64,000 nucleotides of DNA from positions 32,001 through 96,000 of the IMG/VR virus record IMGVR_UViG_3300008261_000027; one strand, given 5' to 3'. The notes under the pieces were generated by a model that was not told the origin of the DNA, ran no database searches, and saw only the letters and a program-made list of their open reading frames with translations. Both the position numbers and the translations under genes were made by a program. This DNA is from a virus. Positions 1 through 64,000 of this stretch are shown piece after piece; the first letter of the stretch is position 1; each line of letters begins with the position of its first letter.

Positions 1-1064
1 GAAGTTGGTACACCTTTGTTTGGGTCGTTCGTTATTTCGTTTTCACCAAATTCATTTGTATAAACATACTCCAAATTCATAGGTAACGTTATAGCAAATG
101 AACCACTATCATCAATATCTCCATCAAATTCCAAATATTCTAAAACCGGTCTTCCGTTTGAATCTTTTGAATTTGTAAATCTTAAAATTTCAATCTTAGC
201 TTCTTCAGTAACTAATAAACATTTGTTTCCCATTCCTGATCTTGGTGTACAGTTTTTGTTTACTGCACTATTACCTTGATCTGAGAATATTGACCCCAAT
301 AGATATGCTTTGGGTTCTATTTTAACCCCCTGTTCGGATAAATCGAAATCGGTTCTAGTTATACCTATTTGACATAAATCTGCGTTACCCCAAAACGGAG
401 CCACGTCTACTGTTTTATCAAAAGAAACGATTTGTGGTAATGAAGCGTAATCTGTTGATGATTTAAAGGAATATGTATTTTTGAATGAATCAATACCTCT
501 ACCTTGTTTAATAAAATCATCGGGTCTTAATGAAAAACAACCGATATCTGATAAATCGACGTCAACATGAATTTGTTGTTCACCAAGTGGAACCCCCCAT
601 ATCATAAAGTCACCAGATGAGTTTGTTTTTGCTGTGTATTTGTAATATTTCTCAAATACTTCAAGATACTCTTCTCTACCTAATATATCTGATTGATCTG
701 GAAAAGTACCGGTTGGCTCATGTCCGCCGTGCTGTTTTCTTGATGGTAATAAATTATATCGATACCCATCACTGTTTAAATCTTTTATTACCTTATAAGG
801 ATATAATTGTGAAATAAGTGGATCTAATTCATCTTGTTCTGCTAATGGTACGAAAATTGAAACCCTTGCATTTGGTACTCCAAGACCATTATTAACAGAA
901 ATTCTACCACAAACAACGCCGTAATCAGCACACAGAGACGTATATGCGTCTTGTTGTGTAAATTTTAAAGACAGTATTTCTAGCAGGTCGTAATTTTGTT
1001 TTAATTCAACAACAACTCGCTTATCTGTGTTTAAATTGGTATTAATTCTGTGCTTCTGAACCAT
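1..1064 (-). CDS. Putative virion/baseplate-associated protein, runs off the left edge
   Basis: Not in ORF track. Manual translation from ATG at 1064: MVQKHRINTNLNTDKRVVVELKQNYDLLEILSLKFTQQDAYTSLCADYGVVCGRISVNNGLGVPNARVSIFVPL...; preceded by TATTTATA; follows the gp6-like gene. Confidence 0.7.
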   Translation of the reverse strand, partial: MVQKHRINTNLNTDKRVVVELKQNYDLLEILSLKFTQQDAYTSLCADYGVVCGRISVNNGLGVPNARVSIFVPLAEQDELDPLISQLYPYKVIKDLNSDGYRYNLLPSRKQHGGHEPTGTFPDQSDILGREEYLEVFEKYYKYTAKTNSSGDFMIWGVPLGEQQIHVDVDLSDIGCFSLRPDDFIKQGRGIDSFKNTYSFKSSTDYASLPQIVSFDKTVDVAPFWGNADLCQIGITRTDFDLSEQGVKIEPKAYLLGSIFSDQGNSAVNKNCTPRSGMGNKCLLVTEEAKIEILRFTNSKDSNGRPVLEYLEFDGDIDDSGSFAITLPMNLEYVYTNEFGENEITNDPNKGVPT

Positions 1065-1124
1065 ATTAACTATAAATAGAAACTTATCAATTTTCTGTAG
1101 TTAAAAAGATAAGTAAAAAATAGA

Positions 1125-2957
1125 TTAATATGTAGGGATATCTAGAGTTTTTACTCTAACCTGAATGTCTTTATTAGGGAATCTTATTTGAAAAATCTGA
1201 TTAGATTTCATATAAATCGCCATATCTTTTTGTAAGATTTCTTTGGTTGCGGGATCTTTATAAGCTTGGGCTACTTGGGATGACGAATATTCTCCACCAA
1301 CTTTATTGAAAACTCTAACCTCAATTACGTTGACAACACCAGAAACATTGTTAACCTCTTTCATCAATTCACCAATGAATAATGGGTCACCCATTTTTCT
1401 TTTGTCAATCGAAAAATATTCTCTTACTGCTGTTATAATTTCTCTAATAACTTCTGTTTGATTTTGATTTTTATCTAATAAAACATCCAATTTTAATTCA
1501 AAGTCAATAACTTCACCACTAACAATATCAATATAGTCATTTATCATTCTATACTCTGCCAAATAATTTAATATATTTTGCTTTAGCGTATTTGACACAA
1601 TATTTGTTAAATTCCCTTTTTCATCATAAGATAATAATTTGATTCTTACTTTATTATCTTCTTCCATTACATTCACTTTAGCTGGTGCACCATATGTTGA
1701 TGGCATTGTTTCAATTAATGATTTGTAATCATTTAATGTTACCGCTCTGTTTTGTGCTGCAAAATTGTAAGATATCATACCTCTCAATTCCTCAATAGTT
1801 GGTTGATCTGCACCACCAACAGCTGGAGTTACGTTTGTAACAGTTAATGATTGTATAACTTGTGAATTTACATTTGCTGCTGGTCCATTAACAATAAACT
1901 CCGAATTTTCTATGTTATTAAGAACACCAACACCTAAATTACTCTCTTTACCACCACCAATTCTATATTTTACAAATAAGGTAGTGTCTTGTTTAGGTAT
2001 AGCCCCCAAAGACATATTATTTAAGTAAGTCGCTAAATTAACCTTAAGGGTGTTTGTTATATAGTTATCCAAATTGTCTAGCGGATCAACATTTCCAGAT
2101 CCAAAAGTTATGAAAAAATAACCTTCTGGGGTATACTCTGTGATAAATTTATTATTTACACTAATGTATTGTCCAGCTTTAAAATTAGCTCTATCTGAAG
2201 TTGCTGTTGTATTTGGAACAAAAACTTTATCTTGTACTAGAGCTTTTACTTCATACCATTTATTCAATGGTGCGTTAAATTCAGAATTGGTTGGGTTTGT
2301 TGTAAAATTGGTTCCATCTTTATGTATGATAGATGATACCCCTAAAACATTTTGTTCTGGTAAAACTAATTTTAAGAAAGGTTTTTGATCTTTTTGAGTA
2401 ATAACTTTTCTAAATATTTTTGTAACCCCGTTTACAACTGGTTCTCTTTTTGTTATCGTGTAAGAAATAATTTTACTATTTCCATCCAAATTTGGGATTT
2501 TTAATCTGTTTGATTCACCTCTTTCATTAAACGGATTTGAGAAATCAATATCTGAAACAGTTTCAAATATTTGACCGCCTCCAGAAATTTGTGTTCCGGC
2601 TCTTAATATACCTAAGTATCTATTATCTTCGGAATCACCTTTAACCGGAACAATAATACTAAAATCACATAATGCAACAGATGGTCTTAGTCCTGGAATT
2701 CTAATTCCATATGTTTTAGCAATATGAAATAAAGATTGTCTTTGTTGAGCAAAATCCAACATTGTTTCTTGCCATACCCTATCAATATGAAAATGCAAGT
2801 TATCGGTAACAGCCGCATTTAAATCCAATAAAACGGAAAATATTGACGCGTCGTTTGTATTTTGTATTAAGTCTGGGTAATACTCTTTAGTTAATTTAAC
2901 TAAATCTTGTCTTAACCCAGCAAAATCACGATTAGTATATGCTATTTTTTTGCTCAT
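1125..2957 (-). CDS. Baseplate wedge protein (T4 gp6 / baseplate J-like)
   Basis: 610 aa; N-terminal YTNRDFAGLRQDL, YRIGGG, AVGGAD..E and AQNRAVTLNDY motifs typical of gp6-like proteins; adjacent to gp25-like gene. Confidence 0.88.
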   Translation of the reverse strand: MSKKIAYTNRDFAGLRQDLVKLTKEYYPDLIQNTNDASIFSVLLDLNAAVTDNLHFHIDRVWQETMLDFAQQRQSLFHIAKTYGIRIPGLRPSVALCDFSIIVPVKGDSEDNRYLGILRAGTQISGGGQIFETVSDIDFSNPFNERGESNRLKIPNLDGNSKIISYTITKREPVVNGVTKIFRKVITQKDQKPFLKLVLPEQNVLGVSSIIHKDGTNFTTNPTNSEFNAPLNKWYEVKALVQDKVFVPNTTATSDRANFKAGQYISVNNKFITEYTPEGYFFITFGSGNVDPLDNLDNYITNTLKVNLATYLNNMSLGAIPKQDTTLFVKYRIGGGKESNLGVGVLNNIENSEFIVNGPAANVNSQVIQSLTVTNVTPAVGGADQPTIEELRGMISYNFAAQNRAVTLNDYKSLIETMPSTYGAPAKVNVMEEDNKVRIKLLSYDEKGNLTNIVSNTLKQNILNYLAEYRMINDYIDIVSGEVIDFELKLDVLLDKNQNQTEVIREIITAVREYFSIDKRKMGDPLFIGELMKEVNNVSGVVNVIEVRVFNKVGGEYSSSQVAQAYKDPATKEILQKDMAIYMKSNQIFQIRFPNKDIQVRVKTLDIPTY

Positions 2958-2958
2958 A

Positions 2959-3414
2959 TTATATATTGATAATTATAAAATCTGAAGTGACAAAAGTTGA
3001 ATTATTTGTTGTATAATCAATTCTTATTTTTGCTGTATAAGGCTTTGTTGAAGAACTTCCTATTCTAAATAATCTACTATCTTGTTCTTCTTTAACAGAA
3101 GACGAAGAGTCTTCTGACTCTATTTCCGGATTCGTTATTTTTATTGAATTTATTTCTAAATTTGGTATATATGCTGCAACAGTTTCTCTAATATCTTCTT
3201 CAATATTTGAATAAGTTACAGAATCGTTTGGTTCAAAAATATACTCATACAATCTAGTGCCAAAATCGGGTAAGAAATATCTACTACCCTTTCTCGTTAA
3301 AAGTAAGTGAACAAGATTTGCACGAACTTCCTCGTCTACTGATTGAGTCATTCTTACATAGTCTCCTACGAAACTATCTCTAAATGGAAAATCTATACCG
3401 TATTTTGAACTCAT
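2959..3414 (-). CDS. Baseplate wedge / sheath initiator (T4 gp25-like)
   Basis: GIDFPF...NLVHLLLTRKGSRYFLPDFGTRLYEYIFEP signature; start placed at ATG 3414 (MSSK) just after TATTTATA. Confidence 0.9.
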   Translation of the reverse strand: MSSKYGIDFPFRDSFVGDYVRMTQSVDEEVRANLVHLLLTRKGSRYFLPDFGTRLYEYIFEPNDSVTYSNIEEDIRETVAAYIPNLEINSIKITNPEIESEDSSSSVKEEQDSRLFRIGSSSTKPYTAKIRIDYTTNNSTFVTSDFIIINI

Positions 3415-3451
3415 AACTATAAATATAAACAATAAGAAAATAGATATAAAT

Positions 3452-3489
3452 AAAAAATCGCGACACTTTCCTAAAAAAATGTCGCGATA
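3452..3489 (-). terminator. Intrinsic terminator after nrdA
   Basis: Minus strand ATCGCGACATTTT-loop-AAAGTGTCGCGAT followed by a T-tract. Confidence 0.75.
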
Positions 3490-3497
3490 AGTGTCGC

Positions 3498-3568
3498 AAT
3501 AATAGTGACTTGATATTTGCGCCCTATATTCTCAAGTCCTGGGTACTCAAGGGGCACCACCCATTATC
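3498..3568 (-). ncRNA. Candidate structured RNA (three-way junction with kissing loops) in the nrdA 3' UTR
   Basis: Manual fold: P1 GAUAAU/AUUAUU, P2 GGGUG/UACCC, P3 GACUUGA/UCAAGUC; loops GUGCCC and GGGCGC complementary; GC-rich island in AT-rich DNA. Confidence 0.45.
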
Positions 3569-6001
3569 TTATGAACCACATCCTTCACACTCAAAAGGTG
3601 AATCTGTAGGTCTTTGTGCTGTCATAATAAGCTCAGGTGTTTCTTCACTTATAATTGCGTTATTCGTTGGCGTTGAATATGATACCGTTTGTTGTACTTG
3701 CTCAACAGGTTTATTAGCTGAAGTATCAATTCCTAATCCTTTTAACGGATCTACAGCCGATCTTGTTCTCAGATAGTACATACCAGTTTTTAATCCCATT
3801 TTCCAGCCAAATAAATGAGCGGCAAGAAGTTTTGGTTTAGTTGCATCAGCAATAAATAAATTCAATGATTGTGATTGATCAATAAAAATAGATCTATTTG
3901 CTGCCATTTGTAGTAATCTTTTTTGTGACATCTCCCAAACGGTTTTGTAAACTTCTTTAACATCTGTAGGTATTTCTGGAATATTTTGTACCGAACCATT
4001 TTCAAGAATTAGTTTCTTTTTAATATCCTCGTTCCACAAATTAAGAGACATCAATTTTTTAACTAGGTGTTTGTTTACAACAATGAATTCACCACCAAGT
4101 GTTCTTCTTGAGTATAGATTTGTTGTAAATGGCTCAAACGCTTCGTTGTTACCCAAAATTTGGGCGGTTGACGCTGTTGGCATTGGTGCAACGAGTAATG
4201 AGTTTCTAACACCAAATTTAACAACCTCTTTTCTTAGACTTTTCCAATCCCAACGACCAGATAATTCTTTGTCTGTTTTACCCCACATTTCAAATTGGAA
4301 AACGCCTTTTTCAATTGGCGCCCCTGATATTGATTCATATGGACCAACCTCTTTAGATATATCTTTAGAAGATGTCATTGCGGCAAAATAAATTGTTTCG
4401 AATATGTCTGTTTGCAATTTATCTGCTTCATCACTTTCAAATGGAATATCCAACATACAGAATACATCTGCCAATCCTTGAATACCCAAACCAACTGGTC
4501 TATGTTTAAAATTAGATCTTTTTGTCTCTTCTGTTGGATAGAAATTCAAATCAATAACATTATTCAAGTTTTTAACAACTTGATATGTGTATTCATAAAG
4601 TAGATCGTGATTAAATTCACCATCAACAACATATTTTGGTAATGCAATTGATGCTAAATTACAAACGGCTTGTTCAGTTGGCGAACTATATTCAATAATT
4701 TCGGTACACAAATTTGAAGATTTAATTGTGCCTAAATTCTTTTGATTTGATTTATAATTAGCTGGATCTTTATACAGCATATAAGGTGTACCAGTTTCGA
4801 TTTGAGCAGTTAAAATTGCATCCATCAATTTTCTAGCCTTAATAACCTTTCTTGCTTTACCTTCTTGCTCATACTGTTCATAAAGCTTAGTGAATGCTTT
4901 ATTTTCTGGTGAATCATATGCATCAGACAATCCTGGCGCCTCATCTGGAGAAAATAATGACCAATCACCATCTGATTCTACGCGTTGCATAAATAAATCC
5001 GGTGTCCACATTGCAAGGAACAAATCCCTTGCCCTTAATTCTTCCTTACCATGATTTTTTCTTAGGTCAATAAATTCAAAAACATCTGAATGCCATGGTT
5101 CAAGATAAATCGCAAAAGAACCTTTTCTCTTACCACCTTGATTAATCCAACGAGCAACCTCATTATATGTTTTCAACATTGGTAATAATCCATCTGACAT
5201 TCCTCCAGTTCCTTTAATGTATGCACCTTTAGCTCGCACATCATGAACGTGCAAACCAATACCTCCAGCCCATTTAGAAATCTTGGCAACGTCTTTGATT
5301 GTATCAAATAATCCATCGATATCATCACCTTTGTTACCAATTAAGAAACAAGAAGACATTTGTGGTCTACGTGTTCCGGCATTAAATAATGTTGGTGTTG
5401 CGTGTGTATAAAAATGTTGTGATAAATCATCATAAATTCTTAAAGCCATTTGTAAATCACCATTACAAATACCAACTGCAACACGCATGTATAGATATTG
5501 TGGTCTTTCAACAACACGTTCACCAATTTTCAAAAGATATGAACGTTCTAACGTTTTGAATCCAAAATAATCAAAGTCAAAATCTCTTGTTATAACAATC
5601 GCACCATCCAAAACGTCTTTGTTTTCCATAACAAATTTGTAAACATTGTCATCAATTAATGATGACTCTTTGTTTGTTTTTGGTTCAACAAATGAGTGAA
5701 GTTCTCTTATTGACTGTGAAAACTTCTTGGGTGTTGTTTTATGTAAATTTGTAACAGCCAGCCTACCAGCTAATCTAGCATAATCTGGATGTACTGTTGT
5801 CATAGATGCTGCAGTTTCTGAAGCTAATACATCTAACTCTGTTGTTGAAATACCGTCATATATCCCTTGAGTAACTTTTAATGTAATATATGTTGGGTCA
5901 ATGTATTCTAGATTTAAGTCTTCACACAAAGCGCCTATTCTTCTAGTTATCTTATCATATCTCATTTCCTCTAAGGAACCGTCTCTTTTTAATACTTTCA
6001 T
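3569..6001 (-). CDS. nrdA: Ribonucleoside-diphosphate reductase class Ia alpha subunit, with ATP cone
   Basis: N-terminal VLKRDG ATP cone, ATPTLFNAGT, SSCFL, SNLCTEI, APMPTASTAQ, LKTGMYYLR, C-terminal CEGC. Confidence 0.98.
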   Translation of the reverse strand: MKVLKRDGSLEEMRYDKITRRIGALCEDLNLEYIDPTYITLKVTQGIYDGISTTELDVLASETAASMTTVHPDYARLAGRLAVTNLHKTTPKKFSQSIRELHSFVEPKTNKESSLIDDNVYKFVMENKDVLDGAIVITRDFDFDYFGFKTLERSYLLKIGERVVERPQYLYMRVAVGICNGDLQMALRIYDDLSQHFYTHATPTLFNAGTRRPQMSSCFLIGNKGDDIDGLFDTIKDVAKISKWAGGIGLHVHDVRAKGAYIKGTGGMSDGLLPMLKTYNEVARWINQGGKRKGSFAIYLEPWHSDVFEFIDLRKNHGKEELRARDLFLAMWTPDLFMQRVESDGDWSLFSPDEAPGLSDAYDSPENKAFTKLYEQYEQEGKARKVIKARKLMDAILTAQIETGTPYMLYKDPANYKSNQKNLGTIKSSNLCTEIIEYSSPTEQAVCNLASIALPKYVVDGEFNHDLLYEYTYQVVKNLNNVIDLNFYPTEETKRSNFKHRPVGLGIQGLADVFCMLDIPFESDEADKLQTDIFETIYFAAMTSSKDISKEVGPYESISGAPIEKGVFQFEMWGKTDKELSGRWDWKSLRKEVVKFGVRNSLLVAPMPTASTAQILGNNEAFEPFTTNLYSRRTLGGEFIVVNKHLVKKLMSLNLWNEDIKKKLILENGSVQNIPEIPTDVKEVYKTVWEMSQKRLLQMAANRSIFIDQSQSLNLFIADATKPKLLAAHLFGWKMGLKTGMYYLRTRSAVDPLKGLGIDTSANKPVEQVQQTVSYSTPTNNAIISEETPELIMTAQRPTDSPFECEGCGS

Positions 6002-6016
6002 TTTATTTATAATATT

Positions 6017-6988
6017 TTAAAAATCAAGATCACCAAATGCAGAACTTAAATCTTCTGCAGCATTATTAACTCCAGCTTTTTGATATTCAGCAACTCTCTT
6101 TTCAAAGAAATTAGTTTTTCCTTGTAAAGCAATATTTTGCATAAAATCAAATGGATTTTCTGAATTATAAACTTTAGGAACACCTAATGCCACCAATAAT
6201 CTATCTGTAACAAATTCAAGATACTGAGCCATTAAATCTGAGTTCATACCAATAAGTCTTACTGGTAATGCTTCAAGAATGAATTCTTTTTCAATCTCTA
6301 ATGCACCACAAATAATATCTCTAACCTGTTGCTGTGTTAATTTATTTTCAATATGATGATTAAACAAGTGACAAGCAAAATCACAATGCATCCCTTCGTC
6401 ACGAGAAATCAATTCATTAGAGAATGTTAATCCTGGCATTAGCCCTCTTTTCTTTAACCAGAAAATAGCACAGAAAGATCCAGAAAAGAAAATTCCTTCA
6501 ACTGCAGCAAAAGCAATAAGCCTTTCAACAAAGGTTCCCTTTTCAATGTATCTTAATGCCCATTCAGCTTTTCTTTTAATAGCTGGAACAGTTTCAATGG
6601 CATTAAATAATTTATTTTGTTCTTCTTTATCCTTGATGTATGTATCAATCAACAATGAATATGTCTCACTGTGAATGTTTTCCATCATAATCTGAAAGCC
6701 ATAAAACATTTTAGCTTCAGTATATTGAACGGCGTTAACAAAGTTCATTGCGATATTCTCGTTAACAATACCATCTGATGCCGCGAAGAAAGCTAATACA
6801 TGTTTAACAAAATGTTGCTCATCGGCATTCAATTTATTTTCCCAGTCATAGGTGTCTTGCTGCAAATCAATTTCTTCTGCAGTCCAAAAACACGCTTCTT
6901 GCTGTTTATAAAGTTTCCATAAATCATGATGTTCAATTGGGAAAAGGACGAAGCGTCCGGGATTGTCGATTAAAATCTTCTCGGTCAT
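6017..6988 (-). CDS. nrdB: Ribonucleoside-diphosphate reductase class Ia beta subunit
   Basis: [53 protein letters not shown]; likely start ATG 6988 (MTEKILID). Confidence 0.98.
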
Positions 6989-7004
6989 AATATTTGTTTT
7001 AATT

Positions 7005-8408
7005 TTAGTTGTTAACTGATTTTCTAGTCTGATTGGTGACTTTCTCTTTGTATTCAAGAGCCTTTTTTATTCTTTCTCTATTTTCAACTTCTTTATCCTC
7101 TTTGAAACCTAGTAAGGTGTTTTGTGAATCAGTATCAATATCAAGATACTCATTGTCAAATTTAGAATTACTAAAAATAACACCATCTCTACCTATTCTA
7201 GATTTTAATAAAGTTATTGTTGCCAAGTTGTGCTCTTTTTGTTCAAGGGTTTTTGCTATTGAAACTACCACATGGCCAATCTGTGCTTTTTTAATTGAAC
7301 CACCCATTTGATCTGTGGTAACCACCTCAGATGAAATAGATTCACGATTACCTTGTGTTGCTGTCCAAATAGCGATATCAAACTCTGATGTCATTGCCTC
7401 TAAAGATCTCATAATAGACCCCTCACCTTTCCATTCTTCACCATGTGTGCTTCTTTCAGGTGTAATGCAATCAACATAATCCAAAGTTAATAAATCTATT
7501 CTAAACCCATCTGCCATAAGCTTTCTCAATTTTGATTTAATTTCAGAAATTGTAATAGAATCGCTAGGCAATTTAAGCAATTTTATTTGTCCGGCAGATC
7601 TTGTTTGAGCCTCTTCAACCAATTTCATGGTTTCTTCTGGATTTTCTATTTGCCCATCTGGCGAAATACCAGTCCATATCGTATAATGCTTTTTCTTAAT
7701 ATTATTAATGTTGTCTTCAAAGAATATTTGAACAACATTAAACCCGGTATTATACGCTGTGTTAGATATCTTAGTTAACATTGTTGTCTTACCAGTACCA
7801 GTTGGCGCTAATACTACACCAAGTTCACCTCTACCTAAACCACCCTTTAGACAGTTGTCTAGTCCAAGTATTCCTGTTGGAATTGGGTTTCTAGAGTCAG
7901 CTTTAAGGGCATCTCCAATATTTTCAAAAACATCCTGCAGCTCATCATTTGTTACCCCAACCTGAAGAGCCTTCTGTATAATTTTTTCAATCTTATGATA
8001 TTCTTCAAACTCACCGCTAACAGTGATACTTTCAACTTCTTTCAAAGCTTTTTTCAAAACTTGTTGTTTACAGAAATTATAAGCTTTTTCCTTTGTGAAA
8101 TTTATGTCACCACCGGCTAACTCGTGTTTTTTAATAGCGTCTAAAGTATCAATGTTTGATCTTAAAACAGTATCGCTAGAATTCTCTGATTGTATTTTTT
8201 GCTTAAGAGCATCGTAAGATGGGAATGATTTAAAATTCTCATTCCATTCTTTTAAATTCTTAATTATAAATTTAAAAGAATTGTTGTCAAAATATGACGG
8301 CTCAATTACATCAATAATTGTCTCAGCAAATTTTTTATCTTCAATAATAATTTTTAAAAGGGACGTTTGATACTCAGCACCTAGTGCCCCAAAATTTTTC
8401 TCAGTCAT
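7005..8408 (-). CDS. Replicative DNA helicase (DnaB / T4 gp41-like)
   Basis: Walker [29 protein letters not shown]; within replication block. Confidence 0.92.
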
Positions 8409-8432
8409 TAAATAATTTTTATAGTTAGTAAA

Positions 8433-8891
8433 TTAAAGTTGGTACTGAAGATATGTCATGTCCGGTCTTTTCAATGACAATATTTCAGTTAAATCATTTA
8501 GAACTCTCTTTAACATCGGTCTGATGTCTACCGTATATCTAACCTTAGGCGGATAGTAATGAGCGGCGAAAATCCTTTCAATAAATACATCATCAAGATG
8601 CTTAATTTGTAACAAAAAATATTGTTCATCTCTCTCATTAGGATCTTCCACATATTCAGTATTAAAGAAAATATCTTGATTTTCAACCAGAAAATTAGAA
8701 CTTTTTATTTTCAAATCTTCTGAAATTTTTTCACAAATATTTTTTACCTCATAATGTAGGTCCATAGATCTTTTTGTTTTGGGGTTATGGTCCCTAACAA
8801 AAAAATACCTTTGACAAATAATGTTCCCATCAAGTGTTAAAAGGAACTCAAATTTGTTCATTTCATCGTTTGCTGATTTTACTGTGTTCAT
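8433..8891 (-). CDS. Hypothetical protein
   Basis: 152 aa ORF tightly packed in the replication operon; no motif recognised. Confidence 0.75.
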   Translation of the reverse strand: MNTVKSANDEMNKFEFLLTLDGNIICQRYFFVRDHNPKTKRSMDLHYEVKNICEKISEDLKIKSSNFLVENQDIFFNTEYVEDPNERDEQYFLLQIKHLDDVFIERIFAAHYYPPKVRYTVDIRPMLKRVLNDLTEILSLKRPDMTYLQYQL

Positions 8892-8894
8892 AGT

Positions 8895-9917
8895 TTACTT
8901 TTTAATTTTGAATTTTATTATTTGTTTATTTTTTTCTATTCTAGTTAATCTTAAGAAAGGATTTAAGAAGTTTATCCAGGCATCTTCGCCTTTTGGTAAT
9001 AAAGTAAAAATACCATCTTCCATCATCATTTTCATTGTGTTTTTATATGACCTTCCTTCTGAATCTAGATTTTCGTTTATAAGACTTATGATGTCTTGTT
9101 TAGCTTGCTCCGTTAAAATTGGTTCGTCTAATGATACAATTTGGTTGTTGATATCAAAGAATTCGTCTCCAAATACCCCTAATTTGGTAACACCAGTTAG
9201 GAAATTCTGAATTAATTTATTTTCTTTGTCCTGTTGAAACAATACGTTACCCATTTCCCTAACTTCGCTTAGGGTTAATTTTTTGTCACGTATTTCTGGA
9301 AATAGGGAAATCAGTCGTTTTAATCCTAAGTTTCTGATACCATAAATGTTATCAGATGGATCACCACATAGTATTTTAACTAATTTGACATTTTCAACTA
9401 TGATATTTTCTTTATCATATTCTACTAGGTCATTTGAGTTATATACTTTTTGGTGAGCAGGGTTATATAATGAAACGTTTTCGGAAATAAGTTGCATTAA
9501 ATCCCTGTCAGAGGAAAATATGAATTTTTTTTCTTTTGGAGAGTTTTGAGTATAGAATGCTATACAATCATCAGATTCACAATATTCAAATTCGCCTTGT
9601 CTTATATAAAGCTCTTCTAAGTATTGTTTTAATCTTTCTCTTTGATATTGGTAAGATTGGATCTCTTCCTCAGTTTTTACCCTTGTCCTTCTATTTTCTT
9701 TATAGAGGTGATAAATTTTCTTTCTAGAAAGAGATCCATCTTTACCATCCCAAAAAACACAAATTTTGTCTAATTTAAAGGCTTCAAAACATCTTCTTAA
9801 CGTGTTTATAAAGTGGTAGATACCACCGATGTGTTTTCCTTTATAATAGTGGTTTTTCAACCCGTGAAACCCAATAGTTAATAGATTATCTCCATCAACT
9901 AATAATACATTAGACAT
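8895..9917 (-). CDS. 5'-3' exonuclease / flap endonuclease (T4 RNase H-like)
   Basis: LLVDGDNL, YKENR, ESDDCIA, SSDRDLMQL, GDPSDNIYGI motifs. Confidence 0.93.
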   Translation of the reverse strand: MSNVLLVDGDNLLTIGFHGLKNHYYKGKHIGGIYHFINTLRRCFEAFKLDKICVFWDGKDGSLSRKKIYHLYKENRRTRVKTEEEIQSYQYQRERLKQYLEELYIRQGEFEYCESDDCIAFYTQNSPKEKKFIFSSDRDLMQLISENVSLYNPAHQKVYNSNDLVEYDKENIIVENVKLVKILCGDPSDNIYGIRNLGLKRLISLFPEIRDKKLTLSEVREMGNVLFQQDKENKLIQNFLTGVTKLGVFGDEFFDINNQIVSLDEPILTEQAKQDIISLINENLDSEGRSYKNTMKMMMEDGIFTLLPKGEDAWINFLNPFLRLTRIEKNKQIIKFKIKK

Positions 9918-9946
9918 TACGTCTTTTAAGTTAAAATGTTAAACAA

Positions 9947-10978
9947 TCAATCTTCGTTGTCTTCTTCTGGAGTGTCTTCAAACTTGATTTCTCCAACGTC
10001 TGAAACTCTCTCTTCAAATAGTGAGCTGATATAATCCAAATTATTTTTTACATAATCTTCTCTGGATTTTTTCTCTTCAGCCGCTTCTTTTGCCATCATG
10101 AATCCATGTGGCGTAACCATTATTTTACCATCAGCAAACGCAATACCGTTAACGTGATTTTTCATAACAGATATTTTACTTCTGGTAGCAATTGTAATAG
10201 TTCTCTTATTTTTTGTGATAGAAATTTTGGTGATGCCAGAATTCTTTTCATTTCCAAATCTAAAAACTAACGTAGAGTTTAACCAGATTGACTCACCACC
10301 TTTAGCCTTAATTTTAGGCTGGCCAAATGGATTATCTGGTAATTCAACCCAAGGTTGGTTAACGATAATCAATGTGTTTGTATGAGGCTTGTCTGCTCTT
10401 CTTGAACCAGAAATTCTCTGGTTGATACCCATACCAATTTTATCTGATAATACAGATGCATTGTGCTGTTTACCACCCTTGCCTTCCCATGTCATTTTAC
10501 ATGGTACAGATCCAACAGAATCCCATAAAAATAAAATATCATATGGTAATTCACCCTTCTCTTGCAAATCAAGCATTTCATTTATGAAATCGGTAATCTG
10601 CTCAATATATTCGAAATCATTTTTGAAAATGAAATCTCCAGAATATGTGACTTCGCCAGTGGCTTGATCTACTTCCTTAACAACCGGAATTCCCATAATA
10701 TTTGCATGATCAAAATCAAATTTTTGTTCAGTAATTATGAAAATTGGTAAAATACCTTTCTTAATTGCATCCGCAGCAGCAGCTAAAAGTGCCGTTGTTT
10801 TACCGGTATCAGAATGGCCTAAGAACATGTTAATATGCCCCATCGCCGGTCCTGGTAAACCGGTCGCATCAAGAAAAGCATCACCCAAATCTAAAAAGCG
10901 GTCTGGTTTATACTTAGTTAAACTAGAGTATTTTGATGCGATACTTGAAATTGCGAAATTTTGTTTTTTAATAGCCAT
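9947..10978 (-). CDS. uvsX: RecA/UvsX-like recombinase
   Basis: GHSDTGKT Walker A, FLWDSVGS, IIVNQ, KGGES, KNHV; likely start ATG 10978 (MAIKKQ). Confidence 0.9.
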   Translation of the reverse strand: MAIKKQNFAISSIASKYSSLTKYKPDRFLDLGDAFLDATGLPGPAMGHINMFLGHSDTGKTTALLAAAADAIKKGILPIFIITEQKFDFDHANIMGIPVVKEVDQATGEVTYSGDFIFKNDFEYIEQITDFINEMLDLQEKGELPYDILFLWDSVGSVPCKMTWEGKGGKQHNASVLSDKIGMGINQRISGSRRADKPHTNTLIIVNQPWVELPDNPFGQPKIKAKGGESIWLNSTLVFRFGNEKNSGITKISITKNKRTITIATRSKISVMKNHVNGIAFADGKIMVTPHGFMMAKEAAEEKKSREDYVKNNLDYISSLFEERVSDVGEIKFEDTPEEDNED

Positions 10979-11018
10979 TTTATATTTTTTTATTTTAAAC
11001 ATTCTCAAAGGCTATGCA

Positions 11019-11051
11019 CCCTTGAGAATGTCTTTAATTATTAGAACGGAA
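11019..11051 (-). terminator. Long hairpin between SSB and uvsX (attenuator or processing site)
   Basis: Minus strand ACATTCTCAAGGG-TGCATAG-CCTTTGAGAATGT with only a short T run after it. Confidence 0.5.
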
Positions 11052-11892
11052 GATTCTCGTCAGTATCCGCATCTTCTTGTGGGTCTGGTAGTTCAGCACT
11101 TGTGCTAGATCCGCCACCCATCATTGCTTCTGCTTCTTCACCATAAACAAACTTTTTCAGTTTGTCATTCCATTTAGGAACATACCCCTCAGCAACACCC
11201 TGAAGATATTCAATAGGTTTTTTGGAATACGCATCTTGCCAAGTAAGTGTGTTTGATAACCAAAGTTCTTTTTGTTCTTTGTTTTCACTTAATGGCGATT
11301 TATCATCAGGAATTACACTTGTAATTGCAGTGTATTCACCGCCAAGAGGATTCTTCAAAACATTTAAAGTAAGAGTCAAATCTCTACCTGTTTCTGGATC
11401 TGTGATGTCTTCTCTTTTAGCCTTCATGACATCCATAATCTTATTATAAGCTCCATCACTTTTAAGACTATGCTTAATTCTCCAGAATTTAACACCATCT
11501 TGCTCATTGTCCCTGTCGATAACACGGAAAATATAGAACTTTCTTGAACGATACTGGCCAGCAAGTTTCTTATCTGCTTCACTACCAGTCATTCTTAGTG
11601 CATCACCAACCTCATTTAATGGGGATTTTTCACCATCTTGTGCAGGATCGTACAATTTTACCCATTTTTTATCCACCTGAACTTCGTGGAAATATTTTTC
11701 GGTCCAAAACACTTGTTGACCTTCTAGTGGAGGTAGAATTCTAATCCTTTTCATTCCGCTTGTTTGTCCCTTTGGGAGGATTGCAGCGAAATACATTTTT
11801 AATCTTTCTTCAGAGCTGATTTTTTGCGCTGAACTGCTTGACTGAGTATTTTTTTCATACTGCGCCAATGCTGCTTCTAATACGTTAGACAT
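11041..11892 (-). CDS. Single-stranded DNA-binding protein (T4 gp32-like)
   Basis: IRILPP, VIDRDNEQDGVKFW, DITDPETGRDLTL, acidic C-terminal tail ending ENLPF. Confidence 0.85.
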   Translation of the reverse strand: MSNVLEAALAQYEKNTQSSSSAQKISSEERLKMYFAAILPKGQTSGMKRIRILPPLEGQQVFWTEKYFHEVQVDKKWVKLYDPAQDGEKSPLNEVGDALRMTGSEADKKLAGQYRSRKFYIFRVIDRDNEQDGVKFWRIKHSLKSDGAYNKIMDVMKAKREDITDPETGRDLTLTLNVLKNPLGGEYTAITSVIPDDKSPLSENKEQKELWLSNTLTWQDAYSKKPIEYLQGVAEGYVPKWNDKLKKFVYGEEAEAMMGGGSSTSAELPDPQEDADTDENLPF

Positions 11893-11936
11893 AGTTTTTA
11901 ATTTAAAATTGTTAATAATCTTAGGATAAGATAAAT

Positions 11937-11964
11937 AAAAAAACCCAGATAAAAAAATCTGGGT
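11937..11964 (-). terminator. Intrinsic terminator
   Basis: Minus strand ACCCAGAT-TTTTTT-ATCTGGGT followed by a T-tract, downstream of the Dps-like gene. Confidence 0.75.
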
Positions 11965-11990
11965 CTCTTTTTTTAAATATTTTTTTTTCT

Positions 11991-12371
11991 TTACTCTAAA
12001 GTCAAAAGATAAGCTAATTTATTGATTGAAGCTAACATTTCGTCCCTTAAATTTAATAAATCTGTATCAGATTGTGCTGAAAGGTCTTTTGATATGCCAA
12101 TTAAAGCTGTTTTTGTTTTTTGTAAAAACTCAACAATATCTACTTCCGGTAAATTTTCAATTGTAATGGTTTTGTTTTGTTCTTGTAAAATAAATCTACC
12201 ATGTTTACCCATACACACCTCAACATATTCGTCAATAAGCCCTTCTAAAGTTTCGTATGTTTCGCCAAATGCTTTATGTCTAGCATACCCTTTAGTTTGC
12301 CAGTGAAGCACCTTTAATTGTAGTTGAGTATGGAAAAAGAAATTAATATTGGAATCTAGATTCTTGTTCAT
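11991..12371 (-). CDS. Dps/ferritin-like four-helix protein (DUF5856-like)
   Basis: LHWQTKGYARHKAFGETYETLEGLIDEYVE resembles the Dps HW..H..D...E ferroxidase helices. Confidence 0.75.
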   Translation of the reverse strand: MNKNLDSNINFFFHTQLQLKVLHWQTKGYARHKAFGETYETLEGLIDEYVEVCMGKHGRFILQEQNKTITIENLPEVDIVEFLQKTKTALIGISKDLSAQSDTDLLNLRDEMLASINKLAYLLTLE

Positions 12372-12984
12372 CGTTACTATAAGGATTAAATGTTTTTGCT
12401 AATTCTTCTTTAGAATAGTTCTCTACGTCACTTTTTGTTAAAACATACTCATTTTTACCGCTAGCTCTCATTTCATCTTGCTTGTTTGCAAAAAATTCTT
12501 GAGGTTTTTGGTTAAACGGATACGAATCCAACGAACGCATTTCTAATTTTTCTTGTGGGGTTGCTGGTTTCATCTGTTCAACCTTAGAACCAAGTTGTTC
12601 AATTTTATCAAGAACAGCGTCCATGTTACCAAGTTTCATTTCCAAATCATCTAATTTAGAAAAAACGTCATCCATTTTTCTTAAAACGTTGTCGTTCTCG
12701 TTTTTAGACATTTCAAGTTCATTTTTGATATTTTTGGTCATATTAACCAAATCAGTAACATCAACTTCCTCAGTGCTTTCCGCTGGCTCGTCCATCATAG
12801 GTGGTGGAGGGGCCATTTCAGGTGAAGCGGCACCAGCATCCGCTGCTGGAGCATCCATAGGTGCGTCAGCTGGAGGTGGTGGTAATGGGCTCGCGTCTTG
12901 TTCATTAATTAAATAATGATTGCTGGCGTTTCTGTTAATAGACTTAAATCTATTTATCTCTTCTAATAATTTTTGTTCTAACAT
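12343..12984 (-). CDS. Hypothetical Pro/acidic-rich coiled-coil protein, possibly head-internal
   Basis: N-terminal LLEEINRFKSI..LINEQ, Pro/Ala low-complexity linker, heptad coiled coil. Confidence 0.7.
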   Translation of the reverse strand: MLEQKLLEEINRFKSINRNASNHYLINEQDASPLPPPPADAPMDAPAADAGAASPEMAPPPPMMDEPAESTEEVDVTDLVNMTKNIKNELEMSKNENDNVLRKMDDVFSKLDDLEMKLGNMDAVLDKIEQLGSKVEQMKPATPQEKLEMRSLDSYPFNQKPQEFFANKQDEMRASGKNEYVLTKSDVENYSKEELAKTFNPYSNDEQESRFQY

Positions 12985-12988
12985 AGTT

Positions 12989-13186
12989 TTAGTCTTGTAA
13001 TAATTGTCTACCGTCTTCGGTAATATATTTTTTATTAATTCTTTCTACAATACCATCTTTGGATCTGATAATATAACATTCCCCAGTTTGTAGATCACAC
13101 TCTTCTCTTTCAATCGCACTATTAGCAACCGGCTTTGAAGCTTTAGGGGCTAAAAACTGGTCTAATGATTTATTAATTTTTTCCAT
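12989..13186 (-). CDS. Small hypothetical protein
   Basis: Likely start ATG 13186 (MEKINKSL) after TATTTATA; contains ECDLQTGEC. Confidence 0.7.
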   Translation of the reverse strand: MEKINKSLDQFLAPKASKPVANSAIEREECDLQTGECYIIRSKDGIVERINKKYITEDGRQLLQD

Positions 13187-13232
13187 AATTTTAAATATTA
13201 TTACTATAAATATTATAAAAATGAGTATTTTA

Positions 13233-16200
13233 CTAAATAAGTCTAAAATAAACGACATCCCCTTCGTTTACCTTTAATTTTCTCATCAACATTGAGTTCA
13301 TACCTATTCCATAATTACCAATACTTTGGTCTGGGCCGTTAAGTACAGGTCCATTATATAGATTTGTTGTTGCATCTCTTGTCGATACAAGTGTATATTT
13401 TGCATTCGTTCTAGGATTTAAAAACTCAGTTTTATAGTTTAATAATTTTTCTTTATTTGCTTGACTTCCGTTTAATCTAACTGAATAGTATTCTCCTAAC
13501 GAGTTTTTAATATTTTCCCATTTTTTGATTATGTTTTCCGTAGAGCTAAGCCCAGAAATAAGGTCCATAGCAACTTTGTCATCAATTGGATTATTTGTAC
13601 CACCCATTCTAACAACTCTAGCTCTTAACCATTGATTATTGTTTCCACCAAGATCTATCAATTGAACATATTTCTCTTCTTTACCATTATATTTTGCTCC
13701 ATTATATGGGATCATTTCTTGATAAAAACCAGATGTATAAACTAATTTTTTGTATAAATCTTCGCCAGCCAACTCATTACCTGGATTAATATTGGCGCTT
13801 TCACTATTTGGTAATGTTATTGTTTTTTCTGTTGTTTGTTGACTATCTATTTGTTGTTTTTTTCTTATTGCTGATGATAGCAACTTACTAAATAGAGGTC
13901 TATAACTAGCCATGAAAGAATTTTCTAGGTTTGGTAGACTACTGTTTGAAAGTCTGACACCAGTCAGTGTTGTTTCAATAGTGTTGTCAGATATGCTATG
14001 GGTAACATCAAAAACAAGATAGGTTCCTTCAAACATAGGTACGTTTGCCAAATAAAAATACATGGTTGGTTGTATCATTACATTACCCATCATCTTAACG
14101 GTACACTGATAAGATGCAGTTTTGTAGATATCAAATAATCCAATATCTACCTGGTGGGTTCCACCACCACCCTGTGATCTGGCTAATCTTTCTTGTGCTA
14201 AAGCACTTTCTGTAGTATTTTTATACGTGCTTTGATCTAAAGATATTTCTTTAAAAATACCTTGACTATAATCACCAAAATTAATTTCAAATGAAACCAC
14301 TCTATTTGATTTAGATAGATCTGCATCCATAAAAATCTTTGGTTCTACTAATAGTGGATTTCTTGTTGTATCTTTAATATCAAATCCATCATTTTTAAAT
14401 TTAAATTTTTTATTTACCCTTTGCATGTCCAAATACTTAGATGTACCGTTAACATACTGTAGGATAATCTTTGGTGTTGCATCTTGATAATCAACATCGA
14501 GATGGGTACCAAATAAATTTTTTGCTAAATTTTTTGATGGAGTTATTCTAGATTTGTTTGAAGAGTTTGTTCCATAAAAATTGATGTATGCCGGAAGTGG
14601 TCTCATATCAAAATTAGTACCCTGTATTAAAATTGATACAGCTGAATATAAGTCTACTTTAATGTTTTTTTCATCACTAAGAGAAATTAATCTTTCTAGT
14701 GAGATGTACGCATCGTCACCAATATCTCTGTTTGCTTTATCTAAAAACAAAAACTCGTCCATAAGGTGTCTTTGTCCAATCGCATTACCAGAAATCCATT
14801 TATCGTTAAAAGATTTAAAAAACTGATATAAATCTAATTTTGTTGTCTTGGCTTCATTGAATCCATGATAAATTGTGATTTTATTATTTTGATCATTGTT
14901 GACCTGAAAATCTTTTGATTGTAATTTCACAATAAGGTTAGATAGGTAATTAAATAAACGTGTTTTTTCTGGTTCAGTAATTTGTGTTTTAATATAATTA
15001 ACAAAAGTAGTTTTTGTTATTGCTGTTGTTTGTCTTTTCGCCCATCCAGCATAAATTCTTGCTAATTCTCTATGGTTAATAATGTTTTCTTCATTAATTT
15101 CTATGTCTGCCAAAGAAAAGAAATCCCTATAATATGTTGTTGGTGTTGTGCCGGTATAGGCTTCCTCACCAATATATAGCTTTATTAAGTTTAGGTTGCT
15201 CGCAGTTAATTGTGATGCGTTGTATGAACCAAGGCTATAATTTTGACTATCACCAATAAATCCAAATAATGTATAATCATCTATTTGTTTTGGATTACCT
15301 AATCTTAACACTTTTAGATTTTCATTACTTAATAAATTTTTAGTTATTTGTTCTAGATTTTTTTCTTGGTTTTGAATTATATTAAGCTTATGATTATCAT
15401 TTGAAAAATCAATATTTTCTTTTGAAATTGAACATACTGCTTTTAATAAACCTTGAAAAGTTTTGTAATCTTGAACTGTATTCTTCGTATCTATTTGTAG
15501 ATTTAATGAAGAAAACACTAAAAACATTTCTTCCATTTTATCTAATAATGCTGGACTAAATGTTGCGATCAGATCAACAAACTTTCTTTGTTCCCCGATT
15601 AACGAATATACCCCATCCACATTTTTAAATGTTTCACCATAAGCTGGCATGGTGAAGGTGTTATAAGGTGTTAATGTATCATACACACCAGGATTATTTA
15701 AAATAATTTTAAATGAATCTTGTTCAAAATAACTAAAGTTTGTTGTTAAGTTTTTAACATCACTAAAAATTTGTGATGAAGGTAAAACAGTGTATCTAGT
15801 ATCGTTTACAGAAAATATACTATTATCAACAAAGCTGGTTAATGAATAACCTGGGCCGCCAGATGTTTTGTTTACTGAATATTTTGTTATTCCACTTGTA
15901 ACCGTATCGGCATATAATTGAGTTACGTTTGTTGTAGAAGCGGATACTTCAGTAAATCCAGATGGATTATAAAAACTATATCCATTTGTTATTTGATGAA
16001 AAATTCCAAAATAGTATGGATACAGACCAATATATTGATTTGAATTATAGGTAACCGCTGTCATTGGCGCAGTTATTCCAGATAAATTAAATGTTACATT
16101 TGTTGCATTGTCAAAAAAAGTACTACCACTAATAGAAGTTGTTGCGCCGCTGATAATATCAACCCCGTCTTTTAAATATCTTTTATATCTATGGTATTGT

Positions 16201-19034
16201 GAACCCCACTTTAATAATAGGTGATATGGAACGAAATGTGTCGCAGATATTTCTTTAAATAAAGAAGATATCAATACTTTGTTTCCGTTAAAATCTATTT
16301 CATCATCTAAGTCTTTGTATGGTAATGAATTTAATAAAAGATAAGCCGATCCAACATACCTGTTTGCAACGCCACCTTTTAAAAAGTCATTATATAACTG
16401 TTTATGGAAATATGGAGTATTTAATAAATTTTCATAAAAATCAACCGAATCTCCACTACTGTTTATTGCAGTTAATTTTATTTTATTTGAAAAAATATTT
16501 TGATCAAATCCTAATTGTAACCAAGCTTCTGGTTTAACTGGTGAACTAATAAAACTGTCATTAACATTTATAGAAAATACATTCTTAAATTTATAGTCAC
16601 TAGCAGATAAAGATTTTTTTAAATATTGTTTATATAAATCAGATCCAAAAGGAAATTCATATAATCTATATTCTTCTATTGAATAGTCATTTATTGCTGC
16701 TTGTAAATTTGGGTGCTCGGTGCTAGTGGCTGTGTTATTATTTGAAGCTGTATAATCAATAATTTCAAAATCTTGGTCAACTAATTCTTTTATATATTCA
16801 ACGGTCGAAAGTTTGTTTTGAAAAAATGGAAACCTTTCTTTTGTTCTTAAGGTATATAAAAGACTATTTGTTTCTCCGTTTACGGTCTTAACTTGATTTT
16901 TTATTAAATCTTTTATATCAATATCATTTTCTAATGAACTTTTTAATGTTTCAAATTCTGCGTTAACAATCTCTTCTAAACCTTTACCATATTGAAAATT
17001 ATTGTACGATGTAACATAAAATGCTCTTTCATATATTTCATACAATACATTTATTATAGATTTATCTGTATATGGGATAACACGATCTATTTCAAATAGT
17101 GTGCTTATTTTTTTAACGTTTCTTCTTTCTTGGTCATTATCAAAAATGAATGATAAATCAGATGAATCAATTTCTGTACCTGTTAATGGATCAACTCTTT
17201 TTGTTGCAACACTATTATATGTTTCAATAAATTCCACTTCCGGCCATAAACTAAAATCATTTCCTTTTGTATCACTAACAATTGCTGGATCAGCTGGGTA
17301 AAAAGATACGTCTCGCTCACTATCATCCTTTTTCAATATTTCTGGCCAAGGATAAAAATATTCATCTTTATTCTTATCTGTTGGTTTTACTAAATTACCT
17401 TTTCTTTCATTAGATTTTTGTATGGCTTTTTGATGAACATCTTTCATCAATCTGATATAGGTGTCAGCATTTGCTAATATAACCGCAAAAATATTTCTAA
17501 TAGTTGGTTTGAACCCAAAGCCACCCATATTTGGATTTTGGATAACTTTGTTCATCTCTTCTTCAATTTTAAGTTCAACTGAATTTCTACTAGTAATGAA
17601 AGTTGCTTGTATTGCTTTAATTTCATTAACTAATTTTTCAATAGCAACACCATATGTACCATTTTCAAGTGTATAAAAATCACCTATGTTTCTAATTCGA
17701 TCAATTGAAATTGGTGTAGTTGTTATTGTAAAATCTTCACCATTACTTTTTTTTGCTCTTTCCGATGATTTTTTTCCAAATGCAGTATTTTTTTCAGAAT
17801 TAGCTATAAAGAAATTTATTAGGTATTGTAACGACTTTTTATTTTCACCATTTGTGATTATATCTGAGCTTATAGGCCCATTAGTAAGTTTTGTTTGGTC
17901 ATTTAATGCTTTTATTAATCTATAATATTTGTAAACTGTTTGAGTTCCATCACTATTAGTGATAGTTTCGGTTTTTACCTCGTTCTCAGTTGAATTTAAA
18001 TTTCTATTACTCCAAGAAACAATGCTTCTTTCAAAACTATCTAATAGCGCATCAAATTCCGCAACGTGTGTTAATACGGTTGGGTCGACAGTTTCTGAAA
18101 ATAGTTGTGCCTCAATTATTTTATCTAGGGATTTTGCAGTCATAATTAAATCCCTTAGCGTTTTATCTGGAAAATCTTGGGGAATATAACCCTTTGCTTT
18201 GTAATCTGAATAAATTGATTTTAATATTGAAAATCCTTTTGTTGTTTTGGATATTTTCTTTTCAATAAGTCCAGTTTTTTCATTAACTCTATATGGTTCA
18301 TCTTGTTTTTCAACCATATACATGAATGGTGCATTAACGGCATTTTGAAAAAGTATATCATTTAGAAATGCGTATGAAGAACCAACAAACTTTGCAATAA
18401 TTTCAAAATTTCCGGTTGACCCATTAAACTTAGATTTAAAATCAACCATTTGTATTCTATATCGAATAGCTTTACCATAATAACCCTTTACTGTTAAATA
18501 AAATATTGGCCACGGCTGATGAAAAAAAGCGCTATATGGTGAATTTGCTGGTGCTTCAAATAATGTCTTTCCTCTTACATCTAAAAAGTTTATTGTTATT
18601 TGAGGGATATTGTTAACACCTTTTGTTATGATTGTTATATTCTGTATACCAAAAGTTTGTGCGGTTGGATCGTAAACCGCTTCGCCGCCCGTTGTTCTAT
18701 TTAGCCCAACATTTTTTCTAGAAACAAAAGTTTCAGTCCAATTAGTGTCTAGGTTATTTTCAAATTCGTTTTTATCCCCTTGATTTCTTAGTAAATTAAA
18801 TGAACCTTCAGCTATACTTAAAAGTGTGCTTTGTTGCCCATCGGCATAGAAAGTCGTTCTTGGAACCAAATCTGCTTCCAAGTTAACATACATAACTAGA
18901 TTTTCATGATCAACAAGTCTTGATTGTATTTGTCCATTACTATCAACTATACTATTTGGGTCAATATGTATAATGTTTTGTTGATCAACTGTTACTAATA
19001 TGTTCTCACTCTGATTTATTTTATCATTCGCCAT
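13233..19034 (-). CDS. Large baseplate hub protein (gp27/VgrG-like)
   Basis: 1933 aa; CTVKMMGNVMIQPTMYFYL..FEGTYLVFDVTHSI..TTLTGVR resembles the hub C-terminal barrel; follows LysM/gp53-like gene. Confidence 0.7.
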   Translation of the reverse strand: MANDKINQSENILVTVDQQNIIHIDPNSIVDSNGQIQSRLVDHENLVMYVNLEADLVPRTTFYADGQQSTLLSIAEGSFNLLRNQGDKNEFENNLDTNWTETFVSRKNVGLNRTTGGEAVYDPTAQTFGIQNITIITKGVNNIPQITINFLDVRGKTLFEAPANSPYSAFFHQPWPIFYLTVKGYYGKAIRYRIQMVDFKSKFNGSTGNFEIIAKFVGSSYAFLNDILFQNAVNAPFMYMVEKQDEPYRVNEKTGLIEKKISKTTKGFSILKSIYSDYKAKGYIPQDFPDKTLRDLIMTAKSLDKIIEAQLFSETVDPTVLTHVAEFDALLDSFERSIVSWSNRNLNSTENEVKTETITNSDGTQTVYKYYRLIKALNDQTKLTNGPISSDIITNGENKKSLQYLINFFIANSEKNTAFGKKSSERAKKSNGEDFTITTTPISIDRIRNIGDFYTLENGTYGVAIEKLVNEIKAIQATFITSRNSVELKIEEEMNKVIQNPNMGGFGFKPTIRNIFAVILANADTYIRLMKDVHQKAIQKSNERKGNLVKPTDKNKDEYFYPWPEILKKDDSERDVSFYPADPAIVSDTKGNDFSLWPEVEFIETYNSVATKRVDPLTGTEIDSSDLSFIFDNDQERRNVKKISTLFEIDRVIPYTDKSIINVLYEIYERAFYVTSYNNFQYGKGLEEIVNAEFETLKSSLENDIDIKDLIKNQVKTVNGETNSLLYTLRTKERFPFFQNKLSTVEYIKELVDQDFEIIDYTASNNNTATSTEHPNLQAAINDYSIEEYRLYEFPFGSDLYKQYLKKSLSASDYKFKNVFSINVNDSFISSPVKPEAWLQLGFDQNIFSNKIKLTAINSSGDSVDFYENLLNTPYFHKQLYNDFLKGGVANRYVGSAYLLLNSLPYKDLDDEIDFNGNKVLISSLFKEISATHFVPYHLLLKWGSQYHRYKRYLKDGVDIISGATTSISGSTFFDNATNVTFNLSGITAPMTAVTYNSNQYIGLYPYYFGIFHQITNGYSFYNPSGFTEVSASTTNVTQLYADTVTSGITKYSVNKTSGGPGYSLTSFVDNSIFSVNDTRYTVLPSSQIFSDVKNLTTNFSYFEQDSFKIILNNPGVYDTLTPYNTFTMPAYGETFKNVDGVYSLIGEQRKFVDLIATFSPALLDKMEEMFLVFSSLNLQIDTKNTVQDYKTFQGLLKAVCSISKENIDFSNDNHKLNIIQNQEKNLEQITKNLLSNENLKVLRLGNPKQIDDYTLFGFIGDSQNYSLGSYNASQLTASNLNLIKLYIGEEAYTGTTPTTYYRDFFSLADIEINEENIINHRELARIYAGWAKRQTTAITKTTFVNYIKTQITEPEKTRLFNYLSNLIVKLQSKDFQVNNDQNNKITIYHGFNEAKTTKLDLYQFFKSFNDKWISGNAIGQRHLMDEFLFLDKANRDIGDDAYISLERLISLSDEKNIKVDLYSAVSILIQGTNFDMRPLPAYINFYGTNSSNKSRITPSKNLAKNLFGTHLDVDYQDATPKIILQYVNGTSKYLDMQRVNKKFKFKNDGFDIKDTTRNPLLVEPKIFMDADLSKSNRVVSFEINFGDYSQGIFKEISLDQSTYKNTTESALAQERLARSQGGGGTHQVDIGLFDIYKTASYQCTVKMMGNVMIQPTMYFYLANVPMFEGTYLVFDVTHSISDNTIETTLTGVRLSNSSLPNLENSFMASYRPLFSKLLSSAIRKKQQIDSQQTTEKTITLPNSESANINPGNELAGEDLYKKLVYTSGFYQEMIPYNGAKYNGKEEKYVQLIDLGGNNNQWLRARVVRMGGTNNPIDDKVAMDLISGLSSTENIIKKWENIKNSLGEYYSVRLNGSQANKEKLLNYKTEFLNPRTNAKYTLVSTRDATTNLYNGPVLNGPDQSIGNYGIGMNSMLMRKLKVNEGDVVYFRLI

Positions 19035-19344
19035 AGTATAGCTTATACAATTCTACGTTCTTTTTATAATCTTGTAAAGTATTAATCAACGGATATGGTA
19101 TTCTAACAATAGAATTGTCTGGTATTTCAAATTCTAATGAACCTAATTTTGGATTAGCTTGCATTATAAGCCAACCAAATAATGGTGTTCCATAATATTC
19201 CTGAGATAGTTTATCCATCCTGTGCTTACCTCTTTTATACTGAGTAAATTTATCAGTACCTTTTAAAGGTATTTCAATACCAGGAACAATCTGATGTTCC
19301 CCATCGACGTTAAAATACTCGTATCTATTAAAATATTGATTCAT
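19024..19344 (-). CDS. LysM-like baseplate protein (T4 gp53 / P2 gpX-like)
   Basis: RMDKLSQEYYGTPLFGWLIMQANP...IVRIP. Confidence 0.8.
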   Translation of the reverse strand: MNQYFNRYEYFNVDGEHQIVPGIEIPLKGTDKFTQYKRGKHRMDKLSQEYYGTPLFGWLIMQANPKLGSLEFEIPDNSIVRIPYPLINTLQDYKKNVELYKLYYGE

Positions 19345-22300
19345 TATTTAGTTGCTTTTGAAAAATTTAACCTAGTTTCCGTAGAAAAATCTTTTGTATT
19401 GTGTATCTTCTTTATTACCTCTTCCTGACCAGACGTTAATGTTCCAGCAGAAAATGAGTATGGCTCAATTTCTTTTTTAATTTTAACTTCTTTGTATTTA
19501 AAATTTTTATCTTTTGAATCAGATAGATTATTTTTTATAAATTTATTTATTCTCCTACCTATCTTATTAACAGTATTTTCATTAAAAAGATCATCATCCG
19601 GAGAATTAGTGTATTCGGTTTTAATGGCATCTATTTTATCATTCAAAATAAACGATAAAACTTTTTTATATGCTTCATCGCTAATACTTGAACTGGTGAA
19701 ATCAAATGTCGAATCTAGTTCACTTGTAAAAATGCCATGTTTTGTACTTATCAATGTAAAAGCATCTGAATATTTTTCATAGAAATCGGTATTTTGAAAA
19801 TTTGTCAACGACTGTGCTGTAACAGTATTGGTTTCTATTTTCGCATCTATTCCATTTGTTAACATGATAAAGTTTAATTTATCAATATCTTCAATTAATA
19901 AATCCCTAGCATTTTCTAAAGCAGAAATATTTTTATTTTCTTCAATTTTACCCATAAACTCGGTAACATACGTTAAAATTAGTGGGTCAATAATTTTTCT
20001 AGATCTAACATATTTTGTTGATCCTGGTTGCATGTCTAGATCCAGTATTAAATTATGGTCAGAAGAATTAACCTTATCTATAAAACCTTTCTTAAAATTT
20101 TCAAATAGATTTATAAAATCCTTTCCTTTCTTATATCTACCCAATAAAGATATTTGTGTTGCAGCTGTTGTATTTTGAGCATCGACCGAATTTATCGATC
20201 TATATGTTGGGGATATAAACAATGGTAATAATTCTGGGCCAAATAATTTTTGTAATTCGTTATATGTTTGACCAAAAATTTTAAAATAATTATTCGTATT
20301 ATCTATCAATGATTTAATATTGTTTGAATAATTTAATTTTCCACCGTCTATTGCTCCAATATAATTTCCATTTATTGGGCTGTCTGGAGATACTTCTGAA
20401 GTTGGACTATTTGGAGTATCTTTTGGATATAGTTTTTCAAGAAAATCTAAATTAAATTCAATTAACTCTTTTTGATCAACTGTTGATTCGGCTCTGTAAT
20501 CATAAATTTCAGTATTTGCATAGAAATTAGAACTTAATGCATTCTGTAATTTAGCAACTGGTTCTTTAATTCCTTGGCCACCAATAAAATTAATTTGTAA
20601 TGTAACATCTGCTACCATTGGTTGCATTCCGATACCCTCTGGATTAAAATCCCAAGTAGAGTTTTCGAAACTTATGTTCATATTTGTTATGACAATTTTT
20701 GAATGATAAAAATCACCAATTCTCAAAACACAAATAGGTGGTGGACCAAATGAAGTGTTTCTGGCATCAAAATTTAAACTAGAATTTGTTCCCAATCCCT
20801 TAATTGGAATTGTATCACCCGGTCTTAAACATTGTTGTAAAAATGTTAATCTAGAATTTAAACCTTCCGGGGTTGTTGAATGGAATGCTGGATGAAAATA
20901 TTTTAATCTTTCTTTTAAACTACTAAAAACAACTGGATCTGTTTCTTCTAGTTTTTTGAAATAAAAACATTCTGATAATGTTTTCATTATTATTTTCTTA
21001 ACAATATCTAAAGGTGGTTTTCTATTCTTTTCAATTCTATCGGAAACAATTTCTATTTTTTCTGGGCCAATAGTTGTCTTTCCAGGGATTGTTGTCCCAG
21101 GTAAAGTACTCATCTTTGTTTTAGTTTGTATTTCTAATTCAGCGGCTCTACAGAAAAAGGTAACTGGGGCATATAATTTTAACCCACCCTTATTTCTTAT
21201 AATATTTTTATTACAATCATACTCAGTATTAATTGTTGCGTTCTCACCTTTATTTGTAAAATATATTTTTACCGATCCATTTATATCATCGCCATAACCA
21301 AGATCTTTTAATGGTATTGTTCTTTCTTCTTTACTTTCTAATGTTGTGCCGGCTTCTAATTGTGCTGGGGTTGCTTTCCAATAATTTTTTTCTGGAACAC
21401 TAGAAGGCCACTCACCAAGTCTAGATAAATTTTTAATTATATATTTTACAATACTATCGGATCTTCTATATGATAACAAAATATTGTAATCTTCTTCATG
21501 AACAAAAGATGTTGTAGATGTTATGTATATTTGAATATCTTCTATTTCATTTTTTTCGATTAACGGTTTTATTTCCGCTAGCTTTTGTGATAATTTAGAA
21601 AAGTCTGCTTCTAACTGATTGAATCCAGCAATAATTTCATCTCTTTTCTTTAGTTTTAAAGATGATAGTGTTGTACCTGGAATCGATAAAGGATTTTTAT
21701 CTCCAAATATCACCTCTCTATCTAAAACATTATCACTGTTATTAATTGTTAATATATTGTTTAATTGAGTATCTAAAACAGATAAGAAATTATCTTTACC
21801 GGCAATATATTCTTCATAAACTTTATCATAATCTTTATCAGCATACAATCCACTTTGTGGATAAGGAATATCGTTTGGAAAAAATACTTTTCCTTTATAT
21901 TTGTCTATTGGTGTTCCTGGAAGTAAAGTATCTTCAGTAGTTACCTCTTTTTCAACAGTAACGTCACCAGCTATTCTATTAAATGCTATTAAATCCGTAA
22001 CATCTTTAGTGTTTCCGTTTTTATAATAATCTAGATATGATAATATTAATTCAATATCTGTTCTATCTAATGTTGTATATTTTCTAACTAAAGTATAAAA
22101 ATCTATGTCTTCACAACCAGCAAAAATTGCATTCAAATAATTTTCAGCCTCTGCATCACTAATATCTTTTATTAAAAGATTTAATATACTTGGGTGGTCT
22201 ACAACTACTTTAAATGATACTGTTCCTGATCGCTCAGTATCTTTGTATGTATATATTGGTTCTGGTCTACCTAAAAATTTATTAGAATCCCAGTTTGCAG

Positions 22301-24116
22301 TATTAACCTCATTAACTTTTAAATCATATGGGGGAAACCACATAACTCTACCACCATTCGCCCCTCTTTCACAGATTGGTAAATCCTCAACAGTGAAACC
22401 AGGCTTATTGGATGTTTTCCAAGAAAGGTTTTCAATAGAAAACATATATTTTTTTGCTTTACCAGTTAATGGATCTGCGGTAATTTGTTCGATATTTGTT
22501 GAGTTTTTAAAATCTCTATCTCCATTAGAAATAGGGGCAATATTTAAATTCCAAGGTGTTGATATTACGCTATCCTTAACACCTCTTATCAATCCAGTTC
22601 TTTTCATTGTGTCAGAATAGTTCATATAAGCCCTATCCTTTGTCCAAACTCTACAATATTCTGTACCGTCTTCTTTTCCTGTTATCTTGTTTACATATTT
22701 TATTGCAGAACCTCTTGAAATAAAACTATTACCTTCTTTAAAGATTCTACTAGTTTGGTCAATTACATTTCCAACATGAGATCTTGAAAGCGCACCATCC
22801 AATGGCATTGAGTTTAATAACTCTTGTGTTTTTGCTAAAATAGAATCTTGTCTAAATTCATTTCTAGTTGACACACTTTCTTCGAACTTAGATCTTTCAG
22901 ATTCAAATTCTAAATTATGTTCTCCAAGTTTATTTCTTGAATTTTTACTATACCAAGTTAACTTCCCAGATATTTGTCCACCTTCTGAAATATTTTTTTG
23001 ATTTGAAAATACATCACTTGCAACTGAATCAAATTTATAAGAAAGATAATATGGGCTTAATACCTTATTATCATTAAAGTCTTGTAAAATATTTAAAACA
23101 TTTTCACCTCTATCATCTCCAATATACGCATTACCTCTTGGTGCTTCTACACCAACTAAATTTTTTATTCCTTGAGCAATAGCATTTGGAAAATTAAACA
23201 ATTTACTTGATTGTTGTGATCTAGCAACTGTTGTATAATCTGGTTTATATGTTGAATATGATAAATTATCGTGTAGGATATCCTTTTGTCCGGACCCCAT
23301 ATATTCATACATGATGTCAGATGGTTTGCTAGATCTCTTTGGTCTTCTTTGTATACCAATTAAAGAACCTATTGCACCAGTAACATCTTGTAAAAATGCT
23401 CCAACAGCTGTTTTGGGTTCTGGTCTATAATTTATTGGATTAGCCGGATCGCTTAAATATTGTCCAGGAATTTCAGAAAATGGAAATTCTACTCCAGCAA
23501 CAGTTTGAACAAAATCAACAATCTTACCTGGAATAGATTTTGCAACAGTTACCTTATAGTTTTTTTCAACTAAATTTTCTTTACCTCTGATGATATTGAT
23601 TGCTGTTGCAGTATTTCCATTAATAGCATCTAATACCCTTAGTCTACCTAATGTTGCTGTTTGTAAATTTTGTCTAATTCTAGATTGTACTGGGCCGTCT
23701 GGGCTATCTTTCAAATATCTATTTGAAAACTGAGCTAATTTTGATTCAAATTCATAATTTTCTGAATTTAATGCCCCAATAAGACTTCTACCTAAAACAT
23801 CCTGTATTTGAAAATATGGGTATAATGCTAAATTACCAATTGCTGGTACTGTCTGAACATCTTCAATTATAACAAATTGTTTGTCGCTTTCTGGACCAAA
23901 TCTATTGATTGCATATGTATCTTTTAGTAATGATGCTCTATCATATCTATCATTAACAACAACATCACCATTATTTTTATTGGCTAAATTGTTTAGATTT
24001 TGTACTGAATAGGAAGTTTTACTAAAGGTCTGAGGACCATTAGGTGCTTGTAGTGTTTTAGATATTAAAGCATCTCTAAAACTTTTTGTGCTATCAAAAT
24101 TTAAATAATTTGGCAT
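19344..24116 (-). CDS. Large baseplate / tube-initiator-like protein with inserted OmpA-like segment
   Basis: 1590 aa; FLGRPEPIYTY..ERSGTVSFKVVVDHP and PPICVLRIGDFYHSKIVITNMNISFE resemble tube-initiator halves; YNILLSYRRSDSIVKYI resembles the OmpA C-terminal motif. Confidence 0.6.
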   Translation of the reverse strand: MPNYLNFDSTKSFRDALISKTLQAPNGPQTFSKTSYSVQNLNNLANKNNGDVVVNDRYDRASLLKDTYAINRFGPESDKQFVIIEDVQTVPAIGNLALYPYFQIQDVLGRSLIGALNSENYEFESKLAQFSNRYLKDSPDGPVQSRIRQNLQTATLGRLRVLDAINGNTATAINIIRGKENLVEKNYKVTVAKSIPGKIVDFVQTVAGVEFPFSEIPGQYLSDPANPINYRPEPKTAVGAFLQDVTGAIGSLIGIQRRPKRSSKPSDIMYEYMGSGQKDILHDNLSYSTYKPDYTTVARSQQSSKLFNFPNAIAQGIKNLVGVEAPRGNAYIGDDRGENVLNILQDFNDNKVLSPYYLSYKFDSVASDVFSNQKNISEGGQISGKLTWYSKNSRNKLGEHNLEFESERSKFEESVSTRNEFRQDSILAKTQELLNSMPLDGALSRSHVGNVIDQTSRIFKEGNSFISRGSAIKYVNKITGKEDGTEYCRVWTKDRAYMNYSDTMKRTGLIRGVKDSVISTPWNLNIAPISNGDRDFKNSTNIEQITADPLTGKAKKYMFSIENLSWKTSNKPGFTVEDLPICERGANGGRVMWFPPYDLKVNEVNTANWDSNKFLGRPEPIYTYKDTERSGTVSFKVVVDHPSILNLLIKDISDAEAENYLNAIFAGCEDIDFYTLVRKYTTLDRTDIELILSYLDYYKNGNTKDVTDLIAFNRIAGDVTVEKEVTTEDTLLPGTPIDKYKGKVFFPNDIPYPQSGLYADKDYDKVYEEYIAGKDNFLSVLDTQLNNILTINNSDNVLDREVIFGDKNPLSIPGTTLSSLKLKKRDEIIAGFNQLEADFSKLSQKLAEIKPLIEKNEIEDIQIYITSTTSFVHEEDYNILLSYRRSDSIVKYIIKNLSRLGEWPSSVPEKNYWKATPAQLEAGTTLESKEERTIPLKDLGYGDDINGSVKIYFTNKGENATINTEYDCNKNIIRNKGGLKLYAPVTFFCRAAELEIQTKTKMSTLPGTTIPGKTTIGPEKIEIVSDRIEKNRKPPLDIVKKIIMKTLSECFYFKKLEETDPVVFSSLKERLKYFHPAFHSTTPEGLNSRLTFLQQCLRPGDTIPIKGLGTNSSLNFDARNTSFGPPPICVLRIGDFYHSKIVITNMNISFENSTWDFNPEGIGMQPMVADVTLQINFIGGQGIKEPVAKLQNALSSNFYANTEIYDYRAESTVDQKELIEFNLDFLEKLYPKDTPNSPTSEVSPDSPINGNYIGAIDGGKLNYSNNIKSLIDNTNNYFKIFGQTYNELQKLFGPELLPLFISPTYRSINSVDAQNTTAATQISLLGRYKKGKDFINLFENFKKGFIDKVNSSDHNLILDLDMQPGSTKYVRSRKIIDPLILTYVTEFMGKIEENKNISALENARDLLIEDIDKLNFIMLTNGIDAKIETNTVTAQSLTNFQNTDFYEKYSDAFTLISTKHGIFTSELDSTFDFTSSSISDEAYKKVLSFILNDKIDAIKTEYTNSPDDDLFNENTVNKIGRRINKFIKNNLSDSKDKNFKYKEVKIKKEIEPYSFSAGTLTSGQEEVIKKIHNTKDFSTETRLNFSKATK

Positions 24117-24156
24117 CCTATTCTTTTACTTAATAAATAGATAAAATAAAAAAATA

Positions 24157-26106
24157 TTACGCAACAAACTCTTTCTTATTACCGAAAATGCTTTGTGCTA
24201 AATCTGATCTTAATCGTGGATTTTTATTTATTTCTGCAACAAATACCTCAGCCAATTCTGGGCTACTACTATTCAAATCAACTTTTACTGTTATACCCAT
24301 CTCTCTTAAGAATTCTTTACCTTTATCTATTAGAGGTTCAGCAATTGGTTGTATTTCTCTTTTTAACCTCTCATACATTTCAGGTAAATTAATTTCATCT
24401 GGGGCATTTATAACCTTTTCTTTCGCATTTTGAAAAAACTCCAACATTTCTGGACTTATGTATTTTTCTATTTCTTTCTGAATTTGATCTGGGCTCATGT
24501 TAACTTGTTTTCCAATTTCATTCGTAAATGTGTTAAACATTTCAGCACCACTTTGAGTTGTTGGATTTAATTTCTCCATAATCTCAGAAGTTCTTTTTAG
24601 TCCATCATAGTAAGCTTGGCCAAGTGGGCCTTTCCTTTGCCCTTCCAATATTTGTAAATAAATTGCTGTAGCAACATTAAGTATTTTTGTTGTTTCATTG
24701 AATTGGTTTCTTGCGATATCTATTGGTTTTTCATTATCTGCGCTCTCTTGTAATTTTTGTAATAAAACTACTTGATCATCAGATAAATCACTTAAACTAA
24801 CAAACCCATCTTGAATATTTGTTAACCCCATTTTATCGGTTATATTTTTTGGAATATCAAAACCAACTTTACCGTCCTTAATTGTTGCAATATTTGAAAC
24901 AAATTCCTTTTGGTCTTCAGTTAAACTAGGAAACATGTCAAGCTCACTCATTGCTTCAAATTTAGCAGCACCTTTAACCGCCATGTTTGTTAATTCTCCC
25001 ATTGATATGCCAAGTGCTTCTGCCATTGCTTTTGCTCTTCTCAAGTTAGCACCAGTAACTTCAAATCTACCTTGTTCTGCGTTATATGTTGCTAAACTTC
25101 TAGCGGCCCCAATAATACTTGTTTGTAAAGATTCAACGTTATTAGTTGCATCATACATTAGTTTAATGGGATCTGCTAAATCACCAACAGCACCTCCAAC
25201 AACCTGTAAATTAGCTGATAAATTAATAGCTTTATCGGGATCAAATAAATCATCAGCAACTCTAAAAATTTCATCCATATTGATTTTTAAAGATTGCGCT
25301 TCTTGAACCATTTTACCTAACCCTTTTATACCATTTTGGAAACCGTATTTGTTTAAATTACCTATTTGTTTTACTAATTCTTCTGAAGTGGCTTTTGCAC
25401 TTAATCCTAGAGCTACAGATCTTGAACCTATTTCTGTTATAGATTTTGCTGCACCATCTAAACCAATACCAACATTTCTAAAATTTTCAACATTTTCTAA
25501 TATTTTTCCTGAACTTGTTGTAAACGCTAAAGATGCAACCATGGCATCAGAAATGGTTTGTTGATTATAAATTGACATTCTTTCCGAAGCCTTCATCATA
25601 GATTCTGAAGCTTCAAGAGTTTCATTCGTAGCAACACCATATTGTTGTGCGTCATACATCGCAAGTCTAATCGACTCGCCCATTCCTGTAGCAATAGCCC
25701 CAACATATCCACCAGCGCCCCTAGTTCTTTCAATAAGTTCTTTGTCAATAGTTGCAACATCTTTCAATATTGCCTCAGTACCCCTTAATAAGCCATCAAA
25801 TATTCCAGAAGCGATTTTAAGAGGGTTGAGACTTGCACTGTTTTTTATTGCATCTATTATTTTTGTACCAGTATCAGTACTAATTCTACCTATTTTACCA
25901 ACTTGTTGGTCTATAAATCCAGCTCCTAATGCCGCAGCAAGAGAACTTGATGAAGAAGACGAAGAAGATGAAGATGAGGACGTGGCGCTTCTACGAACTT
26001 CATTTAATGCTTGTTCATATCTATTAGCCGCTTGAGTTGCATCGCCAGGCTCAACACCTAGCGTTCTGGTTAAATAGTCGTAAAATTGTGATTTAGAATC
26101 TGCCAT
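24157..26106 (-). CDS. Putative tape measure protein
   Basis: 649 aa Ala/Gly-rich helical protein after tube and chaperone genes and before baseplate genes; poly-Ser tract near the N-terminus. Confidence 0.65.
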   Translation of the reverse strand: MADSKSQFYDYLTRTLGVEPGDATQAANRYEQALNEVRRSATSSSSSSSSSSSSSLAAALGAGFIDQQVGKIGRISTDTGTKIIDAIKNSASLNPLKIASGIFDGLLRGTEAILKDVATIDKELIERTRGAGGYVGAIATGMGESIRLAMYDAQQYGVATNETLEASESMMKASERMSIYNQQTISDAMVASLAFTTSSGKILENVENFRNVGIGLDGAAKSITEIGSRSVALGLSAKATSEELVKQIGNLNKYGFQNGIKGLGKMVQEAQSLKINMDEIFRVADDLFDPDKAINLSANLQVVGGAVGDLADPIKLMYDATNNVESLQTSIIGAARSLATYNAEQGRFEVTGANLRRAKAMAEALGISMGELTNMAVKGAAKFEAMSELDMFPSLTEDQKEFVSNIATIKDGKVGFDIPKNITDKMGLTNIQDGFVSLSDLSDDQVVLLQKLQESADNEKPIDIARNQFNETTKILNVATAIYLQILEGQRKGPLGQAYYDGLKRTSEIMEKLNPTTQSGAEMFNTFTNEIGKQVNMSPDQIQKEIEKYISPEMLEFFQNAKEKVINAPDEINLPEMYERLKREIQPIAEPLIDKGKEFLREMGITVKVDLNSSSPELAEVFVAEINKNPRLRSDLAQSIFGNKKEFVA

Positions 26107-26137
26107 TATATAATAGTATATCTAATAAATAGCTTTA

Positions 26138-26269
26138 TCAACTATTTTCTATTAAAGCAGTTATAATGTTATTTCTTTCGTGAATTGGTAATATTAAAAT
26201 ATCCCTATATGTAAACCCCTTACTTAAAAGAAAAAGTATCGCATCTATTTGATGCTTTTTATATACCAT
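26138..26269 (-). CDS. Small tail chaperone extension / gp51-like ORF (43 aa), possibly reached by frameshift
   Basis: Not in ORF track. MVYKKHQIDAILFLLSKGFTYRDILILPIHERNNIITALIENS; overlaps the end of the upstream gene in its +1 frame. Confidence 0.65.
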   Translation of the reverse strand: MVYKKHQIDAILFLLSKGFTYRDILILPIHERNNIITALIENS

Positions 26270-26999
26270 AGAAGGGACGAAAAAATTCCACCCCAAAGTC
26301 AACCATTACTGGGACTTTTTCTCCTGACGGGGCGATTACATCAACTATTAGGTCTAAACCTGGTTTATTTTGAGATACAAATTTTTTAAATTCTTGAGAA
26401 TCTTTAATTGGTAAATTTTGAATAAACTGATATATCGCCATTTGGTCCCTCTGGCCATCAACAGACTTAATCATCATTTCAAGTCTTTTTGTGTTTATTG
26501 GTATAACAGCATTTGTTCCAGATTCTTTAATACTTTGTAATTCTTTTTCTTGTGTATTTGTTAAAAATTTAAATGTCACATTTTTTTTAGTAATAGGTAA
26601 CAAAAAAGTATATTCACCATTTGAGTCTTTTTCTAACTTGAAGTCTTTAACCTTCAATACAGATAAATCTAATTGGGCATCGAATTGTTTTTTAGTTACT
26701 GGATCTGTTAAGCTTACAGTATATTCACTACCAAATGCTGTATTTCTTAAAAATATTAAAATAGCTTGCTTATCCTCTTCAACCAAATCATCTAAAGAAA
26801 TTTCTTTATCTAAGATTTTTCTTCTTAATAGTTCTTCAATAACTGTTTCAGATTGAATCAAATTTGGAGACATTAAGATATTTTCATCAGCAGCGGTTAG
26901 GTACGCTACTCTTAATGATTTTTTTCCATTTGAATAATGTATTCCCTGAGAAGGTAGCTGAACGACATCGTATGATATTGTTGGGTCAAAATTGTCCAT
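26259..26999 (-). CDS. Baseplate hub / tail assembly chaperone (T4 gp26-like)
   Basis: VVQLPSQG, YLTAADENIL, DKQAILIFLRNTAFG; lies between tube and tape measure genes. Confidence 0.75.
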   Translation of the reverse strand: MDNFDPTISYDVVQLPSQGIHYSNGKKSLRVAYLTAADENILMSPNLIQSETVIEELLRRKILDKEISLDDLVEEDKQAILIFLRNTAFGSEYTVSLTDPVTKKQFDAQLDLSVLKVKDFKLEKDSNGEYTFLLPITKKNVTFKFLTNTQEKELQSIKESGTNAVIPINTKRLEMMIKSVDGQRDQMAIYQFIQNLPIKDSQEFKKFVSQNKPGLDLIVDVIAPSGEKVPVMVDFGVEFFRPFYGI

Positions 27000-27057
27000 G
27001 TTGTATAATTTGTTTTATAAAATATAAGTATAATTTATTTAAAAATCAATAAAACAT

Positions 27058-27074
27058 TGTTCCACGTGGAAACA
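27058..27074. other. parS-like palindrome
   Basis: TGTTCCACGTGGAAACA; first 14 nt match the parS variant TGTTCCACGTGGAACA; intergenic. Confidence 0.5.
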
Positions 27075-27104
27075 TGGTTATAACTAATTGAAAATCAATT
27101 AAAT

Positions 27105-27135
27105 AAAAAACCCACCTCTTAGAAAGAGATGGGTT
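27105..27135 (-). terminator. Intrinsic terminator after tail tube gene
   Basis: Minus strand AACCCATCTCTT-loop-AAGAGGTGGGTT followed by a T-tract. Confidence 0.8.
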
Positions 27136-27159
27136 GGTAAAAAATATAAATTTAAAAAA

Positions 27160-27648
27160 TTAATAAACTTGAATACATCTATCCATTCTTAATGAAGCAT
27201 CAATTGAAGCTAAAGCATCTTCAGAATAGTTCAATTCACCAAAGTTTAAGCTACTTAAGAAACAACCTTCTAAAATCCACTTTTCAACCACAACTCCGGT
27301 TGGGTCTAACATTTCAAGTTCTACGTTTTTCTTATATCCAGCTGCATAACCCATTCTACCTGTTACAGATTCAGCATGTAAACGGAACCATTCCATCAAT
27401 GCTTGCGAAGCAGATGGACCAATTGGGTCTTTAAATGTAACTTTGATCTCTTCCCAAGTAAATCTACCAGCAACATAGGTTGACGTGTTTAAAAACGGAA
27501 TTTCTGTTGCATTGATTTTAGCACTTGGTCTAGAGGTAGATGTTACATACCACTCATTGATACCCAAAGAAGACGGGAATCTAAGTATAAATCTATTTTT
27601 TCTTTTCGGTTCATATGGAACCGGCATTTTCATTAGTAAATCTGCCAT
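27160..27648 (-). CDS. Tail tube protein (T4 gp19-like)
   Basis: EPKRKNRF, YVAGRFTWEEIKVTFKDPI, YKKNVELEMLDPTG..VEKWILEG; directly after the sheath gene. Confidence 0.92.
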   Translation of the reverse strand: MADLLMKMPVPYEPKRKNRFILRFPSSLGINEWYVTSTSRPSAKINATEIPFLNTSTYVAGRFTWEEIKVTFKDPIGPSASQALMEWFRLHAESVTGRMGYAAGYKKNVELEMLDPTGVVVEKWILEGCFLSSLNFGELNYSEDALASIDASLRMDRCIQVY

Positions 27649-27713
27649 TGTATTTGAATTATGTTTTTTCTTTTATTCTCTTTATAAATATTGTCAAATA
27701 TTTTTTTTAATTA

Positions 27714-27745
27714 TTTGACTTTGTCATTTTTTTTCCTTAGCTTTT
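27714..27745 (+). promoter_or_regulatory. Possible antisense promoter pointing into the 8-nt repeat array
   Basis: TTGACT-N17-TAGCTT (sigma70-like); also TTTG-N20-TAGCTTTT, one mismatch from the Bacteroidota TAnnTTTG element. Confidence 0.35.
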
Positions 27746-27754
27746 TGCAAGTAG

Positions 27755-27841
27755 TATACTAGTTTACTAAAATACTAAATAACTAATCTACTAAAATACT
27801 AAATTTCTAATATACTAATTAACTAAGTTCTAATATTCTAA
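27755..27841. repeat. Tandem array of 11 degenerate 8-nt units NNNNCTA(A/G)
   Basis: tatactag tttactaa aatactaa ataactaa tctactaa aatactaa atttctaa tatactaa ttaactaa gttctaa tattctaa (one unit is 7 nt). Confidence 0.9.
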
Positions 27842-27858
27842 TTACAAATTTTTATTTT

Positions 27859-27887
27859 GGGTGAGCTGTTTCCAACTCACCCTTTTT
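27859..27887. terminator. Hairpin after sheath gene, orientation ambiguous
   Basis: Minus strand GGGUGAGUUG-GAAA-CAGCUCACCC has no U-tract after it; the plus strand has the T5 tract but one C-A mismatch. Confidence 0.6.
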
Positions 27888-27888
27888 A

Positions 27889-30702
27889 TTAAATATTTTC
27901 AAAAGAAGCTCCAGTTGGAGTTATGATAAACTCAACATCAATGAATTCTAATGCTCTTGTTGGTTTAACATAAATCTTACCTCTCAATGTGTTAGCATCG
28001 ATGTCTTCTGGATCATTAGATACCGTTACACGGAAATCAAACAAACCTCTTTCTTTCTTTATTGATTCAAGAATTGGATTAACCAATCTTAAGAATTCTT
28101 GTCTTACTTGTTCATCGTTTTGTTCAAACAATAATCTCACAGCAACAGCAGAAATTAACTTTCTTGCTCTCAATAGCAATCTTCTTACGTTGATTCTATC
28201 AAGTGCTGATTCTCTAACTTGAAGTGTTTTATTACCCCAGATAATTGTACCTGTATCAGAGAATGTTGCAATTGGGTTAATTCTTGCTTTGTAAAGACTA
28301 TCTCTTTCGTCCAAAGTAAGTTTCTTTTGTGCTTTGATAGCATTAACTAAACCTCTTGAATAACCTGCTGGAGCGAACCATGGATAAGAAACGTTATCTG
28401 TTAATGCGATATTTTTCAAAACCTCACCTGTTGGTGGTATGAAAAGTTGTGTTGCATTATCAGTATCTCTTACTTGAATCCAAGGCCAGTAAGTTGCTGA
28501 GTAGTTAGAATCAAACCCTAAATCTTCCAAACCTCCGATTGCCTCATCAGCTGTAGTGAAATTAGGAGAGTTGATCACATATAACGAGTCGGCTCTATCA
28601 TTTTCAATAATATCAACTGCTTGTGTTACCAAAGAACTGTTGTTGTACCAATCAATACCTGGTGTTGCAAATAAGTTAATATCAACTGCTTCTGGATTAG
28701 CAAATGTTTCAATACCTGCTAAGTAAGCATAGTAATCTGAATTACCCACCTGTGCATTAAACACACCTGCGTTTACACCGGCAGTGTATGTTGTTTTACC
28801 AAAAATATAAGAATCACCATATGTTCTTGTATTTCTGTAAATATCCCAACCATCAAATCCGCCAAATACTGGCATTGTAAATTTACGGTTTGCAACTGTG
28901 TTCAATTTACCTTTATCAGTACCTTCTAAATTATATGCTGTTGTTTTATACAAATAGTTACCTGTTGATCCAGTAATTGTTGAAGCATTTGTCGATAAGT
29001 GGAATCCAAATGTCGCTTGTGATGCTCCAGTTCCTTTAAACTTCAACATATCTCTATCATATTCAAAATGATCACTTGTTGAAAAACCTAAAGTTACCTT
29101 TCTAACTTTATCACCGTTTGTTGTTACTGCAGCTCCGCTAGCAGCATAATATAATGTGTCTCCAGCATCATAGTATTTTGTTTTGAAGGTCACACCACCA
29201 ATATTATTAGTTGTTGTAAATCCTTTAAAACCAGCAGGAACAGCGTCTGTTGGATGGTCTGAAGCCATAACCAACATAATATGTTTAGATCTTAATTCAT
29301 ATTCTCCATCAGATGTACCAACTTTTCTAGCGATATATCCAGGTACATCTGGATTCATTGAACATCTAGTAAATTTCTCTAATACAACTTGATTTTCATC
29401 AGTATCATTGAAATCTCTAACAATAAGATCAAATTCACCAGTTTCCAAATCAATATTTTGAATTGTAACTTTAACATTGAAGTTAGATGCTTCGCCATCT
29501 GATATTGTTAAAATATTAAATAAATCAGAAACAATACCACCTCTAACTTCAGAAACAACTGTTGAAGAAGCCGCAGTATCCCATTGAGTTGTGAAATTAT
29601 CATCATCGTCAACAACAACTTCTGTGGTACTTAAACCTCTAATCAATCCTTGCTCAAATAAGTTTGCAACTAAATTAGGATATGCTTCATGAACATAAAC
29701 TGGGAAAGCCAATTTATCTTTATCAAAAACATCACTACCAATAACTTTTGTTACATATTTTGTTGAGCTTGAATCTAATGAACAATTAAACGTTTTCACA
29801 TTAGAATCAATATCAGTTACTGATAATGTAAAATCTGATAGTGGGTTTACATCAATTGATGTACCTGTAATTTGTACAGCTGTACTTCCCGTAACTCTTT
29901 GTGTTAAAACCTCAGAAGCATAAGAGCCTCTTGATCTTAAAGCTAATACAACCTTATCGGCATAATCCTGATTTAAAGATGCACTATATTTGAATCTTGT
30001 TACTGTAAATTCTGTAGTACCGGTTGAATACACAAACAAATATGAGTACACACCATCAATTGTTGAATCAGTTGCGCCTGTTTTTGTAAAATATGTATTG
30101 TACCAGTTTTTATTATTGTTTGATCCGATTGGTGACGAAAGTTGTGTACCCGTTAATGAACTGGTTGAACTGGTTGGAACTTGTCCAATTGTAAACCAGT
30201 TATTGTGACTATAGGTTCTTCCAGATATAAATGATACAACAGAAGTACCTTCTGTAGATGTCTTTCCTGTTAAATCAGAATAGAAATCGCCATTAGCCAT
30301 ATCTGTAGGATCAATTGTTCCACCTGTTGATGTTGGTGTTGCATTTAAATTTACTGATACCCCACCTAATGTTTTGATTCCATATGTGTTACCGGCCATA
30401 TAGCCAGTTAAACCAAGTACTCTTGTTACGAACAATTGATTTGATTCTTGCAAATATGATTTTGCAACATATGGTAATTCATATTTAGGGTTACCAGCAC
30501 CGTCTTTTGTTGGTGATGTACCTCCAAAATATGTTTTAAATTCGTCAAAGTTAGAAATTAGTATAGGTTCAAACGCTGGTCCTTTTAAAGTCTCGCCAAC
30601 TAAACCAAGTGTCGTAACTCCAACACTCTGTGCCACGAATGATAAATCTTTCTCTGATGTATATACACCCGGAGAAACGAAAATTCTGTTTGAATTTGCC
30701 AT
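27889..30702 (-). CDS. Tail sheath protein (T4 gp18-like)
   Basis: FVSPGVYTSEKD, YSATYWPW, PWFAPAGYSRG, WGNKTLQ, LDRINVRRLL, FEQND, KPTRALEFI. Confidence 0.97.
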   Translation of the reverse strand: MANSNRIFVSPGVYTSEKDLSFVAQSVGVTTLGLVGETLKGPAFEPILISNFDEFKTYFGGTSPTKDGAGNPKYELPYVAKSYLQESNQLFVTRVLGLTGYMAGNTYGIKTLGGVSVNLNATPTSTGGTIDPTDMANGDFYSDLTGKTSTEGTSVVSFISGRTYSHNNWFTIGQVPTSSTSSLTGTQLSSPIGSNNNKNWYNTYFTKTGATDSTIDGVYSYLFVYSTGTTEFTVTRFKYSASLNQDYADKVVLALRSRGSYASEVLTQRVTGSTAVQITGTSIDVNPLSDFTLSVTDIDSNVKTFNCSLDSSSTKYVTKVIGSDVFDKDKLAFPVYVHEAYPNLVANLFEQGLIRGLSTTEVVVDDDDNFTTQWDTAASSTVVSEVRGGIVSDLFNILTISDGEASNFNVKVTIQNIDLETGEFDLIVRDFNDTDENQVVLEKFTRCSMNPDVPGYIARKVGTSDGEYELRSKHIMLVMASDHPTDAVPAGFKGFTTTNNIGGVTFKTKYYDAGDTLYYAASGAAVTTNGDKVRKVTLGFSTSDHFEYDRDMLKFKGTGASQATFGFHLSTNASTITGSTGNYLYKTTAYNLEGTDKGKLNTVANRKFTMPVFGGFDGWDIYRNTRTYGDSYIFGKTTYTAGVNAGVFNAQVGNSDYYAYLAGIETFANPEAVDINLFATPGIDWYNNSSLVTQAVDIIENDRADSLYVINSPNFTTADEAIGGLEDLGFDSNYSATYWPWIQVRDTDNATQLFIPPTGEVLKNIALTDNVSYPWFAPAGYSRGLVNAIKAQKKLTLDERDSLYKARINPIATFSDTGTIIWGNKTLQVRESALDRINVRRLLLRARKLISAVAVRLLFEQNDEQVRQEFLRLVNPILESIKKERGLFDFRVTVSNDPEDIDANTLRGKIYVKPTRALEFIDVEFIITPTGASFENI

Positions 30703-30828
30703 TGATAAATGTTTGGTTAAAAATTTTTATTCTTATCAAATAAATATCTTTGTTTTTAGCAAAGATTTCCTCAATTTTTTGTATTTAGATAGTATTTTAT
30801 CCTTTTTTATCTTTATTTATACTTTAGT

Positions 30829-30987
30829 ATGGAAAACAATAACAAAAACATAAAAATCAGTGAAAAACATCATGAAATGTTAAAAAAGCACTGTGAAAAA
30901 AACGGATTAAAAATCTATAAATTTATTGAGAAGTTGATTGAAGCAAACTGCAAAATCAAAAAAACAGATTTATATGATGAAGATTAA
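30829..30987 (+). CDS. Small ribbon-helix-helix-like DNA-binding protein (52 aa)
   Basis: Not in ORF track. MENNNKNIKISEKHHEMLKKHCEKNGLKIYKFIEKLIEANCKIKKTDLYDED; KNIKIS strand followed by two helices; divergent from the sheath gene. Confidence 0.7.
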   Translation: MENNNKNIKISEKHHEMLKKHCEKNGLKIYKFIEKLIEANCKIKKTDLYDED

Positions 30988-32194
30988 TATAGGTAAGTCA
31001 CACCTATTTTAGAGTTTAATGCTGGTGCTGAAGATAATGTAATTTCCGCTTGACCAGAAACGTTAAACCCAACACCCTCTTCCTCAACAAGACCATTGAT
31101 ATCTAACGAAACAACACTATCAATTGCGTTCATCGTTGTAAAAGCAAGAGTTGTCCCATTATAAACAAAGTTTTCTGTTGTAACTTGAACCGGTTTTCCG
31201 TAGTTATCTATAAAGACGCTATTTCTTCCCTTATAATAAGTTATAGTAATTATATCCCCCTCAAGTGGTGGTGTTGGGAATGTTATTTTTGATGTACCAG
31301 CAATATGGAAAAAGTCAATATCTCTCTCTTGCAACAAACCATTTATAGAAACATTAAACAAAATACCAATACTTTCACCAACACTAAACTGTGTCTGCAT
31401 ACCATCGGCAGTAAATGTTGCTACCGTTATATCAATTGTTTTATTAATATATTTTTTTTGATAATTTGTTCCTTTAGCAAACTCATTTAATAGGAAAAAT
31501 CTACTAACAGCGGGTTTTACCTCAAATTCTTCCTGATCAATTAAAAATCCTAACATAGTAAACGAATAGTTTTGAGAATAAAATCTACGTCCATCCAATT
31601 GATCTATTGGAGAATTATCTTCAACCTTATCCATAATAATTGGTACATAATGCCCCTTTACTATTGTGTACGCCTGTCTTGATGCAAATTTCTGAAGTAC
31701 AATTTTATTAAATCTATTTAATTCTCTAAGTTTAGTACAAACTATCGTCACGTCAAATGTAATGTCAACTGGTACAGGTTGTGGTATTTTATATATATCC
31801 GCCCCCATTTGTGTTCCGTTCCATGTTGCGACAGAAGCATAATGAAACTGTAATCTTTCGGGAATAGTTCTAATAATTGATGGATTTGTACCTGGTTGAA
31901 CATCCGGTCTCCTAATCACACCAACAAATGGAACCTGTAAATTACCATCAGAATCTGAAAATTCCCAAGTATTCATTATCTGAGCCCATCTTTGTATTGT
32001 CAATATTTTTGGTATTATTGGTATTTTATTACCATCAGATACCACAACAAAATTTTTCTTAAATCATCATGCAAAACAGAATCGGGAAGATAGGTATCTG
32101 ATTTTGTTATTTTTTCTAACAATTCCTGTCTTCTTTCAGTTAACTGTTTTCCTTTATAGATCTCTATATTGGTTTTTCTTTTAGGTATTGACAT
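30984..32194 (-). CDS. Tail completion/terminator protein (T4 gp15-like) with two C-terminal beta-rich repeats; frame broken near 32060
   Basis: PQPVPVDITFDVTIV..LRELNRFNKIVLQKF resembles gp15. ATG 32194 overlaps the upstream stop (TAATG) but that frame ends at 32015; the main body is in the -1 frame. Confidence 0.65.
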
Positions 32195-32796
32195 TATTTC
32201 TTAATATGATTATACATTATTTCTGATATATCCGTTATGTCTTTATAATTATTGTGTTTAAGTAGATTAATTATATGACTAATCATGTTTTTAAGGGTAC
32301 TCAACGGCATATTTTTATATGGTTTAACTAAACTGGATGAATTTAATTTTATTTTATCGCCGTATAATGATTGTATTTGTCTGACTTTTCTAATACCAAA
32401 TTCATCAGCAACATCTTCAACATCTTTTACAAATTTTGCGGCTTTATCTAGACTAATTTCACCAGTATATATTTTATACATCACATCAATACCATATTTT
32501 TTAAATTGATATTGATGGGCTATTTCATGAAAGAGAACAAATAAAAAAAATGAAAAATCGCTACGAAGTACATTATTATTAATTAACACTCTATCATGTA
32601 AAGAAACCCCCGCAGCCGGGTAATTGAAGTCCCTAAATTCAATTCTCTGGCAATTTGATTTTTTTATAAAATCTGAAATTGTTTCCATCGCATAAACAGA
32701 ATCGGGATATACCTCACTAACCTTACTCATAAAGTCATCGAGACCTACTTGTTCCATCAGTAAATTATATTGATTTTCTTTTACTAATATTTTCAT
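32194..32796 (-). CDS. Putative zinc metallopeptidase (HEXXH)
   Basis: VLFHEIAHQYQ followed by VEDVADEF; likely start ATG 32796 (MKILVKENQYNLLMEQ). Confidence 0.7.
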   Translation of the reverse strand: MKILVKENQYNLLMEQVGLDDFMSKVSEVYPDSVYAMETISDFIKKSNCQRIEFRDFNYPAAGVSLHDRVLINNNVLRSDFSFFLFVLFHEIAHQYQFKKYGIDVMYKIYTGEISLDKAAKFVKDVEDVADEFGIRKVRQIQSLYGDKIKLNSSSLVKPYKNMPLSTLKNMISHIINLLKHNNYKDITDISEIMYNHIKK

Positions 32797-32797
32797 T

Positions 32798-33310
32798 TTA
32801 TACCCCTCTAAATTCTTGATTTTGAGCAATAGCACAAGTTATTGTTCTGTAGTATGGTTTATGGCCAAATAAATTATGTTTATTATCAGACGTAACCTTA
32901 CCGTCATTAGTTACTGTATAGTATCTAACTTTATCCTCAGATTCTGGATATCCAATATAATCACCATAACTTATGTCAATACCTAATTCTTGTAAATGTT
33001 TCAAATAAACAGAAAGAGTTAGATTACCTGGCTCAAGGTATCTTAACATACCGCCCTTATAACCACTATTTTTAGGTTCCTCAATTTTAACCAAAGCATT
33101 AAACTCAATTGGTGGGAAATATTTAATCTCATCTAAGCCAACCTCACCATAAACATCGTCTTTATCGGTCTTTTGTCTATCAACACGATAAAGTACTAGT
33201 TTCATATTAATATCACCATGAAGGTATTCTTGACCAACATTTATTTGAAAATCAAAGTCTTCCTGAGAGAAAAATTTACTTAATCTACTTATTGGTAGTT
33301 TATTATCCAT
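32798..33310 (-). CDS. Neck / head-closure protein (T4 gp14-like)
   Basis: LVLYRVD..DDVYGE..PIEF..GDYI pattern; lies between gp13-like and gp15-like genes. Confidence 0.6.
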   Translation of the reverse strand: MDNKLPISRLSKFFSQEDFDFQINVGQEYLHGDINMKLVLYRVDRQKTDKDDVYGEVGLDEIKYFPPIEFNALVKIEEPKNSGYKGGMLRYLEPGNLTLSVYLKHLQELGIDISYGDYIGYPESEDKVRYYTVTNDGKVTSDNKHNLFGHKPYYRTITCAIAQNQEFRGV

Positions 33311-33360
33311 AACAATAAATAGTTTAATTTATGTTTGGATTTAGTTATATTATAGATAAT

Positions 33361-35112
33361 ATGGAAACTAAAATACCCGAAATAGTTGCGAAAGAAATAT
33401 TATTTTCATATTCTGGATCAAACAATCATTTGCTTGATTTAAAAAGAAAATTATTAGAAAACGACGTTTTTAACCTGACAAGGACTCAGGCTGATTATAT
33501 TATAAAATATGAAAAAACCATTCCTAAAGTAGCTAGGAAACACGTTAAGATATTTGAATCTTTTGCTGAAAAGTTAAGTCAAGAAAAATTCTTACCAAGA
33601 ATCCCAGAGGAAATTTGGGTTGAAAAGTTGCTTTGTGAAACAGATAAAGCATATCATATATGGGGTAAAGTTTTAGAACACGAAAAATTGCATTCTTTTT
33701 GGATACCAAAAATGGCTATTGTACAAGAAGAAAAAAAATTAAATCGCGAAATTGATTATTCTCCATACGATGTTAGACCACCAATGGAACACCAAAAAAC
33801 GGCAATTGAAAAACTATTGGCAAACGATAGATTTATTTTAGCTGATGATATGGGTCTTGGTAAAACTACTGCCGCGGTTATTGCTGCTTTGGAAAGTGGC
33901 GCAAAAAAAATATTAATTGTATGCCCAGCATCTTTAAAAATAAACTGGGAAAGAGAAATTAAAAACTATACAAATAGAAGGATATTATTAATTGAAGGTA
34001 AAAAATGGGGATCAACGTTCGATTTTTATATCATCAATTATGATATTCTAAAAAACTTTCATACTACAGATAAATCTGAAGATAGTGAGGCATATAAATT
34101 AATAACAAATGAAAATTTTGATTTAGCCATAGTTGATGAAGCTCACTATATATCAAACTCAACCGCTCAAAGAACAAAGTTATTAAACGATATTCTAGAT
34201 AAAATACCAAAGGTTTGGTTATTAACCGGAACACCAATGACATCTAGACCAATTAACTATTATAATTTATTGAATATTGTTGGTTCTCCATTGGCATTAA
34301 ATTGGCAAAGTTATGTTAGAAGATATTGCGCTGGTTATCAATTTAAAGTAGGTACAAGAAAAGTTTGGAATACGAGTGGCGCATCTAATCTAGATGAATT
34401 AAGGGAAAAAACTAAAAATCTTGTTTTAAGAAGAATGAAAACGGATATATTAGATTTACCCGAAAAAATCATATCTCCGGTTTATCTTGAGTTAAAAAAT
34501 ACTTTTTATGATGATGAATTGGAAGATTTTATGAGGATAACCAAAGAAAACAGGCAAAATGAAAGTATTAGTGTTACTTTAAATAGATTGATGAAAATTA
34601 GACAATTAATCGCTATTGAAAAGGTTCCATACACTTGTGAGTTAATTGACAAATTCATTGAACAAGATAAGAAAGTAATTGTTTTTACTAATTTCACTGC
34701 AACGCTTGATGAAATTCATCAAAAATATAAAAAGAATTCAGTTGTATTAGATGGTAGAATGAGTAAAGAAAAAAGACAAGAAAGTGTTGACAAGTTTCAA
34801 AATAACGATAAAGTAAAAGTTTTTATTTCAAATATAATTGCAGGTGGTGTCGGAATTACGTTAACTGCAGCAGAAACTGTTATAATGAACGATCTTTCAT
34901 TCGTCCCGGCCCATCATTCCCAAGCCGAAGATAGAGCATATCGTTATGGTCAAAAAAACAGCGTGCTTGTGTATTATCCTGTTTTTGAAAATACTATAGA
35001 AATGCAAATTTATAATATTTTACAAAAGAAAAAAGGAATTATCGACCAAGTTATGGGGGATGGAGAATTCGGAGATACCTTTGCTAAAGAATTACTGAAA
35101 GATTTGTTCTAA
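33361..35112 (+). CDS. SNF2-family helicase/translocase
   Basis: LADDMGLGKT, IVCPASLKINW, DEAH, LTGTP, LRRMK, GGVGITLTAA, QAEDRAYRYGQ; likely start ATG 33361. Confidence 0.93.
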   Translation: METKIPEIVAKEILFSYSGSNNHLLDLKRKLLENDVFNLTRTQADYIIKYEKTIPKVARKHVKIFESFAEKLSQEKFLPRIPEEIWVEKLLCETDKAYHIWGKVLEHEKLHSFWIPKMAIVQEEKKLNREIDYSPYDVRPPMEHQKTAIEKLLANDRFILADDMGLGKTTAAVIAALESGAKKILIVCPASLKINWEREIKNYTNRRILLIEGKKWGSTFDFYIINYDILKNFHTTDKSEDSEAYKLITNENFDLAIVDEAHYISNSTAQRTKLLNDILDKIPKVWLLTGTPMTSRPINYYNLLNIVGSPLALNWQSYVRRYCAGYQFKVGTRKVWNTSGASNLDELREKTKNLVLRRMKTDILDLPEKIISPVYLELKNTFYDDELEDFMRITKENRQNESISVTLNRLMKIRQLIAIEKVPYTCELIDKFIEQDKKVIVFTNFTATLDEIHQKYKKNSVVLDGRMSKEKRQESVDKFQNNDKVKVFISNIIAGGVGITLTAAETVIMNDLSFVPAHHSQAEDRAYRYGQKNSVLVYYPVFENTIEMQIYNILQKKKGIIDQVMGDGEFGDTFAKELLKDLF

Positions 35113-35143
35113 TTTATGTATTTATTATATAAAGAAGAATTTA

Positions 35144-36256
35144 ATGAGTACAGTAATTAGTGCTACGGAAAAAGACAAACTATATACCCAAGTTTTACAT
35201 TTGCTTGGAATGCCCATTAGAGGCGTTGAATTGACTGAAGAACAAATGGATTCGTTTGTTGAAATGTCTATTAATGAATACGAACAATTAGTTAATGATT
35301 GGTTAATAGAGTCACAATGGTCAGCTCTTGTTGGTTTGGATGTAGATACTCAATCTTTAAGTAGGGCTTTTACAACTAGAAGTTTAGATTACGAAACACA
35401 ATACTCACATGCATATTCTAAAATCGTTGGTTTACAAGCTGGAGGTAACTGGGAATTAAAAAAGGACTACATAACACTTAGCGGAGGTACTCAAATGTAT
35501 CAAGTACCCGCTGGAAGAGAAATAAACGAACTTCTTTGGTTTACTAGAGCTGAATTAACAGACTCTATTGTAGATCCATTTATAGGTGGATTTGGTGGCT
35601 TAGGCGGTGTTGGATTTGGTGGTGTTGGTGGTTTTGCACAGGTCGGTGCTTCCGGCTCATATTTTATGTTACCGGCATTTGACCTTTTATTAAGAATGCA
35701 AGATAGAAATATTAAAAACCGTTTAATTGGTGGTGATTTAACATATAGAATAACAGCGGGCCCTAACGGAACAAAATACATTCACTTAGCAAATGTTCCT
35801 GGTGGTAAATTTGATTTTGGTTCAATTCAAAGTAATACTAGAGTTTGGTATTGGTACTATGACACAATGGATAGAGATACATGCTTAGATGAAAACAAAG
35901 ACGTTGTAAAACTACCTTCTGATGTTATGACAGAACAACTTACTTGGGACGAATTAAATCGACCAGCCCAAAACTGGGTTAGAAAATATTTGACAAGTTA
36001 CTGTAAAGAAACTCTGGGTAGAATTTATGGTAAATTCTCTGGTGATTTAAAAGTTCCCGATAGTGATGTTAAATTAGACTATACTTCATTATTAACCGAA
36101 GCAAAAGACGAAAGATTAAAACTGAACGAAGAATTAATGTTACGATTAGAAAGACTTCGTCCAGATAAAATGCTTGAGAGAAAGGGTAGTGAAGCAGAGA
36201 ATTTAAACAAGGCTCTAAAATATAGAGCCATGCCAAATCCTTTTAATGTTATTTAA
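35144..36256 (+). CDS. Neck / head-tail adaptor protein (T4 gp13-like)
   Basis: LGMPIRGVELTEEQMD and WVRKY..KETLGRIYGKF resemble gp13; TATTTATT upstream. Confidence 0.75.
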   Translation: MSTVISATEKDKLYTQVLHLLGMPIRGVELTEEQMDSFVEMSINEYEQLVNDWLIESQWSALVGLDVDTQSLSRAFTTRSLDYETQYSHAYSKIVGLQAGGNWELKKDYITLSGGTQMYQVPAGREINELLWFTRAELTDSIVDPFIGGFGGLGGVGFGGVGGFAQVGASGSYFMLPAFDLLLRMQDRNIKNRLIGGDLTYRITAGPNGTKYIHLANVPGGKFDFGSIQSNTRVWYWYYDTMDRDTCLDENKDVVKLPSDVMTEQLTWDELNRPAQNWVRKYLTSYCKETLGRIYGKFSGDLKVPDSDVKLDYTSLLTEAKDERLKLNEELMLRLERLRPDKMLERKGSEAENLNKALKYRAMPNPFNVI

Positions 36257-39162
36257 TCTACCGGTATTGATGCATGAAATGCATAATCGTGTGCATTTCT
36301 TTCGATAGTGTCATCATCATCCACAGTATCCTTAACACTTTTTTCCTGGAATTTGACAACCTTTCGATTGTATTCAACCCAACTTTGGTCAACATGTTCG
36401 ATACTGTCTTCAACATACATAAAGAACGGATCTTTATTAATTTTATTCCAAAAAATAACCTCACCGTCTGATAATGTCATAACTTCATCTAGGCTATCCT
36501 GCCCCTCAGCCTTTAGAGGATACCCTGAAACCAACTCACATTGTTTTTTTGTGAAATAAACTCTGTCTTTTGGATCTTCAATTAAAATATCTTCTCTAAT
36601 TTCAGGATTAAAAACAACAAGAAGAGGTTCTATTCTTTTATTAAAAATACTAATATATCTAGAAGCATTATAATCTCCAGTCATATTTGGATTATCCATC
36701 AATTCTTTTTCAGTAATCATAAAAGAATTTATTTGAATGTATCCTGCTGGCATAGGTCTACCATATTCTTCCAAAAACTTCTCGTTTTGTTTTTTTGTTG
36801 GCTTTGTTACTTTTTGAACATCTCCATCAGTTTTTTTCTCACCATTATTAACATAATAGATTGTTTCGCCAAGTGTTGCTGGATAGTTATTTTTTAAAAC
36901 CAATTCCATGTGTGCTTGCCTTGACATAGTCGCCCCAGACTTAGTAGTCTTCTGACAATGTTTTCTATATTCTTCAACACTTTGTTTAACTCTCGCTTTA
37001 TTTGCTATTTTCTCTAATGGCATTTGTTTGTTGTAGATTTTTTCAATCGTATCATAATATAGATTTAGAAATTCTACACCATCACCATTAAGCAAATGAG
37101 TTAAACCCTCATCTAAAAAGTCAACAACATATGATTGTAACTTTTTTGATTTAATTGTATTCCCGGTTAGTTTAATTTTTTCTTTACCCTTTTTTATAAG
37201 CTTAATGATATAATTTTTTCTAGATATGTTAATACATGCGGGTGCTGTATAATCAATATCTAAACCCATCTCATTCCTCATAAAAATATCATTAAACTCT
37301 GCCGTATCAGCTTCAACACCAGAATACTCTTTACCAGATTCAACCATTTCATTATTACCAACACCGATATATTTGTGTGTTTCTATATCAGAAGGCATTT
37401 CAAAGTTTACGCCGTCCGTATCCATTACAAGAGGTTTATATCCTTTCTTCATAAAGAACATAATCATCATGCGTAAACATTGTCTTCCGGTACATGTAAT
37501 GGTTTCGCCCATATTCATATCAGCCCATGGAAATACTTGTGGCGCTGATAATGATCCAAAATATGCGTTAATAAAAATCTTAATTGGTAATTGTTTACGA
37601 TCGTACATTTCAGATTGTTGTGGATCTTTATCCTTTAACTCACCAGCCAATCTTTTATATAGAATACGAACATTTCTAAAATATTTTAACATTGATTTTT
37701 GAACACCCATGATATCACAATCTGGAAACACATCATAAACAAGTTGGATTGATGGATATAGTGAAGCGTAGTCAAACTTAACAATGTTTTTAGAGTAACC
37801 AACATTTAACAAACGAGACAATCCACCAGTTATTGATCTTTTTTCATCCTTTAATGGTATTGCAAGATTATTTTCATAACTCCATGCTAACATTAATACT
37901 TTCCAAAGAGTTGCGGTACCCATTGTTGCAATTCTTTCATATGTTGTTGGGATAACTTTTGATAACAAAAATGTTGATTGTGAGAAAGAATCATCAACAA
38001 TCATTGTTTCATACAAGTCGTCGTCAAGATATTGTTCAACAATTTTTCTACCGGGCCATATTTCAAACTTTCCTGGATACTTTTCTAAAAGACCTTCAGT
38101 ACCGGGCTCGCCAATTTTCTTATAGTTACCTGTTTTGGGATTAACGTAGTGACTTTCATTATCAAGATATATTTTTGATATGAACGCACCATCAACATAA
38201 ACACGATTTGATTTTTCTTTTTCCAAATATTTTGTAATATACTTCAAACCCCAAGATTTAATCTCAGAGTTAATAGCCTGTGCTCGTCTAACAGCATGAG
38301 CAATATCGATAGTGCTAAATCCCCACATAACATATTGTGTATATGGTTCAACTTCATTAGCTAATTTCAAACTACCTTCTTTTACTTTTATTGGTTGGTT
38401 ATTAAAAATTTTAGTTAATTCCCTAACATCAACACCAAGTATTTCAGCTCTTTTTAAAATAAAAGGTAAGTCAAAAGCAGCTGAGTTATATCCACCAATA
38501 ATTGTAGGCTTTAGTTCTTTAATAATCTCAAAAAACTGTATAATACATTCTTTTTCACCATCTTCGCCAAAAGCATTTAAAAGTTTTCTATAACCTCGAT
38601 TATCTTTAAGACCAATCAAAATTATTTTTTCTTTTTCTGGGTCTAAACCAGTTGTCTCAATATCATATACCAATCTGTGTATATCTGAATAATCCTCAAA
38701 ACCTTTAAACAATCTTTTACCTTTTTGAATCAAGTATTGTTCTGCAATAGATAATATTTGAAACTGAGATTTAAATTTATCACCCCAAGGGTCTATACCA
38801 CCTTCCTTAAAAAAAGAAATTAATTCGCGATATCCCTTTATACTCTTAACTAGATATTTTAATCCAGCTTCTAGTCTTTCATTACCACCGGTCTCCAGTT
38901 TTACTGAAACTATACCATATTCGGTCATTTTCTTTTTTTGTAGAGACTTACTACCGCCATAAAAATTAAAGTCTGTTAAGTCCCCAGCCCACAAAAACGG
39001 TACAAATGTATCTTCAATAAAATACTTTCCGTGTTCTGGGTCTTGAATAATCTTAAAAATTGTGTTTGATTTGTAATCGTATTCAATACCTACGATATAC
39101 TTTTCTGGATCTGAACCATTTAGGAAGTTTTCTATAACTTCCTGAGAAATAACCTCTTGCAT
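36253..39162 (-). CDS. DNA polymerase family B with 3'-5' exonuclease
   Basis: DIETTG, GYNSAAFDLPF, DYASLYPS, KIFINAYFG, MDTDG, KNY. Confidence 0.95.
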   Translation of the reverse strand: MQEVISQEVIENFLNGSDPEKYIVGIEYDYKSNTIFKIIQDPEHGKYFIEDTFVPFLWAGDLTDFNFYGGSKSLQKKKMTEYGIVSVKLETGGNERLEAGLKYLVKSIKGYRELISFFKEGGIDPWGDKFKSQFQILSIAEQYLIQKGKRLFKGFEDYSDIHRLVYDIETTGLDPEKEKIILIGLKDNRGYRKLLNAFGEDGEKECIIQFFEIIKELKPTIIGGYNSAAFDLPFILKRAEILGVDVRELTKIFNNQPIKVKEGSLKLANEVEPYTQYVMWGFSTIDIAHAVRRAQAINSEIKSWGLKYITKYLEKEKSNRVYVDGAFISKIYLDNESHYVNPKTGNYKKIGEPGTEGLLEKYPGKFEIWPGRKIVEQYLDDDLYETMIVDDSFSQSTFLLSKVIPTTYERIATMGTATLWKVLMLAWSYENNLAIPLKDEKRSITGGLSRLLNVGYSKNIVKFDYASLYPSIQLVYDVFPDCDIMGVQKSMLKYFRNVRILYKRLAGELKDKDPQQSEMYDRKQLPIKIFINAYFGSLSAPQVFPWADMNMGETITCTGRQCLRMMIMFFMKKGYKPLVMDTDGVNFEMPSDIETHKYIGVGNNEMVESGKEYSGVEADTAEFNDIFMRNEMGLDIDYTAPACINISRKNYIIKLIKKGKEKIKLTGNTIKSKKLQSYVVDFLDEGLTHLLNGDGVEFLNLYYDTIEKIYNKQMPLEKIANKARVKQSVEEYRKHCQKTTKSGATMSRQAHMELVLKNNYPATLGETIYYVNNGEKKTDGDVQKVTKPTKKQNEKFLEEYGRPMPAGYIQINSFMITEKELMDNPNMTGDYNASRYISIFNKRIEPLLVVFNPEIREDILIEDPKDRVYFTKKQCELVSGYPLKAEGQDSLDEVMTLSDGEVIFWNKINKDPFFMYVEDSIEHVDQSWVEYNRKVVKFQEKSVKDTVDDDDTIERNAHDYAFHASIPVD

Positions 39163-39192
39163 GTTTTTACTGTTTAAATTGACACATTAGCT

Positions 39193-39208
39193 TACCAGCA
39201 AGCTGGTA
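39193..39208 (-). promoter_or_regulatory. Leader hairpin upstream of DNA polymerase
   Basis: Minus strand UACCAG-CUUG-CUGGUA, about 30 nt before the ATG, no U-tract. Confidence 0.45.
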
Positions 39209-39256
39209 GTTAGCCTTTACTCAGTAAAAATAAGAAATTTTATGGAAATAAAAAAA

Positions 39257-39625
39257 TTAAATAATATTGATATATAACTTTTCTTTTATTGGTAGAATAA
39301 GTTTTGTTGTTGGATTTGAATTAGTATCTAAAAATTGTACAATAACCTTACCCTCATATTTTCCAGATATTTGAGTTTGAGCCTCAGTAAATCTATATGT
39401 TATATAATATTCTAATGTTGTTTGATCATATTTTTTAGTTCTTGTCGTTAACAAACATTCACCATTTAAAATATGAGGTTCCCCTGTTTTGTGATCATAC
39501 ATTTCAAAGGTTATATCAGAATTTTCCAATAAATCATTAAACGAGGATTTATCGTTTTTTGCATCATCGATTAATTTCATTTTTAATATTGGGTCTGATG
39601 CCCCCTGTCTAATGTAAAATTCCAT
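39257..39625 (-). CDS. Putative virion structural protein (BppU-like beta sandwich)
   Basis: FYIRQG..ITFEM..YRFT...GKYEG pattern; TATTTATA 4 nt before ATG. Confidence 0.55.
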   Translation of the reverse strand: MEFYIRQGASDPILKMKLIDDAKNDKSSFNDLLENSDITFEMYDHKTGEPHILNGECLLTTRTKKYDQTTLEYYITYRFTEAQTQISGKYEGKVIVQFLDTNSNPTTKLILPIKEKLYINII

Positions 39626-39637
39626 ATTTTATAAATA

Positions 39638-40627
39638 TTATGTTAATCTAATCATTACAAAACTACCACTTCTATAAAGACCCTGTAATGGGACACCCGC
39701 TGCGGAGGCTTCAATATCGTTGTTAAAACTTGACGTCACTTGTGATAATATAGTAAACCCATCTACTTTTAATTCGTCTTGAAGTTTAACACTACCACTA
39801 AACTCATATAGATAACCAGGTGTAACAGAGTTTGTGTTAAAAGAAATTTCACTACCAGTATGAACCGTTATTTGTGGATTCTCCCAACTATTATTTGCAA
39901 ATAATTTTAATTCAGCTGGATGAGACGCTCCACCAACAGTTCCAACATATAAATCTTTACCAACATTTAGCAAATACGCATCATTTTCATACCCAACATA
40001 TCCACCATTGTATGTACTTGAGTTAATACCCAGATTAACAAAATGAACAGTTTCATTTCCATTATCGGCTGTAACAACAATGTCACCACTCGCCAAACTA
40101 CTAGAATTAGTGTTTGTAATATTAACTTGAGCGTAATATTCGTTATTAGCTTCAAAATGCGCAATATTAAAACTACCTGAATTTTTTACATGTAATTTTG
40201 GTGTATTTGGACCATTAGTTATTACGGGTTCCCCAATAACAACAGATCCAGAAATATACATACCTTCATTATTCCATATTCCATTAGTTATAATACTACC
40301 AGATACTCGTAAAGATCCTGTAAATCCATGGATATCATCTGAACTATTACCAAAATTAGATGAACCACTTATAGTTTCTGTAGTGATATTTGTTATTGAT
40401 GAACTTAAAATATATTGTTGTGCCGTAATTGACCCACTAATTGTTAAGTTACCATTTATAACTTGACTTCCTGTGAATACATGTGACCCACTATCAACAA
40501 GCTTCTGTCTTAAATTTGACAAACTATGTTGGTACGTTATTCCTGAATAAACAACGGCTGTTAATCCACTTAAAGGTAAGTTTGATAAGGAACCGCTTGA
40601 TAATTGTGATATTTTTTTTCCTGCCAT
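39638..40627 (-). CDS. Putative tail fibre / fibre-associated protein
   Basis: KKISQL N-terminus; repeated SGS and FTGS units (HVFTGSQVING, HGFTGSLRVSGS) typical of beta-rich fibres. Confidence 0.6.
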   Translation of the reverse strand: MAGKKISQLSSGSLSNLPLSGLTAVVYSGITYQHSLSNLRQKLVDSGSHVFTGSQVINGNLTISGSITAQQYILSSSITNITTETISGSSNFGNSSDDIHGFTGSLRVSGSIITNGIWNNEGMYISGSVVIGEPVITNGPNTPKLHVKNSGSFNIAHFEANNEYYAQVNITNTNSSSLASGDIVVTADNGNETVHFVNLGINSSTYNGGYVGYENDAYLLNVGKDLYVGTVGGASHPAELKLFANNSWENPQITVHTGSEISFNTNSVTPGYLYEFSGSVKLQDELKVDGFTILSQVTSSFNNDIEASAAGVPLQGLYRSGSFVMIRLT

Positions 40628-40641
40628 TTATATAAATATTT

Positions 40642-42087
40642 TTAATAAATAATTACGTTATTGTCTTCGGTTAATCCGTATTCACTATCTTCTAATAAAA
40701 TACCAGTAGAATAATAACCTATTAAATCATCCTCACAGTCTTGTCCACATATGAAAAAGTCGTATTGGTTTAGTCTAGTAATGAAATTATGTCTAACATG
40801 AACAAAATCTAACGGTTCTTCATAATATTTTATTGATTTTATATTAAAACAACAAACGCCATTATGTATATTACCCATTAAGCCAGTTCCACCACCCCAA
40901 GATTGTATAAATGGTTGACTACCTCTTTTAGATGGAACAATTTCTTCCCAATTTTCTAGTTTATATATTGGCCTACCATTTAAGTATATTTTAAGAGTAC
41001 CAAGTCTTCTACTTTTCTCATCCGCCCATTTTTTATTTAACTCTTCTATAGTTTCCGAATATGTTACCAGCTGTGTCGATGTAACTGCAGTTATTTCTGT
41101 GTCCTGATATGGATTAATTTTCCACCCAACTAAATCATTCCAGCCACCATCATTTTCAATATCACAGTCAGTGTACCTCTTGTATCTATCAAATACAATA
41201 GTAATATTAAAATCTTTTGTATCACCAGTAGTACACAATTGTGGTGTCTGACCAGACGCTATATAATATGATTCTCCATATCCTGAATTGGTTTGACAAT
41301 ATCCAGAATAATGATGAGCAACCCACTTTATTCTTCTATCTGATGTAAATTGAAAAGAAAGGTTATTATCGGCATATTCAGACGCATTCAGACTTCCTCT
41401 AGTCCCAAAGTAATAAAACACACCACCACTTGACCATGGTAAAGATTCTCTATTGAAAATAAAATCGAGAGTCCATCCTTTTTCAGTTCGCCTAGAAATA
41501 TGGTTAGTACATCCAGTTAAAACTGGCTCCATAAACTGATAAGCCCACGGCTTGTTATTAAGTTTATTTGGAAATGGACAACAACTGGTTTCACTACCCA
41601 ATCTTTCAACGCATTTTAAAACTTGGGCCGTAAATCCGGTTATTAATTCACTTTCTGAAGACACACCAAAATCAGTATCATAACTTTGGCTCTGATTATA
41701 CCCCTGAATCGAGAAATAATGTGTTTCATCTGTTATTCCCGTATAAAAAAACACATTATCATTTAATATCTTATGTACAAATGTATTTGAAATATGATTA
41801 GTAAAATTAGTATAATTAACAGTTGCGGTTAAACCGGAATATATATAATCCGGATCATCAGCACTATAATCAATTTCATATAAAGTTATGGTATTTCTTC
41901 CACACGAAAAGTCTTCTAAATCTGTGTTTATTTTTAAAGAACTATAGGTTATCGGTGTAGATAAATCCAATACATCCGTATCAAAATCCGTCTCCACCTT
42001 TGTTATCTCATAGTCATAAAATTCAGACGAATCCAATTTAGCGTCCAATTTTGTACCAAAAAACTTTAAAATGTTCTGTGTATTCAT
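40642..42087 (-). CDS. Putative structural protein (possible LamG/concanavalin-like fold)
   Basis: 481 aa; GTLKIYLNGR and IKYYEEPL motifs; TATTTATA upstream. Confidence 0.5.
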   Translation of the reverse strand: MNTQNILKFFGTKLDAKLDSSEFYDYEITKVETDFDTDVLDLSTPITYSSLKINTDLEDFSCGRNTITLYEIDYSADDPDYIYSGLTATVNYTNFTNHISNTFVHKILNDNVFFYTGITDETHYFSIQGYNQSQSYDTDFGVSSESELITGFTAQVLKCVERLGSETSCCPFPNKLNNKPWAYQFMEPVLTGCTNHISRRTEKGWTLDFIFNRESLPWSSGGVFYYFGTRGSLNASEYADNNLSFQFTSDRRIKWVAHHYSGYCQTNSGYGESYYIASGQTPQLCTTGDTKDFNITIVFDRYKRYTDCDIENDGGWNDLVGWKINPYQDTEITAVTSTQLVTYSETIEELNKKWADEKSRRLGTLKIYLNGRPIYKLENWEEIVPSKRGSQPFIQSWGGGTGLMGNIHNGVCCFNIKSIKYYEEPLDFVHVRHNFITRLNQYDFFICGQDCEDDLIGYYSTGILLEDSEYGLTEDNNVIIY

Positions 42088-42092
42088 ATTTC

Positions 42093-42125
42093 TATAAATA
42101 TCTTTCCCTCTGTTTGATATTTATA
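42093..42125. promoter_or_regulatory. Back-to-back TATTTATA motifs (putative divergent late promoters)
   Basis: GATATTTATA on the minus strand (core 42093-42100) and on the plus strand (core 42118-42125), each ahead of a divergent gene. Confidence 0.65.
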
Positions 42126-42140
42126 TAAAAATATGATTCA

Positions 42141-42884
42141 ATGAATAATTTTATTAAACAGGTTATAGAAGAAAAATTCGCATCAAAGGCTCAGCAAAGA
42201 TATTTCTATGCTCAAGCTGGAAAAGGTGGTAAAAAGGGTAAAAAGTGGGCTAAATGGGCTAAAGAATTTTCAAGTAAAACCGATTTTGATCAAATACCTG
42301 ATAAAATTGAAAATGAAGATGAAATTGAGGAAATTGTCGATGACAAGGGTAATATTAAAAGAGGTGAAATTCCTTTAAACTCAAAAAAATCTTCAATAGG
42401 CTCCAAAGAAAGAACTGAAAAGGTAGTTAAAAGTGGAGCTGGTGCAATGGGTGTACATGGCGTGCACGGAACTCATACAACTTTAAAGTATTGGGCTGAA
42501 AGTAAAGAGGTTAAAGAAATTGCAATGGGCGACTCATTGGGATATGATAAAAGTATGCGTCGAGATTTACCATATAAAAAGGCACTTAAATATTTTACAA
42601 CTGAACTTGGTTTACCCGAAGATGAAGCTAAAGAAAGATTAGAAACTATGGGTTATATCCCCGGAGAAGAGGATGTTGTTAGATTAGTTGAAAACCCAAA
42701 TCAATTTGTTAGTGATTATTTAGAAAGCGTTTTAGTTAAAAAGTCCAAAGAAAATGAAATTATGGATAATAAAAATAAAAATGTTAATCCAATAATTTTA
42801 AAACAAATACAATCTTTGAAAAAAAGTGCAGAAAAAAATAATATGTCATTAGATGAAATTATAAATCAATTAAAAGGTGAATAG
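42141..42884 (+). CDS. Hypothetical protein, possibly head-internal
   Basis: IKQVIEE followed by basic module FASKAQQRYFYA..KWAKEF. Confidence 0.7.
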   Translation: MNNFIKQVIEEKFASKAQQRYFYAQAGKGGKKGKKWAKWAKEFSSKTDFDQIPDKIENEDEIEEIVDDKGNIKRGEIPLNSKKSSIGSKERTEKVVKSGAGAMGVHGVHGTHTTLKYWAESKEVKEIAMGDSLGYDKSMRRDLPYKKALKYFTTELGLPEDEAKERLETMGYIPGEEDVVRLVENPNQFVSDYLESVLVKKSKENEIMDNKNKNVNPIILKQIQSLKKSAEKNNMSLDEIINQLKGE

Positions 42885-43374
42885 TCAACTTAAAGATAAT
42901 GTTTACAATGTTCCAAATGACATATTAGAGAAAATCAGTTCGACTCTTTCTAATGTGAGTGACGGATCTATGCACGGGGTACAAAGAGCAAAAACATTGT
43001 GTTCAGAAAAAAAAGTAACATATGGCCAATTAAAAAGAATTATTCACGATATGTCTACTATAGATAAGGATAATGACAAATTAAGATATGAATTATACGG
43101 TGGTGAATTAATGGAGAAATGGGCTAAATCATTTTTAGATCAACAAAGATCTCATTTGAAAAATAAAAAAATGGCTAGCCACAAGATCAATAATAATACC
43201 GGGATAAACGGTATAAGAAAAAATCCTTTTATAAAAAACCACGAAAAAAGGGATACAACCAAAATACCAACCAATTTTTTAAAGAGTAATTCAGATGAAA
43301 CATCCGTTTCACCAATTATGTCTCTAGGAATTTTTGAAGAAATTAAAAGAATAAAAAAAATAATAAATTATTAA
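42877..43374 (+). CDS. Hypothetical protein
   Basis: GTG start overlapping the upstream gene; C-terminal IFEEIKRIKKII. Confidence 0.7.
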   Translation: MNSQLKDNVYNVPNDILEKISSTLSNVSDGSMHGVQRAKTLCSEKKVTYGQLKRIIHDMSTIDKDNDKLRYELYGGELMEKWAKSFLDQQRSHLKNKKMASHKINNNTGINGIRKNPFIKNHEKRDTTKIPTNFLKSNSDETSVSPIMSLGIFEEIKRIKKIINY

Positions 43375-43375
43375 G

Positions 43376-44044
43376 ATGGCAACACAATTAGAATTAATCG
43401 CCGAGAAAGAAAGACAAATGCATTTAGCTAGAAACTCATATGCATCTGATTCTAGTTACGCAACAACACACCCTAACGCATTATCAGATGGTGATGAAAA
43501 GGGTAAGGGTGAAAACGATGGAAAGATCGGTTCTTCTGAAGATATACAAGCAAGACTTAATAATCTTGTTAAAAACTCATATTCAACAAAAAATGAATAT
43601 GGTAACACAAATATTAATGCGTTATCAGATGGTGATGAAAAAGGAAAGGGCGAATTAAATAACTCTATTGGGTCAAAAACAGACATTAATACTAGACAAG
43701 AATTACTTTCTAAAAATTTATATAATAGTAGAAAGGGTTATTCAAGCATTCATCAAAATGCGTTATCAGATGGCGATGAAAGAGGTAAGGGTGAAAACAA
43801 TAATAAAATTGGATCAGCCACGGATATTAATATGAGAACAGAACTACTTGCTAAAAACGCATATAGCAATGGTAAAGGATATTCTAGTGGACATCCTAAT
43901 GCATTATCAGATGGTGATGAAAAGGGTAAAGGGGAAAATGATAAAAAAATAGGTTCTTTAACCGACATCAACACAAGAACAGAATCTGTTTCAAGAAATT
44001 ATTATGGAGAAAATAGAAGATACCCAGATATAACACAAATATGA
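43376..44044 (+). CDS. Repeat protein with four 47-aa units
   Basis: NALSDGDE(K/R)GKGE..IGS..DI..R units start at 43475, 43616, 43757 and 43898 (141-nt period). Confidence 0.85.
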   Translation: MATQLELIAEKERQMHLARNSYASDSSYATTHPNALSDGDEKGKGENDGKIGSSEDIQARLNNLVKNSYSTKNEYGNTNINALSDGDEKGKGELNNSIGSKTDINTRQELLSKNLYNSRKGYSSIHQNALSDGDERGKGENNNKIGSATDINMRTELLAKNAYSNGKGYSSGHPNALSDGDEKGKGENDKKIGSLTDINTRTESVSRNYYGENRRYPDITQI

Positions 44045-45042
44045 AATTAGAAGAAATTATTGAAGAACAAAATCAGGGACTTTTAAAAACAACAAAGAAT
44101 AAACCATTGGTGGATGCTATTGTTAATAGACATCCTATTACATTTTATTATAGTGGACCAAGAAAACCAAAAAAGAAAAGTGTAAAAGCTGGTTATAGAG
44201 TTAAGGCCGAACCAGTTGCGCTTGGTGCGCACAAAACCACCGGAAACTTATTAGTTAGAGCGTATATCGATGACCCATCTGTTTCAAAAAGAGGAACTCC
44301 GGGTAAAGTCGGTAAAGAAAAATCTAACTACGGATGGAGAACATTTTTAGCTTCTAGAATGTCAAATGTTCAAGTTGTTAAAGATGAGACGTTCAATACA
44401 ATCAGAGAAAAATATAACGGTGGTGGTGATGATAAATCAATGAGTGTTACTTATGTTAGCACAGATTTTTCACAAACTCCACCAAAACCAAAGATTGGAG
44501 ATACAAAAAAAGTAGAGCCAACAGCAAAGCCTTCCGAACCTACAGTTTCAACAAAACCCTCAGAGCCAACAATAACAAAACAAACAAGAGATGTTGATGC
44601 TGAACTTAAAAAATTTGACACAGAACTAGAACAAATAGAAAAAGATATTAAACAAAGTCTAGAGAACTATAAAAAGTATAAAAATAGTCAAGACGAAATA
44701 AAATATGTTAATCAATTAAAGGACTTAAATAAGAAGAAAGATGAGCTCTTAACAAGAATAGCAAACACCATTAGTGATATTGGTAAAAATGTTGGTTCTG
44801 ATGATAAATCTAAAATAAATAAATTTACAAATAGAGTATCAACAAAAAAGAAAGACTTAAATGTAATTGTCCCAACCCCATCAAGTAAGCCACCAAAATC
44901 TCCAAGCAAACCAGATGAACCAGAGGCAAAAGAAACATTACCAAGCGTAAAACCAAAAGAGAAACCAGAAAAAGATGCTGACACATATAATTTAAGTGAA
45001 GGCTTTATTAATAGGGTTAAAAAGCTTATTATTTATAATTAA
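44041..45042 (+). CDS. WYL-domain protein with Pro/Lys-rich linkers and coiled coil
   Basis: LVDAI..ITFYY...R..EPVALG...LLVRAY...WRTFLASRMSNV matches the WYL pattern. Confidence 0.7.
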   Translation: MKLEEIIEEQNQGLLKTTKNKPLVDAIVNRHPITFYYSGPRKPKKKSVKAGYRVKAEPVALGAHKTTGNLLVRAYIDDPSVSKRGTPGKVGKEKSNYGWRTFLASRMSNVQVVKDETFNTIREKYNGGGDDKSMSVTYVSTDFSQTPPKPKIGDTKKVEPTAKPSEPTVSTKPSEPTITKQTRDVDAELKKFDTELEQIEKDIKQSLENYKKYKNSQDEIKYVNQLKDLNKKKDELLTRIANTISDIGKNVGSDDKSKINKFTNRVSTKKKDLNVIVPTPSSKPPKSPSKPDEPEAKETLPSVKPKEKPEKDADTYNLSEGFINRVKKLIIYN

Positions 45043-45055
45043 TATATTTATCATT

Positions 45056-45610
45056 ATGTCACAACTATTAAACGGGCCAATCACCTCAAATGATTTAATG
45101 CAAAGATTAGCACAAGCTAAAAAGGTTATGAATAAAGTTGATTCAGGAAATTATGAGAAAGGTAATGTGAGTGAAAGCGCATTTTTAGTGCCACAAGAAC
45201 CTGCTGAATACAAAGAGCAACAAGTTAAGCCTGTTTCTATAGATAAGATACAAAATTCAAAATTACCAGACGCAATAAAAAAAGCTATGATTGACAATCC
45301 TATACCTCAGATTTCTTTGAGCGAGAGTTTAGATATGGATTTTGTTAAAGGTGCTAAAAAACTTATGGAAAGAGAAGGTCTATCAAAACCAACAATTCAA
45401 CAAAAAAATTCTGGTACCGTTACAAATCCAAATATAGATATGAACGCTATTGCAACTTTGATTGAAAATACTGTTCGCAAAGTTATGGATGAGAAACTAA
45501 ATCAAATACTTACTGCACAACAAACAGCAAGTATTAATGAAAATTTAGTTTTAAAAGTAGGTGATTCTATTTTTAAAGGTAAAATAACTGGCGTAAATAA
45601 AGCCAAATAA
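45056..45610 (+). CDS. Hypothetical protein
   Basis: Likely start ATG 45056 (MSQLLNG), 3 nt after TATTTATC; SKLPDAIKKAMIDNPI. Confidence 0.75.
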   Translation: MSQLLNGPITSNDLMQRLAQAKKVMNKVDSGNYEKGNVSESAFLVPQEPAEYKEQQVKPVSIDKIQNSKLPDAIKKAMIDNPIPQISLSESLDMDFVKGAKKLMEREGLSKPTIQQKNSGTVTNPNIDMNAIATLIENTVRKVMDEKLNQILTAQQTASINENLVLKVGDSIFKGKITGVNKAK

Positions 45611-45662
45611 CCCTTTCTATTTAATTATTTTTTTCGTATTATTTTGACATAACATTATAATT

Positions 45663-46904
45663 ATGTCAAAATTAAAAGTTTTAGCTGTACCATCCGACAA
45701 TCACGGAGTTGGTAAATATAGAATCCTAGATCCATATAAGTTTATTGGTAATCATTTTTCAGAAGATATTCACGTAGATATTGTTTTTACGGTGGAAGAT
45801 AATGATGAAATCTTCAATGATTATGATATCGTTGTTTTTCATAGTTTTATACACAAATTACCTGTTGAAAGAAATTTAGAAAGAATTTCCTGGTTAAGAA
45901 ATAAAGGTATTAAAGTAGTGATGGATATTGATGATTATTGGAATGTTGATCAAAGACATCCAATGTTTAGTCAAATAAAAGCAAATAAAGTACCTGAATC
46001 AAAAATTAGATTATTAAAATCTGTTGATTATATTACGTGTACCACTGAATTATTTGCAAAAGAAATTAGAAATAAATTAAACTTAAAGAACGTAATTGTA
46101 TTTCCAAATGCGGTTGATGAAAATGAACCACAATTTAAACCAAATAAAACAGAGTCAGATAGAACCAGATTTGGTTGGTTAGGTGGGTCAAGTCATTTAC
46201 ATGATCTTGAATTATTAAAATCTGGTATTGACACAACTTTAAATTTATTTAAAGACAAATCACAATTTGTACTTTGTGGATTTGACACCAGGGGAACTAT
46301 TAATGAAATTAATAAAGAAACTAAACAAGTTAGACAAAGACCAATCTTACCACATGAAACTGTTTGGGCTATGTATGAAAGAATATTCACATCAAATTAT
46401 AAATTTGTAAGTGATGAATATAAAAATTTTTTATTATCTTATACACCAACAGATTACCCGAATTTAAATTTACCATACGTAAGAAGATGGACTCAAGAAA
46501 TCAACAAATATGCTTTTAACTACAACTATTTCGATGTTTCACTAGCCCCGTTGGTGGATAGTTTTTTTAATTCTTGTAAATCAGAATTAAAAGTAATTGA
46601 AGCGGGGTTTCATAAAAAAGCAATAATTGCCAGCGATGTTGAGCCATATAGCAATATATTAATTTCTGCTGTAGACGAGGGGAAATACAATGACAATGGT
46701 AATAGTTTGTTGGTTTCACCAAGAAAGAACCATAAAGAATGGGCAAAACACATGAAAAGATTAATAGAAAGCCCAGCAATGATTGAGGATTTAGGTAATA
46801 GGCTATATGAAACAGTCAAAGATAAGTATTCTCTAAAAAACGTATCAAAAAACAGAGTCGAGTTCTTAAAATCATTAGTTGATAAGTCAGTTTTGGTTTT
46901 TTAA
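45663..46904 (+). CDS. Glycosyltransferase (GT-B, GT4-like)
   Basis: MDIDDYW, FPNAVD, GWLGGSSHLHDL, DVSLAPL..FNSCKSELKVIEAG..IIASDV. Confidence 0.85.
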   Translation: MSKLKVLAVPSDNHGVGKYRILDPYKFIGNHFSEDIHVDIVFTVEDNDEIFNDYDIVVFHSFIHKLPVERNLERISWLRNKGIKVVMDIDDYWNVDQRHPMFSQIKANKVPESKIRLLKSVDYITCTTELFAKEIRNKLNLKNVIVFPNAVDENEPQFKPNKTESDRTRFGWLGGSSHLHDLELLKSGIDTTLNLFKDKSQFVLCGFDTRGTINEINKETKQVRQRPILPHETVWAMYERIFTSNYKFVSDEYKNFLLSYTPTDYPNLNLPYVRRWTQEINKYAFNYNYFDVSLAPLVDSFFNSCKSELKVIEAGFHKKAIIASDVEPYSNILISAVDEGKYNDNGNSLLVSPRKNHKEWAKHMKRLIESPAMIEDLGNRLYETVKDKYSLKNVSKNRVEFLKSLVDKSVLVF

Positions 46905-46947
46905 TTTTATTTCCTTATATTAGTTGAAACATTAAAATTAAAAAATT

Positions 46948-47178
46948 ATGCACTATCTAGTTACAATTGGTTATGAAACCGAACAAATGGATCGAAACGG
47001 AAATCCAAGACTTCAAAAATTGAAATACATTCTTGAAGCCGAAACCGTTGAAGAAGCAACTATCGTGGCTTCAAAATACAGAGCTGGCGACATTAGAGGT
47101 AGCGAAAGCATTTCAGTTGTTAAAATGCCAATCGAGTGTGTTATTGATAGAAAAAACACACCAGAATATTACAAATAA
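46948..47178 (+). CDS. Small protein, DUF4494-like
   Basis: YLVTIGYE..NGNPR..KYILEAETVEEA resembles, from memory, the Bacteroidota DUF4494 family. Confidence 0.5.
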   Translation: MHYLVTIGYETEQMDRNGNPRLQKLKYILEAETVEEATIVASKYRAGDIRGSESISVVKMPIECVIDRKNTPEYYK

Positions 47179-47181
47179 AAT

Positions 47182-47748
47182 ATGGTTTCATTAGAAAAGC
47201 TGGAGAAAAATAAAAAAAAATTCAAAGAGGTAAACGACGAATATAAAATTTTCACAAATGAATTGGTTACTTTTTTGGGTGAAGAATTTTATGTTTCTCC
47301 GGCTTCACCTAGTACAGATCTATACGGCTGTTACCCTGGTGGTTTATTGGAACATCTAATTAAAGTTTGTAAGTATTCATTGTTAATAAATGACATTTTA
47401 CCTGAAAAAATAAAAATAAAAAAAGAAAAAATTATTAAAGTGGCTTTTTTGTCACAAATAGGTAAAGTTTTTTTGTTTAAAGAAAACCCAAGCGAATGGC
47501 ATAGATTAAACCAAGGAAAACTCTATGTTTATAACACTAAAGATAATGTTGCTTTAAAAGTTGGTGAAAAAAGTGTTTATTATGCTATTAAGCATGGGGT
47601 CCAATTAGAAGAAGATGAATATCAAGCAATTTTAAATATTGATAAAGATTCTGATGATAAAATGGCTAAATGGTATTCATCAATAATAAGTCAAATACTT
47701 AAACAAGCATTTGAGCTAGCATTAATTGAAGAAAAATATGGAAAATAA
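47182..47748 (+). CDS. HD-domain-like protein with degenerate HD motif
   Basis: SPAS..YPGGLLEH..V present, but the expected LHDIGK reads LSQIGK. Confidence 0.7.
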   Translation: MVSLEKLEKNKKKFKEVNDEYKIFTNELVTFLGEEFYVSPASPSTDLYGCYPGGLLEHLIKVCKYSLLINDILPEKIKIKKEKIIKVAFLSQIGKVFLFKENPSEWHRLNQGKLYVYNTKDNVALKVGEKSVYYAIKHGVQLEEDEYQAILNIDKDSDDKMAKWYSSIISQILKQAFELALIEEKYGK

Positions 47749-48349
47749 TTTTGAAGAAATTTTAAAGAAACTTAAACAGTATGAATCATTATTATCAATT
47801 GATGATGGTGATGAGATTGATGAAAATTTAGCGAACGAAATAAATAAAACACTAGATATATTAAACAACGAAATTAGTGTTGCCCAACAAAAAGAGAGTT
47901 CAACTATTAAGATAAAATTCATAAATAAGTCAACAAACGAAGACCCTAAATTTGCCTATGAGGGTGATAGTGGATTTGATTTAAGAGCGGATATTGAAGA
48001 GTCTTTGGTTTTAAATCCTGGAGAGCGAGCATTAATACCAACTGGTTTATACTTTGAACTGGTTAAGGGATTAGAATTACAGGTTAGGCCCAGAAGCGGT
48101 TTGTCAATTAAAAACGGTATAACAGTATTAAATAGTCCGGGTACTGTTGATAGCCACTATCGTGGAGAAGTTAAAATACCTTTGATTAATTTAGGACAAG
48201 AACCATTTAAAATTGTGAAGGGTGATAGAATCGCACAAGCTGTTATTGCACCCGTTTATGGTGAAGGTAAAATCAATCTATTGAAAACGGACACAATAAA
48301 TGAAACATCTAGAGGTTCGGGTGGGTTTAATTCTAGCGGAATTAAATGA
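47738..48349 (+). CDS. dut: Trimeric dUTPase with acidic N-terminal extension
   Basis: SGFDL, RPRSGL, GTVDSHYRGE, GDRIAQ, RGSGGFNSSG. Confidence 0.95.
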   Translation: MENNFEEILKKLKQYESLLSIDDGDEIDENLANEINKTLDILNNEISVAQQKESSTIKIKFINKSTNEDPKFAYEGDSGFDLRADIEESLVLNPGERALIPTGLYFELVKGLELQVRPRSGLSIKNGITVLNSPGTVDSHYRGEVKIPLINLGQEPFKIVKGDRIAQAVIAPVYGEGKINLLKTDTINETSRGSGGFNSSGIK

Positions 48350-48389
48350 TATTTATATTAAAATAAACCAAATTTAAAACTTAAAAAAC

Positions 48390-49103
48390 TTGATAAAATC
48401 TAGAGGTAAAGCCGCTGTAATAGAAGTAAAAAAAACACCACACAAAGAAAGAATTCGTGAATTAATAAAAAAACCAAAAGAAAAATTTTTAACACAATCA
48501 CAAGAAGAATATTGGAAAATATTAGGTGAGAACCAAATTACTTTATGTTTTGGTCCAGCTGGTGTCGGTAAGTCTTATATTGCAATGAAAAGAGCAATAG
48601 ATTTACTTCACGATGATGATAATAAGTATGAAAAAATAATCATAGTTAGACCAGCTGTAGAGGCTGAAGAAAAATTAGGTTCTCTTCCGGGGGGGTTAGA
48701 AGAAAAATTAGACCCATACATCTATCCATCTTACTATCTTTTAAATAAGATAATTGGTAAAGAGGCTAGAGAAAGAATGAAAGATGAAGGTTATATTGAA
48801 GTTGCGGCATTAGCATATATGCGTGGATGGAATGTAGATAACACTATTTTGGTTTTTGAAGAAGCACAAAACGCAACTCCAGCTCAAATAAAATTATTAC
48901 TAACTCGTATTGGTTTCAATTCTAAATTTTTCTTATCTGGAGATTTAGAGCAATCAGACAAATTTAAAGACAAAACAAAAAGCGGTCTTTATGATGCTAA
49001 AAAAAGATTAGAAGGCGTTCGAGGCGTTGGTATTTTTGAATTTGGTAATCAAGACATTGTTAGAAACCCAATTATTACTGAAATCTTAAAAAGATACGAG
49101 TAA
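48390..49103 (+). CDS. phoH: PhoH-family ATPase
   Basis: GPAGVGKS, IVRPAVEAEEKLGSLPG, AYMRG, EEAQN, GDLEQSD, DIVRNP. Confidence 0.95.
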   Translation: MIKSRGKAAVIEVKKTPHKERIRELIKKPKEKFLTQSQEEYWKILGENQITLCFGPAGVGKSYIAMKRAIDLLHDDDNKYEKIIIVRPAVEAEEKLGSLPGGLEEKLDPYIYPSYYLLNKIIGKEARERMKDEGYIEVAALAYMRGWNVDNTILVFEEAQNATPAQIKLLLTRIGFNSKFFLSGDLEQSDKFKDKTKSGLYDAKKRLEGVRGVGIFEFGNQDIVRNPIITEILKRYE

Positions 49104-49143
49104 ACCTATTTACTTTATTTATTTTAAACCCTATCTTTTGATC

Positions 49144-49767
49144 ATGAGAGTTTACATATCAATAGATGGGGTTTTACGTAATTTTATAAATCGTTATCAC
49201 TATCACTACGAAAACGCATTTATAAATGTTGATGATGAAAATGGTGACACTTTTGAATATCGAGTAACAGAACCGATTACAAACCATAACATATCTGATC
49301 ATTTTTTATTCCAATCAAAAGAACAAGAAGAGTATTTTCAATACATTGAATATCCAATGGAATTATATGGTCATGCACCAGTTAGTTACAATAATGTAAA
49401 TAACGATTTAAATAAAATGATATATCATCATAAAGACCATGAATTTTATTTAGTTGGTTTAGACGAATTAGGTAAAGCAAGACCAGCAACATTATTCTTT
49501 TTGTCTAGAAATGGGTTTATGATAGATAATATTAAATTTATCAAAACAGATCAAATAGAAAGCGAATGGAATAATGTTGATTTATGGATAAGTGATTCTC
49601 AGAAGATATTAACACATAAACCAAATAATAAAGAATTTATCTTGTTTAGAACAAACTATAACGAGCACTTTACTTATGAAAAAATAATTCATAAATTAAG
49701 TGATATTAATATTGAAAATAATATTATAACAATAAACAATGAAAATCAAAAGTTATTAGATGCGTGA
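49144..49767 (+). CDS. HAD-fold 5'(3')-deoxyribonucleotidase-like protein, degenerate motif I
   Basis: YISIDGVLRNF in place of DxDGVL; DLWISD; YN near the C-terminus. Confidence 0.6.
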   Translation: MRVYISIDGVLRNFINRYHYHYENAFINVDDENGDTFEYRVTEPITNHNISDHFLFQSKEQEEYFQYIEYPMELYGHAPVSYNNVNNDLNKMIYHHKDHEFYLVGLDELGKARPATLFFLSRNGFMIDNIKFIKTDQIESEWNNVDLWISDSQKILTHKPNNKEFILFRTNYNEHFTYEKIIHKLSDINIENNIITINNENQKLLDA

Positions 49768-50047
49768 TTTTATAGATAATGAATACTATGTAGATATTGA
49801 TGGTATCATTGATAAGTGTAGGACCGGAGATACTATTAAAGATGAAGACGGAAAAGATGTAAATGAAATTAATATTTTTAAATATGAAATTATAAAAATG
49901 ATGTTAGATCGAGTGCTAGATGAATTCGATGATGAAGGTGATGATGATGTTTTATCATCTTTAAAAGGTAAAAAAGGCTCAACTTCTTTTAACTTAGCCT
50001 TTAATACACTTTTTCAATACGGAATAATAAAAGAAGAAAATGATTAA
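49760..50047 (+). CDS. Hypothetical acidic protein
   Basis: 95 aa, overlapping its neighbours in the operon. Confidence 0.7.
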   Translation: MRDFIDNEYYVDIDGIIDKCRTGDTIKDEDGKDVNEINIFKYEIIKMMLDRVLDEFDDEGDDDVLSSLKGKKGSTSFNLAFNTLFQYGIIKEEND

Positions 50048-51116
50048 TATGGAAGATAAATTAAAAAACATAGAAAAACTAGAAGAGGCATTATTAAGAA
50101 TCAATTCAAAAGAGAATATAATTTATTTTCTTTGCTATGACACACGTGGAACCGCAAGAGCGTCGGTGAAACACATTTATGATATGGTATTAACGTTAAA
50201 TGAAAACGGTTATATCGCTAAAATATTAGTAGAAGATAAGTCATATAAGGGTGTAAAATCCTGGTTAGGTGAAAAATATGATACAATAGAAATTGTATCG
50301 ATAAAAGATGACAAAATCGAAATGAAAATCGATGATATTTTAGTTGTTCCAGAACAATATGCAAATGTTTTAGAACAAGTAGCAAATATTCGATGCACGA
50401 AGGTAATGCTAATACAACAAAAAGAATATCTTTTTGATACACTACCTATTGGTAGTAAATTTTCAGATTATGGTTTTGATAAAATAATCACAACCACCAA
50501 TGCTTCAAAAAAATATATTCAAGAATATTTTCCAGAATCATTAGTTTTTGTTATCCCACCAATTATTGAAGATTATTTTTCAAAAAATGATAAATCTTTA
50601 AAACCATTTATCGCTATAAGCTGCAGAGATAGAATTAAACATAGAAAATTCATATCTGAGTTTTATCTAAAATATCCACAACTAAGATGGATCACATTTA
50701 GAGATATGGTTCAAATGACAAACGAAGAGTTTGCACAAGGCTTGAAAGAATGTTTTGTTTCTTTTTGGGTTGATGATGATAGTACATTTGGTACATTTCC
50801 ATTAGAATCTATGAAATGTGGTGTTCCAGTAATTGGTAAAATTCCTTTGATGGAACCTGACTGGTTGAATGAAAATGGGTTTTGGACATATGATGAAAGT
50901 AAGTTAGTCGAATTACTTGGAACTTACTGTATAGCTTGGTTAGAAGGTGTTGAATTAAATGATGAGGTTATTTCAAAAATGAAAGAAACTCTATTACCAT
51001 ATGATAAAGAAATAACAAAAAATAACATTACAAATATTTTTGAATCATTTAATTTAAAAAGAAAAGAAACAATAACTAAAGGTTTAGAAAAATTAAAATT
51101 AGAAGAAACAGTATGA
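50040..51116 (+). CDS. Glycosyltransferase (GT-B-like)
   Basis: DILVVPE; STFGTFPLESMKCGVPVIG resembles the GT4 E.FG...LEAM..G.PVI motif. Confidence 0.75.
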   Translation: MINMEDKLKNIEKLEEALLRINSKENIIYFLCYDTRGTARASVKHIYDMVLTLNENGYIAKILVEDKSYKGVKSWLGEKYDTIEIVSIKDDKIEMKIDDILVVPEQYANVLEQVANIRCTKVMLIQQKEYLFDTLPIGSKFSDYGFDKIITTTNASKKYIQEYFPESLVFVIPPIIEDYFSKNDKSLKPFIAISCRDRIKHRKFISEFYLKYPQLRWITFRDMVQMTNEEFAQGLKECFVSFWVDDDSTFGTFPLESMKCGVPVIGKIPLMEPDWLNENGFWTYDESKLVELLGTYCIAWLEGVELNDEVISKMKETLLPYDKEITKNNITNIFESFNLKRKETITKGLEKLKLEETV

Positions 51117-51898
51117 AAAAAATAACAGTAATATTACCTGTTCATAAATTAGAAAATGAATACAATGACATGTTAATTAAGGCGGTAGAGTCTGTTAAAA
51201 TGTTTTATAATGATGTTAAATTATTAATTGTTGCGCCAGAAAAACTAAAAAAAGATTTATCTAAAGTAGATTTTGGTCAAAAACTAGAGATTAGTTTAAA
51301 TTTTCATAATTCCGAATCTGATTTTTGTTCACAAATAAATGAAGGGGCAAAAGCCTGTGATACTGAGTGGTTTTCAATTTTGGAAATCGATGATGAATAT
51401 CAAAAACCATGGTTAAAAAGCATTAATGAATATATGATCGAAAATCCTGAAGCCGATGCTATTTTACCGATAATCAAAGATGTTAATCCAGAAGGTACAT
51501 TTACAAATTATACAAATGAATCGGTTTGGGCATACGGTTTTTCAGAAAAACAAGGTGTTTTAGATAACGAAGTGTTAATGGAATATCAAAATTACCAAAT
51601 AAGTGGTGGTTTGTATAAAACAAAAGTTTTTTTAGATAATGGTGGGTTAAAAAACAATATTAAACTAACATTTGGTTATGAATTTTTATTGAGATTAACA
51701 CATAATGGGGCAAAAGTTATTGTTGTACCTAAAATAGGGTATAGACATGTTAACTTAAGAGAAGATTCACTTTTTTGGCTTTATAAAAATGATGAAGAAC
51801 TTAAATTAAAAGATAAAGAACCAAAATTTTGGGTAGAGACCGCAAAAAAAGAATTCTTTTTTAATAATAAACGAGATGTAAAATATAATGATGTTTAA
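51113..51898 (+). CDS. Glycosyltransferase (GT-A, GT2-like)
   Basis: ITVILPVH, INEG, WFSILEIDD (DxD-like), EFLLRL. Confidence 0.78.
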   Translation: MKKITVILPVHKLENEYNDMLIKAVESVKMFYNDVKLLIVAPEKLKKDLSKVDFGQKLEISLNFHNSESDFCSQINEGAKACDTEWFSILEIDDEYQKPWLKSINEYMIENPEADAILPIIKDVNPEGTFTNYTNESVWAYGFSEKQGVLDNEVLMEYQNYQISGGLYKTKVFLDNGGLKNNIKLTFGYEFLLRLTHNGAKVIVVPKIGYRHVNLREDSLFWLYKNDEELKLKDKEPKFWVETAKKEFFFNNKRDVKYNDV

Positions 51899-52596
51899 TG
51901 CCTAGAAAACGAACCCAAAAAGTGTATTTTGGGGAAGATCAAGAAAAGGCGGTAGTTAGATACTTAGAAAGTTCAGACGAAGCAGAAAAAAACAAGATAT
52001 TCAACGAATATTTACGAGAACCCCTGATTATCATGGTTGAAAGTATTATAAGAAGATACAAATTGTATAGGAAAGACTATGAATTTGAAGATCTTCATAC
52101 CGACACCATGTCTTTTTTAATAACAAAAATTAACAAATTCGACCACACAAAAAATCACAAAGCTTATTCCTACTTTGGCACAATATGTAAAAATTACCTC
52201 ATGGGTGCCATTCAAAAAGACACAAAAGAAACGAATAGAAGTGTGTCCTATGAGGATATTTCAGAGGATATTGAGAGTAGAGTAGATTATTCATATACAA
52301 TTGATGCAACCTTTATTGATTACGGTGATGTTATTGTTCATTTGGTCAATAAACTAGAGAAATTTATAGAAGAAGAAGATTTAACTGAAAATGAGAAAAA
52401 ACTAGGGTATGCACTATTAGAAATTTTTAGCAACTTTGAAAAGATATTCCAAATCGGGGATGGTAATAAATTCAATAAGAATTTGATTCTCTTGTCTTTA
52501 AGAGAAATGACCTCATTATCAACAAAAGAAATTAGAATTTCTCTTAAAAAGTTTAAAACTCTATACGACGGCGTTTTAGGTGGATTTTTAGATTAA
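51898..52596 (+). CDS. Phage RNA polymerase sigma factor (T4 gp55-like)
   Basis: DLHTDTMSFLITKINKFD..KAYSYFGTICKNYL resembles sigma region 2 of gp55-type factors. Confidence 0.7.
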   Translation: MPRKRTQKVYFGEDQEKAVVRYLESSDEAEKNKIFNEYLREPLIIMVESIIRRYKLYRKDYEFEDLHTDTMSFLITKINKFDHTKNHKAYSYFGTICKNYLMGAIQKDTKETNRSVSYEDISEDIESRVDYSYTIDATFIDYGDVIVHLVNKLEKFIEEEDLTENEKKLGYALLEIFSNFEKIFQIGDGNKFNKNLILLSLREMTSLSTKEIRISLKKFKTLYDGVLGGFLD

Positions 52597-52610
52597 AAAT
52601 ATTTATTAAT

Positions 52611-52994
52611 ATGAGAACATCTAATAGAAAAAATATAGCTCTAGATACCGACTCTGCATTAGCTTTAATGCAAGAGATCTACAACGATATTGTTGAACAG
52701 AAAAATACAGCAACATTAATTATGAAAAAAATGTTGTCATTTATGAAGGAATCTGAAGATATGTCCGTTATCGGGCCTGTTATCAAGGAACAACAAAAAA
52801 TATTAAACGAGTGTACAGAAAAGAAAATTTCTTTAGTAAAAATTCAAAACACATTAATCCAAAAGGGCGGCGCTACCGGAAAATTTGAACCCGGTAAAAT
52901 GACTTTAACTGATGAAGATAGAGATTTATTGGAAAAATTAATGAATAATGAGGATGATAAAGAACAACCAGACGGTAAAAAATATTCATTATAA
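52611..52994 (+). CDS. Hypothetical helical protein
   Basis: 127 aa coiled-coil-like; TATTTATT 3 nt before ATG. Confidence 0.7.
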   Translation: MRTSNRKNIALDTDSALALMQEIYNDIVEQKNTATLIMKKMLSFMKESEDMSVIGPVIKEQQKILNECTEKKISLVKIQNTLIQKGGATGKFEPGKMTLTDEDRDLLEKLMNNEDDKEQPDGKKYSL

Positions 52995-54886
52995 TGACAG
53001 ATTTAAAAGCAAAACAAAGAGAAATTGGAAACAAATTTAAAGCTATACAACAAGCCAATGAATTAAAAACTGGCGTACTTAGTGCTTTAGATAGTGCAGA
53101 TAGTGCTGTGGAGAATTTCCAAGATCAAATAGCATCAACATTAACTTCTTATTCATCTTCATTTAAAAAAAAACTTCCGAATACTGACAATATCTTTGAT
53201 AAGATAACCAGAGATTTAAAGAATATATTACCAGAAAAAAAAGAAAATGGTGAATCTTTTATAAGAAAAATCACTAGGGAATCAATAAATGAAACGTCTG
53301 ATTCAGTAAAACCAATTTTTTTAGATAATTTAAGAAAATTATTTGCTGCCAGTGACAGTGAGTTAAATTGTGGTTTGGTAACCTCAATTACGGAAGACCA
53401 ATTAACAATTTCACCAAAAGAGTTTGATTATTTACATATTTTACAAACAGATCCTCAATCAGGATTAGGTAAAATCATATATGAAGGACAAGTTAATAGG
53501 GATAAAATAAAAATGAACAAAGTTTTTTTTGAATACTTTGATTCAAGTCCTTACTCTTTTAACACCGCAGATGGAAATACTCTTTTTAGTATGCAATGGG
53601 ATAGTGCAAACCAGGTATATAATCTAAGTGGATTAACAAATAATGGTTTAACTATCGATAAATTTATAACTTCTTATTTTGAAACAATAGAATTTCCTAA
53701 AATATCTGATATTTTAAAAAATACATTATCATTAGTTGTTCCAGTTGGAGGTATTAATTCTTCTAATTCAAATTATGATATTAATTTAAATAAATTAACA
53801 AGAGTTATAAATAAATTATGTGCAGCATGCGCGGCTCCGTCAAATGATTCGCTAACACAAAATCCAATAGATCAATTTAATGAGAATGATATTGAAGCTG
53901 AATTTATTTTTGATTTTGATGATGTAGAAGGTATTGATTTAGATGATGAAAATTTAAGATATGATAAAGTTCTTAGATTTGTTGATTGTAACAATTATAA
54001 TTTACCTGTAAATCAAGACATTATAGAAGAATTTGGTTTCTTTGCTAGTACAAAAAACGATATAACTAAAGAATTTAATGACGCGTTGGCTAAAATAGCT
54101 AAAGACGCATACAACAATTCTTCAGATTCAACAATTTCAATTCCAATACCACAATTTCTAGCAAATTTAGATTCACAAACTATAAAAAATTTACCAAAAG
54201 CATTATTATCATCAATATTTTCACCTAAAATGTTTTTTCCAATAGCTGTTATCTGGAAAATGTTTAAAGCGGCTACAGTTAATACAGTGACATTAATTAC
54301 AACTTTAATAAGAAATTTAGTTAAGTTTCTTTATGGGCTATTAAAAGATATTTTTAATAAATTTTTGACTGTTTTTTGGCTAAAAGTTAGACCGCATATT
54401 GCAAAAATATTAAAAAGCTTAGCTACTAAAATATTAAGAAAATCTAAAAAGAGATATCTACTAATTGTAAAGGCTTTAATTGATATATTAACAGCATTAA
54501 TACCTTTTGTTGGTATAAAATCATGTGAAGATTTTTATAACGCAATTTTAGCCTTATTGAATTCACTAAAAGTAGGGGTATCACAAAAAATACCAGGACT
54601 ACTTTTACAATTATCAAAAAAACTTCCTGGATATAGTGAAGATAGGGCGATTATGAATATTACTGAATATCTAGAGGCAAATGGAATTCAGACTGGAGAT
54701 ATATTCGGTCAAGAAAATAATATGGTAAAATTTGTTGCGTCAATAATAAAAGGTCATCAAGATGAAATGGACCAAAATTCGTTTGTACAGGTTAGTTTAG
54801 ACGCAGGAAGTATTCCTGTCGCACCTCTTGGTGGAGCAGCAACAATCATTCCGGGATTATTAAAAGCACACGGAAAATTAACATAA
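52994..54886 (+). CDS. Hypothetical protein, probably structural
   Basis: 630 aa ORF in the same operon as the spike gene. Confidence 0.7.
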   Translation: MTDLKAKQREIGNKFKAIQQANELKTGVLSALDSADSAVENFQDQIASTLTSYSSSFKKKLPNTDNIFDKITRDLKNILPEKKENGESFIRKITRESINETSDSVKPIFLDNLRKLFAASDSELNCGLVTSITEDQLTISPKEFDYLHILQTDPQSGLGKIIYEGQVNRDKIKMNKVFFEYFDSSPYSFNTADGNTLFSMQWDSANQVYNLSGLTNNGLTIDKFITSYFETIEFPKISDILKNTLSLVVPVGGINSSNSNYDINLNKLTRVINKLCAACAAPSNDSLTQNPIDQFNENDIEAEFIFDFDDVEGIDLDDENLRYDKVLRFVDCNNYNLPVNQDIIEEFGFFASTKNDITKEFNDALAKIAKDAYNNSSDSTISIPIPQFLANLDSQTIKNLPKALLSSIFSPKMFFPIAVIWKMFKAATVNTVTLITTLIRNLVKFLYGLLKDIFNKFLTVFWLKVRPHIAKILKSLATKILRKSKKRYLLIVKALIDILTALIPFVGIKSCEDFYNAILALLNSLKVGVSQKIPGLLLQLSKKLPGYSEDRAIMNITEYLEANGIQTGDIFGQENNMVKFVASIIKGHQDEMDQNSFVQVSLDAGSIPVAPLGGAATIIPGLLKAHGKLT

Positions 54887-55083
54887 TGGACAAAAATAAA
54901 ATTATCGATATCGCTAATAATTGCGAAAATACTCCCAATAAAGATCTTGTTGAAGGTAGGGATTTTTTAATTGAGGAATTTGAAAAAACTAAAGTATTAA
55001 TTATTGATTTAACAAGACACCTTGAATCAATCGAACTTTTATATGATAAAATAAATAACGAATTAGAAAAGCGTGTAAAATGA
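54886..55083 (+). CDS. Small hypothetical coiled-coil protein
   Basis: 65 aa, start/stop overlaps on both sides. Confidence 0.65.
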   Translation: MDKNKIIDIANNCENTPNKDLVEGRDFLIEEFEKTKVLIIDLTRHLESIELLYDKINNELEKRVK

Positions 55084-56570
55084 AAATAATAGAAATTGGT
55101 AAATGTCTTGATAACAAAGATCCTAGAGGCTTCGGAAGAATTAGGGCAACCAATATTGATGAGCTAGATACCGAAAGAGCGAACTCCATCCCTAATTGGC
55201 AACAATGGTCAAAAGATGATCCGTTTGTGTATTCACCATTTCTACCAAATCATATTAATATTGTACCTAAAAAAGATCAAGCGGTTAAAATTATTAGATA
55301 CGATAGTGATAAAGTAGGTCAAAACCAAGAATATGTTTCCGGGCCATTTACAACACCACACGACTTTGGTGGACAAATCCATGATCAGCAAATAACTGAA
55401 ACAACATATGGTCAGAGAAGTAAAAAAACAGATCCAATAAAGTCTTTTGAAAAAAACATAAAAACATTTAGCGATGGATTTTTAAGGGCAGAGTCTGTTG
55501 CCTCAATACCAAAAATAGAAGATATTGCAATAAGTGGAAATTATGGGTCCGATGTTATTTTAACGGAACATGGTATCGTACTACGCGCAGGTAAACTGGT
55601 AGACAAAAACACAGCAAACCAAGAAGAAAAAGATGATTTAGCATTGTTTCCAAAATTTTCACCAAAACAATCAAAAATTTCATTAAAAAAATTCCCAGAG
55701 ACTGTTGAAGTAGCATACACCGGATTTACAGATGCTGTTGTAAGTAGAACAGATATAAAGCATCTTGTTGAATATGAATTAGATGATATATCTAGCCCAA
55801 CAGAAGTTAGGATTTATCTTTATTCAATAAAACAATCTTTTGGGGAAAAATATAAAACAGACATATTTGGGCTTAATACTGCTTTAGATAGTAACACATC
55901 TAGTTTAATTTATGAATATACAATACCATTAGTTTCTAGTGATAAAATACAGGAATCATATATTTTAATAAGAGATTTTATTGCAAAATTAGATATTGAA
56001 AAATTAAATGTTATTGATGCTTCGTTAGAAGATCAGTACGCGCACCCATTTTACTTTAGACCAAAAGCTTCCTTTAAAGAACAGCCAAATACTGCTAGTT
56101 TTTTAGAAAAAATCGTATACGGGCCAAAAAATCGTAAAAGAATTACAAATGGTCTTATTTTCAGTAGAACATCAATCGATGTTCCGGTTATTCCAAATGT
56201 AATAAGAATACCATATTTAAAGAAAATTAGTGATGTTGATCAAACTTTCGCAACAATTACTGCAGATAATATATTTTATTTATCTCAAACAAATCCAGGT
56301 GTTGGCGGCAAACAAATAGATTTTTCATCATTATCTCAATATGAGTACACTCAGGAAGATTATTTACAAAAAATTTTACCAAATACGTTTGCAACTGTGC
56401 GAGGGGAAAAATTAATCGAAATTTTAGAATTAATGACCCTAATCCTTTTAAACCATAAACACGGAATCCTAACTCCACCCAAATACTTCGAAGAAGCTAT
56501 TTCCAGCCTAAGAAAACTAATAGACAACGCAAAACAAGATATGTTAAATAATTCGATAAGAATAAATTAA
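55080..56570 (+). CDS. Baseplate central spike (gp5/gpV-like)
   Basis: N-terminal GKCLDNKDPRGFGRIRA OB-fold motif; C-terminal VRGEKL..LNHKHG (HxH apex-like). Confidence 0.7.
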   Translation: MKIIEIGKCLDNKDPRGFGRIRATNIDELDTERANSIPNWQQWSKDDPFVYSPFLPNHINIVPKKDQAVKIIRYDSDKVGQNQEYVSGPFTTPHDFGGQIHDQQITETTYGQRSKKTDPIKSFEKNIKTFSDGFLRAESVASIPKIEDIAISGNYGSDVILTEHGIVLRAGKLVDKNTANQEEKDDLALFPKFSPKQSKISLKKFPETVEVAYTGFTDAVVSRTDIKHLVEYELDDISSPTEVRIYLYSIKQSFGEKYKTDIFGLNTALDSNTSSLIYEYTIPLVSSDKIQESYILIRDFIAKLDIEKLNVIDASLEDQYAHPFYFRPKASFKEQPNTASFLEKIVYGPKNRKRITNGLIFSRTSIDVPVIPNVIRIPYLKKISDVDQTFATITADNIFYLSQTNPGVGGKQIDFSSLSQYEYTQEDYLQKILPNTFATVRGEKLIEILELMTLILLNHKHGILTPPKYFEEAISSLRKLIDNAKQDMLNNSIRIN

Positions 56571-56593
56571 TTTGATATTTATTAAATAAAAAG

Positions 56594-57964
56594 ATGTCAT
56601 ATTTTCGTTCTTATTTTGAAAAAAACAACACTATCTTAAAGGATTCTCAGGTTAATACAGCCAAAAATCCTAATACCGAACTTATATATGGTTCTACCTT
56701 CTCAAAATTTCTTTTTAAGGTGGATTTTACCGATTTAATTGCAAAAATAGATGATGGTGAATATGTTTTAGATAGTAATACCAAACACTACCTAAAAATG
56801 ACCAACACCATATTTGGCGATGAAACATTACTTAGACAAAAGAATGGTAGGGGTAGAGATAGAACATCGTCCTTTGATTTAATTGTTTTTAAAATTACGG
56901 AATTTTGGGACGAGGGCGTTGGCTTTGATTATGAAGATTCCGTTTATGATTTTACAGACGGTAACAACACTTTTGACGAAAGACCATCAAACTGGTTCAA
57001 TAGAACAACCTTAAATGAATGGGCAACCCAAGGTGTTTATAGTGATTCCCCACAAATAATAGCCACAATTCATTTTGATAATGGTAACGAAGATTTAGTT
57101 GCAGACGTGACAAATTATGTCAATGGAATAATATCCGGAGACACAAATCATGGGCTTGGTTTAGCATTTGCTGTTTTATATCAAGATATTGAAAGCGAAG
57201 TTGATCAATCGGTAGCTTTTTTTACAAAATATACACAAACGTTTTTTGAGCCATTTGTTGAATCTGTTTTTGCGGACCGAATAGATGATAATAGACAAAA
57301 TTTTGTGGAGAAAATGGACCAAAATTTATATCTATATGTCACAAAAGGAACAAATTTTTATGATTTGGATTCCGCGCCCACAGTAGACATTAAAGATGCC
57401 TCTGGAACGGTCATAACTGGTTTAGGTGACATTCAATCCGTTAAAGTTAGAAAAGGTATATACAAGATAACTTTTGGCTTAGATGGGGTTTTATGCGACG
57501 GTAAGAGATTCTATTATGATTTTTGGAAAGGTCTATCCCTAGACGGAGTATCGATCAGCAGTGTTAGTCAAAAGTTTGTACCAAAACCTTATTCAGCAAA
57601 GTTTACTGTTGGGGAAAATCAAAAAGAATTAGAAAGATATTCTGTTCAATTTTTTGGTGTTAAACTAAACGAAAAAATTAAAAGAGGTGAACTCAGAAAA
57701 ATTACTATTAATTTCAGATCAATTGATGTTCCAAAATCACAATTATTTGAAGAGGTTTATTATAGAATATATGTTAAAGAAGGTAAAACTAACGTAAATG
57801 TGTTTGACTGGACTCAATTAGATGTTACTAATGAAAACTCATTCATGCTTGATACTTCTATTTTAATTCCTAGAGAATATTTTCTAGAAATAAAAGGTAA
57901 GACACATAGTGAATTTATTTACTATAATAATGAAATAAAATTTGAGATTGTCTCAGAAAAATAA
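56594..57964 (+). CDS. Putative virion structural protein
   Basis: 456 aa beta-rich; FWDEGVG, DVTNYV, NHGLGLAF, FFTKYTQTFFEPF; TATTTATT upstream. Confidence 0.6.
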   Translation: MSYFRSYFEKNNTILKDSQVNTAKNPNTELIYGSTFSKFLFKVDFTDLIAKIDDGEYVLDSNTKHYLKMTNTIFGDETLLRQKNGRGRDRTSSFDLIVFKITEFWDEGVGFDYEDSVYDFTDGNNTFDERPSNWFNRTTLNEWATQGVYSDSPQIIATIHFDNGNEDLVADVTNYVNGIISGDTNHGLGLAFAVLYQDIESEVDQSVAFFTKYTQTFFEPFVESVFADRIDDNRQNFVEKMDQNLYLYVTKGTNFYDLDSAPTVDIKDASGTVITGLGDIQSVKVRKGIYKITFGLDGVLCDGKRFYYDFWKGLSLDGVSISSVSQKFVPKPYSAKFTVGENQKELERYSVQFFGVKLNEKIKRGELRKITINFRSIDVPKSQLFEEVYYRIYVKEGKTNVNVFDWTQLDVTNENSFMLDTSILIPREYFLEIKGKTHSEFIYYNNEIKFEIVSEK

Positions 57965-57978
57965 AATATTTATATATT

Positions 57979-58434
57979 ATGAAACTAGAAAACGTGATAA
58001 AAAAACACCTCAAAACTTTGACTGAAAATAAACAAGAAGATTATATTCACGAAAAGGGAACATATATGGTTTTACAAAACCTTGTTCTTATGAAAGAAAA
58101 TATTGAAAAAATATTGAGTATGAAAAATCACCCAGATTTTCCTAAGTGTGTAACTGGGGAACATGCTTGGGCTGGTGATCATATCGCCACATCAAAAGAT
58201 GATATTGAGGAAGTTACTGGATTCGTAAGTTCTCGTTGTGGTAGTGATGAACAACTTAACGAAATGGAAGAAATTGATGAAAGTAAAAACTGTCCAACTG
58301 ACCCAGCAAAATGGGCGGCATCAAAAGCAGCGGCAAAGTCAAAATTTAAAGTTTATCCGTCAGCTTATGCAAATGGATGGGCTGCAAAGAATTACAAAGA
58401 AAAAGGTGGTGGTTGGAAAAAATGTGAAAAATAA
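57979..58434 (+). CDS. Modular protein with C-terminal basic DUF5872-like domain
   Basis: KFKVYPSAYANGWAAKNYKEKGGGWKK; family name recalled, not searched. Confidence 0.65.
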   Translation: MKLENVIKKHLKTLTENKQEDYIHEKGTYMVLQNLVLMKENIEKILSMKNHPDFPKCVTGEHAWAGDHIATSKDDIEEVTGFVSSRCGSDEQLNEMEEIDESKNCPTDPAKWAASKAAAKSKFKVYPSAYANGWAAKNYKEKGGGWKKCEK

Positions 58435-58438
58435 AATT

Positions 58439-59422
58439 ATGAAAATACTTGTAAACGAAGAGGATTTAAAATACATTGAAGAGTCAATCATGACTGGTGA
58501 AGTCTTGAAAGAAGATCTTAGAAGATGGTTTAAAGAAAAATGGGTTGACGTATCTAGAAAGGTTGGTGGAAAACATCCACCATGTGGAAGAAAAGATGCA
58601 AACGGAAAAACGTACCCAAAATGTAGACCATCTAAAAAAGTTTCAAAGGAAACACCAAAAACATCAGGTTCATATAGTAAAAAAGAAAAGAAAGCAATGA
58701 CAGCACAAAAAAGACGTGCTGAAAAAAAAGATCCTAAAGTTGGCAAAGGTAATAAACCAACATTTGCTAGATTTGATGAAAACGTTAATAGAGACCAAAT
58801 AGTAAACCTTATTTTAAATTCGATAAATGAGGTTAAAGTCGATAATAGAGGTCCCAGAATCGTCCTTAATGAGTCTAAATCGATAATTTCAGAATCATTA
58901 ATGTATCATATAAATAACAATTTACCTCTAACAGAAAATGTTTACAGAATTTATTCTGATGAATTTTTTAAATTGTATGTAGAGGCTAAAGATTTCATGA
59001 ATAAAGGTTCAGTAGAATTTTTTGGCGATGATCTAGATTTATTACAAACAAATATTGGTGAAGTTGGTATATTTGAAGGGTCTGAAGTTTACTTAGATAT
59101 TCCATTTATTGATGGAGAAGAAGAATATCTGGTAGAAGCTAAACACAGAGGTCGAAACGTAAAATTAAATAAACCATTTAGAACCCCTGGTGGGCCTAAA
59201 AAATTCGCGGTCTATGTAAAAACTCCAGGCGGAAATATAAAAAAAGTTACCTTTGGTGACCCAAATCTTCGAGTTAGAAGCTCAAATAAAAAAGCTGCAA
59301 AATCCTTTAGAGCTAGACATAAATGTGCTCAAAAGAAAGATAGAACAACAGCTGGTTATTGGAGTTGTAACATCTCAAGATATCGTAAAGCATTAGGTAT
59401 CAAATCATCAAATCCTTGGTAA
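58439..59422 (+). CDS. Modular protein with two basic domains, possibly head-internal
   Basis: Likely start ATG 58439 (MKILVNEE); domains EDLRRWFKEKWVD..CGR..YPKCRP and EAKHRGRNVKLNKPFR..FGDP..SFRARHKC..AGYWSC. Confidence 0.75.
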   Translation: MKILVNEEDLKYIEESIMTGEVLKEDLRRWFKEKWVDVSRKVGGKHPPCGRKDANGKTYPKCRPSKKVSKETPKTSGSYSKKEKKAMTAQKRRAEKKDPKVGKGNKPTFARFDENVNRDQIVNLILNSINEVKVDNRGPRIVLNESKSIISESLMYHINNNLPLTENVYRIYSDEFFKLYVEAKDFMNKGSVEFFGDDLDLLQTNIGEVGIFEGSEVYLDIPFIDGEEEYLVEAKHRGRNVKLNKPFRTPGGPKKFAVYVKTPGGNIKKVTFGDPNLRVRSSNKKAAKSFRARHKCAQKKDRTTAGYWSCNISRYRKALGIKSSNPW

Positions 59423-59423
59423 T

Positions 59424-59897
59424 ATGATTAAATTTAGTGAAATATTTGAATCCTATTACGATGATGATGAAGGTGAATACGGATTTAAAGAAAGTAGTTT
59501 TGATGATTTAAAAATCCATTTTGAATTATTATGTTCAAAACATGAATATTCTTTGGTTAAAGATAAAAAAACAGGAATAAATTATATCACATATACCGAC
59601 AATATCAACGATTCATATCAACAGGGCTATTCGTATAAAAGTGTTGATTATGATGAAGATGGGGGTTATACATATTATGAGTTTAATGATGATACGGCAG
59701 AACTTACAGAAGACGGTATAGCATTATTTACTCAGGAAGAAGTTAAGAATGACAGAGTAACCGAAGATGTTGAACAATTTGCAAATGGTGGTGTTGATGA
59801 AGAGGTCTTGAGAATAACTAAAGAAAATCAAGGTTTAATCAATACTCATTTTTTAGATTTAATTAAAGAGTTTTTTAGTGAAAAGTATAGAAAATAA
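59424..59897 (+). CDS. Hypothetical acidic protein
   Basis: 157 aa, Asp/Glu/Tyr-rich; N-terminus MIKFSEIFES. Confidence 0.7.
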   Translation: MIKFSEIFESYYDDDEGEYGFKESSFDDLKIHFELLCSKHEYSLVKDKKTGINYITYTDNINDSYQQGYSYKSVDYDEDGGYTYYEFNDDTAELTEDGIALFTQEEVKNDRVTEDVEQFANGGVDEEVLRITKENQGLINTHFLDLIKEFFSEKYRK

Positions 59898-60168
59898 ATT
59901 ACCGTTTATTGAAGAAAAGATTGGCTCTTTTTACGAAAGAACATTTTCTAATGAGGTTAATGAGTCGGAATTAAAATGGCATTTTGACCTAGAGGACAGA
60001 ATTGTTATTTGCGAACACGAAACGGATTGGATGCTTCAAATGGACAATCAATTACCATTTAAAATTCAAAAAAATAAACAATATTTTATTTCTGAAGGGG
60101 AATATCATCGAATAATAAAAGGTAATGGAAATCTTACTGTAAAAGTATTTAAATTAACTTCATCTTAG
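59878..60168 (+). CDS. Small cupin-like protein
   Basis: WHFDLEDR and FISEGEYHRIIKG resemble the two cupin metal motifs. Confidence 0.6.
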   Translation: MKSIENKLPFIEEKIGSFYERTFSNEVNESELKWHFDLEDRIVICEHETDWMLQMDNQLPFKIQKNKQYFISEGEYHRIIKGNGNLTVKVFKLTSS

Positions 60169-60463
60169 ACCAATACCACACCCTATTATCCGAATATCTA
60201 CTGAGGCTTTTTGCCTCTTTTTTTTCCATTAATTTACTAATTTGTGATATATCCGCTTGGTTTCTAATATCTATACCAACATTAAACCCACCATCGGATT
60301 TTTCGTGAATAGTTTCCTTCATTGGTTCCACATACTTACCTTCATCATCTAGTTTAAGCATTTTTACCATCTCATCCTTTTTCATTTTACATTCAATCCC
60401 ACGTTGGTATACCATTTTTTCAAGGACGTCTGTTCGGAGCTTGCTGTAATCTGTTTCACCCAT
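60149..60463 (-). CDS. Small protein with SAP/HeH/Rho-N-like helical domain
   Basis: YSKLRTDVLEKMVYQRGIECKMKKDEMVKML; likely start ATG 60463. Confidence 0.55.
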   Translation of the reverse strand: MGETDYSKLRTDVLEKMVYQRGIECKMKKDEMVKMLKLDDEGKYVEPMKETIHEKSDGGFNVGIDIRNQADISQISKLMEKKEAKSLSRYSDNRVWYWSKMKLI

Positions 60464-60468
60464 AAATG

Positions 60469-60500
60469 CAAAAATAAAGAAAATTTTAGAATATTCCAAA
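60469..60500 (-). promoter_or_regulatory. Bacteroidota-type housekeeping promoter
   Basis: Minus strand TTTG-N20-TATTTTTG matches the -33 TTTG / -7 TAnnTTTG consensus. Confidence 0.55.
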
Positions 60501-60503
60501 AAT

Positions 60504-60532
60504 AAAAAACCCCCGATTTCTCGAGGGTTTTT
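60504..60532. terminator. Terminator after major capsid gene (possibly bidirectional)
   Basis: AAAAAACCCCCGA-TTTC-TCGAGGGTTTTT, A- and T-tracts on either side. Confidence 0.75.
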
Positions 60533-60551
60533 ATATTAACCTAACTTAAGA

Positions 60552-62285
60552 TTATCTTAAAGTGTTAAGATCGAAAGTTTGTAAACCACTTACGTTGATG
60601 ATACCGAAGTAACGGTTGTTAACCATTTTCTTTGCATATCTTGTCATGATACCTTTGATTGGTGTCATGTTAAATGGATTGTACATTGTTGGAGTTAATT
60701 GTAAAGGTACATATGGTGCGTAGATGTAACCAGCATCCAATAATGATTTACCTTTGTGACCCACAAGGATCTTACCAGCTGGTAAGTATGGATCACGATA
60801 TACTTGATAACGTCCAGCCAAAGTACCGATCTTTTCGATACCCATGTTGTACTGATCTTGCTCTGGGCTAGCATTTGATACGTGGAAATACTCTAAATCA
60901 TCGAATACTGCAGAAACTTCTGAAGATACAACGATCCAGTTAGCACCACCTCTCAAAGTTGACTTATGGATTTGAGCAGAAACCTGATTGATCTTAGTGA
61001 TCAATGTTTGGTTCCAGTCTTTTTGAGTGTAACCTACAAATGGAGTGTTTCCAGTTGCACCGTATTTCCACTCATTGTAATCCCACTTAGCTGACCAAGC
61101 AGCACCTTTTCTAAGGTCACGTAAAATTTCACGGTCAACCTCAGCAGCAATTTGCTCAGATAATAAAGCTGTTAATTCAGCTTCAGCATCGATGTTATGG
61201 AACGCAGATACGTCCTGAGCAAGTTCTGGAGACCAGCTAGCTCTTAATTTTCTTTCAGTAACAGATACTGTAACTGAAGCAAGATCAAATGATACTTCAC
61301 CGATATTGTCTTCAAATTCCAAAGTCTCATATGTTCTGTAAGTTACTTTGAAGTTAGCCAAAGCTAAATCGTTAGAGCTGAAATCAGCTGCAGCGAAACC
61401 AGTAGTGCTGCTATAGCTTTCCAAATCTACATTCAAATAGATCTTACCTTCTTCGTCGCAGATGTCGTGGAATCTAGAAAGACCAGAACCACCTTTCACA
61501 CCATACTCAACGATACCTTTACCATATTTTTGAGTTACAACGTTGAAGTTTTTAACACCATTGTTTGCAGTTGTGTTACCAGTAACTTCAACTTGAAGAG
61601 ATGCTAAAAATTCTTCAGTATCCATAAGGTTACCATTAGCACCAACCATTTTACCTTGACCGTCTTTTGTGAAACCAGAAAGAACAATAATCAAGTTAGA
61701 TACACTAGATCCACTTTCATTAGCAGTAGTTGTGCTAGCAGTACCGTTTGAGAATGTTACGAAAGCGTGAGGATTGGCTTCAACTGTTGTGAAAGCACCC
61801 TTTGAATAATCGAACAAACCTTGATCGTTTGCGTCTGAAGACTCATAAAAACGATCGTAAAGGCTCTTCGCGTTGTCACCATAACCAGCAGTAGCTGCGT
61901 CAGAGTTACCTGGCATACCGAATGGCTGATAGTGTGCACCACTGTTTCTATCTTGAATTTTAGGTACGAAGTAGAACAATTTACCAATTGGTAAGTTCAT
62001 TGCTTGTACTGATACGATGTCGTTTGCTAACAACTTAGAGAAAACACGACGGATAATTGGGAATACCACTGTCTCGAAAGAACCAGAAGCATCAGAAACT
62101 GCTGCTTCGTTGATTAAATAAGACGCTTGGTTTTCATACAATTGCGCGATGTTATCTTTTTGGTGACCGTCTAATCCGTCAAGGAATCCTAGGTCATCCC
62201 ATTTTTTGATGGTATCTTCTTTGATAACACGAAGGTGCTTAAGACCGATGTTACCAACCATACCTGATTCTAATAATGCTCCCAT
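60552..62285 (-). CDS. Major capsid protein (T4 gp23-like)
   Basis: PIIRRVF..ANDIVSVQAM, RKLRASWSPELAQD..H.IDAEAEL..EVDREI, YAPYVPL, GIMTRY. Confidence 0.97.
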   Translation of the reverse strand: MGALLESGMVGNIGLKHLRVIKEDTIKKWDDLGFLDGLDGHQKDNIAQLYENQASYLINEAAVSDASGSFETVVFPIIRRVFSKLLANDIVSVQAMNLPIGKLFYFVPKIQDRNSGAHYQPFGMPGNSDAATAGYGDNAKSLYDRFYESSDANDQGLFDYSKGAFTTVEANPHAFVTFSNGTASTTTANESGSSVSNLIIVLSGFTKDGQGKMVGANGNLMDTEEFLASLQVEVTGNTTANNGVKNFNVVTQKYGKGIVEYGVKGGSGLSRFHDICDEEGKIYLNVDLESYSSTTGFAAADFSSNDLALANFKVTYRTYETLEFEDNIGEVSFDLASVTVSVTERKLRASWSPELAQDVSAFHNIDAEAELTALLSEQIAAEVDREILRDLRKGAAWSAKWDYNEWKYGATGNTPFVGYTQKDWNQTLITKINQVSAQIHKSTLRGGANWIVVSSEVSAVFDDLEYFHVSNASPEQDQYNMGIEKIGTLAGRYQVYRDPYLPAGKILVGHKGKSLLDAGYIYAPYVPLQLTPTMYNPFNMTPIKGIMTRYAKKMVNNRYFGIINVSGLQTFDLNTLR

Positions 62286-62316
62286 TTTTAAAATATTTGT
62301 TTTTTTTTAATTCTTA

Positions 62317-63471
62317 TTATTTTATTTTACTCATTAAATCTCTCATTCTTCTGAACTGAGGTGCTTCATAGGCTTTTGACTCAGCTAACATCTCTTGTGA
62401 AGATGATGTAGAAGGGGTTGATGTGATTTTATCAACAACAGCTTCGTTTACTGGTTTTTTAGTATCCAATTCTGCTTTGATTGAGTTAAAAAGATTTTTA
62501 GACTCACTTATAGTAGAAACGGAATCAAATCTTTTTAAAATTTCCATTTTCTCCTGTTTTGTTGTTGTATGTTCTGTAAACAATCTTGTTGCGTGAGCAA
62601 GGTTTGCATTGAATACAGCTACTTCATTCAATTTTTCTTTAAACAATACTAAAGCTTTTTTATACTCTTCGTTTTGTTTTTTAAGAGTTTGAACTTCCTC
62701 ATTGATTTTTTCTGGACGTCCAGCTGCGAAAATTTTCTTAGGTAATCCACCTTTTTGGCCAAAAGCCTTTGAGTGAGCAGCTTCACCGACTTCTTCTTCG
62801 TGAGCTTCTTCCTCAGACTCTTCTTCAGACATTTCTTCTTCAGGCATGTCATCATCGTCGCCTAATTCGATTTCATAAACAGTCTCATCTTCTTCAGCCA
62901 TTTCTTCTTCGTTCCATTCTTCATCAACTGATTCTTCTTCAGACTCATCTAACTTAATGATGTACTCATCATCACCATCTTGTAATTCGATATTTTCGCC
63001 GTCTTTTTTAACAATAATTCCGTCTTCATCTGACATTGCTTTGAAAACCTTTAATACTTCTTCATCAGAAGCTCCGGTTAAATCTAACATGTCATCAGAA
63101 TCGTCATCACTTGGCATATCGTTTACTGATGGCATATCACCCATTTCTGGAGATTCGTCATCGATACCTTTTGATGGTTCATCATTTATCGAGGGCATTT
63201 CTTCATCATCAGCTTTTTCAGCATCATCTTCCTCTTCTTCATCGGAAGCTGGCTGTTCTGACATGTCTTTTGATTCCTCTTCTTCAGGATTCATAGCTTC
63301 TTCATCAGCAGCTACTTCTTCCTCTTCTTCCACTTCCTCTGATTCTTTAAGCAATTCGTTTAGTTCTTTTTTCATTACTGAAGAAAGTATACCCTTTGCA
63401 TTTTGCTTTACTGCTTCTTCAAGTGTATTAACTTGAAGTAACGCTTGTTCTAAAATGGATTTTTCAGTCAT
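62317..63471 (-). CDS. Prohead core/scaffold protein
   Basis: Very acidic middle and C-terminal coiled coil; lies between protease and capsid genes. Confidence 0.8.
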   Translation of the reverse strand: MTEKSILEQALLQVNTLEEAVKQNAKGILSSVMKKELNELLKESEEVEEEEEVAADEEAMNPEEEESKDMSEQPASDEEEEDDAEKADDEEMPSINDEPSKGIDDESPEMGDMPSVNDMPSDDDSDDMLDLTGASDEEVLKVFKAMSDEDGIIVKKDGENIELQDGDDEYIIKLDESEEESVDEEWNEEEMAEEDETVYEIELGDDDDMPEEEMSEEESEEEAHEEEVGEAAHSKAFGQKGGLPKKIFAAGRPEKINEEVQTLKKQNEEYKKALVLFKEKLNEVAVFNANLAHATRLFTEHTTTKQEKMEILKRFDSVSTISESKNLFNSIKAELDTKKPVNEAVVDKITSTPSTSSSQEMLAESKAYEAPQFRRMRDLMSKIK

Positions 63472-63511
63472 TTTTTTTTATTTAATTTCTTATATAAATA
63501 TGTGTATTATT

Positions 63512-63545
63512 AAAAAAATCTCATCTCCACATATAGAAATGAGAC
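63512..63545 (-). terminator. Intrinsic terminator after prohead protease
   Basis: Minus strand GTCTCATTTCTA-TATG-TGGAGATGAGAT followed by a T-tract. Confidence 0.65.
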
Positions 63546-63564
63546 ATTTTTTTGTTTTTTTATT

Positions 63565-64000
63565 TTATTTTGTTAAAAAACTATCCAGTTTACCCATTAA
63601 TTTTTTCATTCTATCGTCCACAATCGGCTTCTGTTCTACTGTTTCATTGAATTTATCCTTATCAGCAACATCCTGGAAAACATACGCACCGGGTGTAGAT
63701 GGTGACGATACTAAATCAAAACAAACTAACTCAAAATCATCTTGAACAATATTTTGACCTTTAACCTCTTTCAACGACCCAACACCCCTTGAAGAAATTC
63801 CTAATGTGACACCATTTATAAGTAACATAGCAGCTTGGTCACCCTTACAGCTAACAATACCCATTTTTTTAAATCCTGGAGATAACAATAGTTTTATTTT
63901 ACCCATGAGTGTTTTACCATCCCACCACGTTTCTAAAATTGTGTGAGAAACTCTATCTAAATCGATAAGAGATGATGAAGGGTGATTTAATTCATTTAGA
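63565..64000 (-). CDS. Prohead protease (T4 gp21-like), 5' part outside the window
   Basis: Frame stays open to the edge: LNELNHPSSSLIDLDRVSH...GISSRGVGS...FDLVSSPSTPGA. Confidence 0.93.
   Translation of the reverse strand, partial: LNELNHPSSSLIDLDRVSHTILETWWDGKTLMGKIKLLLSPGFKKMGIVSCKGDQAAMLLINGVTLGISSRGVGSLKEVKGQNIVQDDFELVCFDLVSSPSTPGAYVFQDVADKDKFNETVEQKPIVDDRMKKLMGKLDSFLTK

Follow-up and report, generated by a model that had tools for sequence, protein, structure and literature searches.

Comparison with relatives indicates that the interval between the nrdA stop codon and its terminator (3498-3568, minus strand, of the 64,000-nt stretch of phage DNA analysed here, hereafter the window) encodes a genuine structured, conserved and doubly knotted small RNA, read on the nrdA-sense strand. 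We lean towards regarding this RNA as an autonomous module that rides on a neighbouring transcription unit and acts via its own fold, not as a regulator specific to ribonucleotide reductase (RNR); its autonomy, its release from the mRNA and any molecular activity are properties that we infer. Its carriers are uncultured giant phages of fresh water, T4-like in kind. Their hosts are probably Flavobacteriia, as suggested by the closest relatives of nrdA and by promoter boxes of the Bacteroidota type. It is absent from every RNA catalogue searched and thus undescribed there. It is rare for a new RNA class to combine strong covariation with a pseudoknotted core and invariant unpaired bases, and past orphan RNAs of this kind proved to be riboswitches, ribozymes or RNAs with protein partners. 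The present family combines an unusual trio of features, namely a helix connected in two ways, one copy per record, and a position behind RNR genes or before tmRNA, and raises a concrete question: does the RNA cleave, bind something, or get released?

The locus and its transcript

The nrdA ORF (3569-6001, minus strand) carries RNR large-subunit domains by Pfam. Beyond its stop codon lies an island of higher G+C content (43.7% in 3498-3568, 51.8% in 3507-3562, against 31.2% in the whole window), and then an intrinsic terminator, a 14-bp stem (3488-3457) followed by TTTTTATTTA. The original prediction had the coordinates, the setting between stop codon and terminator and the GC-rich island correct. 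Folding of 3440-3600 gives z = -3.60, a value driven by the terminator hairpin. The parts of the window copy are collected in Table 1; its P2 hairpin spans 3541-3562 and its P3 hairpin 3507-3538, and the loop-loop helix between them has 6 bp.

Table 1. Parts of the window copy and its immediate surroundings, in 5' to 3' order on the minus strand
Feature	Positions	Strand	Remarks
nrdA stop codon (UAA)	3569-3571	-	6 nt upstream of P2; ORF call, Pfam
P2a 5' strand GGGUG	3558-3562	-	pairs with 3541-3545
Pseudoknot (loop-loop) 5' strand GUGCCC	3552-3557	-	pairs with 3519-3524; directly continues P2a
Remaining P2 loop CUUGAG	3546-3551	-	by alignment, lacks the inner hairpin P2b present in most relatives
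P2a 3' strand UACCC	3541-3545	-	pairs with 3558-3562
Linker AG	3539-3540	-	A kept in 46/47 relatives
P3 5' strand GACUUGA	3532-3538	-	pairs with 3507-3513
A-rich strand GAAUAUA, before pseudoknot 3' strand	3525-3531	-	AUA invariant in 46-47/47
Pseudoknot 3' strand GGGCGC	3519-3524	-	pairs with 3552-3557
A-rich strand AAAUA, after pseudoknot 3' strand	3514-3518	-	two central A invariant, 47/47
P3 3' strand UCAAGUC	3507-3513	-	followed by invariant A at 3506
3' arm of proposed P1, AUUAUU	3498-3503	-	partner 3563-3568; helix not conserved
Intrinsic terminator of RNR transcript	3457-3488	-	14-bp stem, T-run to about 3447; outside conserved fold

The window RNA would be made as the 3' tail of an nrdB-nrdA message ending at the terminator at 3457-3488. 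A metatranscriptome contig covering 3433-3694 links the RNA to both the nrdA 3' end and the terminator. U3556 reads C in a metatranscriptome contig, a variant that turns the U-G pair with G3520 into C-G; these RNA-library data are assembled contigs with a depth of about 2, give neither ends nor strand, and may be DNA carry-over. The four metatranscriptome runs contain scattered contigs only; uncovered parts and contig ends are uninformative, and neither the ends nor the levels of transcripts can be read from them. In DNA libraries, each of 14 runs from 9 studies contained at least 98% of the words sampled from window 2500-6500, the words being counted over this interval and not over the element itself, and the source sample possibly being among the runs. 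A blastn search of GenBank phages with 3300-3800 gave no match.

Comparison among relatives supports the fold

Folded alone, 3498-3568 of the minus strand has a minimum free energy (MFE) of -17.5 kcal/mol (z = -1.06, with 33 of 200 shuffles equally stable), and the plus strand has z = 0.03. The MFE fold is a nested alternative in which GUGCCC/GGGCGC is the only modelled helix kept. The reality of the structure is decided by comparison among relatives and not by the folding energy of the window copy.

The hand-drawn fold of the original prediction comprised three helices, P1, P2 and P3, and a loop-loop contact. All four are possible on the minus strand. Conservation and covariation support P2, P3 and the loop-loop helix but not P1. 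In alignment A1 (41 sequences) P2a is paired in 99% of cells, the pseudoknot in 95.3% and P3 in 96.9%. The best model for alignment A2 (66 distinct sequences) is 95.9% paired, with changes on both sides in 12 of 25 pairs; none of 500 shuffles reached it, and slid controls gave 34-54%. Alignment A4 (47 distinct sequences, divergent ones included) bears on the proposal to look for covariation in the nrdA 3' regions of relatives: 95.3% of model cells are paired and compensatory changes occur in 15 of the 25 pairs, a result matched by 0 of 500 shuffles.

Each helix contributes. P2a, paired in 99% of cells, shows exchanges among G-U, A-U and G-C and between U-A and A-U. The 6-bp pairing GUGCCC/GGGCGC proposed between the loops is conserved and covarying in relatives, where the pseudoknot is 93.8-95.2% paired, shows compensatory change in 4 of 7 pairs and at one position uses six pair types. 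Its length falls within 5-7 bp in 69 of the 70 distinct sequences (mean for shuffled loops, 4.18), and its 5' strand begins at offset 0 from P2a in 64 of the 70, the six exceptions including the deletion remnant L156. P3 is 94.6-95.4% paired, with compensatory change in 5 of 7 pairs (A4), and P2b is 93-96% paired, with changes of C-G to U-A. Family-wide, the modelled pairs hold 151 G-U against 28 A-C cells, which places the RNA on the mRNA (nrdA-sense) strand and bears out the earlier remark that G-U pairs favour it.

P1 fared otherwise. In type A members, to which the window copy belongs, 50-52% of its cells are paired (A1 and a later alignment), no better than chance; the duplex energy of the flanks is -0.09 kcal/mol against -0.08 when shuffled, and is significant in 0 of 47 sequences. 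The helix was rejected, and the three-way junction drawn for the window copy is therefore unsupported. Two other pairings were also set aside. A "rod" model close to the MFE fold, in which the pseudoknot strands are combined with pairing of CUCAAAG to the 5' arm of P3, has a second helix in which 79% of cells pair and a single cell is compensatory, whereas P3 reaches 94.6% and covaries; and a long P2b (columns 23-29 with 57-63), 77% paired, was replaced by the inner hairpin, at 95.8%.

Three other readings were likewise set aside. A small ORF from a conserved AUG varies in length (5 to more than 31 codons) and is not kept in frame among relatives, hence is not coding. Inspection by eye showed no slippery site to fit a signal of stop-codon readthrough or frameshifting, and the reading frames downstream end after a few codons and are not the same in different relatives. 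Also by eye, terminators vary among relatives that share this RNA without any matching change in the pseudoknot sequence, contrary to what a terminator/antiterminator switch would require.

Two arrangements of one helix

The conserved core is a nested double pseudoknot. The 5-bp P2a runs unbroken into the 5-7-bp pseudoknot helix, giving a stack of about 12 bp, and the inner hairpin P2b is variable or absent. An A-rich strand, (A)AUA(C)A, stands directly before the 3' pseudoknot strand and (G)AA directly after it; in columns 86-89 the former reads A in 47, U in 47 and A in 46 sequences, then C in 34, A in 11 or U in 2, and in the window copy a U replaces the usual C of AUACA. About nine unpaired A or U residues are invariant in the family, and a small P4-like hairpin is optional, for example in L367.

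A further helix occurs in two arrangements. Type A, found in the window, has it as a local hairpin, P3, with the 3' pseudoknot strand in the loop, so that the RNA resembles two kissing hairpins. In type B the 5' arm of the helix has moved in front of P2a and closes the whole RNA, which thereby has a true P1 of a three-way junction. Alignment A7 of type B (22 sequences) is 95.4% paired overall, a value reached by 0 of 500 shuffles, with compensatory change in 8 of 8 pairs of P1, 4 of 4 of P3 and 4 of 6 of P2b. Because the pattern used to find type B prescribes both strands of the pseudoknot, the type B pseudoknot shows no variation and the census of its contexts is biased to that pseudoknot sequence.

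Distribution, neighbours and copy number

The RNA is present at 51 of 77 usable loci of nrdA relatives and at 43 of 80 loci of gp25 relatives. Among cellular nrdA loci it occurs in 0 of 80, the only match among those listed (14.6 bits, E 0.7) lying upstream of the gene, and no element was found in pT24 and Larrie, the Tenacibaculum phages that are the closest relatives in culture, or in one uncultured 642-kb phage. RNR-type copies follow four kinds of gene: a class Ia nrdA, as in the window; a 592-aa class I large subunit 27% identical to the window nrdA, at loci whose gp25 is 60% identical; a class II-like RNR; and a small DUF5522 ORF whose end overlaps P2.

Type B copies have other neighbours. 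Five (L351, L356, L349, L374, L400) lie 6-12 nt upstream of tmRNA genes confirmed by Rfam, and every one of the 10 distinct sequences that the pattern places before tmRNA has a TAnnTTTG box immediately upstream; other copies lie ahead of a methyltransferase gene, or of a small ORF that is followed by a phosphoesterase gene. Three pattern scans of lake metagenomes gave 107, 93 and 52 matches, contexts being read among the matches listed (80 of 107 and 80 of 93). Chance matches without the P2a helix (L362, L405, L407, L437, L372, L392, L426) and matches that do not fit the family model (L114, L127, L131, L145) were discarded. The family is abundant in these metagenomes, so the activity of the RNA would be common in freshwater phage infections.

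One copy each was found in six large phage records (G000, G001, G004, G005, G006, G007), of which only one is at least 90% complete. In the three compared at both genes the copy stands behind RNR or before tmRNA, never both: in G005 and in G006 (97% complete) it stands behind RNR and the tmRNA genes have none, and in G004 it stands before tmRNA and nrdA is followed directly by a terminator. Searches for extra copies returned only noise-level matches, at 32909-32963 (11.8 bits) and 6079-6106 (11.2 bits) in the window and at 39842-39927 (16.1 bits) in G000.

The link to dNTP synthesis that the original prediction drew is not supported by these data, given the G004 copy before tmRNA with an nrdA that lacks one, the copies in leaders of unrelated genes, the roughly one third of nrdA relatives without the RNA, and its absence from the 80 cellular loci. 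A dNTP-sensing switch was an attractive but probably wrong reading, corrected here. Between the two forms then envisaged, a cis element of nrdA or a processed small RNA, the processed small RNA now seems the more likely.

Catalogues and literature

No Rfam 15 family matches the element at E <= 10 in the window (3000-4000) or in relative L029 (5380-5620), nor in eight type B loci, in L368 or, at the gathering threshold, in five more loci. A match of L029 to istR (23.9 bits, cut-off 45) was driven by the terminator and discounted. The purine and 2'-dG riboswitch models and the SRP covariance models gave no match at E <= 10 in the same intervals of the window and L029, in agreement with the earlier view that neither the purine/2'-dG nor the SRP Alu consensus is present. 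Models for pistol, twister, hammerhead and hatchet ribozymes found nothing at E <= 10 (window, L029, L368) or at E <= 1 (eight type B loci). The description of the element as undescribed stands as far as Rfam 15 and a literature search confined to listings and the openings of abstracts can tell, neither of which holds this RNA. The main text of PMC5737381 contains no occurrence of "ribonucleotide reductase", "nrd" or "freshwater", its 224 motifs being in supplements outside the search. The glutamine riboswitch near phage tmRNA described in PMC9004378 is a different RNA.

What the RNA may do

A single copy placed before tmRNA in related phages suggests that the RNA is probably self-contained and not a switch of DNA-precursor synthesis. 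Such a module would ride behind the last gene of an RNR operon and before the terminator, about 10 nt ahead of tmRNA after a promoter box, or in another leader. Its activity would reside in its own fold, which might bind a protein or a ligand or cut the RNA itself. Bolder, and unlikely, is the proposal that it founds a new class of catalytic or ligand-binding RNA, with an HDV-like nested double pseudoknot, a different active core and one copy per genome. If that were true, giant freshwater phages would wire a single copy to the 3' end of the RNR message or to the 5' end of the tmRNA transcript, and the RNA could be either a new aptamer or a self-cleaving ribozyme of a new kind that defines where transcripts end.

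The RNA could instead be a cis-acting 3'-UTR element of the RNR operon that protects against 3' exonucleases, insulates the terminator, or slows the terminating ribosome and so tunes NrdA, much as REP hairpins close to stop codons act in E. coli; we consider this unlikely. RNR-type copies do keep a constant spot, 3-10 nt past the stop codon (or overlapping the DUF5522 ORF) and 8-20 nt ahead of the terminator in every relative whose downstream sequence was inspected. The RNA stays on the RNR side at loci with an inserted GNAT gene and persists across the four kinds of upstream gene, and the metatranscriptome contig connects it to the nrdA 3' end. Yet the same core stands at the 5' end of tmRNA and other transcripts, the related phage with a tmRNA copy has a plain terminator after nrdA, and 26 of the 77 close relatives do without the RNA. 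Moreover, a plain hairpin would suffice for end protection, whereas what is conserved is an intricate fold with invariant unpaired A residues.

Rather improbable is a putative small self-cleaving ribozyme, either of a new class or very aberrantly HDV-like. The strands can be equated with the HDV order P1-P2-P3-P1'-P4-P2' (P2a as P1, the pseudoknot as P2, P2b as P3, the optional hairpin as P4). One helix is connected differently in types A and B, and a P4-like hairpin may or may not be present; helix rearrangements of this sort are typical of small ribozymes. On the other side, the catalytic C is misplaced and variable (C in 34 of 47), P2a has 5 bp, P1.1 cannot be accommodated, the Rfam ribozyme models give no match, and cleavage at the 5' edge of P2a would not aid tmRNA maturation. 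HDV-style cleavage at that edge would trim the RNR message a few nt past the stop codon. The phage setting, near a tRNA-like gene or behind ORFs, also speaks for a ribozyme; PMC10879173 describes phage theta ribozymes adjacent to tRNAs.

That the RNA is the aptamer of a metabolite-binding riboswitch, for which the original prediction envisaged a nucleotide-related ligand, is very doubtful. Its compact pseudoknotted fold and invariant unpaired A and U residues would suit an aptamer, as would the layout of type B (promoter, P1-closed three-way junction with pseudoknot, gene) and the association with RNR genes of three enzyme classes. Against this, the window copy follows the gene, and the terminators vary among relatives with no covarying alternative pairing seen by eye; the neighbours (RNR, tmRNA, methyltransferase, phosphoesterase) have no metabolic theme, there is one copy per record whichever gene adjoins, and no riboswitch model matches.

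It is no more credible that the window copy is a decaying remnant without present function. This copy is the shortest family member seen here and atypical in that P2b is deleted and the usual C replaced, and its model score of 65.9 bits, against 100-128 for most, is the lowest among full-length RNR-type members; clear deletion remnants exist among relatives (L156, L046/L047, L044). Its P2a, pseudoknot and P3 are nevertheless intact. The pseudoknot GUGCCC/GGGCGC is unique yet fully complementary, which requires compensatory change after divergence from relatives; the variant in the RNA-library contig strengthens a pseudoknot pair; and the 14 DNA runs hold nearly all sampled words of the surrounding interval.

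Least probable of all is a put-like RNA for processive antitermination, whose nascent fold would bind RNA polymerase and carry it through terminators (from the RNR operon into the baseplate genes here, and into tmRNA/tRNA arrays elsewhere): it would fit both positions, before a terminator or after a promoter ahead of a cluster of structured RNA genes, as well as the independence from terminator sequence and a likeness in size and form to HK022 put, but relatives that share the arrangement of terminator and gp25 do without the RNA, and in L368 an ORF comes immediately after the type B copy, with no intervening terminator.

Comparison with known systems

HDV-like (delta/theta) ribozymes have the strand order P1, P2, hairpin P3, P1', optional P4, P2', and covariation supports the same order here (P2a, pseudoknot, P2b hairpin, P2a', optional hairpin, 3' pseudoknot strand). 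HDV P1 has 7 bp, whereas its equivalent P2a has only 5; HDV P3 has 3 bp and a loop of about 7 nt that forms P1.1, whereas the P3 equivalent has 6 bp, a tetraloop and a 5-6-nt spacer ahead of it with no room for P1.1, and is absent in the window. PMC10879173 describes the HDV-like nested double pseudoknot as conserved and its sequence as variable, notes phage theta ribozymes that adjoin tRNAs and minimal forms without P4, and puts the catalytic C at the first position of J4/2. In the present family the equivalent strand is (U/A)AUACA, in which the first position is never C; the lone candidate C is the fifth of six and varies (C in 34 of the 47 sequences, A in 11 and U in 2, the window copy having U). 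Membership of the HDV-like class was ruled out on the catalytic C and P1.1, and no HDV-type Rfam model matches.

The pistol ribozyme is also phage-associated, and its hairpin loop pairs, in a pseudoknot of about 6 bp, with a strand enclosed by the next helix. Phage association and this kind of pseudoknot are common to the two RNAs; ours, however, has no third hairpin, the stretch from its pseudoknot strand to the closing helix contains no G-U cleavage site, its linker is 2 nt in place of a long A-rich one, and the Rfam pistol model does not match. Purine and 2'-dG aptamers likewise pair the loops of two side-by-side hairpins, and type B resembles them further as a three-way junction in 5' leaders. 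Their loop-loop contact consists of two base pairs, whereas here it is 5-7 bp and continuous with P2a, and the window copy lacks P1 and follows the nrdA stop codon instead of occupying a 5' leader. Among relatives no alternative pairing covarying with the varied terminators was seen by eye.

HK022 put, a phage antitermination RNA of about 70 nt with two hairpins, is similar in size, in its two adjacent hairpins and in placement after promoters or before terminators; we know of no loop-loop pseudoknot in put. Species 1 and 2 RNAs of T4 are stable small RNAs co-transcribed with the phage tRNA cluster. To our knowledge, neither they nor 3'-UTR-derived bacterial sRNAs are related to the present RNA in sequence or structure; like it, they are single-copy structured non-coding RNAs at the 5' or 3' end of a neighbouring transcription unit.

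The RNA between nrdA and its terminator

Features of the window around the RNA, in minus-strand order
Feature	Position	Strand	Remarks
DnaB-like helicase gene		-	first in gene order, before nrdB; ORF calls and Pfam
nrdB	6017-7057	-	ORF calls and Pfam
nrdA	3569-6001	-	ORF calls and Pfam
Element	3498-3568	-	71 nt, directly after nrdA stop
P2a	3558-3562/3541-3545	-	core helix
Pseudoknot	3552-3557/3519-3524	-	core helix
P3	3532-3538/3507-3513	-	core helix
GCGACA(Y)TT(W)T, direct copies (n=2)	3475-3497	-	second copy is 5' arm of terminator
Intrinsic terminator	3488-3457	-	strong; 14-bp stem, then T-run; downstream of element
AT-rich box (GTTTATATTTAT...)	~3412-3440	-	conserved
gp25-like baseplate gene	2959-3432	-	after nrdA
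gp6/J-like gene		-	after gp25-like gene

The window belongs to a 118-kb IMG/VR record with a completeness estimate of 38%. G+C content is 43.7% in the element and 51.8% in its core (3507-3562), against 31.2% window-wide, and the minus strand accommodates every helix of the original prediction. By its single sequence alone the fold of the window copy is not more than chance: the minimum free energy of -17.5 kcal/mol (z = -1.06) is equalled by 33 of 200 shuffles and belongs to a nested alternative, and the plus strand of the interval gives z = 0.03. A 161-nt stretch that includes the terminator does score significantly (z = -3.60), because of the terminator. Either of the GCGACA(Y)TT(W)T copies, a motif expected 0.18 times in the window, is able to pair with the terminator 3' arm, and two or three similar boxes precede terminators in three loci of relatives (L002, L044, L005). 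Most related loci also have the AT-rich box ahead of gp25, 3-10 nt before the start codon in nearly all relatives inspected; it may be a late promoter or translation signal of these phages.

Relatives were collected with NrdA as query, taking the best 80 of 589 in IMG/VR. Among the 77 of these with sufficient downstream sequence, 51 carry a recognisable element directly after the stop codon (41 distinct sequences) and 26 lack it. Its typical length is ~95 nt, since most relatives have an additional hairpin within the P2 loop, absent from the window copy. A covariance model (R1) trained on these elements recovers the window's single copy at 65.9 bits (E 5e-18; runner-up 11.8 bits) and one in each related record. 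The window copy is the most reduced among the full-length copies seen; none of its three core helices is broken, and the pseudoknot sequence, found in no other copy, is compensated. Deletion remnants lie behind nrdA in L156 (2212-2300), L046/L047 and L044—in L156 the P2a 5' arm is joined straight to the 3' pseudoknot strand—and the RNA has therefore been lost via internal deletion in some lineages.

Covariation and the fold

Scanning IMG/VR with a degenerate pattern produced 107 matches, 80 of which were taken further; with the nrdA-relative set these yielded 87 model matches, reduced to 66 distinct rows (alignment A2). The original prediction had proposed looking for covariation in the nrdA 3' regions of related phages, and it is there. 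With P2a, the pseudoknot, the inner hairpin and P3 as the model, 95.9% of A2 cells are paired and both partners vary in 12 of 25 pairs; in 500 column shuffles, which ignore the kinship of the sequences, none of five measures is ever reached, and sliding the partners by 1-3 columns lowers pairing to 34-54%. Position 4 of P2a has 34 A-U and 28 U-A rows, position 2 of P3 has 48 U-A and 17 A-U, and five pair types (U-G, C-G, A-U, G-U, G-C) occur at the third pseudoknot pair. Covariation thus shows the fold of this RNR-type form (type A). The predicted outer helix P1 (3563-3568 with 3498-3503) is not part of it: 50% of cells pair, and the flank-to-flank duplex, at -0.09 kcal/mol against -0.08 for shuffled flanks, is significant in 0 of 47 sequences. 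The claim from G-U pairs that the mRNA strand is the functional one held up, 151 G-U cells against 28 A-C cells pointing to selection on the nrdA-sense RNA. A nested rod was inferior to the adopted model, and a small ORF from a conserved AUG is conserved in neither length nor frame.

P2a is continuous with the pseudoknot helix, so that both should stack into a rod of ~12 bp. Invariant unpaired positions (46-47 of 47 sequences each) are A or U without exception: an A after the 5' pseudoknot strand, an A in the linker, AUA before and AA after the 3' pseudoknot strand, and an A after P3. By analogy with other pseudoknots, the A-rich strands flanking the 3' strand would be candidates for lining helix grooves.

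Among assembled contigs from four metatranscriptome runs, one of 266 nt (depth 2.3) covers 3433-3694, running from the 3' end of nrdA through both RNA and terminator, and carries an A>G change at 3556 that turns a pseudoknot U-G pair into C-G. Co-transcription and selection on the knot would both be consistent with it, but neither is proved, as contigs show no ends and the libraries may contain DNA.

Divergent members behind other genes

A gp25 query returned 80 loci, 43 of them with a model match. Much more divergent members (L211-214, the L236 group, L255/263, L256/262, the L257 group and L259) keep P2a, a 5-7-bp pseudoknot directly after it, and P3, in entirely different helix sequences (pseudoknots such as ACUCC/GGAGU and GCUCC/GGAGC; P3 such as CGUUUGG/CUAAACG and GAUUAGG/CCUAAUC). 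The pseudoknot has 5-7 bp in 69 of 70 distinct sequences, against a shuffled-loop expectation of 4.18. In alignment A4 (47 type A sequences) 95.3% of cells are paired and compensatory change is seen at 15 of 25 pairs, a result equalled by 0 of 500 shuffles.

The gene upstream varies: class Ia nrdA in the window; elsewhere a 592-aa class I large subunit 27% identical to the window NrdA (adjacent gp25, 60% identical), a class II-like RNR, or a small DUF5522 ORF behind the latter, whose last codons overlap the P2 hairpin, so that translation would unfold the knot. This cysteine-rich ORF (CxxCRHCPY) is found in L236 (779-1024), L256/L262, L386 and L363. In loci where gp25 is preceded by an inserted GNAT gene that has a terminator of its own, the RNA remains beside the RNR gene. 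The slot upstream of the baseplate module holds class Ia with an ATP-cone, short class I or class II-like RNR in related phages (L109 3028-5844; L211 1-1353; L236 1-822; window 3569-7057), and the neighbours seem to have stayed where they were while the RNR cassette was replaced. One nrdA, of 1158 aa (L139, 11-3487), is interrupted by an intein in which Pfam identifies a LAGLIDADG endonuclease domain.

Among cultured phages the nearest are Tenacibaculum pT24, with 52% NrdA identity, and Cellulophaga phages; the RNA was found neither in these nor in the 80 cellular nrdA loci examined, almost all from Bacteroidota. One of these 80 cellular loci, on a 248-kb contig of a Flavobacteriaceae MAG (L269), encodes an NrdA 82% identical to the window's, the other 79 reaching at most 62%; this contig, which lacks the RNA up to 1.2 kb from nrdA, may in fact be a phage genome that binning placed in a bacterial MAG.

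A rearranged form

A pattern fixing only the two pseudoknot strands and an AUACA box matched 52 times in metagenome contigs (48 confirmed by a second covariance model, R2) and 93 times in IMG/VR, where 80 were analysed. It recovers RNR-type copies and a second form, type B, whose 3' terminal strand pairs with the strand in front of P2a, not with one behind P2. This makes type B a genuine three-way junction, in which P1 is followed by P2 (carrying the pseudoknot strand and P2b) and by a small hairpin, often GNRA-capped and sometimes absent, that the strand UAUACA-GGGGGU-GAAA joins to P1. Across 22 sequences 95.4% of cells are paired (equalled by 0 of 500 shuffles), with compensatory changes in 8/8 P1, 4/4 small-hairpin and 4/6 P2b pairs; the pseudoknot is without variation here because the search pattern fixed it. 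From sequence likeness the two forms are clearly homologous, the type B copy L378 and the type A copy L255 being nearly identical in the region of P2 and the pseudoknot.

In a census biased by the search patterns used, type B ends 6-12 nt upstream of an Rfam-confirmed tmRNA gene in five loci (L351, L356, L349, L374, L400), and some ARAGORN tmRNA calls begin inside it. By pattern, 10 distinct type B sequences lie in front of tmRNA in this way, and a Bacteroidota-type TAnnTTTG box stands a few nt upstream of every one. Type B precedes a methyltransferase gene in L368, and in L352 a small ORF with a phosphoesterase gene behind it; other copies lie in regions without recognisable neighbours. In L351 (1212-1279) the orphan freshwater-1 RNA gives a near-threshold match (66.6 bits, cut-off 72) ~140 nt behind the phage tmRNA. 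L399, a locus with no Rfam-confirmed tmRNA, has a group I intron match (4340-4566, 86.5 bits) ~385 nt downstream of type B, where the tmRNA gene would be expected.

Six large phage records (G000, G001, G004, G005, G006, G007) contain exactly one match each; G002 and G003 have none to our models. Position could be compared in three. G005 and G006 (324 kb, 97% complete) have the RNA behind RNR and a tmRNA gene without it upstream, the promoter box in G006 being separated from the 5' end of its tmRNA by 11 nt; in G004 the RNA precedes tmRNA, and nrdA is followed directly by a terminator.

Discussion

One copy per record, at either end of unrelated transcription units, together with loss in a third of close relatives and absence from cellular RNR loci, argues for an autonomous unit: the RNA would be made as an appendage of whichever transcript adjoins. 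The same copy number, positions, losses and absence argue against a sensor dedicated to RNR, and so against the link to dNTP synthesis first proposed. Within the autonomous reading we rank a stable RNA, acting in trans or binding protein, first. A cis-acting 3'-end element is unlikely and a self-cleaving ribozyme slightly less likely still; an aptamer is improbable, and an antitermination RNA the least probable of all.

The family appears new, in that neither an Rfam 15 family nor a published description was found. The Rfam 15 scan suggested in the original prediction gave nothing above noise for the window element, and type B matches no Rfam 15 family; blastn against 50,697 GenBank phage records returned no match, and full-text literature searches, which do not reach the supplements of large motif surveys, no description. 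The RNA shares its strand order with the HDV-like ribozymes, which speaks for a ribozyme, but it lacks the catalytic C that defines them (PMC10879173) as well as P1.1, which counts against one.
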